A DNA stretch of 24,000 nt from positions 113,665-137,664 of the forward strand of contig NZ_KI912608.1 in the NCBI RefSeq assembly GCF_000519265.1, written 5' to 3'. This document shows positions 1 to 24,000 of the stretch, one piece after another. The position numbers and the translations under genes are program-made. The notes beneath the pieces are model-generated. The model did not search any database and was not told the origin of the DNA. It saw only the letters and a list, made by a program, of their open reading frames with translations. Numbering within the stretch: the first letter of the stretch is position 1; every line of letters begins with the position of its first letter. This DNA is from Desulfonatronum lacustre DSM 10312 (lineage in GTDB: Bacteria; Desulfobacterota; Desulfovibrionia; Desulfovibrionales; Desulfonatronaceae).

Positions 1-643
1 CCTGGTGGGGGCCAACGGGGCGGGGAAAAGCACCCTGTTGCAGGTGATCAGCGGTTTGGTCCGGCCCTTTTCCGGCGAACTGCGGTTCGAGGACGTTGAT
101 CTGACGACCTTGCCGCCCCACCGGATCGTGGCCGCTGGACTGGTCCAGGTTCCGGAAGCCCGGGAGCTGTTTCCGTCCATGACCGTGCGGGAGAATCTGG
201 ACCTGGGAGCCTTCGCCCTGCGCCGGGCGGCCCAGGCGGAGATTCGGGCTAATCGTTCCAGATTGCTGGAACTATTTCCGGTTCTGGGGCAGCGTCTGGA
301 ACAGAAGGCCGGCACCTTGAGCGGCGGCGAGCAGCAAATGCTGGCCATTGCCCGGGCCCTGATGGCCAAGCCCCGGCTGCTGATTTTGGACGAACCGTCC
401 CTGGGGTTGGCGCCTTTGGTGATCAAGGAGATTTTCCGGACCTTGCGGGATCTGCGGACTGAAGGCCTGACCATCCTGCTGGTGGAGCAGAACGCCCTGG
501 CGGCCATGCGCATCAGCGACCGGGCTTACGTCCTGCAGGCCGGAAGGATGCTGCTCAGCGGCACGTCCGAGGAACTGCAGGGCAACGATGATTTTCGCCG
601 GGCGTACCTGGGCCGGGACTACAAGGCAAAATGGGAGCGCTGA
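1..643 (+). CDS. livF: Branched-chain amino acid ABC transporter ATP-binding protein (LivF type), 5' end cut by window edge
   Basis: Frame is open from the window edge. Walker A GANGAGKST, ABC signature LSGGEQQ, Walker B LLILDEPS. Stop TGA at 641-643. Confidence 0.85.
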   Translation, partial: LVGANGAGKSTLLQVISGLVRPFSGELRFEDVDLTTLPPHRIVAAGLVQVPEARELFPSMTVRENLDLGAFALRRAAQAEIRANRSRLLELFPVLGQRLEQKAGTLSGGEQQMLAIARALMAKPRLLILDEPSLGLAPLVIKEIFRTLRDLRTEGLTILLVEQNALAAMRISDRAYVLQAGRMLLSGTSEELQGNDDFRRAYLGRDYKAKWER

Positions 644-645
644 TC

Positions 646-1992
646 ATGGAGCACGCCATCTGGAATCCGCAAGCGGAATGCATGGATCGGGAGAGCCTGG
701 GGCAGGTCCAGTTGGAACGCTTGCAGATGACCCTCAATCTGGTTGTCCGCAACGTGGATTTTTACGCCAAAAAATTTCGGGAGATCGGGCTGCTGCCCGA
801 GGATGTCCGGGACGTGAGCGACCTGGCCGGGCTTCCGTTCACGACCCGGGACGACCTGATCCGGGCCTATCCCTACGGCCTGTTCGCCGTGCCGCTGCGC
901 AACGTGGTCCAGTTGCGGCTGGCCGCTTCCAGCGTCGAACCCATCGTGGTGGGCTATACGCGGCAGGACCTGCGGATGTGGACCGAGCTGATGTGCCGGG
1001 CCATGACCGCGGCCGGAGCGGGGCGCACGGACATCATCCAGGTGGCCTTTCACTATAGCCAGTTTCCCGGAGCCTTCACCTTCAATCAGGGCGCGGAATC
1101 CCTGGGCGCGGTGCTTACCCCGGCGGCCACGGTGTCCGGGGCCTTGCAGATCAAGATGATGCGGGACTTCCGCTCCACCGTGCTGGCCGGCACCCCGGCC
1201 TTTGCCCTGAGCCTGATCAAGACGCTTCAAGATGTGGAAAGCCGGACATCGGCTGAAGGCTCAGGTCAAGGGGAAAGCGGCTCCGGGCTGCATCTGCGGG
1301 TGGGCCTGTTCGGGCCGGAGGCGCTGCAACCCCAGGTGCGCGGGCTGCTGGAGCGCGGCCTGGGGCTCCGGGCGTATTCGGTCTACGGAGTGGCGGAAAT
1401 GATCGAACCGGCCCTGGCCGCGGAATGCGTCCAGCAAAGCGGCATGCATCTGGCCGAGGACCATTTTTACGTGGAGATCGTGGACCCGAAAACCGGACAG
1501 CCACGGGCCCCCGGCGAGGAAGGCGAGGTGGTGGTGACCAGCCTGACCACCCAGGGCTATCCGCTGATCCGTTTCCGGACTGGGGACATCAGTAGACTGC
1601 ATTTGGCGGCCTGTCCCTGCGGCAGGACCTCGGCCCGGCTGTCCCCGGTTTTTCGGCGCAGTGACGACGCTGTCTCGGTTCGCGGCATTCGGGTCCATCC
1701 CGGACTGGTGGAACAAGTGATCCGGGACGTGGCGCCGGAGTCTCCGGATTTTCGGTTGGTGATCCAAACGGTGCACGGGTTGGGCGACCAGGTGGAACTG
1801 GTCCTGGCCCATCCCGAGGACGGCCCACTGCCCGGGGCGACCCTGGAGACCCTGCGCGCTCAACTTCGCCGCGTCCTGGGCCTCGGCCTGCGCCTGCGTC
1901 AAGTTCCGGCCAATCGCCTGCCGCTGGCCGGATTGACCTACAAAACCACGTTTCAGGAGCGCGAAACTCCGGCTTCGGAACTCCCGTTTTGA
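646..1992 (+). CDS. Phenylacetate-CoA ligase (PaaK)/coenzyme F390 synthetase-like adenylate-forming protein with a degenerate P-loop
   Basis: Track ORF 631..1992. ATG 646 is preferred (GGGAG 8 nt upstream, 2 nt after the livF stop). PaaK-like layout: WNPQAECMDRESL..QLERLQ N-terminus, VVGYTRQDL, YGVAEM, RFRTGD. The expected SSGTTGKP loop reads ASSVEP. Confidence 0.8.
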   Translation: MEHAIWNPQAECMDRESLGQVQLERLQMTLNLVVRNVDFYAKKFREIGLLPEDVRDVSDLAGLPFTTRDDLIRAYPYGLFAVPLRNVVQLRLAASSVEPIVVGYTRQDLRMWTELMCRAMTAAGAGRTDIIQVAFHYSQFPGAFTFNQGAESLGAVLTPAATVSGALQIKMMRDFRSTVLAGTPAFALSLIKTLQDVESRTSAEGSGQGESGSGLHLRVGLFGPEALQPQVRGLLERGLGLRAYSVYGVAEMIEPALAAECVQQSGMHLAEDHFYVEIVDPKTGQPRAPGEEGEVVVTSLTTQGYPLIRFRTGDISRLHLAACPCGRTSARLSPVFRRSDDAVSVRGIRVHPGLVEQVIRDVAPESPDFRLVIQTVHGLGDQVELVLAHPEDGPLPGATLETLRAQLRRVLGLGLRLRQVPANRLPLAGLTYKTTFQERETPASELPF

Positions 1993-2039
1993 GGGGTGGG
2001 TTCAGGATTCAGAATTCAGGTTGCGTAGCTACGCATTTT

Positions 2040-2231
2040 GTAACTACTCAGTACATTTTTTGTCCGCTCTTGCTCCGGCAATCGGTATCGGGGTCGGCGC
2101 TTCGCTATCGGAGTCGGAATCGAAACAGGAAAAATTAGAACGCATCCCAGCGTTTTCGATCCCGATCCCGATCCCGATCCCGATCCCGATACCGACCCCG
2201 GCAACAGAATTACTCTGTGCTGAGTAGTTAC
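2040..2231. mobile_element. MITE-like non-autonomous element (192 bp) with terminal inverted repeats and target-site duplication
   Basis: TIRs GTAACTACTCAGTACA (2040-2055) and TGTGCTGAGTAGTTAC (2216-2231) match 15/16 as reverse complements. Identical 8-bp direct repeats CGCATTTT flank the element at 2032-2039 and 2232-2239. The interior is a long imperfect hairpin with no credible coding frame. Confidence 0.6.
2158..2199 (+). repeat. Hexanucleotide microsatellite: (GATCCC)x5 plus two degenerate units (GATACC, GACCCC)
   Basis: Read directly: five perfect GATCCC units at 2158-2187, then two degenerate units. A degenerate complementary array (TCGGTA TCGGGG TCGGCG .. TCGGAG TCGGAA TCGAAA) sits at about 2082-2125. 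Confidence 0.95.
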
Positions 2232-2264
2232 CGCATTTTTTTAAGTATTTCGAGAGGAACATAC

Positions 2265-4460
2265 ATGTCGCGGAGTCCGGTTTATTTCTCCCTGGTGCTG
2301 CATTTTCATCAGCCCGTGGGCAATTTCGACCATGTTTTCGCCAATGCCTACGATTTGGCCTACAAGCCGCTGTTGGATCACCTGTGGGACTATCCGGATA
2401 TCCGGGTCGGGCTGCACTTTTCCGGTTGTTTGTTGGACTGGCTGCTGGAGCATCGGCCCGCGGTGCATGAACAGGTGGGCCGACTGGTACGCCGCGGGCA
2501 GGTGGAGATTCTGGCCGGCGGGTATTACGAGCCCGTGCTGCCCATGCTTCGGCCCGAGGACGCCCAGGGGCAGGTGCGGATGCACATTCGGGCCATGGAA
2601 GACCTCTGGTCTGTCACGCCCACCGGGCTTTGGCTGACCGAACGGGTCTGGGAGCCGCACCTGCCGTCCTGGCTGGCGCCCTTGGGCCTCCGCTACAGTC
2701 TGGTGGACGACAACCATCTGCATCGGGCCGGAGTGCGATGCCTGCTCGGAACCTGGCTGACCGAGGACTGCGGCCATCCCTTGCGCCTGTTGGTCAACCT
2801 CAAGCCGCTGCGCCGATTGATTCCCTGGCAGCCTCTGGACGCGGTCTGGGCCATGCTGGGCGATTTGGCCGCCTTGGGCCGGGACGTCGGCATAGCCCCG
2901 CTGGCCTGTCTGGGGGACGACGCCGAGCGATTCGGACTGTGGCCCAGAACCCACGAGCATTGCTGGGAACAGGGCTACATGCGCCGCTTTTTCGACGGGT
3001 TGCTGGAGCGGCGGGACTGGATCAAGACGGTCACTCCGACCGAGTACATGGAGCGTCACGCGGACCAGGGCCGGGTCTACCTGCCCACGGCCTCTTATCT
3101 GGAAATGATGGACTGGGCCATGCCCACCCAGGAGGCCGCGACCCTGGGGACCTATCGCCGGGCCTGCGAGACCCAGGATATTTCCCGGTTTCTGTCCGGC
3201 GGGTTCTGGCGCAACTTTCTGGTCAAATATCCGGAAGTGAACTGGCTGCAGAAGCGAGGGCAGGATCTTTCCCGGGCCCTGGACGGGCTAGCCGTGGAAC
3301 GGGGCGGGGACGCAGCCGTGGAGTCGGGTCGCAAGCGGGTTTGGGCCAGCCAGTGCAACTGCGCCTACTGGCACGGGGTCTTCGGCGGGGTCTACCTGAC
3401 CCATCTGCGTCAAACCAATGCCGCCAATCTCCTGGCGGCCCAGGAAGAGTCCGGCCTGTGGCCATCTCCCCACTGGTCCGTTCGGGACGTGGACGTGGAC
3501 GGACGTGAGGAACTACATGCGCGGTTCGGTCCCTGGCAGCTCTTTCTGAGCCCGGCCAACGGGGCCGCGGCCAAGGAACTGGACTACCTGCCCAAGCGCC
3601 TGAATCTGGCCACGGCCTTTGCCCGCCATCCCGAACCGTATCATCAGGCCCTGCGGGAAGCCGCGGAAAAAGGCGAGGTGATCACGCCGAACCATCCGCA
3701 ATGGAAGGAGTTCTTCCACATCCATTCCGCGGAGGTCCGGGCCAAGGAACCGGGGCTGGAACGATTCCTGGACTATGACCGGTTCGACCATATGCCCTTC
3801 GCGGATTATCTCCTGCCCGACGAGACCAGTCTTGATGATCTGACCCACGGACGCTTCCAGCCCTTGGCCAGCTCTTGGCAAACGGCCATGACCTGGGAGG
3901 TTCGGGAACTGAAGGAGGGGATGGAGGCGGCGTTTGCGGGCCGGATGGCTTTTACTGAAAAGTCTTCCGAAGAGTCTTCCGAGAAGTTTTTTGGGGTGCC
4001 TTCCGAGAAGCCTTTGGGAAAACCTTCGCGATGGCTCGATGTGGAGAAGTCCTTTCGGTTGTTCACGGATCGGGTGGAGGTGGATTACCGGATCACGGCA
4101 TGCGGGGGGGATGTCCGAAACGCGATCTGGGTCACCGAGCTGGCCTTGGGCCTGACTTCGCGGTGTACCGGACGATCGCATGGCAATGGCGGTGAGGAAG
4201 AGGAGAAAGACCTCGAACAGTCCTGGAGTTTCGCTGCTCTCGCGGACGTGACCTTTGCCTGTCCCTATTCCCAGGGCCGGTTTCTGGTGGAGGTCAGCCC
4301 GGAGGCCACGTTGCGCCATGTTCCGCTGTGGGCCGTGACCAAGTCCGAAAGCGGCTTCGAGCGCACCCCTCAGGGCTCGGCGTTTTATTTCTGTCGTCCT
4401 CTGCGACTGCTCTCCGGCGAACAGGAACGGTTTCGTCTGAGGTTGCGGTTCGTCGAGTAG
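2265..4460 (+). CDS. Glycoside hydrolase family 57 alpha-amylase/4-alpha-glucanotransferase-like protein
   Basis: ATG 2265 with GAGAGGA upstream; the upstream part of track ORF 2217 lies inside the MITE. GH57-type motifs LHFHQPVGNF, GQVEILAGGYYEP, WLTERVWEP. Long C-terminal domains typical of this family. Confidence 0.85.
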   Translation: MSRSPVYFSLVLHFHQPVGNFDHVFANAYDLAYKPLLDHLWDYPDIRVGLHFSGCLLDWLLEHRPAVHEQVGRLVRRGQVEILAGGYYEPVLPMLRPEDAQGQVRMHIRAMEDLWSVTPTGLWLTERVWEPHLPSWLAPLGLRYSLVDDNHLHRAGVRCLLGTWLTEDCGHPLRLLVNLKPLRRLIPWQPLDAVWAMLGDLAALGRDVGIAPLACLGDDAERFGLWPRTHEHCWEQGYMRRFFDGLLERRDWIKTVTPTEYMERHADQGRVYLPTASYLEMMDWAMPTQEAATLGTYRRACETQDISRFLSGGFWRNFLVKYPEVNWLQKRGQDLSRALDGLAVERGGDAAVESGRKRVWASQCNCAYWHGVFGGVYLTHLRQTNAANLLAAQEESGLWPSPHWSVRDVDVDGREELHARFGPWQLFLSPANGAAAKELDYLPKRLNLATAFARHPEPYHQALREAAEKGEVITPNHPQWKEFFHIHSAEVRAKEPGLERFLDYDRFDHMPFADYLLPDETSLDDLTHGRFQPLASSWQTAMTWEVRELKEGMEAAFAGRMAFTEKSSEESSEKFFGVPSEKPLGKPSRWLDVEKSFRLFTDRVEVDYRITACGGDVRNAIWVTELALGLTSRCTGRSHGNGGEEEEKDLEQSWSFAALADVTFACPYSQGRFLVEVSPEATLRHVPLWAVTKSESGFERTPQGSAFYFCRPLRLLSGEQERFRLRLRFVE

Positions 4461-4512
4461 GGGCAGGCCACGGACCTGCCTCTACGGAACGCGAAGTGCC
4501 GAGATTATCGAA

Positions 4513-5214
4513 ATGTTGCTCCCCGAGCCTTTGATCACTGGTGTTCTGATCCGGCGCTATAAGCGCTTCCTGGCGGATGTCCGCCTGGAGAGCGGCGACG
4601 TGGTCACGGCGCACACCCCGAACACCGGGTCCATGCTCGGGTGTTCGAGTCCGGGCAGCCGGGTCTGGTTGAGCCGGGCGGAGAATCCCAAGCGCAAGTA
4701 TCCCTGGACCTGGGAGCTGACCGAGTCCGAGTCCGGCATGCTGGTGGGCATCCATACCGGACGGAGCAACGGCTTGGTCTGGGAGGCCCTGGCCGCGGCA
4801 AAGGCGCCTGAACTGGCCGGATATCGCCCCGTGCGCCGGGAGGTCGTGGTGGAACACGGACGGATCGACATGCTGCTGGAAAATGCCGAGGGCCGGGCTT
4901 GCTACGTGGAGGTCAAGAACGTCACTGCGATGGAGGAGCAGGGTACCGCGATCTTTCCGGACGCCGTGAGCGTCAGGGCGTCCCGGCATCTGGAAGCTCT
5001 GGCCGAACTGGTCGCCAAGGGACACCGGGCCGTGATTTTTTTCTGCGTTCAGCGCGGGGACGCGCGAAAGCTGTCCCCGGCGGACGCCATTGATCCGGTT
5101 TATGGTCGGACCTTGCGCCGGGTGTTGGCCCAGGGCGTGGAGGCGTTGGCTTGGCGGGCGGAGGTTTCGCAACGGGCCATTGTCCTGGAAACACCGTTAC
5201 CCGTGGTTTGTTGA
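4513..5214 (+). CDS. sfsA: Sugar fermentation stimulation protein SfsA (DNA-binding/nuclease-like)
   Basis: Collinear with E. coli SfsA along the full length: RYKRFLADV, HTPNTGSM, KRKYPWTWEL, CYVEVKNVT, FPDAVS.R..RHL..L, RAVIFF. Confidence 0.9.
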   Translation: MLLPEPLITGVLIRRYKRFLADVRLESGDVVTAHTPNTGSMLGCSSPGSRVWLSRAENPKRKYPWTWELTESESGMLVGIHTGRSNGLVWEALAAAKAPELAGYRPVRREVVVEHGRIDMLLENAEGRACYVEVKNVTAMEEQGTAIFPDAVSVRASRHLEALAELVAKGHRAVIFFCVQRGDARKLSPADAIDPVYGRTLRRVLAQGVEALAWRAEVSQRAIVLETPLPVVC

Positions 5215-5233
5215 AGAGGATGACGGAGGAAGA

Positions 5234-5635
5234 ATGACGACGAGAACGCCCTTGACGCACCGAGGCTCCATGATGGACGAATACTTTTTCGAGGAGCGCT
5301 GTTTCATCAGCGAATGGTGGAACTCCGTACAGGACGCAGACGTGTCCGTGGCCAGGGCCCGCGTCCTGCCCGGCGTCACGACCCGCCTGCACCGTCTGCG
5401 CGGCATCATGGAGCGGTACATCATTCTCGAAGGCCAGGGCCTGGTGGAAATCGATGGGCGGCCTGCCGGAACCGTGACGCCTGGAGACGTGGTCCTGATT
5501 CCCCCAGACGTTTCTCAACGCATCAGCAATCCCGGGATTTCAGACCTGCTTTTTCTGGTCGTGTGCACCCCTCGATTCGTCCCCGAGGCCTACGAGGATT
5601 TGGAAAGCCCGGACGGCATCAAAACGGATCAATGA
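5234..5635 (+). CDS. Cupin domain protein
   Basis: ATG 5234 preceded by GGAGGA (5225-5230). Beta-barrel cupin-like core: ERYIILEGQGLVEIDG....GDVVLIPPDVSQRISN. The upstream part of track ORF 5090 overlaps sfsA and is rejected. Confidence 0.6.
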   Translation: MTTRTPLTHRGSMMDEYFFEERCFISEWWNSVQDADVSVARARVLPGVTTRLHRLRGIMERYIILEGQGLVEIDGRPAGTVTPGDVVLIPPDVSQRISNPGISDLLFLVVCTPRFVPEAYEDLESPDGIKTDQ

Positions 5636-5716
5636 TCCCGTGACCATTTTTTTTGTAACATCTCAAGCCATAGCGACCACGGCTCCCAAGCCAAGAACCC
5701 AAAAGGAATCCTGACC

Positions 5717-7465
5717 ATGACAATTGAACGCTTTGAAGAACTGAATCTATCCGAGGAAACACTGAAGGCCATTCAGGAAATGGGTTTTGAGGAGCCGTCG
5801 CCCATCCAGTCCCTGGCCATTCCCATGCTGATGCAGGGCCGGGACGTCATCGGCCAGGCCCAGACCGGAACGGGGAAAACCGTGGCCTTCGGCATTCCGG
5901 TCCTGGAACAGGTCGACCCCGCAAGCCGGGACATCCAGGCCATCGTGCTCTGTCCGACCCGAGAATTGGCCATCCAGGTGGCCGAGGAGCTGAATACTCT
6001 GGCCAAATTCCGCAAGGGAATCACCGTGCTTCCGGTTTACGGCGGGCAACCCATCGACCGGCAGATCCGAGTGCTGCGCCAGGGGGCGCAGGTGATCATC
6101 GGAACCCCGGGCCGGGTCATGGACCACATGGATCGAGGGACCATCAAGCTGGACAAGATTCGGGTCGCGGTCCTGGACGAGGCGGACGAGATGCTGGACA
6201 TGGGGTTTCGCGAGGACATCGAGAAGATTCTCCAGGCCGCGCCCACCAATCGCCAGACCGTGCTCTTCTCCGCGACCATGCCTCCTGAGATTCTGCGCCT
6301 GGCGGACACGTACCAGACGGACCGGCTGCTGGCCAAGGTGTCCCAGAAGGTGCTCACCGTGCCGAACGTCGAGCAGTTTTTCTACGAGGTGCCCCGTGGC
6401 TCGCGGCTGGAGGCCATGTGCCGGATCATCGACGTGTTCAACCCCAAGCTGAGCATCGTTTTTTCCAACACCAAGCGGAGCGTGGACCAGATCGTGGAGC
6501 ACCTCCAGGCCCGAGGGTACATGTCCGAGGGGCTGCACGGGGACATGAACCAAGTCCAGCGCGACCGGGTGATGGGCAAGTTTCGCTCCGGCAATGTGGA
6601 GATTCTGGTGGCCACGGACGTGGCCGCCCGGGGCATCGACGTGGATGATGTGGAGGCGGTCTTCAATTTCGATATTCCCAGCGACGTGGAGTACTATGTG
6701 CACCGTATCGGACGCACGGGCCGGGCCGGGCGAACCGGACGGGCCTTCACCTTTGCCTCGGGCCGGGAATTCTACAAGCTGCGGGACATCCAGCGGTTCA
6801 CCAAGGCCAAGATGGTCCAGCGCAGCGTGCCCAGCGTGGGCGACGTGGAGCAGGCCAAAACAGAAAAGTTCCTCAGCGGGATCCGGGAGAGTATGGTTCA
6901 GGGTGGTCTGGAAAATCAGGTTCGAGTGGTGGAGCACTTTTTGGAGAACGAACAGGTCTCTTCCCTGGATATGGCCGCGGCCATGCTGAAGATGCTCATG
7001 GGCCCGCCCAGGGAAGAGCAGAATGACGCGCTGCTGTTCAACGAGCAGTCCCGCGGTCGGCCCGGAGACCGGGATCGGGACCGGGATCGCCCTAGTGGCC
7101 CCCGCTTTCGGGAGAGCGGACCGCAGCAGGGCATGACCCGGCTGATGCTCAATGTCGGCCGCAATCAACAGGTGGAAGTGCGGGACGTGGTCGGGGCCAT
7201 TGCCGGAGAAACCGGTCTCTCGGGCAGGCAGATCGGCAAGATCGTGATGCAGGACAATCGCTGCTTCGTGGAAGTGCCCACGGAATTCGCCAAGGACGTG
7301 GTCCGGGTGATGGACGGAAACCAGATCCGGGGGCAACGGGTCGAGGCCAAGGAAGTCTCCGATGGCGGACGAGCCGACGACGACCAACGCCCTATGCGCA
7401 AGCGACCGGCCACGGTTCGTCCGTTTCGGGCCAAGCGACCTAACTCGCAAAGCTGGGACAGGTAG
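5717..7465 (+). CDS. deaD: DEAD-box ATP-dependent RNA helicase (DeaD/CsdA type) with C-terminal DbpA-like RNA-binding domain
   Basis: Motifs AQTGTGKT, PTRELA, DEAD (VLDEADEML), SAT, HRIGRTGRAG. RD/RDR-rich linker followed by a C-terminal RNA-binding-like domain. Confidence 0.9.
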   Translation: MTIERFEELNLSEETLKAIQEMGFEEPSPIQSLAIPMLMQGRDVIGQAQTGTGKTVAFGIPVLEQVDPASRDIQAIVLCPTRELAIQVAEELNTLAKFRKGITVLPVYGGQPIDRQIRVLRQGAQVIIGTPGRVMDHMDRGTIKLDKIRVAVLDEADEMLDMGFREDIEKILQAAPTNRQTVLFSATMPPEILRLADTYQTDRLLAKVSQKVLTVPNVEQFFYEVPRGSRLEAMCRIIDVFNPKLSIVFSNTKRSVDQIVEHLQARGYMSEGLHGDMNQVQRDRVMGKFRSGNVEILVATDVAARGIDVDDVEAVFNFDIPSDVEYYVHRIGRTGRAGRTGRAFTFASGREFYKLRDIQRFTKAKMVQRSVPSVGDVEQAKTEKFLSGIRESMVQGGLENQVRVVEHFLENEQVSSLDMAAAMLKMLMGPPREEQNDALLFNEQSRGRPGDRDRDRDRPSGPRFRESGPQQGMTRLMLNVGRNQQVEVRDVVGAIAGETGLSGRQIGKIVMQDNRCFVEVPTEFAKDVVRVMDGNQIRGQRVEAKEVSDGGRADDDQRPMRKRPATVRPFRAKRPNSQSWDR

Positions 7466-7480
7466 GCGCGGCGGGCGCGT

Positions 7481-8440
7481 TTACACCAGGGCTCGCCAAA
7501 GACGCTCGGCCAAGCTCGCTTGACGCTGATCCAGACGGGTGATCCCGGCTTGGGCCGCGGCATTCAGAGCCTGGGCGAACTCCTCGCCGGTGAGCGGACG
7601 GCTCAGTTCCGGGAATGCGTTCGCGTTCCCGCACGGTCGGTATTGGTCCATGATGTTCACGTAGGTGTTCTGGGAGATTTTCCGGGCCAGGAATTCCATC
7701 CACTGTGCGGTTCCGGCCAGATCTTCCGGCATTACCAGATGCCGGACAAGCAGGCCGTGGACGGCGACGCCCCGATCGTCCAGCTCCAGGTCGCTCACTT
7801 GGCGGTGCATTTCTTTGATGGCTTCCCGGGCCCGTCCCGGGTAGTCCTCGGCCCGGCAGTACCGGGCGGCGGCTTCCGGGGCAAAGAATTTGGCGTCGGG
7901 CATGTAAATGTCCACCACGCCGTCAAGTCGGCGCAACGTCTCCAGGCTGTCGTATCCGCTGGAATTGTAGACCAGGGGCAAACACAGCCCCTGGTCCGCG
8001 GCAATGACCAGGGCTTCGAGGATCTGGGGCACGATGTGGGATGGGGTGACGAAATTGATGTTGTGGACGCCTTGAGCCTGCAATTCCAGCATGACGGCGG
8101 CCAGCTGTTCCGGAGTCGCCTCCGGAGCGTTCTTCCCGTGGTGGCTGATGTCGTGGTTCTGGCAAAATACGCAGGCCAGGTTGCACTGGGCGAAAAAGAT
8201 CGTTCCGGACCCACCGCTGCCCACCAACGGCTCTTCCTCCCCAAAGTGCGGGCTGTAGCTGGCCACCTTGGCCCAGCGACCGATCCGGCAAAAGCCCGAT
8301 TCCCCTTCGAGCCGGTTCACCCGGCACTGCCTGGGACACATGGCGCAGTCCCGTAGCGCCTCCACCGCCTCGGCGGCACGGGCGCGCAGTTCTCCGGCGG
8401 CGTGGAGTTGGAGATAGCCGGCTTCCGGCGTCTTGGTCAT
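7481..8440 (-). CDS. Radical SAM protein, PflX-like (homologue of pyruvate formate-lyase activating enzymes)
   Basis: CX3CX2C motif CNLACVFCQN and an N-terminal Cys cluster CAMCPRQCRVNR..GFC. Strong SD AAGGAGG upstream of ATG 8440. Convergent with deaD, 15 nt apart. Confidence 0.8.
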   Translation of the reverse strand: MTKTPEAGYLQLHAAGELRARAAEAVEALRDCAMCPRQCRVNRLEGESGFCRIGRWAKVASYSPHFGEEEPLVGSGGSGTIFFAQCNLACVFCQNHDISHHGKNAPEATPEQLAAVMLELQAQGVHNINFVTPSHIVPQILEALVIAADQGLCLPLVYNSSGYDSLETLRRLDGVVDIYMPDAKFFAPEAAARYCRAEDYPGRAREAIKEMHRQVSDLELDDRGVAVHGLLVRHLVMPEDLAGTAQWMEFLARKISQNTYVNIMDQYRPCGNANAFPELSRPLTGEEFAQALNAAAQAGITRLDQRQASLAERLWRALV

Positions 8441-8655
8441 GCCGTCCTCCTTGGTTTGCGATCACGCTCCTTTCCCAAAAAACTACCCAGGGACAAGGCG
8501 AATGTCACGGGCTCGGATCGCGTTCACAATTCCGAACCCTGGTTGCGGGAACGAAAGCAACGCGAAGCCAGGACTTGACGGCGTGGCCAAAGGCAGGGAA
8601 AAGAAGAGAAGGCATGAGGCTCTGATTTAGAATCCATTCCAAGAGGTTTCCCGCC

Positions 8656-8763
8656 ATGTTCATTTTCAGAAAATTCGCTCTCTCCGTCGAAGCATGGATA
8701 ATCGGCATCGGCCTTTTCGCGTTGTTTGGAGTGATGGATATTTACGCGGCGTTGGTCTTATGA
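8656..8763 (+). CDS. Candidate 35-aa small hydrophobic (single-TM) protein, below the ORF track cutoff
   Basis: ATG 8656 with AAGAGG 9 nt upstream. Translation MFIFRKFALSVEAWIIGIGLFALFGVMDIYAALVL. A plus-strand terminator lies about 100 nt downstream. No homology recognised. Confidence 0.3.
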   Translation: MFIFRKFALSVEAWIIGIGLFALFGVMDIYAALVL

Positions 8764-8837
8764 TGGGACTTGGTCTCCGCGAAACGTTTTTGACGAGCAA
8801 TTTCGCCGGCTGGATTTCACCGGAAACGGCGACATAA
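8760..8837 (+). CDS. Candidate 25-aa ORF overlapping the previous one by ATGA
   Basis: ATG 8760 overlaps TGA 8761-8763. Translation MMGLGLRETFLTSNFAGWISPETAT. Ends 24 nt before the terminator stem. Very weak evidence. Confidence 0.15.
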   Translation: MMGLGLRETFLTSNFAGWISPETAT

Positions 8838-8860
8838 CTTGTCGTGGTCCATGCGGTAAC

Positions 8861-8909
8861 AATGCCCGCGCCCTGGAACGGATACCGTTCCAGGGCGCGG
8901 GCATTTTTT
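8861..8909. terminator. Strong intrinsic terminator with plus-strand polarity; the hairpin could also serve the convergent FemAB-family gene
   Basis: Perfect 21-bp stem AATGCCCGCGCCCTGGAACGG (8861-8881) / CCGTTCCAGGGCGCGGGCATT (8885-8905), 3-nt loop, followed by a T run on the plus strand. On the minus strand it is followed only by TTGTTACC. Confidence 0.8.
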
Positions 8910-8947
8910 CGTGATGGAGGGAAGAGTGCGTGAATGGAGCCAGGCGG

Positions 8948-10042
8948 TTATAGACCGCTGTCCCTGGAAAGCGAGTCCGCGTTGCGATACGCGTTGTAGA
9001 CGTCTTCGTTCAGCGGATAGTCCCAGGAGCCGCTACGCAGTTCGATGGTCCCGCCGAATCCGGTCTTGAAGCGGAACAGTCCGTAAAAAGGATGGTCCGG
9101 CGCGGCCCCGGGCGAGACCGCTCCCATATCGTAGCGGGTGCAACCTCGGCTTCTGGCCAGCCGCATGGCGGCCCAGTGCAGGGCGTAGGAACCCATGAAC
9201 GTTCTGTTGGCCGTGGAGGAGGCACCGTGCAGGAAAACGGCGTTGCTCCCGGAAAGAGCGACGATCGCTCCGGCCAGCAGGTCGCTTTCATGCCCGGCCA
9301 ACAGGAAATGCAACTCCGAAGTGTTGGATTTTAGGGCGTGGGCCTGGAACAGAGCCGCGAAGTGGCGATAATCGCAGGAGGGAAAGCCGTTACGTTTGGC
9401 GGTCTGGCGGTACAGGTCATAAAATGAGGGCAGCTTGTCCATGGAGGCCGGGGTTACGACGACGCCCTTGCGCCGGGCCAGCCCGATATTGTAGCGGGTC
9501 TTCGCCTTCATCCCGGCCAGAATCTCCTCTTCCGGACGACTGATGTCCACGACCAGGGAACTGGCCACGGTCATGTCCATTTCCGCCTTGCGCAGGTTCC
9601 AGTGCCTGGTGCCGATGTTCATGCGCATTTCCCGGATGCGCGGTTCCGGAAAGGCGCTCCAGCTTTTGGCGTGCATTTCCCCGGCGTACCGGGACTCCCA
9701 GGGCAGGTCGTAACGGATGAAGGCCACGGAAGGGTCCAGATGGCGGATCAGCGCTTCGGAAAGTTCTTCGAGGTACTGGCCACGATGATCCCCGGGCGGA
9801 GCGTGCTCCGGCCCCTGGGGCACGAAGGCTCCCAGGCTATCCCGACCCACGGGCTGGAGCAGGACCAGGACGTCGCCGCGATTGTCTTGGGCCGGGTTGG
9901 AAGTCGGCTCTGGGGTAAGGATGTCGAAGGCCACCGGCCTACATCCCAGGCGGGATTTAACATGAGCCCAGTAGTCGGACTGGAACAGAATGTCCGTGGG
10001 CAAAAGGGACTGGGTCTTTTTGGGAGCGAGGCGGACAGACAT
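8948..10042 (-). CDS. FemAB-family (lipid II:glycine glycyltransferase-like) aminoacyl/peptidyl transferase
   Basis: FemAB-like blocks: AGMKAKTRYNIGLARRKGV, YDLYRQTAKRNGF, GASSTANRTFMGSYALHWAAMRLARSRGCTRYDMG. Start set at ATG 10042 because a minus-strand terminator (10096-10136) lies inside the longer 10147 version. Confidence 0.7.
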   Translation of the reverse strand: MSVRLAPKKTQSLLPTDILFQSDYWAHVKSRLGCRPVAFDILTPEPTSNPAQDNRGDVLVLLQPVGRDSLGAFVPQGPEHAPPGDHRGQYLEELSEALIRHLDPSVAFIRYDLPWESRYAGEMHAKSWSAFPEPRIREMRMNIGTRHWNLRKAEMDMTVASSLVVDISRPEEEILAGMKAKTRYNIGLARRKGVVVTPASMDKLPSFYDLYRQTAKRNGFPSCDYRHFAALFQAHALKSNTSELHFLLAGHESDLLAGAIVALSGSNAVFLHGASSTANRTFMGSYALHWAAMRLARSRGCTRYDMGAVSPGAAPDHPFYGLFRFKTGFGGTIELRSGSWDYPLNEDVYNAYRNADSLSRDSGL

Positions 10043-10095
10043 GATGGTGATGGATTCCGTATGAACGGTTGAACGAAAACGGGCAAGGGCCGTGG

Positions 10096-10136
10096 AAACA
10101 AACAAAAAGGGTTTCGGCCTTGCGGTCGAAACCCTT
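10096..10136 (-). terminator. Intrinsic terminator downstream of the ATP-grasp/Cys-rich gene pair
   Basis: Minus-strand RNA: AAGGGUUUCG - 10-nt loop - CGAAACCCUU, then UUUGUUUGUUU. The 10-bp stem is perfect (plus-strand coordinates 10107-10116 / 10127-10136). Confidence 0.7.
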
Positions 10137-10153
10137 AGTTTTGCCATGATAGG

Positions 10154-10191
10154 GAGAAAACCAGGTGGCCTTGCGATGCAAGGCTTTTCTC
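10154..10191. other. Compound hairpin: outer GAGAAAA/TTTTCTC, inner GCCTTGC-GAT-GCAAGGC
   Basis: Inner 7-bp stem at 10168-10184; outer A/T stem at 10154-10160 / 10185-10191 with a 7-nt asymmetric bulge. Shares the 8-mer GCCTTGCG with the loop of the terminator at 10117-10124. Confidence 0.35.
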
Positions 10192-10259
10192 AAGGATCCT
10201 CCAGGGGCAACGGAACGGAGACGCTCTTATCTGATTTCAAAGTTGTTGGCAACTATTGA

Positions 10260-10502
10260 TTATTTCTTGAGTTTCTTGGCCAGGAAAACACGCAGTGGGC
10301 AGCGGCAGAAGTAGTCGTGCCCGAAGGACAGGGCGAACGCGCAATCCAGGGGAGTATCCTCACGGCACTTGATATAGCCGTCCAGCCCGAAATCTCGGGC
10401 TTCGCAGAGATCTTCGAAATCTTGCTGCTTGCATCGGAATTCTTTTGGACACTCAATTTCGGACATGATCCGCTCGATGGTTTCAAGGTCTTGTTCATTC
10501 AT
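10260..10502 (-). CDS. Small (80 aa) acidic Cys-rich protein of unknown function
   Basis: ATG 10502 overlaps the ATP-grasp stop (ATGA, 10499-10502). Seven Cys (positions 18, 24, 33, 46, 54, 66, 68) including CRCP near a basic C-terminus AKKLKK. Visibly more AT-rich than its neighbours. Confidence 0.65.
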   Translation of the reverse strand: MNEQDLETIERIMSEIECPKEFRCKQQDFEDLCEARDFGLDGYIKCREDTPLDCAFALSFGHDYFCRCPLRVFLAKKLKK

Positions 10503-11470
10503 ACGACTGGGCTCTCTCTGTCGTTACGGCGTGTTTTCAAAAGCGGGTCGGCAACGACCTGGGCGATAGCTTGGGCGAATTCCTCTGCAGCTGGAAGGTG
10601 TTCGCGCAGCCAAAGTTCGGGTTCGATGAGTTCCAGTTCCATGACCGCCAGCTTTCCGTGTTCGTCCCGGACCATGTCCACTCGTCCGTAGCTCGGGGCC
10701 GGTTCGCAGGCGGCCATGGCGCGTTGGGCCAGTTCCACGTGCTCTCGTGTCGGTTCGAGGTGGTGGACCGTGCCGCCGTGGTCGTCCTGGACCCGGAAGT
10801 CTCCGGCCTTGGGAACCTTGCGCACGGCGTGGGTGACGCGGCCGTTGACGACCATCACCGTGTCCTCCCCGGTTTGGATCACGTCGTGGATGAACGGCTG
10901 GAGCAGGAAGGCCTCGGCGACGAGGAGCGGACGGACCTGCTCCTGAAGCGCGTCGGCGTCGTCGCGATGGACCCGGTAGGTGTGGCGGGCGCCGCCGGAA
11001 ACGCAGGGTTTGAGCACGGCCTCCTCCCATCCGGCGACTTCGAGCAATTCGCGCAGACTCTGGGGGGCGTCGGGTTCGAGAAGCCGGAACGGGACCACCG
11101 GAACGCCTCGGGCCTGCAAGTCCGCGAGATAGTGTTTGTCCAGGTTCCACCAGATGGTTTCCGGGGCGTTGCACAGCCGGGTCTGGGTTTGGACGCGGCG
11201 CAACCATGCACTGAATTCGACTATCCGATCAAAGTAGTCCCAAGTGGTCCGGAAGACGGCGCAGCGAAAAGCCGACCAATCCACGTCCGAAGCGGCCCAG
11301 TCCAGGCGGACCGAGGAAAGTCCGAGTGCCGCGAGGGCGTTTTGCAGCAACTCGTCGTCACGCAGGATGTTGCGCAGATACCAGTCGTCCGGGGCCGCGT
11401 CATTGTATGCGTAGCGGCTCTCGGTCAGGAGGGCCACGTCGGCTGTGGGGTGGTGGGGTACGGGGGGCAT
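10499..11470 (-). CDS. ATP-grasp domain protein (RimK/glutathione-synthetase-like ligase), substrate unknown
   Basis: 323 aa. N-terminal pre-ATP-grasp region (FRTTWDYF), central LKPCVSGGARHTYRV, C-terminal GRVDMVRDEHGKLAVMELELIEPEL, typical of ATP-grasp Mg/ATP-site strands. Confidence 0.8.
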   Translation of the reverse strand: MPPVPHHPTADVALLTESRYAYNDAAPDDWYLRNILRDDELLQNALAALGLSSVRLDWAASDVDWSAFRCAVFRTTWDYFDRIVEFSAWLRRVQTQTRLCNAPETIWWNLDKHYLADLQARGVPVVPFRLLEPDAPQSLRELLEVAGWEEAVLKPCVSGGARHTYRVHRDDADALQEQVRPLLVAEAFLLQPFIHDVIQTGEDTVMVVNGRVTHAVRKVPKAGDFRVQDDHGGTVHHLEPTREHVELAQRAMAACEPAPSYGRVDMVRDEHGKLAVMELELIEPELWLREHLPAAEEFAQAIAQVVADPLLKTRRNDRESPVV

Positions 11471-11538
11471 TTTCTCGTCGTCAGGGATAGAGGGTTTTGG
11501 TTTCAGAGGGATGAGTCACGGCTGTTTCGGAAGAAGAG

Positions 11539-11553
11539 GCCGCGTGTCGCGGC
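11539..11553 (-). terminator. Short hairpin 3 nt after the hgcB stop (possible weak terminator or attenuator)
   Basis: Minus-strand GCCGCG-ACA-CGCGGC followed by CUCUUCUUCC, so the U-tract is poor. A plus-strand reading would give GTTTT, but there is no plus-strand gene upstream. Confidence 0.3.
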
Positions 11554-11556
11554 GTT

Positions 11557-11832
11557 TTAACAGCATTGAGGAGCGCTGCTCTTCGGAAGCCATGTCTGGA
11601 TGATGTAGGCGGCGCAGCCGACGCCGGGCGTCACGCTCATGGCTTCGGTGGGGCAGTTCAGGGCGCAGGCCCCGCACTCCATGCAGGCTTCGCGGTCCTG
11701 GACGTGGGCTTTGTCGTTTTTCAGCGTAAAGACGCGGTGCGGGCAGACTGCGACGCAGAGGCCGCATCCCACGCACTTTTCCTGATCATAGGCCAAGGTG
11801 GCCACGTTTTGCAGATGACGGAATTGTTTCAT
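11557..11832 (-). CDS. hgcB: HgcB, 2x[4Fe-4S] ferredoxin of the mercury methylation pair
   Basis: 91 aa from ATG 11832 (GAGGA SD overlapping the hgcA stop). Two CX2CX2CX3CP motifs (CVGCGLCVAVCP, CMECGACALNCP), an extra Cys at position 73, and a C-terminal vicinal pair ..APQCC. The longer track ORF (to 12006) overlaps hgcA and is rejected. Confidence 0.9.
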   Translation of the reverse strand: MKQFRHLQNVATLAYDQEKCVGCGLCVAVCPHRVFTLKNDKAHVQDREACMECGACALNCPTEAMSVTPGVGCAAYIIQTWLPKSSAPQCC

Positions 11833-11843
11833 GGCATGCGTCC

Positions 11844-12848
11844 TCACTGAAGGTTTCCCCAGATAAAGCAGATCACGGACACCACAGTGGACCCGGCGAG
11901 GATGGGGATGGCCGCCCGCATTTCCTTTTCCACGCCGGAGGGCGACGTGTAGGGCGTGGAGCCGGTGAAGTTCAGGGCCGTCCAGGCAGACAGGGTCATG
12001 GTCCACAACCCCGCTCCCGCCAGGACGGGCCAGGCCGGAGTCGGGAAGAGCAACGGCAGGGCCAGGGCCGGGATCAGTCCCAGGCCGGCTCCGGCCAGGG
12101 AAAAGAGGCGGGTGGGCAGCCGGGGCAGCAGCAACGGAAAGGCCACCGTTCCGCCCAGCAGGCCGAAAAGGGTGGCCGTCGCGGCTACGGCCCAGCGCTG
12201 GAAAACGGCCCCAGGGGCAAACTCCGTCCCAATGAGGCCCAGCACCGCCGCCGCGGCCAGGACCGCGAGAATCATTTTCCAGCCCAGGACCAGCTCAACG
12301 GGTACCACGGCAAGCCGTTCCCTAAAGGTAAAGGTGATTTCCCGCATGGCCTCGTCGGGACCCTGATCCAGAAAACGCGGCAGATCTTCGGCCCGGATCG
12401 GTCCCAGGACGGCTTCGAATCCCGTGGCCTTGCGCACGTCCCGGAGCCGGACGCCGTTGGCGGCCAGTTGGGGCAGAATCAGGCGGCGATGGGACACGAC
12501 GCGGTCCAGGCCGGCCTTGCGGACCTGGACGGCCACGGCTTCGGCGTTGAAGGAGCCCTTGCCCCCGGCGCACCAGACATTGATGCCACGGGTGTCCGCC
12601 ACCAGCAACCAAGCGTTCCGCCCATGCAGGGCGAAGCGGACCGTGTCGAAGGTCAGCTTGTAGTTGGCCGTGACCACGACCGGGGCGTCTGGGGACGGGG
12701 CGCCGACGGCGTAGAGCCCCGGATTGACGGTATAGTTGTTGCGATCCAGTCCCAACCGGGCCCGGCAGTCGCCGAGGCGGTCCCACAATGTTGGACACGT
12801 TCTGACGCGGGGAACGCGCCCCGGCGGGGTGGTGATGAACCCGTCCAC
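11844..12848 (-). CDS. hgcA: HgcA, corrinoid protein of the mercury methylation pair (N-terminal corrinoid-binding domain plus C-terminal TM domain)
   Basis: Cap-helix motif NVWCAGGK at codons 90-97 (nt 12558-12581). About 5 hydrophobic helices in the C-terminal half. hgcB follows 11 nt downstream. GTG 12848 is the first possible start after an in-frame TGA and has no SD; see findings for the upstream in-frame leader. Confidence 0.9.
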   Translation of the reverse strand: MDGFITTPPGRVPRVRTCPTLWDRLGDCRARLGLDRNNYTVNPGLYAVGAPSPDAPVVVTANYKLTFDTVRFALHGRNAWLLVADTRGINVWCAGGKGSFNAEAVAVQVRKAGLDRVVSHRRLILPQLAANGVRLRDVRKATGFEAVLGPIRAEDLPRFLDQGPDEAMREITFTFRERLAVVPVELVLGWKMILAVLAAAAVLGLIGTEFAPGAVFQRWAVAATATLFGLLGGTVAFPLLLPRLPTRLFSLAGAGLGLIPALALPLLFPTPAWPVLAGAGLWTMTLSAWTALNFTGSTPYTSPSGVEKEMRAAIPILAGSTVVSVICFIWGNLQ

Positions 12849-12880
12849 ATAGGGTTCGATGCGATAGCCCGGCAGATCGT

Positions 12881-12901
12881 CGGCCCCCGCACCGGGGGCC
12901 G
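12881..12901 (-). promoter_or_regulatory. GC-rich hairpin 10-11 nt downstream of the in-frame TGA (SECIS-like geometry; alternatively a leader or attenuator hairpin)
   Basis: Minus-strand RNA: C GGCCCCCG GUG CGGGGGCC G, i.e. an 8-9 bp stem with an apical G-U-containing loop. The stem starts 10-11 nt after UGA (12914-12912). Confidence 0.3.
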
Positions 12902-12911
12902 GAGGCGGGCC

Positions 12912-13022
12912 TCAGCACGGTGCGGCGCCTGAATCGGGGCTTGGCCCGGTGGCGGGGGAAAGACCCGGAGTCGGGGTAGCGGGCAAGGGCGGGGCCATGG
13001 GAAAGGGCTGTAATGGTTTCAT
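12912..13022 (-). CDS. 36-codon Pro/Ala-rich leader ORF, ATGA-coupled to arsR, ending in Cys-TGA and in frame with hgcA
   Basis: ATG 13022-13020 overlaps the arsR stop TGA 13021-13019. Translation MKPLQPFPMAPPLPATPTPGLSPATGPSPDSGAAPC, then TGA at 12914-12912. Same frame as GTG 12848 (66 nt between the two codon starts). Coding status unproven. Confidence 0.3.
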   Translation of the reverse strand: MKPLQPFPMAPPLPATPTPGLSPATGPSPDSGAAPC

Positions 13023-13297
13023 GACGCTTCCAGCTTGGCGATGAGGTTCTTGAACAGAGTCAGGCGTGATTTGTCCACGCAGTAGCAAATGCGTGGCCCG
13101 TCGATTTCCCCCTGGATCAGCTCGGCGTCCTTAAGCAGCTTCAGGTGCTGGCTTACCGTGGATTGAGCCAAGGGGAGGATGTTCACGAGTTCGCCGCAAA
13201 CGCACCGGTCTGCTTGCAACAGGTGGAGCAGGATGGTCACTCGGGCCGGGTGGCCCAGGGCTTTGCAACATTGGGCAATGATCTGAACGTCGGTCAT
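13019..13297 (-). CDS. arsR: ArsR/SmtB family metalloregulatory repressor
   Basis: 92-aa winged HTH (LAQSTVSQHLKLLKDAELI). CVC metalloid-binding motif (DRCVCGEL) plus an N-terminal CC pair (AQCCKALGHP). GGGGAG SD upstream of ATG 13297. Confidence 0.9.
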   Translation of the reverse strand: MTDVQIIAQCCKALGHPARVTILLHLLQADRCVCGELVNILPLAQSTVSQHLKLLKDAELIQGEIDGPRICYCVDKSRLTLFKNLIAKLEAS

Positions 13298-13315
13298 GAG
13301 GCTCCCCGAATTGCT

Positions 13316-13335
13316 TTATCGTTAATAAACGATAA
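13316..13335. promoter_or_regulatory. Candidate ArsR operator: inverted repeat TTATCGTT-AATA-AACGATAA
   Basis: Perfect 8-bp arms with a 4-bp spacer, 19-38 nt upstream of the arsR start codon, overlapping the predicted -10 element. Confidence 0.5.
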
Positions 13336-13351
13336 GGCGGGGGAACGTCAA
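13322..13351 (-). promoter_or_regulatory. Putative sigma70-type promoter of arsR-hgcAB
   Basis: Minus strand: TTGACG (13351-13346), 18 nt spacer, TATTAA (13327-13322). Motif match only. Confidence 0.4.
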
Positions 13352-13403
13352 TTCATCATCGTGAGAGGGTCGATGCACTGCTGCGAGCGTCGGCCTTGTA
13401 AGT

Positions 13404-13432
13404 TTGACGGGTTGGGGTTCAACCGCTATCTT
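13404..13432 (+). promoter_or_regulatory. Putative sigma70-type promoter of the nfu-like gene, divergent from arsR
   Basis: TTGACG (13404-13409), 17 nt spacer, TATCTT (13427-13432), about 50 nt upstream of ATG 13485. Motif match only. Confidence 0.35.
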
Positions 13433-13484
13433 TTCTAGTTTGTTGACGACTTGCCCGCCCCTGGGCGGAGAAAAGGAGAGCGTG

Positions 13485-13706
13485 ATGCGGGAAAAGGTCC
13501 AGGCGGTGCTGGAGACGATCAGACCGCATTTGCAACGAGACGGGGGAGACGTGGAGCTTGTGGACGTCTCGACGGACGGCGTGGTCACGGTGCGCCTTAC
13601 GGGGGCCTGCAAAGGGTGCCCCATGTCGCAGGTAACGCTGAAAAATGCGGTTGAAAAGACTATCCTGAAGGAACTGCCTGAGATCACGTCGGTTCAGGCG
13701 GCTTAA
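13485..13706 (+). CDS. NifU C-terminal-domain (Nfu-type) Fe-S cluster assembly/carrier protein
   Basis: ATG 13485 with AAGGAGAG SD. 73 aa containing ..IRPHLQRDGGDVELVDV.. and the CXXC motif GACKGCPMS. Confidence 0.85.
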   Translation: MREKVQAVLETIRPHLQRDGGDVELVDVSTDGVVTVRLTGACKGCPMSQVTLKNAVEKTILKELPEITSVQAA

Positions 13707-13733
13707 CGGGCTACCGGAAGAACCGGATTTTCG

Positions 13734-13753
13734 GCGGGCTTCGGCCCGCTTTT
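13734..13753 (+). terminator. Intrinsic terminator after nfu
   Basis: GCGGGC-TTCG-GCCCGC (6-bp stem, UUCG tetraloop) followed by TTTTACTTT. Confidence 0.55.
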
Positions 13754-13773
13754 ACTTTCACAAGGAGCAGGCA

Positions 13774-15192
13774 ATGACCCAGATTATCACGCGATTTCCG
13801 CCCAGCCCCACCGGGCATCTCCATGTGGGCGGGGCCCGCACGGCTTTGTTCAACTGGCTTTGGGCGCGCAAGAACGGCGGGAAGTTCATTTTGCGGATCG
13901 AGGACACGGACGTGGCCAGATCCGCCGAAGAGATGACCCAGGGCATTCTGGACGGGATGCGCTGGTTGGGGCTGGATTGGGACGAAGGGCCGTACTTTCA
14001 GAGCCAACGGGTGGATTTGTACAACCAGCATATTGACCAGTTGTTGGAGGCCGGGCACGCTTATTTCTGTTCCTGTACTCCGGAAGAGGTGGAGGCCATG
14101 CGCGTCGCGGCCCGGGCCGTCGGGGCGGTGCCCAAGTACGACGGTCGGTGTCGGAATAAGGGATTGGAGGCCGGGCCGGGTCGGGTGGTCCGGTTCAAGA
14201 CGCCCACGGACGGGGAAACCCGGTTTCGGGACTTGGTCAAGGGGCCGGTGGCGGTGCCCAACACCCAGTTGGACGACATGGTCCTGCGTCGGGTTGACGG
14301 CATGCCGACCTACAACCTGGCCGTGGTGGTGGACGACGTGACCATGGGCATGACCCACATCATCCGCGGCGACGACCACTTAAGCAACACGCCCAAGCAG
14401 GTCCTGCTGTACGAAGCCCTGGGCCGTGACCTGCCGCTGTTCGCCCATGTGCCCATGATCCTGGGGCCGGACAAGAAAAAGCTGAGCAAACGCCACGGAG
14501 CCACGTCGGTGACGGCCTACCGGGACATGGGCTATCTGCCCGAGGCCATGGTCAACTACCTGGTCCGGCTGGGCTGGTCCCACGGGGATCAGGAAATTTT
14601 CAGCCTGGAAGAGCTGCTGGAGCACTTCAGCCTGGATCATCTGGGGTCCGCGGCCTGCGTCTTTGATCAGAGCAAGCTGCTCTGGCTGAACAACCACTAC
14701 ATCAAGAGCGAACCGGAGGACCGGGTGGCGGCTCTTTTGGCCGACCATCTGACCGACCATCTGGCAGGGCGCGGCCTGGATGGAGCGGACGAAGCGTATT
14801 TGCGCTCCATTGTTCCGTTGTTGCGGCCCCGGGCCGGGACCATGGTCGAAATGGCGGAAATGGCGGAATTTTTCGTGGTGGAGGACGAGGCCTTGCCCAT
14901 GGATCAGGCCGCTGTGAACAAGTTTTTGACGCCCGAGGCCAAGGAGCATTTCGGTCGATTGCGCGAGTTGTTGTCCGGGGCGTCGAGCTTCGGGCAACAG
15001 GAGTTGGAGGCGCTGTTCAAGAACTATCTAGAAGACCAGGGCGTGGCGTTCAAGGTTTTGGCTCAGCCCTTGCGGGTGGCGCTGACCGGAAAGACGAAAA
15101 GTCCGGGGATTTATGAAATTATGGAAGTCCTGGGGAAGGATCGCGTGCTTCGGAGATTGGCCAGGGCGGAGCAAGAGGGAGCTGGTTTGTAA
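13774..15192 (+). CDS. gltX: Glutamate--tRNA ligase
   Basis: AAGGAG SD. Class I signatures PSPTGHLHVGGARTA (HIGH) and KLSKR (KMSKS). 472 aa, the full-length GltX layout. Confidence 0.95.
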   Translation: MTQIITRFPPSPTGHLHVGGARTALFNWLWARKNGGKFILRIEDTDVARSAEEMTQGILDGMRWLGLDWDEGPYFQSQRVDLYNQHIDQLLEAGHAYFCSCTPEEVEAMRVAARAVGAVPKYDGRCRNKGLEAGPGRVVRFKTPTDGETRFRDLVKGPVAVPNTQLDDMVLRRVDGMPTYNLAVVVDDVTMGMTHIIRGDDHLSNTPKQVLLYEALGRDLPLFAHVPMILGPDKKKLSKRHGATSVTAYRDMGYLPEAMVNYLVRLGWSHGDQEIFSLEELLEHFSLDHLGSAACVFDQSKLLWLNNHYIKSEPEDRVAALLADHLTDHLAGRGLDGADEAYLRSIVPLLRPRAGTMVEMAEMAEFFVVEDEALPMDQAAVNKFLTPEAKEHFGRLRELLSGASSFGQQELEALFKNYLEDQGVAFKVLAQPLRVALTGKTKSPGIYEIMEVLGKDRVLRRLARAEQEGAGL

Positions 15193-15230
15193 TCAGGCCG
15201 CGGATGTGGCCTTGAAAAAACGCTACGCGA

Positions 15231-15265
15231 CGTAAAAGGGCGACCCTGAGGGTCGCCCTTTTACG
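15231..15265. terminator. Bidirectional intrinsic terminator between convergent gltX and rpmB
   Basis: Perfect 16-bp stem CGTAAAAGGGCGACCC / GGGTCGCCCTTTTACG with a 3-nt loop. A/T tracts within and beside the stem on both strands. Confidence 0.85.
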
Positions 15266-15286
15266 TCTTAGTGTTCGTCGATTAGA

Positions 15287-15502
15287 TTACGCTTCGGCTG
15301 CTTGCCGCGCAACGGGCTTGACCACTGCATCGGAACGGATGCACCGGGTGCAGACCTTCAGGCGACGGGTTTCGCCGCTGGGCATTTGCGTCCGGACCTG
15401 CTGCAGGTTGGGCATAAAACGCCGCTTGGTTTTGTTGTTGGCGTGGCTGACACTGTTTCCGGTGTGGGGACGTTTCCCGCAGATGTCGCATACTTGGGAC
15501 AT
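15287..15502 (-). CDS. rpmB: 50S ribosomal protein L28
   Basis: ATG 15502 with [42 protein letters not shown] is the canonical L28 N-terminus. Confidence 0.95.
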
Positions 15503-15809
15503 ATTCGTACTCCTCAAAAGGTTGACATGTGCTCGTCTCCATGTGCTCGGTGCGGAGCTGAAGCGCATGATGGACGTTGAATCGAAGGAAGGGCGACATG
15601 CGGCGCCGCGGCTTCCGTTCCTGTCGCTCTTCTCTTATTTGAATGGGGCGCTCGGTGGCTCCCTTGCTGTGTGCAGGGGAGCATGCCGCGGACGCTGCGC
15701 ATTCGCGAAAACGGAATCGAACGTATTAGCCGGACTTGGTTTCTTTGGCAAGAGATTTCTTGACATGCGGACCAGGGAAGAGATACGAAGCCCCTTTTGG
15801 GAGAGAGAG

Positions 15810-16340
15810 ATGATTGAACTGCTTGTCGAGACCACGAATCTCCCGGTCGACGGCCGGGAGTTTTCTTTTGATGAACAGCGCATTTGGGCCGACCCCATCG
15901 CGGAGTTTCATCTGCCGTATCGGATTGCCGAACCGTTTTCAGCGGTGATCCGCGTCGTCCCGCACGCTGACGGTTGCACGGTGGAAGGAACACTGCGCGG
16001 TTCGCTGGTTCTGTCTTGTGATCGATGCGTCGAGGAATTCACCTATCCCGTGACGGCCGAGTTTCACGAATTCGAGGCCTATCCCGGCGGCGTCTCCCGG
16101 AGCGATGCCCCAAACGACGTTTGGTGGGTGGTGGCCAAGGATGGCCTGCACTACCTGGACGTGGCCGGATTCCTTTGGGAGCAGTTCCAGTTGGCCCTGC
16201 CGGAGAAGCCGTTGTGTACGGTTTTGTGTCGCGGGATCTGCGCCGAATGCGGGGCGAACAGGAATCTCGACGAATGTCGGTGCGCCGCCTCTGGGAGCGA
16301 CCCTCGCCTTGCCGCGTTTCGCTCCATGAAACTTTCGTAA
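15810..16340 (+). CDS. yceD: YceD/DUF177 family protein (large ribosomal subunit accumulation protein)
   Basis: ATG 15810 after a GGGAGAGAGAGA purine tract. CxxC pairs (LSCDRCVEEF, CRGICAECGANRN..CRC) and the position directly upstream of rpmF-plsX are typical of DUF177. Confidence 0.85.
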   Translation: MIELLVETTNLPVDGREFSFDEQRIWADPIAEFHLPYRIAEPFSAVIRVVPHADGCTVEGTLRGSLVLSCDRCVEEFTYPVTAEFHEFEAYPGGVSRSDAPNDVWWVVAKDGLHYLDVAGFLWEQFQLALPEKPLCTVLCRGICAECGANRNLDECRCAASGSDPRLAAFRSMKLS

Positions 16341-16391
16341 ACCCTTAGTTCATAAACCATAACCCCCTAATTCATTTCAAGGATACCCTCC

Positions 16392-16583
16392 ATGGCACTT
16401 CCCAAGAAGAAAACTTCTCGTTCCAAGCGCGGCATGCGTCGGTCCCACGACGTCGTCGCCATCCCCAATCCCATTTACTGCGAGTGCGGCGAGTTGGCGC
16501 TGTCCCATCGGATTTGTTCCGCTTGCGGCTCCTATAAGGGTGTGAAACGTATCGCCGTCCAAGAGCCGGATGCCGCAAAATAA
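16392..16583 (+). CDS. rpmF: 50S ribosomal protein L32
   Basis: [21 protein letters not shown]-terminus and a zinc-ribbon CxC...CxxC. AAGGA SD. Confidence 0.95.
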
Positions 16584-17778
16584 GCCCTGCATCGCCGTGG
16601 ACGCCATGGGGGGCGATTTCGGTCCCTCGGTCGTGATCCGCGGTGCGCTGGACGCGCTGCGTACGCAAGACATCCGGGTGATCCTGGTGGGTCGTGAGCC
16701 GGATATCCGCGCGGAACTGGCCGCCGCGAAGGCGACGGACGCCGACGTGGAGGTGGTGCACGCCGAGCAGGTCATCGAGATGCAGGACAAGCCTTCGGAC
16801 GCCCTGCGCCGCAAAAAAAACAGCTCGGTGCAGGTCGCTTTCCGGCTGGTCAAGGAAGGTCGGGCCGACGGGGTGGTCAGCGCTGGAAATTCCGGAGCGA
16901 CCTTGGCTTGCGGCATGTTCATTCTGGGCAGGATCGACGGCATTGATCGACCGGCCCTGGCCGGAATCCTGCCCACGGAAAAAAAGCCCATGGTGCTCAT
17001 CGACGTGGGTGCCAACGTGGACTGCAAGCCGCACAACCTCTTGCAGTTCGCCTTGATGGCCGATGTTCTGGCCAGGTCCGTGCTGGGGGTGCCCAAGCCG
17101 CGGGTCGGCCTGATGAGCATCGGCGAGGAAGAGGGCAAGGGCAATTCCCAGGTCAAGCTGGCCTTTGATCTGCTGCGCAAATCCTCCCTGAACTTCAAGG
17201 GCAACGTCGAGGGCCGGGACGTGTTCACCGGAGACGTGGACGTGGTGGTCTGCGACGGGTTCGTGGGCAACGTGGTCTTGAAGTTGAGCGAAGGCTTGGC
17301 CGTTTCTCTTGGCCGGTTGCTGAAGCGGGAACTCATGGCCGGTTTTTGGTCCAAATGCGGGTGTCTGTTCGCCAAGGGGGCCTTGCGGCGTTTTTCCCGG
17401 CGCATCGACTACGCCGAATATGGCGGGGCTCCCCTGCTGGGTCTGAAGGGCATCGGCATCGTCTGTCACGGCGCTTCCAACCCCAAGGCCTTGAGCAGCG
17501 CGATCCACATGGCCGCGACCTTCGTGCGGAATCGTTCCAACGACCATCTGTCGGAAGAACTGGCCGCGAATCGGGATATCGTTCAGCTCAGTCGGGCTGG
17601 TACAACCTTGTCGTCGAGCAACGGGCAGGGCCTTTTGAGCCGAGTGCCTGAGAAGTCCTTGGAGAAGACCTCGGAGCAGACCCCAGAACAGCCGTCGGGA
17701 CAGCCGTCGGCCGAAGGTTTTACGGTGCGCCAAGGCTCGGAGCACGAGTTCAGGCAAGCTCCCGGCGTGGTCAATTGA
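16570..17778 (+). CDS. plsX: Phosphate acyltransferase PlsX with a roughly 60-aa low-complexity C-terminal extension
   Basis: [13 protein letters not shown]-terminus, [19 protein letters not shown]. blocks. Overlaps the rpmF end by 14 nt. The Ser/Glu/Pro/Gln-rich tail starts at about nt 17580. Confidence 0.95.
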
Positions 17779-17878
17779 AGGCCTTTGTAGATCCTTCCGG
17801 ACGGTTTCAGCCCGTGATCATTTTTTCCGTGTCTTCTTACCTCTCACTTTTTTCGCGCATCAGCGCGCGGTCGTGACT

Positions 17879-18862
17879 ATGTCGGCACATATTATCGGAA
17901 CTGGGGCCTTTGTTCCTGAACGGGTCGTGACCAACATCGACCTGCAAGGGTTGGTGGACACCAACGATGAATGGATCGTCAGCCGGACGGGAATCAAGGA
18001 GCGACGGATCGCCGAGCCCGGACAATCCTGTTCCATGCTGGGCGTCGAAGCCGCCAAGCGGGCTCTGGAGGACGCCAAGATTTCCGCGCGGGACGTGACC
18101 CACGTCCTGGTGGCCACCTTTTCTCCGGACGCCTACATTCCCTCCACGGCGTACATCCTGCGTGAAAAGCTGGGCATTCCCCGGGGCATGGCCATGGACG
18201 TATCGGCGGCCTGCACCGGTTTTCTGTTCGCCTTGGAGACCGCGCGGGCCTTTGTCGCCCTACACCCCGAAGCCGTGGTCCTCGTGGTCGGCAGCGAAGT
18301 GGTTTCTTCCCGACTGAACTGGGAGGATCGCGGAACCTGCGTCCTGTTCGGCGACGGAGCCGGGGCGGCGGTGGTCACGGGCAAGCCTTCCCCGGGCAGC
18401 GCGGAGGTGCTGGACGTGCTCTTGGACGGCGATGGGTCGCTTAGTGATCTGTTGGTGGTTCGCGGCGGAGGGTCGGCGACCCCGATGAAGCTCGGCCAGA
18501 CCGTTTCCGAGGATTTTTTCGTTCAGATGCAGGGCCGGGAGATCTTCAAGCACGCCGTGCGTTCCATGGCCGCCATCTGTCAACGGATACTGGAAAAAAA
18601 CGGACTGACCCCTTCGGACATCGACCTGGTCGTTCCGCACCAGGCCAACATCCGGATCATCGAGTCCCTGGCCGGTCGACTGGACGTTCCCATGGACAAG
18701 GTGTTCGTGAACATCGAAAAATACGGCAACACCTCGGCGGCCTCCATTCCCCTCGCCCTGGCCGAAGCCCGGGAAAAGGCATTGATTCCCCCGGGAAGCA
18801 AAGTTATGTTGACGGCCTTCGGCGGCGGACTGAACTGGGCCGCGGCATTGTTGCAATACTGA
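17879..18862 (+). CDS. fabH: 3-oxoacyl-ACP synthase III
   Basis: Active-site AACTGF, HQANIRI, GNTSAASIP. The start could be ATG 17879 or GTG 17873. Confidence 0.95.
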   Translation: MSAHIIGTGAFVPERVVTNIDLQGLVDTNDEWIVSRTGIKERRIAEPGQSCSMLGVEAAKRALEDAKISARDVTHVLVATFSPDAYIPSTAYILREKLGIPRGMAMDVSAACTGFLFALETARAFVALHPEAVVLVVGSEVVSSRLNWEDRGTCVLFGDGAGAAVVTGKPSPGSAEVLDVLLDGDGSLSDLLVVRGGGSATPMKLGQTVSEDFFVQMQGREIFKHAVRSMAAICQRILEKNGLTPSDIDLVVPHQANIRIIESLAGRLDVPMDKVFVNIEKYGNTSAASIPLALAEAREKALIPPGSKVMLTAFGGGLNWAAALLQY

Positions 18863-18892
18863 TTCGAATATCAAGACGACGGGACTGACGAC

Positions 18893-19636
18893 ATGAGCGA
18901 ATTGATCAAGACCGCCCTGGTCACCGGGGCCTCCAGGGGGATTGGCCGGTCCGCGGCTTTGCGGCTGGCCCAGGACGGATATCAGGTCTACCTGACCTAT
19001 GTCAGCAAGCCGGAATTGGCCGAGGCCGTCCAGGGGGCCATCGAATCCCACGGCGGCAAGGCCGAGGCGTTTCGGTTGGACGTGGGGGATGCTCAGGCGG
19101 TTTCCGCTTTTTTTCAGGAGCACGTCAAGGACAAGGTTCGCCTGGAAGTACTGGTGAACAACGCCGGGATGACCAAGGACAACCTGATCATTCGGATGAA
19201 ACCGGCGGATTGGGAAGCGGTTCTGCGCGTCAACCTGACCGGAAGCTTCGTCTGCCTCCAGGAGGCGGCCAAACTCATGATTCGCCAGCGCTATGGACGG
19301 ATCATCAACATCTCTTCGGTGGTCGGCCAGATGGGCAACGCCGGGCAGGCCAACTACGCTGCGTCCAAGGCCGGCCTGATCGGGCTGACCAAGTCCGCGG
19401 CCCAGGAGTTGGCCTCGCGGGGGATCACGGTCAATGCCGTTGCTCCCGGGTTCATCGATACGGACATGACCTCGGGCCTGTCCGAAGAGATACAAAACGT
19501 CTACATGGAACGGATTCCCATGCGCCGCTTCGGCCAAGCCGAGGAGATTGCCGACACCGTTGCTTTTTTGGCGTCCGAGAGCGCCGGGTACATCACCGGA
19601 CAGGTGATCGGCGTGACGGGCGGCATGTACATGTAG
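18893..19636 (+). CDS. fabG: 3-oxoacyl-ACP reductase
   Basis: SDR motifs [19 protein letters not shown]. 247 aa. Position between fabH and acpP. Confidence 0.95.
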
Positions 19637-19727
19637 AGGACGACGTTCGTCATGGACTGTATTCCGCGGTACGGTGCGGAAGAAGCAAACAAACCACTTA
19701 CTTTTTTCAGATGAGAGGAGAACAATT

Positions 19728-19961
19728 ATGTCAATGGAAGAAAAGGTCAAAAAAATCATCGTCGATCAGCTCGGCGTTTCCGCCGATCAAGTGACTCCGG
19801 ACGCAGCCTTTGTCGACGACCTGGGCGCGGACTCTCTGGACCTGACGGAACTGATCATGGCCATGGAAGAGGAGTTCGGCGTTGAAATCGATGATGAAGA
19901 CGCTCAGAAAATGACCAAGGTCAAGGACGCGTTGGCCTACATTCAGTCCAAGGTGGCCTGA
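19728..19961 (+). CDS. acpP: Acyl carrier protein
   Basis: ATG 19728 with GAGAGGAG SD. Phosphopantetheine attachment site [11 protein letters not shown]. Confidence 0.95.
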
Positions 19962-19992
19962 TCCGGTTCTCCGAGGCAGCCTGCAGATGTTT

Positions 19993-20042
19993 CGGGCGTC
20001 TTGTGATCCGCTTCGGCACGATCACGGGGCGCTCGTTTTTTT
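19993..20042 (+). terminator. Intrinsic terminator/attenuator between acpP and fabF
   Basis: Long interrupted hairpin: CGGGCGTC.. pairs with ..GGCGCTCG using G-U wobbles, inner GTGATC/GATCAC stem capped by GC-TTCG-GC. Followed by T7 (20036-20042). Confidence 0.55.
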
Positions 20043-20072
20043 CCCGTCAGCCGGACAAATCAAGGTGGAAGC

Positions 20073-21317
20073 ATGTCCAGAAAGAGAGTAGTCGTCACCG
20101 GTCTTTCGGCGGTCACGCCCTTGGGCGTGGACGCACGGACCAGTTGGGAAAGGTTGATCAAAGGGGAGTCGGGTATCGCCCCGTTGACCCGCTTCGACGC
20201 CACGGATCACGCAACCAAGATCGCCGGGGAGGTCAAAGGGTTTGAGCCGGAGAAATACATGCCGGTCAAACAGACCCGCCGGATGGAACTGTTTGCGCAG
20301 TTCGCCGTGGCCGCCGCCAAGATGCTCCTGGAGGACGCCGACTGGACCATCCCCGAGGACCGGGCCCACCGCACCGCAGCGATCATCGGATGCGGCATCG
20401 GCGGGCTGGACGCCCTGGAGCGCTCCCAGACCACCATGCTCAAAAGCGGGCCGCGGAAAATTTCTCCGTTCTTCATTCCGTCCCTGATAGCCAACATGGC
20501 TGCCGGGCAGGTGTCCATTTTTACCGGGGCCAAAGGCAACAATCTGGTCACCACTTCGGCCTGCGCCTCGGGGCTGCATTCCATCGGCACGGCCTTTTCC
20601 GAACTGCTGCTGGGTCGGGCGGACGCTGCCATCTGCGGCGGGACCGAAGCCTGCCTGACGCCCTTGGCCATGGCCGGGTTCAACGCCCTCAAGGCCCTGT
20701 CCACCCGCAACGACGAACCGCAACTGGCTTCGAGGCCTTTTGAAAACAATCGCGACGGATTCGTCATGGGCGAGGGCTGCGGCCTGCTGCTCCTGGAAAC
20801 CCTGGAACACGCCCAGGCCCGTGGGGCGAAAATTCTGGCCGAGGTGGTGGGTTACGGCGCTTCGGGCGACGCCTTTCATATCACCGCCCCGGACGAGGAC
20901 GGCTCCGGCATGTCCCTGGCCATGCGGGCCGCCCTGGACGAAGCCGGGATCGCTCCGGAGGAAGTGGACCACATCAACGCCCACGGCACCTCCACCAAGC
21001 TCAACGACATCACCGAGACCCGGGCCATCAAGAAGGTTTTCGGCAAGCATGCGGCTTCCATCGCCATCACCGGCAACAAGTCCATGATCGGCCATCTGCT
21101 TGGCGCCGCCGGCGGGGTGGAGAGCGTTTTTTCGGTCCTGACTCTGCGCCACGGCATGATTCCCGGGACCATCAACATGGTCGAGCCGGATCCCGAATGC
21201 GATCTGGACTACGTCTCCGACGGCTCCAGAAAGGCCGACATTCGATACGTACTCTGCAATTCCTTCGGTTTCGGCGGGACCAACGCCACTATTCTGTACA
21301 AGCGCTGGGACGGTTAG
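20073..21317 (+). CDS. fabF: 3-oxoacyl-ACP synthase II
   Basis: Active-site SACASG, HGTST, GHLLGAAG, FGFGGTNA. 414 aa. Confidence 0.95.
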   Translation: MSRKRVVVTGLSAVTPLGVDARTSWERLIKGESGIAPLTRFDATDHATKIAGEVKGFEPEKYMPVKQTRRMELFAQFAVAAAKMLLEDADWTIPEDRAHRTAAIIGCGIGGLDALERSQTTMLKSGPRKISPFFIPSLIANMAAGQVSIFTGAKGNNLVTTSACASGLHSIGTAFSELLLGRADAAICGGTEACLTPLAMAGFNALKALSTRNDEPQLASRPFENNRDGFVMGEGCGLLLLETLEHAQARGAKILAEVVGYGASGDAFHITAPDEDGSGMSLAMRAALDEAGIAPEEVDHINAHGTSTKLNDITETRAIKKVFGKHAASIAITGNKSMIGHLLGAAGGVESVFSVLTLRHGMIPGTINMVEPDPECDLDYVSDGSRKADIRYVLCNSFGFGGTNATILYKRWDG

Positions 21318-21324
21318 TTGAAGC

Positions 21325-21361
21325 GGCGGGTGGGCGGATTCGATTCGCATTCCCACCCGCC
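21325..21361 (+). other. Stem-loop between fabF and glyA with no U-tract
   Basis: Perfect 10-bp stem GGCGGGTGGG / CCCACCCGCC and a 17-nt loop containing the GATTCGATTCG repeat. Followed by a C-rich, not T-rich, tract. Confidence 0.3.
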
Positions 21362-21441
21362 CCCCCTTCGTTCGCGCATCCTCCCGGCTTTCCGTGAAGT
21401 CTGGAGGACGCCATCGTCAATTCAATCCTCGGAGAACTGCC

Positions 21442-22686
21442 ATGAACCTTGACGAACTTCGCCGCCACGACCCGGAAATCGCCGAAGCTGTGCGCCTGGA
21501 AGAACTGCGGCAACTGCACAAGCTGGAACTGATCGCCTCGGAAAATTTCACCTCGCCGGCCGTGCGCATGACCATGGGCAGCGTGCTGACCCACAAGTAC
21601 GCCGAGGGGTATCCGGGCAAGCGCTATTACGGCGGCTGCGAATACGTGGACATGGCCGAGACGCTGGCTCAGGAGCGGGCCAAGCAACTGTTCAAGGTTG
21701 AATACGCCAACGTCCAACCCCATTCCGGCTCTCAGGCCAACATGGCGGTTTATTTCGGGGCGTTGCAGCCCGGGGACGTGATCCTGGGCATGGACCTGTC
21801 CCATGGCGGGCACCTGACCCACGGCAGCCCGGTGAATTTTTCCGGCAAGTTGTACAAGGTGGTTTTTTATGGCGTCAGCAAGGAAACCGGGACCATTGAT
21901 TACGACCAAGTCCGGACCATGGCTCGGGAGCACCGACCCAAGGTTATCGTGGCCGGGGCCAGCGCCTATTCCCGGGTGATCGATTTTCCAAAATTCCGGG
22001 AAATCGCCGACGAGGTTGGAGCCAAGTTGATGGTGGACATGGCGCATATCGCCGGACTGATCGCCGCGGACCTGCATCCTTCGCCCGTGGGCAGTGCTCA
22101 CTTCATCACCACAACAACGCACAAGACATTGCGCGGACCGCGCGGCGGGATGATCCTGTCCACGGACGAGTTCGGCAAGCTTTTGAACTCCCAAATTTTT
22201 CCCGGAATTCAGGGCGGCCCGTTGATGCACGTGATCGCCTCCAAGGCCGTGGCCTTCGGCGAAGCCCTGCGCCCCGAGTTCGCCACGTACCAGCAACAGG
22301 TGATCAAGAACGCCCAGGCCATGGCCAAGGCTCTGACCGACGCCGGATTCGCCCTGGTTTCCGGGGGGACGGACAACCACCTGATGCTCATGGACCTGAC
22401 CAACAAGGACATCACGGGCAAGGATGCCGAGATCGCCCTGGACAAGGCCGGGATTACGGTGAACAAGAATACGGTTCCGTTCGAGACCCGCTCTCCGTTC
22501 GTGACCTCCGGAATTCGCCTGGGCACCCCGGCCTTGACCACGCGGGGCATGACCGAAGAGCACATGGTCCGCGTCGTGGAGTGGATCGTGAAGGCCCTGG
22601 ATCAGCGCGACAACGACACTGAACTGCAGCGGATCGAGGTCGAGGTGCAGACCTTCGCGTCTCAGTTTCCGTTGTTCGCTGGGTAA
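21442..22686 (+). CDS. glyA: Serine hydroxymethyltransferase
   Basis: ATG 21442 with GGAGA SD. PLP-lysine block [34 protein letters not shown]. Confidence 0.95.
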
Positions 22687-22757
22687 ATCGGTAGTTGATC
22701 CATTTTTTTTCGGATATTGTCTTTAATCTTGAAGATATTCAAGGAAAACACCGTCTG

Positions 22758-23204
22758 ATGCGACTGCCGTGGCCGGAATACTTCATGGGTATCGCCAAAC
22801 TGGTGGCCGAACGATCCACCTGTCTGCGGCGCAAGGTCGGGGCGTTGGCCGTGCAGGGCAAGCGGATCCTGGCTACGGGATACAACGGCGCTCCGGCCGG
22901 GCTGGAACACTGCCTGGATATCGGCTGTTTGCGGGAACAGATGGGGATTCCCTCTGGCCAGCGGCATGAGCTGTGCCGGGGCCTGCACGCCGAGCAGAAC
23001 GTAATTATCCAGGCCGCCACCCACGGGGTTCGGCTGGAGGGCGCGCAGATTTACTGCACCACCCAACCGTGTCTGATCTGCACCAAAATGTTGATCAACT
23101 GCGGCGTTGAGGCGATCTTCTTCGAACAGGGGTACCCCGACGATTTGGCCGTGAACATGCTGCGTGAGGCAGGAGTGCGCTTTGAACAGCTTTGTTCTCC
23201 CTGA
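22758..23204 (+). CDS. Deoxycytidylate (dCMP) deaminase / ComEB-like cytidine-deoxycytidylate deaminase
   Basis: Zinc-binding motifs HAEQN and [11 protein letters not shown]-terminus [15 protein letters not shown] typical of dCMP deaminases. ATG 22758 chosen over the upstream start of the track ORF. Confidence 0.85.
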
Positions 23205-24000
23205 CGATGCCGAGAAAATCATGCTCCAGGCCGCGGCCCTGGCCGAGCGGGGCAAGGGCCGGACCGCGCCCAATCCGTGTGTCGGCGCGGTGCTGACCCA
23301 AGACGGCCGGATCGTGGCCCAGGGGTATCATCGCGGACCGGGGCTGCCCCATGCCGAGGTGGACGTCTTGCAAGACGCCGCGCGGCAAGGGATCAATCCT
23401 CAAGCGTGCATCCTGTGGGTGACCTTGGAACCCTGCAATCATACCGGGCGTACTCCTCCCTGCACCCAGGCCATTCTTCAAGCCGGTATTAGGCGGGTCG
23501 TGGTGGGTACGGCGGACCCCAATCCAAGGGTGATCGGGGGCGGCATCGATTCTTTGCGGGACAACGGAGTCCAGGTGGTCGTCGGCGTGGCTGAGCAGGC
23601 TTGTCGGGACCTGATCGCGGACTTCCGGACCTGGATCGACTCACCACTTCCCTACCTGTATCTCAAGCTGGCCTGCACCCTGGACGGTCGGATCGCCACT
23701 CGTTCCGGAGATTCTCAGTGGATCAGCAACGCCCGGTCCCGGGAAAAAGTCCACGCTCTGCGGGAACGGGTCGGAGCCGTGATGGTCGGGGCGGGCACGT
23801 TCCGGGCGGATGACCCCCGGCTGACCTGTCGGCTCTCCGAAGCTGATCGACCGCCGAACCGACCGCCTGACCGTCCGTCGGACCAACTGGCGGACCCGCG
23901 GACCCAACCCCTGGCCATCGTAGTGGGCTCCAATCTGCCAAACACGACAAACTTTTTTCTGTTGCGCGAGCGCCCTGGGGAAACCATTTTCTGGACCACC
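23182..24000 (+). CDS. ribD: Bifunctional riboflavin biosynthesis protein RibD (deaminase/reductase), 3' end cut by window edge
   Basis: Not in the track because there is no stop before the window end. My translation gives ..[20 protein letters not shown].., [23 protein letters not shown], then the reductase domain [16 protein letters not shown] 23182 (AGGAG 6 nt upstream, overlapping the deaminase gene end) or ATG 23221. Confidence 0.85.

Follow-up and report, generated by a model that had tools for sequence, protein, structure and literature searches.

The arsR2–hgcA–hgcB cluster of a Desulfonatronum-like sulfate reducer: a predicted mercury-methylation operon with a proposed selenocysteine codon in hgcA

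If a regulator of the ArsR type, a corrinoid protein and a ferredoxin are encoded side by side, do they form a mercury-methylation operon, and where does the gene for the corrinoid protein begin? We addressed these questions in a window of 24 kb, the whole stretch of DNA that was analysed. An earlier note had described an arsR–hgcA–hgcB locus in it, and every feature it named lies on the minus strand where it had been placed.

11557–13351, minus strand: the arsR2–hgcA–hgcB cluster, encoding an ArsR regulator, the corrinoid protein HgcA and the ferredoxin HgcB
13019–13297, minus strand: an arsR2-type ArsR/SmtB regulator of 92 aa with a four-cysteine site (C32/C34/C71/C73)
11844–12848, minus strand: the legacy short model of hgcA, 334 aa from a GTG, with a corrinoid-binding domain and a TM domain
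11844–13022, minus strand: the proposed full-length hgcA, 392 codons including one UGA (Sec37), from in-frame translation and alignment
11557–11832, minus strand: hgcB, a 91-aa 2x[4Fe-4S] ferredoxin with Cys73 and C-terminal Cys90–Cys91
11539–11553, minus strand: a putative weak terminator-like GC hairpin, 4 nt past the hgcB stop, from a consensus scan (six GC pairs, then a poor T tract)

Are the two proteins HgcA and HgcB? The profile searches that the earlier note had proposed were run, and both proteins passed. The 334-aa ORF scores 370.7 bits against NF040863 (HgcA_corrinoid, an NCBIfam equivalog with a cutoff of 275), over model positions 1–322 of 325; the 91-aa ORF scores 125.5 bits against NF040864 (HgcB_ferredoxin, NCBIfam, cutoff 99). 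Since both exceed curated equivalog cut-offs, the locus lies far beyond chance resemblance. HgcA is 97% identical to that of D. zhilinae (P0001) and 53% identical to that of Pseudodesulfovibrio mercurii ND132 (P0098). An HgcAB-like fusion (NF043039) was rejected: HgcA reaches 199.3 and HgcB 54 bits against a cutoff of 285, and the two are separate ORFs.

We conclude that the gene cluster is a genuine but ordinary mercury-methylation locus. The kind of system is already known, and all three genes, as well as the selenocysteine extension discussed below, are in the literature. Very probably the interval is an autoregulated arsR2–hgcA–hgcB operon of a Desulfonatronum-like sulfate reducer, in which hgcA is translated from ATG 13022 by selenocysteine read-through. 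From its genes, the organism is a predicted methylmercury producer.

The neighbours in the window are housekeeping genes (gltX, plsX, fab genes, glyA) and an unrelated ATP-grasp/FemAB cluster. The ATP-grasp gene, an 80-aa Cys-rich ORF and FemAB were rejected as parts of the hgc system, being seen only in locus L081 and at no other hgc locus. L081 is the only close relative among the loci fetched. Synteny around hgcA is identical there, and 579 of 581 positions over arsR and the hgcA 5' region are the same as in the window, so that this locus is uninformative on selection.

How does the pair compare with its characterized counterparts? P. mercurii ND132 (DND132_1056/1057; Parks et al. 2013) and G. 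sulfurreducens (GSU1440/1441) have the same domain plan as the window: a corrinoid domain with N(V/I)WCA(A/G)GK, five TM helices, and an adjacent ferredoxin that has two clusters, Cys73 and a Cys–Cys at its C-terminus. In the cap helix, ND132 has NVWCAAGK where the window has NVWCAGGK. The host also differs, being Desulfonatronum-like, and activity here is a prediction. In HgcB the motif CX2CX2CX3CP occurs twice as the earlier note had it, at residues 20–31 and 50–61 (Cys 20/23/26/30 and 50/53/56/60), and the additional Cys73 and the final Cys90–Cys91 were verified; the terminal pair of ND132 HgcB is at 94/95. These motifs make HgcB a ferredoxin with two clusters, the additional Cys73 and a Cys–Cys at its end. 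Its gene begins 11 nt past the hgcA stop, again as described, with a GAGGA Shine–Dalgarno sequence 8 nt upstream; ATG 11837, just ahead of it, was rejected as a start, being out of frame. A tblastn match to HgcB is present in 77 of the 81 fetched loci.

What controls the cluster? The 92-aa ORF directly upstream of hgcA scores 45 bits against Pfam HTH_5 (PF01022, cutoff 22) and 72.9 bits against NCBIfam HTH_metalloreg (NF033788, cutoff 55). The CVC site that had been noticed in it is C32-V-C34; the protein also has C71-Y-C73 and C10–C11, which the earlier note did not mention. In ArsR2 regulators one CxC follows helix 2 and the other precedes helix 4. The same four-cysteine pattern, with an equal spacing of 39, occurs in ND132 ArsR2 (DND132_1054, C47/C49/C86/C88; Gionfriddo et al., 10.1101/2022.10.17.512643), which likewise has an HTH_5 domain and whose gene immediately precedes hgcA on its strand. 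The ArsR of the window differs from it in being shorter at the N-terminus, in the Cys10–Cys11 pair, and in that its stop codon overlaps the extended hgcA start. Homologues 46–76% identical to it, one of which, from Desulfovibrio caledoniensis (L003), is 55% identical, lie on the same strand directly upstream of hgcA in 26 other full-length loci, a count that leaves out the near-identical L081. The pattern CxC...CYC is found in 21 of these 26; in five Desulfobacteraceae-type loci (L054, L051, L053, L068, L047) YFC replaces CYC. The earlier note was also correct that an arsR-like gene upstream of hgcAB had been reported: in ND132 it is co-transcribed with hgcAB, which ArsR2 controls (10.1101/2022.10.17.512643). 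We infer metal(loid) regulation of hgcAB here by homology with that system.

Where might such a regulator bind?

13346–13351, minus strand: the candidate -35 hexamer TTGACG of an arsR–hgcAB promoter, read from the sequence
13316–13335, no strand: a candidate ArsR2 operator, the perfect palindrome TTATCGTT-tatt-AACGATAA (inverted repeat I3)

The palindrome, whose imperfect arms reach 13313–13338, overlaps the likely -10 (TATTAA) and ends 19 nt ahead of the arsR ATG. The string TATCGT-N6-ACGATA occurs once in the window (0 expected), and 13 loci have exactly one copy each. The palindrome lies just upstream of arsR in L081 and in related arsR2 loci. A looser pattern, ATCG(T/A)-N5–9-(T/A)CGAT, is present in the 200 nt that precede arsR in 23 of 28 arsR2–hgcA loci, with 30 matches in 6,468 nt of upstream regions versus 24 in 858,492 nt elsewhere. 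Most of the related arsR2 loci also have TTGAC(A/G) upstream of the palindrome, about as far from it as here. A consensus promoter scan of the minus strand called no arsR promoter; the -35 and -10 elements were assigned visually and from their counterparts at related loci, and the -10 assignment is weak. The preprint on ND132 ArsR2 (10.1101/2022.10.17.512643) does not mention a conserved upstream palindrome.

Is mercury, then, the substrate for which these genes are maintained? They may be true hgcAB genes whose products methylate Hg incidentally, having been selected for another corrinoid- and SAM-dependent reaction, one linked to arsenic or halomethane metabolism. Such a function would explain control by a sensor of the ArsR2 type rather than by Hg. 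In ND132, arsenic and treatments that raise SAH affect ArsR2 regulation and induce hgcA, and Hg does not (10.1101/2022.10.17.512643); the ND132 hgcAB mutant is more sensitive to As(V); and halomethane dehalogenation by model methylators is reported in the abstract of a 2026 preprint (10.64898/2026.04.26.720869). On the other hand, the window contains no ars or dehalogenation genes, the neighbours are housekeeping genes, and nothing in the sequence tells the substrates apart. We regard this explanation as unlikely.

Where does translation of hgcA in that operon begin? The following elements bear on this.

12912–12914, minus strand: an in-frame TGA, the proposed selenocysteine codon, within P-C-U-G-P (APC*GPP)
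12881–12901, minus strand: a SECIS-like hairpin, with a perfect 9-bp stem CGGCCCCCG/CGGGGGCCG and the loop GUG, beginning 11 nt past the UGA

The earlier note placed the start at GTG 12848, which is probably a truncated legacy model. The reading frame continues upstream from this GTG, through the single in-frame TGA at 12914–12912, to ATG 13022, which overlaps the stop codon of arsR (ATGA); the interval marked in that note already included this 5' extension. A count from the GTG does place the cap-helix cysteine at residue 93, as in ND132, and to that extent the numbering was reproduced, but the GTG itself is probably wrong as the true start. The two counts agree since the ND132 model and this one are cut short at a homologous position (M/V-D-G-F). 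Another candidate, ATG 12851, just ahead of the GTG, was rejected because it is out of frame. Most likely HgcA starts at ATG 13022, 58 codons before GTG 12848.

How is the intervening TGA to be read? In alignments it falls on the second Cys of a CCG(P/A/S)P motif of long-form homologues; across 60 loci this column holds TGA in 26 and TGC or TGT in 34. The PFPMAP that precedes it is conserved in Sec and Cys forms alike, and the residues that follow it up to GTG 12848 (DDLPGYRIEPYV) are conserved in homologues. Of 27 TGA loci, 24 have the cap-helix cysteine 114 codons from the TGA; in the remaining L063, L064 and L077 it is 110 codons away. These comparisons suggest that the UGA is decoded as selenocysteine, which would give a Cys–Sec motif, PCUGP. 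None of selA, selB, selC, selD or tRNA-Sec was found in the window, which has no tRNA genes, so that the Sec competence of the host is an assumption. We found no paper linking Desulfonatronum to selenocysteine.

HgcA has been described as a PCUGP selenoprotein with an N-terminal extension (Haft & Gwadz 2023, J Bacteriol; bioRxiv 10.1101/2022.07.06.499078). The hgcA of the window resembles that form in having one in-frame UGA ahead of the legacy start, in the exact P-C-U-G-P, and in its length, 392 aa, inside the reported 363–400 aa. There is no difference in kind; the hairpin and the ATGA overlap with arsR are added here. The Cys–Sec arm is absent from most HgcA annotations, and from the constructs that biochemists have worked with so far.

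Does the hairpin contribute to this argument? Taken in the window alone it is not significant (z = -1.8); the window is GC-rich, and 415 of 5000 dinucleotide shuffles (8.3%) reach a 9-bp stem. The hairpin is thus no evidence without comparative data. Hairpins begin at +10 to +16 in 24 of 26 TGA loci, with stem sequences that vary, and the stems of TGA loci are longer than those of Cys-codon loci (Mann–Whitney p = 1e-4). This comparison rests on per-sequence hairpin calls in TGA versus Cys loci. In the ungapped alignment the hairpin occurs in several registers (5'+3' column sums of 44–51), and a single consensus structure is therefore unusable for covariation. An Rfam scan of the whole window at gathering thresholds gave no match, and a permissive scan of 12780–13060 gave two chance lncRNA matches only and no SECIS family.

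Could the TGA be a real stop? HgcA would then be the 334-aa protein from GTG 12848, and the 36-codon upstream ORF a small peptide or an untranslated leader. Gene callers do report a short HgcA in the closest relatives (334 aa in P0001 and P0002; 330 aa in P0003, from Desulfonatronum sp. SC1). Moreover, the short form of ND132 HgcA, His-tagged and made in E. coli, is active in lysates (Zheng et al. 2024), so that the Sec arm is not strictly required for catalysis. The insignificance of the hairpin by itself and the lack of Sec machinery in the window also suit a real stop. But a stop accounts poorly for the stretch between the TGA and the GTG, which is conserved and yet has no ATG, GTG or TTG in its 21 codons. 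In four homologues (L030, L032, L040, L069) the first start past the TGA lies 55–105 codons downstream, and its use would delete conserved domain sequence. Nor does a stop fit a column that is Cys in 34 loci and has kept TGA, at a fixed spacing, in 26 diverged ones, or the conservation of PFPMAP upstream of it in both forms. We consider a real stop improbable and favour read-through from ATG 13022.

What is the protein that follows the Cys–Sec arm?

12558–12581, minus strand: the cap-helix motif N-V-W-C-A-G-G-K, short-model residues 90–97
11850–12305, minus strand: the HgcA membrane domain, short-model residues 182–333, with five predicted TM helices (AF2 and hydropathy peaks)

The motif and its Cys93, counted from the GTG, were located as described. 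Across 68 homologues W92, C93 and K97 never vary, A94 and G96 hardly do, and residues 91–97 are helical in the AF2 model. Some five hydrophobic helices had been claimed to follow; in the AlphaFold2 model (mean pLDDT 91.1) the C-terminal part forms five long helices, at 182–203, 212–243, 249–267, 273–295 and 306–333, with which the hydropathy peaks agree. The top Foldseek match is the HgcAB model 9a0b_A (E = 1.5e-22). The next are the CFeSP structures 4c1n, 2ycl, 2h9a and 4djd, with E = 1e-8 to 3e-7. Sequence and model show HgcA to be a corrinoid protein anchored in the membrane, with five TM helices, a cobalamin-binding domain that resembles that of CFeSP, and a Cys in the cap helix.

It shares with the CFeSP large subunit (AcsC/CdhE; PDB 2YCL, 2H9A, 4DJD) the cobalamin-binding Rossmann-like domain, in which some 146 aligned columns are about 30% identical; unlike that subunit it lacks an N-terminal [4Fe-4S] domain and a TIM-barrel, and it has the cap-helix Cys and the five-helix membrane domain. 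That the pair is instead an AcsC/CdhE-like CFeSP paralogue with a generic Wood–Ljungdahl ferredoxin, and has nothing to do with methylation, is almost certainly wrong: the only Pfam match is to CdhD (61.7 bits) and some database entries do call the orthologue ‘CO dehydrogenase/acetyl-CoA synthase delta subunit’, but the gamma-subunit model NF003195 gives 82.4 bits against a cutoff of 306 and matches the C-terminal corrinoid domain alone, whereas HgcA exceeds its own cutoff; the CFeSP structures align over those 146 or so columns only; the cap-helix Cys motif and five TM helices are present; and no acs or cdh genes lie near hgcAB in the window. The earlier note had named a low profile score and CFeSP paralogy as refuting outcomes; both were tested, CFeSP paralogy being rejected on the HMM cut-offs, and its assignment of hgcAB stands.

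How might the mercury-methylation operon work? An ArsR2 dimer would bind the palindrome TTATCGTT-N4-AACGATAA over the -10 of its own promoter and repress arsR–hgcA–hgcB, until an effector at the four-Cys site lifts repression; in ND132 the effectors would be arsenic species and a build-up of SAH. Translation of hgcA would start at ATG 13022, where the ATGA overlap would couple it to the arsR stop, and the UGA at 12914–12912 would be read as selenocysteine, aided by the hairpin 11 nt downstream, to yield a 392-aa HgcA. The N-terminal arm with its Cys–Sec pair is a plausible site for binding or handing over a soft metal. In ND132 the cap-helix Cys ligates cobalt through a Co–S(Cys) bond, and the methyl group passes from SAM to cobalt and on to Hg(II) (Zheng et al. 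2024). Published work on ND132 HgcB proposes two [4Fe-4S] clusters and finds its cysteines to be required for methylation. We infer that these clusters would reduce the HgcA cobalt to Co(I).

What follows from the corrected start? It would replace the legacy hgcA by a 392-aa selenoprotein model translationally coupled to arsR, renumber the cap-helix Cys93 as Cys151, and affect the design of primers and HMMs for hgcA surveys. Constructs that lack the Cys–Sec arm may misrepresent native HgcA. The closest database orthologues are still labelled as the CO dehydrogenase/acetyl-CoA synthase delta subunit or as hypothetical, with a 5'-truncated gene model; the locus marks a Desulfonatronum-like organism as a predicted MeHg producer.

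The candidate operator is a small addition that offers a defined DNA probe for the signal that controls hgcAB, an open question in mercury biogeochemistry. More speculatively, and we regard this as doubtful, the Cys–Sec arm may be where the physiological substrate is captured, a soft metal or metalloid that the arm then passes to the corrinoid and the cysteines of HgcB, and TATCGT-N6-ACGATA may be an undescribed ArsR2 operator. If this is true, the sites of the palindrome in different genomes would delimit a regulon and show what HgcAB natively does, for instance in arsenic or SAM/SAH-linked methyl chemistry rather than in mercury.

What do the three ORFs that lie in a row on the minus strand of the window encode? 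Their positions are those at which the earlier note placed a mercury-methylation locus:

13297–13019, minus strand: arsR, a 92-aa ORF
12848 (GTG)–11844, minus strand: hgcA in its short model, a 334-aa ORF
12581–12558, minus strand: HgcA cap-helix motif N-V-W-C-A-G-G-K, residues 90–97, with Cys93 (short numbering)
11832 (ATG)–11557, minus strand: hgcB, a 91-aa ORF beginning 11 nt past the hgcA stop

The 334-aa protein scores 370.7 bits against the HgcA equivalog model NF040863 (cutoff 275) and the 91-aa protein 125.5 bits against the HgcB model NF040864 (cutoff 99). For the former, the models of the gamma subunit of the corrinoid iron-sulfur protein, CFeSP (82.4, cutoff 306), and of the HgcAB-like fusion (199.3, cutoff 285) both fail. 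An AlphaFold2 model of HgcA built on 68 homologues (mean pLDDT 91.1) has an alpha/beta domain, a short helix (91–97) bearing the cap Cys and, after the domain, five long helices (182–203, 212–243, 249–267, 273–295, 306–333), in line with the about five read earlier from the sequence. The top Foldseek match in the PDB is the deposited HgcAB model 9a0b_A (E = 1.5e-22, 51% identity); the next, CFeSP large subunits, are limited to about 146 aligned columns. HgcB is the dicluster ferredoxin described before, with two CX2CX2CX3CP motifs (residues 20–31 and 50–61), Cys73, and Cys90–Cys91 as its final two residues. The earlier note had named low HMM scores or best hits to CFeSP paralogues as grounds for abandoning its HgcAB call; the HMM, CFeSP and structural results favour that call. 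The 92-aa protein, described as an ArsR/SmtB repressor with a CVC site, is indeed such a metalloregulator (NF033788, 72.9, cutoff 55; Pfam HTH_5 also matches). It contains C32-V-C34 and, previously overlooked, C71-Y-C73 and C10-C11.

Where does hgcA begin? The in-frame translation upstream of GTG 12848 reads MKPLQPFPMAPPLPATPTPGLSPATGPSPDSGAAPC*GPPPAPGAGADDLPGYRIEPYVDGF..., interrupted by one TGA only (12914–12912). The long model starts at ATG 13022, which overlaps the arsR stop (ATGA). Its predicted N-terminal arm contains the peptide MKPLQPFPMAPP..., whereas the short model would begin V/M-D-G-F-I-T. Five observations argue that the upstream stretch is translated. First, the 21 codons from TGA to GTG, without ATG, GTG or TTG, encode DDLPGYRIEPYV, the N-terminus of 346-aa homologues. 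Second, the TGA aligns with the second Cys of stop-free long-form homologues (...FPMAPPVP...PCCGPPAGP...ERPGY...). Third, this column could be placed in the window and in 59 of 80 genome loci, 60 in all; it holds TGA in 26 and TGC or TGT in 34. Fourth, the distance from TGA to the cap-helix Cys is 114 codons in 24 of 27 TGA loci, a set that includes the Logan contig L081, and 110 in the remaining loci L063, L064 and L077. Fifth, a hairpin follows the TGA:

12901–12881, minus strand: hairpin CGGCCCCCG-GUG-CGGGGGCCG, 9-bp stem, starting at +11 from the TGA

Such hairpins start at +10 to +16 in 24 of 26 TGA loci, with stems that differ in sequence (CCCCUG/CAGGGG, CCAC/GUGG, CCGCC/GGCGG, CGAGGCC/GGCCUCG), whereas those of Cys-codon loci are shorter and scattered in position (Mann–Whitney against TGA loci: stem length p = 1e-4, folding energy p = 0.004). 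Taken alone, the window hairpin lacks significance (z = -1.8, with 8.3% of shuffles reaching 9 bp), so the argument rests on the comparison across loci.

An in-frame ATG lies 19–59 codons upstream of the TGA in 26 of the 27 loci, the exception being L030. The first start past the TGA in L030, L032, L040 and L069 is 55–105 codons downstream, so that a short model there would lose conserved domain sequence. Haft & Gwadz (bioRxiv 10.1101/2022.07.06.499078) examined 20 short HgcA models, those of Pseudodesulfovibrio mercurii ND132 and G. sulfurreducens among them; each could be lengthened at its 5' end, across a single UGA, to 363–400 aa, with the pentapeptide PCUGP perfectly conserved. The window gene likewise reads P-C-U-G-P, in 392 aa. 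We conclude, from sequence, that it is probably the selenoprotein form of HgcA which they described. HgcA (NF040863, CU motif) also appears in a 2026 review's list of selenoproteins from prokaryotes. In the proposed full-length numbering, the cap-helix Cys becomes residue 151. Counting from GTG 12848 and ATG 11832 does reproduce the ND132 numbers Cys93 (HgcA) and Cys73 (HgcB), as reported earlier, but the agreement for HgcA is probably a shared annotation artefact, since the short models, that of ND132 included, can be continued 5' of their starts through the UGA.

Near the extended start, well upstream of the CU/CC pair, lies a (L)QPFPMAP motif (12995–13022, minus strand) kept in Sec-type and Cys-type long forms (the window, loci L001, L002 and L019, homologue P0065). 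Public models of close orthologues (P0001 of D. zhilinae, P0003 of Desulfonatronum sp. SC1, P0037 and others) are 5'-truncated at 330–346 aa, and several carry the name ‘CO dehydrogenase/acetyl-CoA synthase delta subunit’ or are labelled hypothetical. P0037 (346 aa), though named HgcA, begins MDDLPGY, the residues after the UGA region in the window, L001, L002 and L019. Two Desulfobacterales-type loci, L062 and L075, have an in-frame TGA upstream of hgcA in a C*P context, not PC*GP, which could be either coincidental or a variant Sec site.

To what type does the regulator belong? In ND132, ArsR2 (DND132_1054) is encoded directly upstream of hgcAB, is co-transcribed with it, and differs from other ArsR proteins in having four cysteines, C47, C49, C86 and C88; As(III), As(V) and an SAH-hydrolase inhibitor raise transcription, and Hg does not (Gionfriddo et al., 10.1101/2022.10.17.512643). 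The window ArsR has C32, C34, C71 and C73, at identical spacing. With the near-identical L081 left out, 26 other fetched loci have a homologue of 46–76% identity as the gene directly 5' of hgcA and co-oriented with it; most of these homologues show the CxC...CYC pattern. Upstream of arsR are two further elements:

13351–13346, minus strand: TTGACG, 5' of the palindrome
13335–13316, upstream of arsR: perfect palindrome TTATCGTT-tatt-AACGATAA, ending 19 nt before the arsR ATG

TATTAA as a -10 element (18-nt spacer from TTGACG) would sit at the palindrome centre. TATCGT-N6-ACGATA occurs once in the window (0 expected). Each of 13 loci has a single copy; in L081 and in the arsR2 loci compared, the copy lies just upstream of arsR. 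In 23 of 28 arsR2–hgcA loci a looser form lies no more than 200 nt 5' of arsR; these upstream regions, 6.5 kb in total, give 30 occurrences, compared with 24 in the 858 kb outside them. The palindrome is a well-supported candidate for the ArsR2 operator. The ArsR2 preprint mentions no palindrome, operator or promoter, and our literature search found no paper describing a palindrome or operator upstream of arsR2; the candidate may be the single small item here not in print.

Divergent from arsR is a NifU-like gene (13404–13706, plus strand), whose mechanical ORF start is TTG 13404; in a relative it is called as 73 aa, implying ATG 13485. If that start is used, the arsR–nifU intergenic region would be roughly 187 nt long and would contain promoters pointing both ways. 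TTGACG-17-TATCTT is matched at 13404–13432, plus strand.

The closest HgcA proteins are those of Desulfonatronum zhilinae (97%) and Desulfonatronum sp. SC1 (89%), followed by a Desulfomicrobium-like group (about 70%) and ND132 (53%). L081, with a D. zhilinae-type HgcA, keeps the window gene order: gltX, nifU-like, arsR, hgcA, hgcB, ATP-grasp, 80-aa ORF, FemAB-like, radical SAM. Elsewhere the window holds housekeeping genes, including gltX, plsX, fabH, fabF, glyA, a DEAD-box helicase, sfsA and a GH57 amylase. Within the 24 kb we found neither ars, mer or sel genes nor any tRNA or Rfam match. Downstream of hgcB lie:

10499–11470, minus strand: DcsG-like ATP-grasp ligase gene, directly 3' of hgcB (NF058666, 175 bits, below cutoff)
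10260–10502, minus strand: 80-aa Cys-rich ORF overlapping the ATP-grasp gene, no family match
8948–10147, minus strand: FemAB-family protein gene
7481–8440, minus strand: uncharacterised radical SAM protein gene, 3.1 kb downstream of hgcB

The first three form a compact set (8948–11470) that could be a small peptide-modification cluster. We place it outside the hgc system because, of the hgc loci, the near-identical L081 alone shares it. The radical SAM protein reaches no NCBIfam cutoff. In three Desulfobulbales-type loci (L006, 5004–5903; L013, 4830–5738; L036, 4052–4930), homologues of 55–58% identity stand next to hgcA, on its upstream side and on the opposite strand, and the gene may be a recurrent, if loose, neighbour of hgcAB.

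How might the locus operate? ArsR2 would bind the palindrome and so autoregulate the three-gene operon. The ATGA overlap would couple hgcA translation to arsR, SelB would recode UGA37 with the downstream hairpin, and hgcB would be translated from its own GAGGA ribosome-binding site, a putative weak GC hairpin (11553–11539) following it. Sequence and predicted model show HgcA to be a membrane-anchored corrinoid protein and HgcB a 2×[4Fe–4S] ferredoxin; the latter has three extra cysteines, which mutagenesis in ND132 has shown to be essential. In published work on ND132, a Co–S bond was observed, so that the cap-helix Cys is a cobalt ligand; SAM, not methyl-THF, is the methyl donor to Co(I) (Zheng et al. 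2024), and the C-terminal cysteines of HgcB are proposed to handle Hg. The Cys-Sec arm may plausibly serve soft-metal capture and hand-over. Catalysis does not strictly depend on it, since short-form ND132 HgcA from E. coli is active in lysates.

The arsR–hgcA–hgcB system is already known, each component belonging to a described family: HgcAB (Parks 2013), Sec-HgcA (Haft & Gwadz 2023) and ArsR2 (Gionfriddo 2022/2023). What the window adds is another carrier genus, with under-annotated database entries, and a candidate operator.

Follow-up and report, generated by a model that had tools for sequence, protein, structure and literature searches.

A predicted selenocysteine-containing N-terminal extension of HgcA encoded at the arsR-hgcA junction of Desulfonatronum lacustre

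In the window considered here, a stretch of 24,000 nt from Desulfonatronum lacustre, the genes arsR, hgcA and hgcB follow one another in that order on the minus strand. HgcA makes the neurotoxin methylmercury. Neighbours in the window include gltX, a nifU-like gene, rpmB, plsX-fabH-fabF, a DEAD-box helicase and GH57, among others; no tRNA or sel gene occurs within the 24,000 nt, and a blastn search of the region against plasmids returned no match. The features on which the following account depends are these:

11557..11832, minus strand: hgcB, encoding a 91-aa 2x[4Fe-4S] ferredoxin (NF040864, Pfam Fer4)
11844..13022, minus strand: full-length hgcA as proposed, 392 codons plus stop, with one UGA read as Sec37
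11846-11844, minus strand: hgcA stop codon (from the ORF listing)
12849..12911, minus strand: 21 codons from the TGA to the GTG, GPPPAPGAGADDLPGYRIEPY, translated only with UGA decoding
12881..12901, minus strand: SECIS-type hairpin within the coding sequence (from its fold, bSECIS criteria and covariation)
12912..12914, minus strand: in-frame TGA, the putative Sec37 codon in P-C-U-G-P (from the alignment of related loci)
12915..13022, minus strand: the N-terminal 36 codons of hgcA, MKPLQPFPMAPPLPATPTPGLSPATGPSPDSGAAPC, from ATG 13022 to Cys36 (TGC 12917-12915)
13019..13297, minus strand: arsR, an ArsR/SmtB metalloregulator of 92 aa (Pfam HTH_5, NF033788)

Both the long and the short form of HgcA score 369.8-370.7 bits against NF040863 (cut-off 275), a model that begins at long-form residue 70 and leaves the CU extension outside it. 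The core of the protein also matches Pfam CdhD, the cap helix reads NVWC93AGGKG (consensus N(V/I)WCA(A/G)GK, with the Co-ligating Cys), hgcB adjoins the gene, and the C-terminal half of an HgcA homolog model consists of helices, which were counted as the transmembrane domain. HgcB scores 125 bits against NF040864 (cut-off 99), matches Pfam Fer4, and carries Cys73 together with a C-terminal Cys-Cys; its gene starts 12 nt past the hgcA stop, and the gene call is the same in D. zhilinae. ArsR is identical to WP_028570974.1 of Desulfonatronum lacustre.

As annotated, hgcA is short, beginning at GTG 12848 and yielding 334 aa. A single frame nevertheless connects ATG 13022, TGA 12914-12912 and GTG 12848, and inspection of the ORF revealed no second stop. 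On the minus strand, ATG 13022-13020 shares the tetranucleotide ATGA with the arsR stop codon (TGA 13021-13019) and has a Shine-Dalgarno-like GGAAG upstream at 13031-13027. The first-pass annotation had described this 36-codon frame and its overlap with arsR, the TGA lying in the frame of hgcA, the 21 further sense codons, and GTG 12848 as the first start-capable codon after the TGA, devoid of a Shine-Dalgarno sequence, and all of this was seen again on the minus strand. In D. lacustre the 21 codons that separate the TGA from GTG 12848 include no ATG, GTG or TTG (where Desulfomicrobium has an internal GTG, used there as the annotated start, the D. lacustre codon is GCC), and no purine-rich, Shine-Dalgarno-like run precedes GTG 12848 (...catcgaaccctatGTG). 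The UGA stands in the context AAP-C-[TGA]-G-P-PP, which corresponds to a PCUGP pentapeptide, and the predicted peptide spanning it would be AAPC-U-GPPPAPGAGADDLPGYR. In long-form numbering GTG 12848 becomes Val59 and the cap-helix Cys93 becomes Cys151. That a start at GTG 12848 reproduces the canonical Cys93 had been held against a longer protein; the numbering is indeed reproduced, but it is an artefact of the short annotation. Members of the database cluster are all truncated HgcAs of 303-346 aa. Given that the DNA is rich in G+C and that other frames of the hgcA stretch hold ORFs of 198 aa and 154 aa, an open frame is by itself weak evidence, and the decisive support is supplied by other genomes rather than by the single D. 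lacustre sequence.

Among 53 related loci the aligned codon is TGA in 37, TGC or TGT in 10, and TAA or TAG in none; TGA thus occupies the site in 37 of the 47 loci that carry the motif. The motif is absent from 7 of the 53, some HgcAs having no extension. Every locus that contains a stop at this position (37/37) has TGA, and these loci span Desulfonatronum, Desulfomicrobium, Desulfovibrionaceae, Desulfobulbaceae, Desulfocapsaceae, Desulforhopalus and Desulfotalea. An alignment of spacers had been proposed as a check in the first pass, and it bears the proposal out, with the frame conserved and the TGA opposite TGC/TGT in the 10 loci. In the conserved CCGPP motif of long-form HgcAs it is the second Cys that falls opposite the TGA; across 30 long Cys-form HgcAs this residue shows at least 90% conservation and is flanked by an invariant Cys before it and an invariant Gly after it. 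In some other loci A or V replaces the first P of PCUGP. Protein similarity crosses the TGA (…PFPMAP…PC[U/C]GPP…PGYRIEPYV…), with both flanks conserved in the 37 loci, and the architecture seen in D. lacustre recurs in D. zhilinae and in the metagenome-assembled genome L001.

The codons that follow the TGA behave as protein-coding sequence. The variable columns of the 21 post-TGA codons number 7, 3 and 19 at first, second and third codon positions (of 21 each), and synonymous differences outnumber non-synonymous ones by 120:30; in the next 63 annotated codons the ratio is 351:254, and the stretch after the TGA is thus under stricter constraint than those 63 codons. The peptide GPPPAPGAG directly abuts the UGA, and within it third-position variation is concentrated at columns 6, 9 and 12. 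In homologs of 346 aa and ~400 aa the post-TGA stretch aligns to annotated protein, and its conserved PGYRIEPYV runs up to the first beta-hairpin of the corrinoid domain. Upstream of the TGA, the 17 Desulfovibrionales loci keep the start motif M[KE]PLQPFPMAP through synonymous changes, while a Pro/Ala/Ser-rich linker varies from 19 to 36 codons. An earlier description of the leader as low in complexity suits the linker, which is variable, but not the two ends of the extension, MKPLQPFPMAP and PCUGPPPAPGAG.DDLPGYRIEPY, which are conserved. The first ATG is favored as the start, since L001 has Thr at the position of Met9.

The hairpin downstream of the UGA, which had been noticed in the first pass for its G-U-G loop, extends from C12901 to G12881. 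It has a 9-bp G+C stem, pairing 12901-12893 with 12889-12881, and a 3-nt apical loop, G12892-U12891-G12890; the stem begins 10 nt and the loop 19 nt (12911-12893) after the UGA. The isolated 21-nt hairpin folds at -19.3 kcal/mol (z = -3.2), a stability reached by 0 of 200 shuffles; the wider 91-nt region, in its G+C-rich context, is no more stable than its shuffled versions (z = +0.34). Published bSECIS constraints (PMC13188914 Fig. 2) comprise a loop of 3-9 nt with an upper stem of 4-16 bp, a G at loop position 1 or 2 that is usually followed by G/U, a UGA-loop spacing of 16-37 nt, and an MFE <= -7.5 kcal/mol; the D. lacustre hairpin lies within all four. Like the bacterial SECIS (Zhang & Gladyshev consensus, PMC13188914; prototype E. 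coli fdhF), it is a stem-loop inside the ORF and 3' of the UGA, with a small apical loop opening in G-U/G-G on a stable upper stem. It departs from that model in its very short loop (the 3-nt GUG) and its 9-bp all-G:C stem, and no bulged U was identified. An Rfam scan of 12600-13400 with E up to 10 returned three chance-level snoRNA/lncRNA matches and no SECIS family.

Comparison of the same hairpin across loci adds further weight. Pairing holds in 92% of cells, as against 33-56% in slid registers, and compensatory changes occur at pairs 15:33, 18:30 and 21:27, all three of which join the third positions of two codons. The covariation score was reached by 0 of 500 shuffles, for a sample of 5 compensatory cells and 11 distinct rows drawn from related sequences. 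Given that the hairpin overlaps the conserved peptide APGAG, its conservation is in part a coding constraint. In the Desulfobulbales the hairpin is of a second class, shifted in register and with a GGUCYR loop, and its pairing is complete (100%); both classes place G-G-U in the same columns. The Desulfovibrionales and Desulfobulbales classes differ in codon register (i+j = 48 vs 51), for which reason one common alignment of the SECIS hairpins of Sec-form loci was given up and the two were analysed separately. The Desulfobulbales loop is of the GGUC type, presumably resembling that of fdhF. Homologs of the Cys form lack the hairpin, and stability differs between Sec and Cys forms (Mann-Whitney p = 5e-4, with kinship ignored). 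Alternation of TGA with Cys codons, together with a hairpin of SECIS type, is a signature of selenocysteine and not of leaky stops.

The proposed start also redraws the arsR junction. With the annotated start, arsR and hgcA are 171 nt apart; with the proposed one they overlap by the 4 nt ATGA, an arrangement that implies coupling in translation besides that in transcription. In Desulfovibrionales loci arsR ends 0-8 nt ahead of the hgcA ATG. In Pseudodesulfovibrio mercurii ND132, as in D. lacustre, the gene immediately upstream of hgcA, and on its strand, encodes an ArsR/SmtB regulator; in ND132 this arsR has been shown to share a transcript with hgcAB and to regulate the pair (Gionfriddo et al., bioRxiv 10.1101/2022.10.17.512643). 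Unlike the present reading, that work does not discuss a Sec-extended start and contains 0 occurrences of 'selen'. The arrangement is not universal. Although arsR is found upstream of Cys-form Desulfobacterales loci, it is not upstream in Desulfobulbales loci or in L001, and arsR coupling was for this reason rejected as a general trait of Sec-form hgcA. The label "arsR-coupled" given in the first pass is thus sound for the D. lacustre lineage but not for Sec-form hgcA at large, the Desulfobulbales having no arsR there.

In light of these comparisons, 13022-12849 is very probably the true 5' part of hgcA, in which the UGA would be read as Sec to give a 392-aa HgcA bearing Cys36-Sec37. This was the first of three options left by the first-pass annotation, a Cys-Sec dyad in a 58-residue extension of HgcA, and it is the one favored by the alignment of TGA with Cys codons, the uniform use of TGA among stops, the protein-like flanks and the covarying hairpin. 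Ribosomes would start at ATG 13022 on a shared arsR-hgcAB transcript, and initiation is probably coupled to translation of arsR, as this ATG overlaps the arsR stop. The 36 codons ending in Cys would be translated first; the hairpin at 12901-12881 would then recruit SelB with Sec-tRNA(Sec) at UGA 12914-12912, selenocysteine would be inserted, and translation would proceed into the corrinoid-binding domain. The first canonical start codon after the UGA is GTG 12848, which is not preceded by a Shine-Dalgarno sequence, and an HgcA that includes DDLPGYRIEPY should therefore depend on Sec decoding.

A second option was that of a regulatory uORF, in which the 36-codon leader would end at the UGA, the hairpin would modulate re-initiation or mRNA stability, and hgcA would be translated from GTG 12848 in an arsR-coupled manner. 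Such an arrangement accords with the ATGA overlap and the tight arsR-hgcA junction conserved in Desulfovibrionales, and with the enzymatic competence of the short ND132 form made from the annotated start (2024 PNAS); further, Sec read-through is usually inefficient, so that a terminated 36-aa peptide is probably made as well. The option fails because Cys-form orthologs have a single unbroken ORF across the site. The spacer evolves as protein, the 21 post-UGA codons being under strong protein-level constraint yet without a canonical start of their own in D. lacustre; the stop is never TAA or TAG, GTG 12848 has no ribosome-binding signal, and the Desulfobulbales Sec-form hgcA has both TGA and hairpin without an upstream arsR. 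A regulatory uORF is consequently an improbable account of the locus. It is very improbable, in turn, that DDLPGYRIEPY is made without Sec, through reading of the UGA by a near-cognate tRNA (Trp/Cys) or a start at CTG 12875-12873, for which the G-run 12888-12884, ~9 nt before the CTG, might serve as a weak Shine-Dalgarno sequence: conservation with third-position variation extends upstream of the CTG through GPPPAPGAG to the UGA itself, TGA alternates exclusively with Cys codons and is accompanied by a SECIS-type hairpin, and Sec machinery is encoded in 20/20 species that share the arrangement (Haft & Gwadz, bioRxiv 10.1101/2022.07.06.499078). The third option, a nonsense change from TGC to TGA in an ancestral CC-type extension, with the start now at GTG 12848 and the frame and hairpin left as relics or coincidence, is scarcely credible and largely refuted by the comparative data, for although this DNA abounds in open frames and G+C hairpins and 7 of the 53 loci lack the motif, a relic would gather frameshifts, further stops and non-synonymous changes, whereas TGA, frame and peptide persist in several orders, the sequence downstream evolves under purifying selection, and the hairpin has undergone compensatory changes and is specifically missing from the Cys forms.

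The selenocysteine form of HgcA, to which the evidence thus points, is correct but already known, having been published in 2022-23, and the present case is an independent re-discovery. Haft & Gwadz (bioRxiv 10.1101/2022.07.06.499078; J Bacteriol 2023;205:e00259-22) described the majority of HgcAs as selenoproteins whose N-terminal region carries a CU motif, a dipeptide otherwise rare among selenoproteins; all of 20 short HgcAs extended through one UGA with an invariant PCUGP, examples being DND132_1056 (P. mercurii ND132) and GSU1440 (Geobacter sulfurreducens). The D. lacustre gene shares with their Sec-form HgcAs one in-frame UGA upstream of the annotated start, PCUGP followed by ...PGY..EPFV, truncation in databases at or after the UGA, and a length (392 aa) inside their range of 363-400 aa. 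It differs in that its start overlaps the arsR stop and in having no alternative canonical start for the DDLPGYRIEPY segment. Their paper, unlike the present analysis, gives no SECIS structure for hgcA and makes no mention of arsR; Desulfonatronum is not named in the preprint or its supplements, and the HgcA alignment of the preprint holds no match to PLQPFP, DDLPGYR or PFPMAP. Similarly, no paper found in the literature joins Desulfonatronum with selenocysteine, the supplements of Peng et al. 2016 making no mention of it. The additions made here are modest, namely the covariation of the SECIS, its two classes, and the ATGA overlap of arsR stop and hgcA start.

Close to the Sec form stand long HgcAs of the Cys form, such as P0060, P0063 and P0119 (Olavius symbiont Delta 1), which share the corrinoid/transmembrane core and have a homologous extension of the pattern ...(L/F)PM(A/F)xP..., a variable linker, and (D/E)xPC-C-GPPxxPxSSxxE(R/K)PGYxIxxFV. 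They differ in having TGC/TGT in place of TGA with no hairpin after it, and often an extra Cys in the linker. After the motif the Cys form reads GPxSSPxER and the Sec form APGAG.DD, presumably because the former is free of a constraint from RNA structure. In an AF2 model of a Cys-form homolog, residues 8-48 have pLDDT <50 and the CC sits at the edge of this disordered tether, ahead of a confident core; the part that corresponds to the 36-codon leader is predicted to be disordered, and pLDDT rises from 47 to 94 along the segment equivalent to the post-TGA codons.

If the Sec form is made as proposed, HgcA would carry a flexible N-terminal arm with a vicinal Cys36-Sec37 (PCUGP) some 20 residues before the first ordered element. 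The most likely role for such a thiol/selenol pair, and the most speculative step of the proposal, is the binding of Hg(II), or of some other soft metal(loid), for delivery to the methyl-corrinoid. The models for this suggestion, which is one of analogy, are the Cys-Cys at the C terminus of HgcB and the CU/CC motifs found in the MerB-like SaoL and in MerT-type proteins. HgcB (CC), MerA (CC), SaoL/SaoB/SaoC (CU) and the MerT family (CU) all combine a vicinal chalcogen pair, a flexible terminus and the handling of Hg; the HgcA arm is N-terminal, unlike the C-terminal pairs of HgcB and MerA, and shortened HgcA stays active in vitro. A 2024 PNAS biochemical study, in which HgcA homologs are said to be possible selenoproteins ('may be selenoproteins'), found that His-tagged ND132 HgcA, produced in E. 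coli from the annotated start, supports Hg methylation in lysates, so that basal activity does not require the CU arm. No experimental report of selenium incorporated in any HgcA was found in the literature.

A stronger proposition, and a rather unlikely one, is that in D. lacustre and its relatives functional HgcA is strictly selenium-gated and the Cys-Sec arm is the physiological acceptor of Hg(II) or of a native soft metal(loid). It would follow from the UGA being the sole route to the conserved N-terminal segment and from the lack of a ribosome-binding site at GTG 12848: without Sec decoding, arsR-coupled ribosomes would release a 36-residue, Cys-terminated peptide and little or no HgcA. 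Were this true, microbial methylmercury formation would be tied, through translation, to the availability of selenium, and work on the shortened, 'Cys93-numbered' protein would have missed the mechanistic part played by the Cys-Sec arm.

Almost all genetics, modelling and biochemistry of HgcA, including the 2024 purification of HgcAB, concern the short protein that follows the UGA, with its 'Cys93' numbering. If native HgcA has a Cys-Sec arm, the substrate-binding step of the mechanism is incomplete, metagenome surveys of hgcA use the wrong boundaries, many entries beginning at an internal GTG/ATG, and selenium availability could influence methylation capacity. The implications for mechanism, boundaries and selenium were all raised before by Haft & Gwadz (bioRxiv 10.1101/2022.07.06.499078), and a 2026 review lists HgcA among the CU selenoproteins.

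The genes arsR, hgcA and hgcB lie together on the minus strand of the window, and a UGA upstream of the annotated hgcA start very probably encodes selenocysteine (Sec) in a full-length HgcA, judging from sequence comparison. The annotated genes are as follows.

13297-13019, minus strand: arsR (Pfam HTH_5, NCBIfam NF033788)
GTG 12848 to 11844, minus strand: hgcA, as annotated (Pfam CdhD, NCBIfam NF040863)
11832-11557, minus strand: hgcB (NCBIfam NF040864)

HgcA scores 370 bits against NF040863 (cut-off 275), and the ArsR protein is identical to WP_028570974.1 of Desulfonatronum lacustre. As the first-pass annotation described, an ATG at 13022 overlaps the arsR stop (ATGA) and opens a 36-codon frame, the leader, which ends with TGC at 12917-12915 and is followed by TGA at 12914-12912. 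The frame then continues through a spacer of 21 sense codons in register with GTG 12848, which is without a Shine-Dalgarno sequence and is simply the first start-capable codon, there being no ATG, GTG or TTG between TGA and GTG. ORFs of 198 and 154 aa also occur in other frames of this G+C-rich stretch. Taken alone, the single sequence amounts to barely more than chance; the case for the putative read-through is a comparative-genomic one.

A homolog search with HgcA lengthened by the 21 upstream codons returned proteins of ~400 aa sharing a conserved N-terminal extension, ...(L/F)PM(A/F)xP...(D/E)xPCCGPPxxPxSSxxE(R/K)PGYxIxxFV..., and many homologs annotated at 346 aa with first residues M/VDDLPGYRIEPYV. 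The window's leader and spacer, MKPLQPFPMAPP...AAPC[TGA]GPPPAPGAGADDLPGYRIEPYV, align with the extension of the long homologs, the TGA falling on the second Cys of CCGPP. When the DNA upstream of hgcA was translated for 53 loci, 30 from genomes and 23 from metagenomes (counts include the window), C-[stop]-G-P appeared in 37 sequences, the stop being TGA in 37/37, and the aligned codon was TGC or TGT in 10, the Cys counterpart that the first-pass annotation had proposed to look for. Neither TAA nor TAG stood at the motif codon among the 53 loci and the window, and the motif was absent from 7 distant loci. The TGA lineages are Desulfonatronum, Desulfomicrobium, Desulfovibrionaceae, Desulfobulbaceae, Desulfocapsaceae, Desulforhopalus and Desulfotalea. 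Across a set of 30 Cys-form proteins, neither the first Cys nor the Gly ever varies, and conservation of the second Cys is 90% or higher.

The sequence on either side of the UGA evolves as protein, and its coding register is the same in all loci. In 16 distinct Desulfovibrionales sequences, with differences counted against the window, the variable columns of the 21 spacer codons number 7 at first, 3 at second and 19 at third codon positions, and the synonymous:non-synonymous ratio of codon differences is 120:30, while the next 63 annotated hgcA codons are looser (351:254). Third-position variation starts immediately 3' of the UGA (columns 6, 9, 12), and therefore translation must cross it. Upstream, the N-terminal M[KE]PLQPFPMAP is kept via synonymous changes, and the length of the Pro/Ala/Ser linker lies anywhere between 19 and 36 codons. 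In this region a single base separates D. zhilinae from the window. At the locus L001 (MAG GEM2.Bin26, HgcA 90% identical), ATGA junction, 36-codon leader, TGA and hairpin are all retained; Thr stands in place of the second Met, which favours the first ATG as start. Desulfomicrobium-type leaders (L003-L009, L017, L021, L031-L040) carry additional Cys pairs (PCSGPC, PCAPSC, SCEAPC, PCHDQC) in the stretch from PFPMAP to the CU dyad, and those of D. lacustre, D. zhilinae and L001 are without them; in certain lineages the linker may thus supply further metal ligands.

The hairpin noticed earlier is present at 12901-12881, with a 9-bp G+C stem, a GUG loop and 19 nt from UGA to loop. In isolation it folds at -19.3 kcal/mol (z = -3.2; 0/200 shuffles as stable); the 91-nt region folds no better than its shuffles (z = +0.34), and an Rfam search found no SECIS match. 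The bacterial SECIS constraints quoted in PMC13188914 are an apical loop of 3-9 nt (3 in the window), an upper stem of 4-16 bp (9), a G in the first two loop positions followed by G/U (G then U), a UGA-to-loop distance of 16-37 nt (19) and a free energy of -7.5 kcal/mol or lower (-19.3), and the window hairpin falls within all of them. Gapless alignments are valid here, given the shared coding register. Across 12 Desulfovibrionales sequences (11 distinct; few and related), 92% of cells in an 8-bp stem are paired, against 33-56% with the 3' arm slid 1-3 columns, a conservation subject to the caveat that APGAG, a conserved peptide, is encoded by codons overlapping the stem. Double changes that compensate each other are seen at 15:33 (G:C/C:G), 18:30 (C:G/U:A) and 21:27 (U:A/C:G), all three setting one codon's third base opposite another's, and the observed covariation score was reached by 0/500 column shuffles.

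Desulfobulbales Sec-form genes have a separate hairpin class, three columns out of register with that of Desulfovibrionales and lying ~+15 to +30 nt after the TGA (L011, L013-L015, L020, L022, L029, L044, L046, L049-L051). Its 5-bp stem (UCCAC/GUGGA) encloses a 6-nt GGUCYR loop with 100% of cells paired, the closing pair being U:A, C:G, G:C or U:G, and the peptide there is GPK(P/A)(P/D)PRS(S/G)G as against GPPPAPGAG. Mean fold z is -0.44 for Sec-form sequences (better than their own shuffles) and +0.77 for Cys-form sequences (worse), a difference with Mann-Whitney p = 5e-4 that ignores kinship among related sequences; no hairpin was found at the corresponding position in the Cys-form sequences. 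A third variant, GGGCCCG-GCUU-CGGGCCU (7-bp stem, 4-nt loop, first loop base G), occurs in a saline-lake MAG (L010:4454-4500), which reads KGC-[TGA]-GPPPGPGFGPDDRPGY.

The first-pass annotation had weighed three explanations. A Cys-Sec dyad in an HgcA extension is supported by the TGA/Cys alignment, the constraint on the flanks and the SECIS-type hairpin. A separate regulatory uORF or hairpin is contradicted by the continuous Cys-form ORFs and by a spacer that is constrained at protein level. Nor does a nonsense change or coincidence agree with the conservation of TGA, frame and peptide across orders. With the Cys-Sec extension, hgcA would start at ATG 13022 and its product would be a 392-aa selenoprotein with Cys36-Sec37 in PCUGP; GTG 12848 would become Val59 and the corrinoid-ligating 'Cys93' would become Cys151. 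For the Cys-form homolog P0060, an AlphaFold2 model built on 30 aligned sequences (mean pLDDT 81.7) predicts disorder at residues 8-48, places the CC (49-50) at the tether edge and has the PGY...FV segment become ordered as the corrinoid domain's first beta-hairpin; the model fits a flexible arm bearing a chalcogen pair. By analogy with the C-terminal CC of HgcB and the CU/CC motifs of MerB-like SaoL and related proteins, we infer a metal-capture role for the arm. No tRNA or sel gene was found within the window, nor was a literature mention of Sec machinery in D. lacustre.

D. lacustre has GCC at the site of the Desulfomicrobium internal GTG (Val) taken by annotators as the start, and consequently the conserved DDLPGYRIEPY needs either UGA decoding or a non-canonical start. 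The homologs P0004-P0039 and P0054 (346-349 aa), beginning M/VDDLPGY..., start at that internal GTG, which is Val in the read-through protein (DNA: GAG-V-DDLPGY); the mis-annotated start persists in P0036, the NCBI entry named HgcA of Desulfomicrobium salsuginis. The window HgcA's cluster in the protein collection contains truncated forms only. NF040863 covers the long form only from residue 70 onward, which is residue 12 in the short form. Neither the CU extension nor the conserved PGYRIEPYV segment falls inside the model, and it therefore cannot flag truncated annotations.

The Sec-form reading is biologically significant; it is correct and independently reached, and it is already known at family level and so not new. 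Haft & Gwadz (bioRxiv 2022; J Bacteriol 2023) found that DND132_1056, GSU1440 and 18 other short HgcAs (20/20) extend upstream via a single UGA to 363-400 aa with PCUGP invariant, reported Sec machinery encoded in every species examined, and concluded that most HgcAs are selenoproteins. A 2026 review places HgcA (NF040863) among CU selenoproteins. A 2024 PNAS study of purified HgcAB cited Sec-form HgcA only as a possibility and used truncated ND132 HgcA, which was active in E. coli lysates; the arm is therefore not essential for basal activity. The account of Haft & Gwadz contains no SECIS analysis for hgcA and no mention of arsR or Desulfonatronum; the additions made here are the covariation and the two classes of SECIS, the arsR-hgcA overlap at ATGA, and the lack of an alternative canonical start in D. 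lacustre.

D. lacustre, D. zhilinae and L001 all show the ATGA overlap of arsR with the proposed hgcA start. Elsewhere in Desulfovibrionales, 2-8 nt separate the arsR stop from the hgcA ATG after it, and the stop often lies within a TAGGA Shine-Dalgarno-like string. Such spacing makes translational coupling plausible, besides co-transcription of arsR with hgcAB as in P. mercurii ND132. Coupling is not tied to Sec: Cys-form hgcA of Desulfobacterales loci has arsR in front of it, and Sec-form hgcA of Desulfobulbales loci has none upstream. L001 (5700-5830) keeps the last arsR bases and the ATGA junction (ctggaagcatcATGA), and tblastn upstream of the junction found no arsR body; this could reflect deletion, rearrangement or an assembly artefact. 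An 11-nt inverted repeat (GCTTTATCGTT / AACGATAAGGC, window 13313-13338, 91% complementary, 4-nt spacer), some 16 nt 5' of the arsR ATG (13297), is a plausible candidate ArsR operator for autoregulation of arsR-hgcAB.

Downstream of hgcB lie four further genes.

11470-10499, minus strand: ATP-grasp protein (GSH-S_ATP/RimK; DcsG_N in D. zhilinae)
10502-10260, minus strand: 80-aa Cys-rich ORF, overlapping the ATP-grasp gene
10147-8948, minus strand: FemAB-family protein
8440-7481, minus strand: radical SAM protein

D. zhilinae shares the synteny of the first three. The window HgcB has Cys at residue 73, a site reported as Sec in ~6% of HgcBs, and a C-terminal Cys-Cys; a terminator-like hairpin lies 3' of hgcB at 11553-11539.
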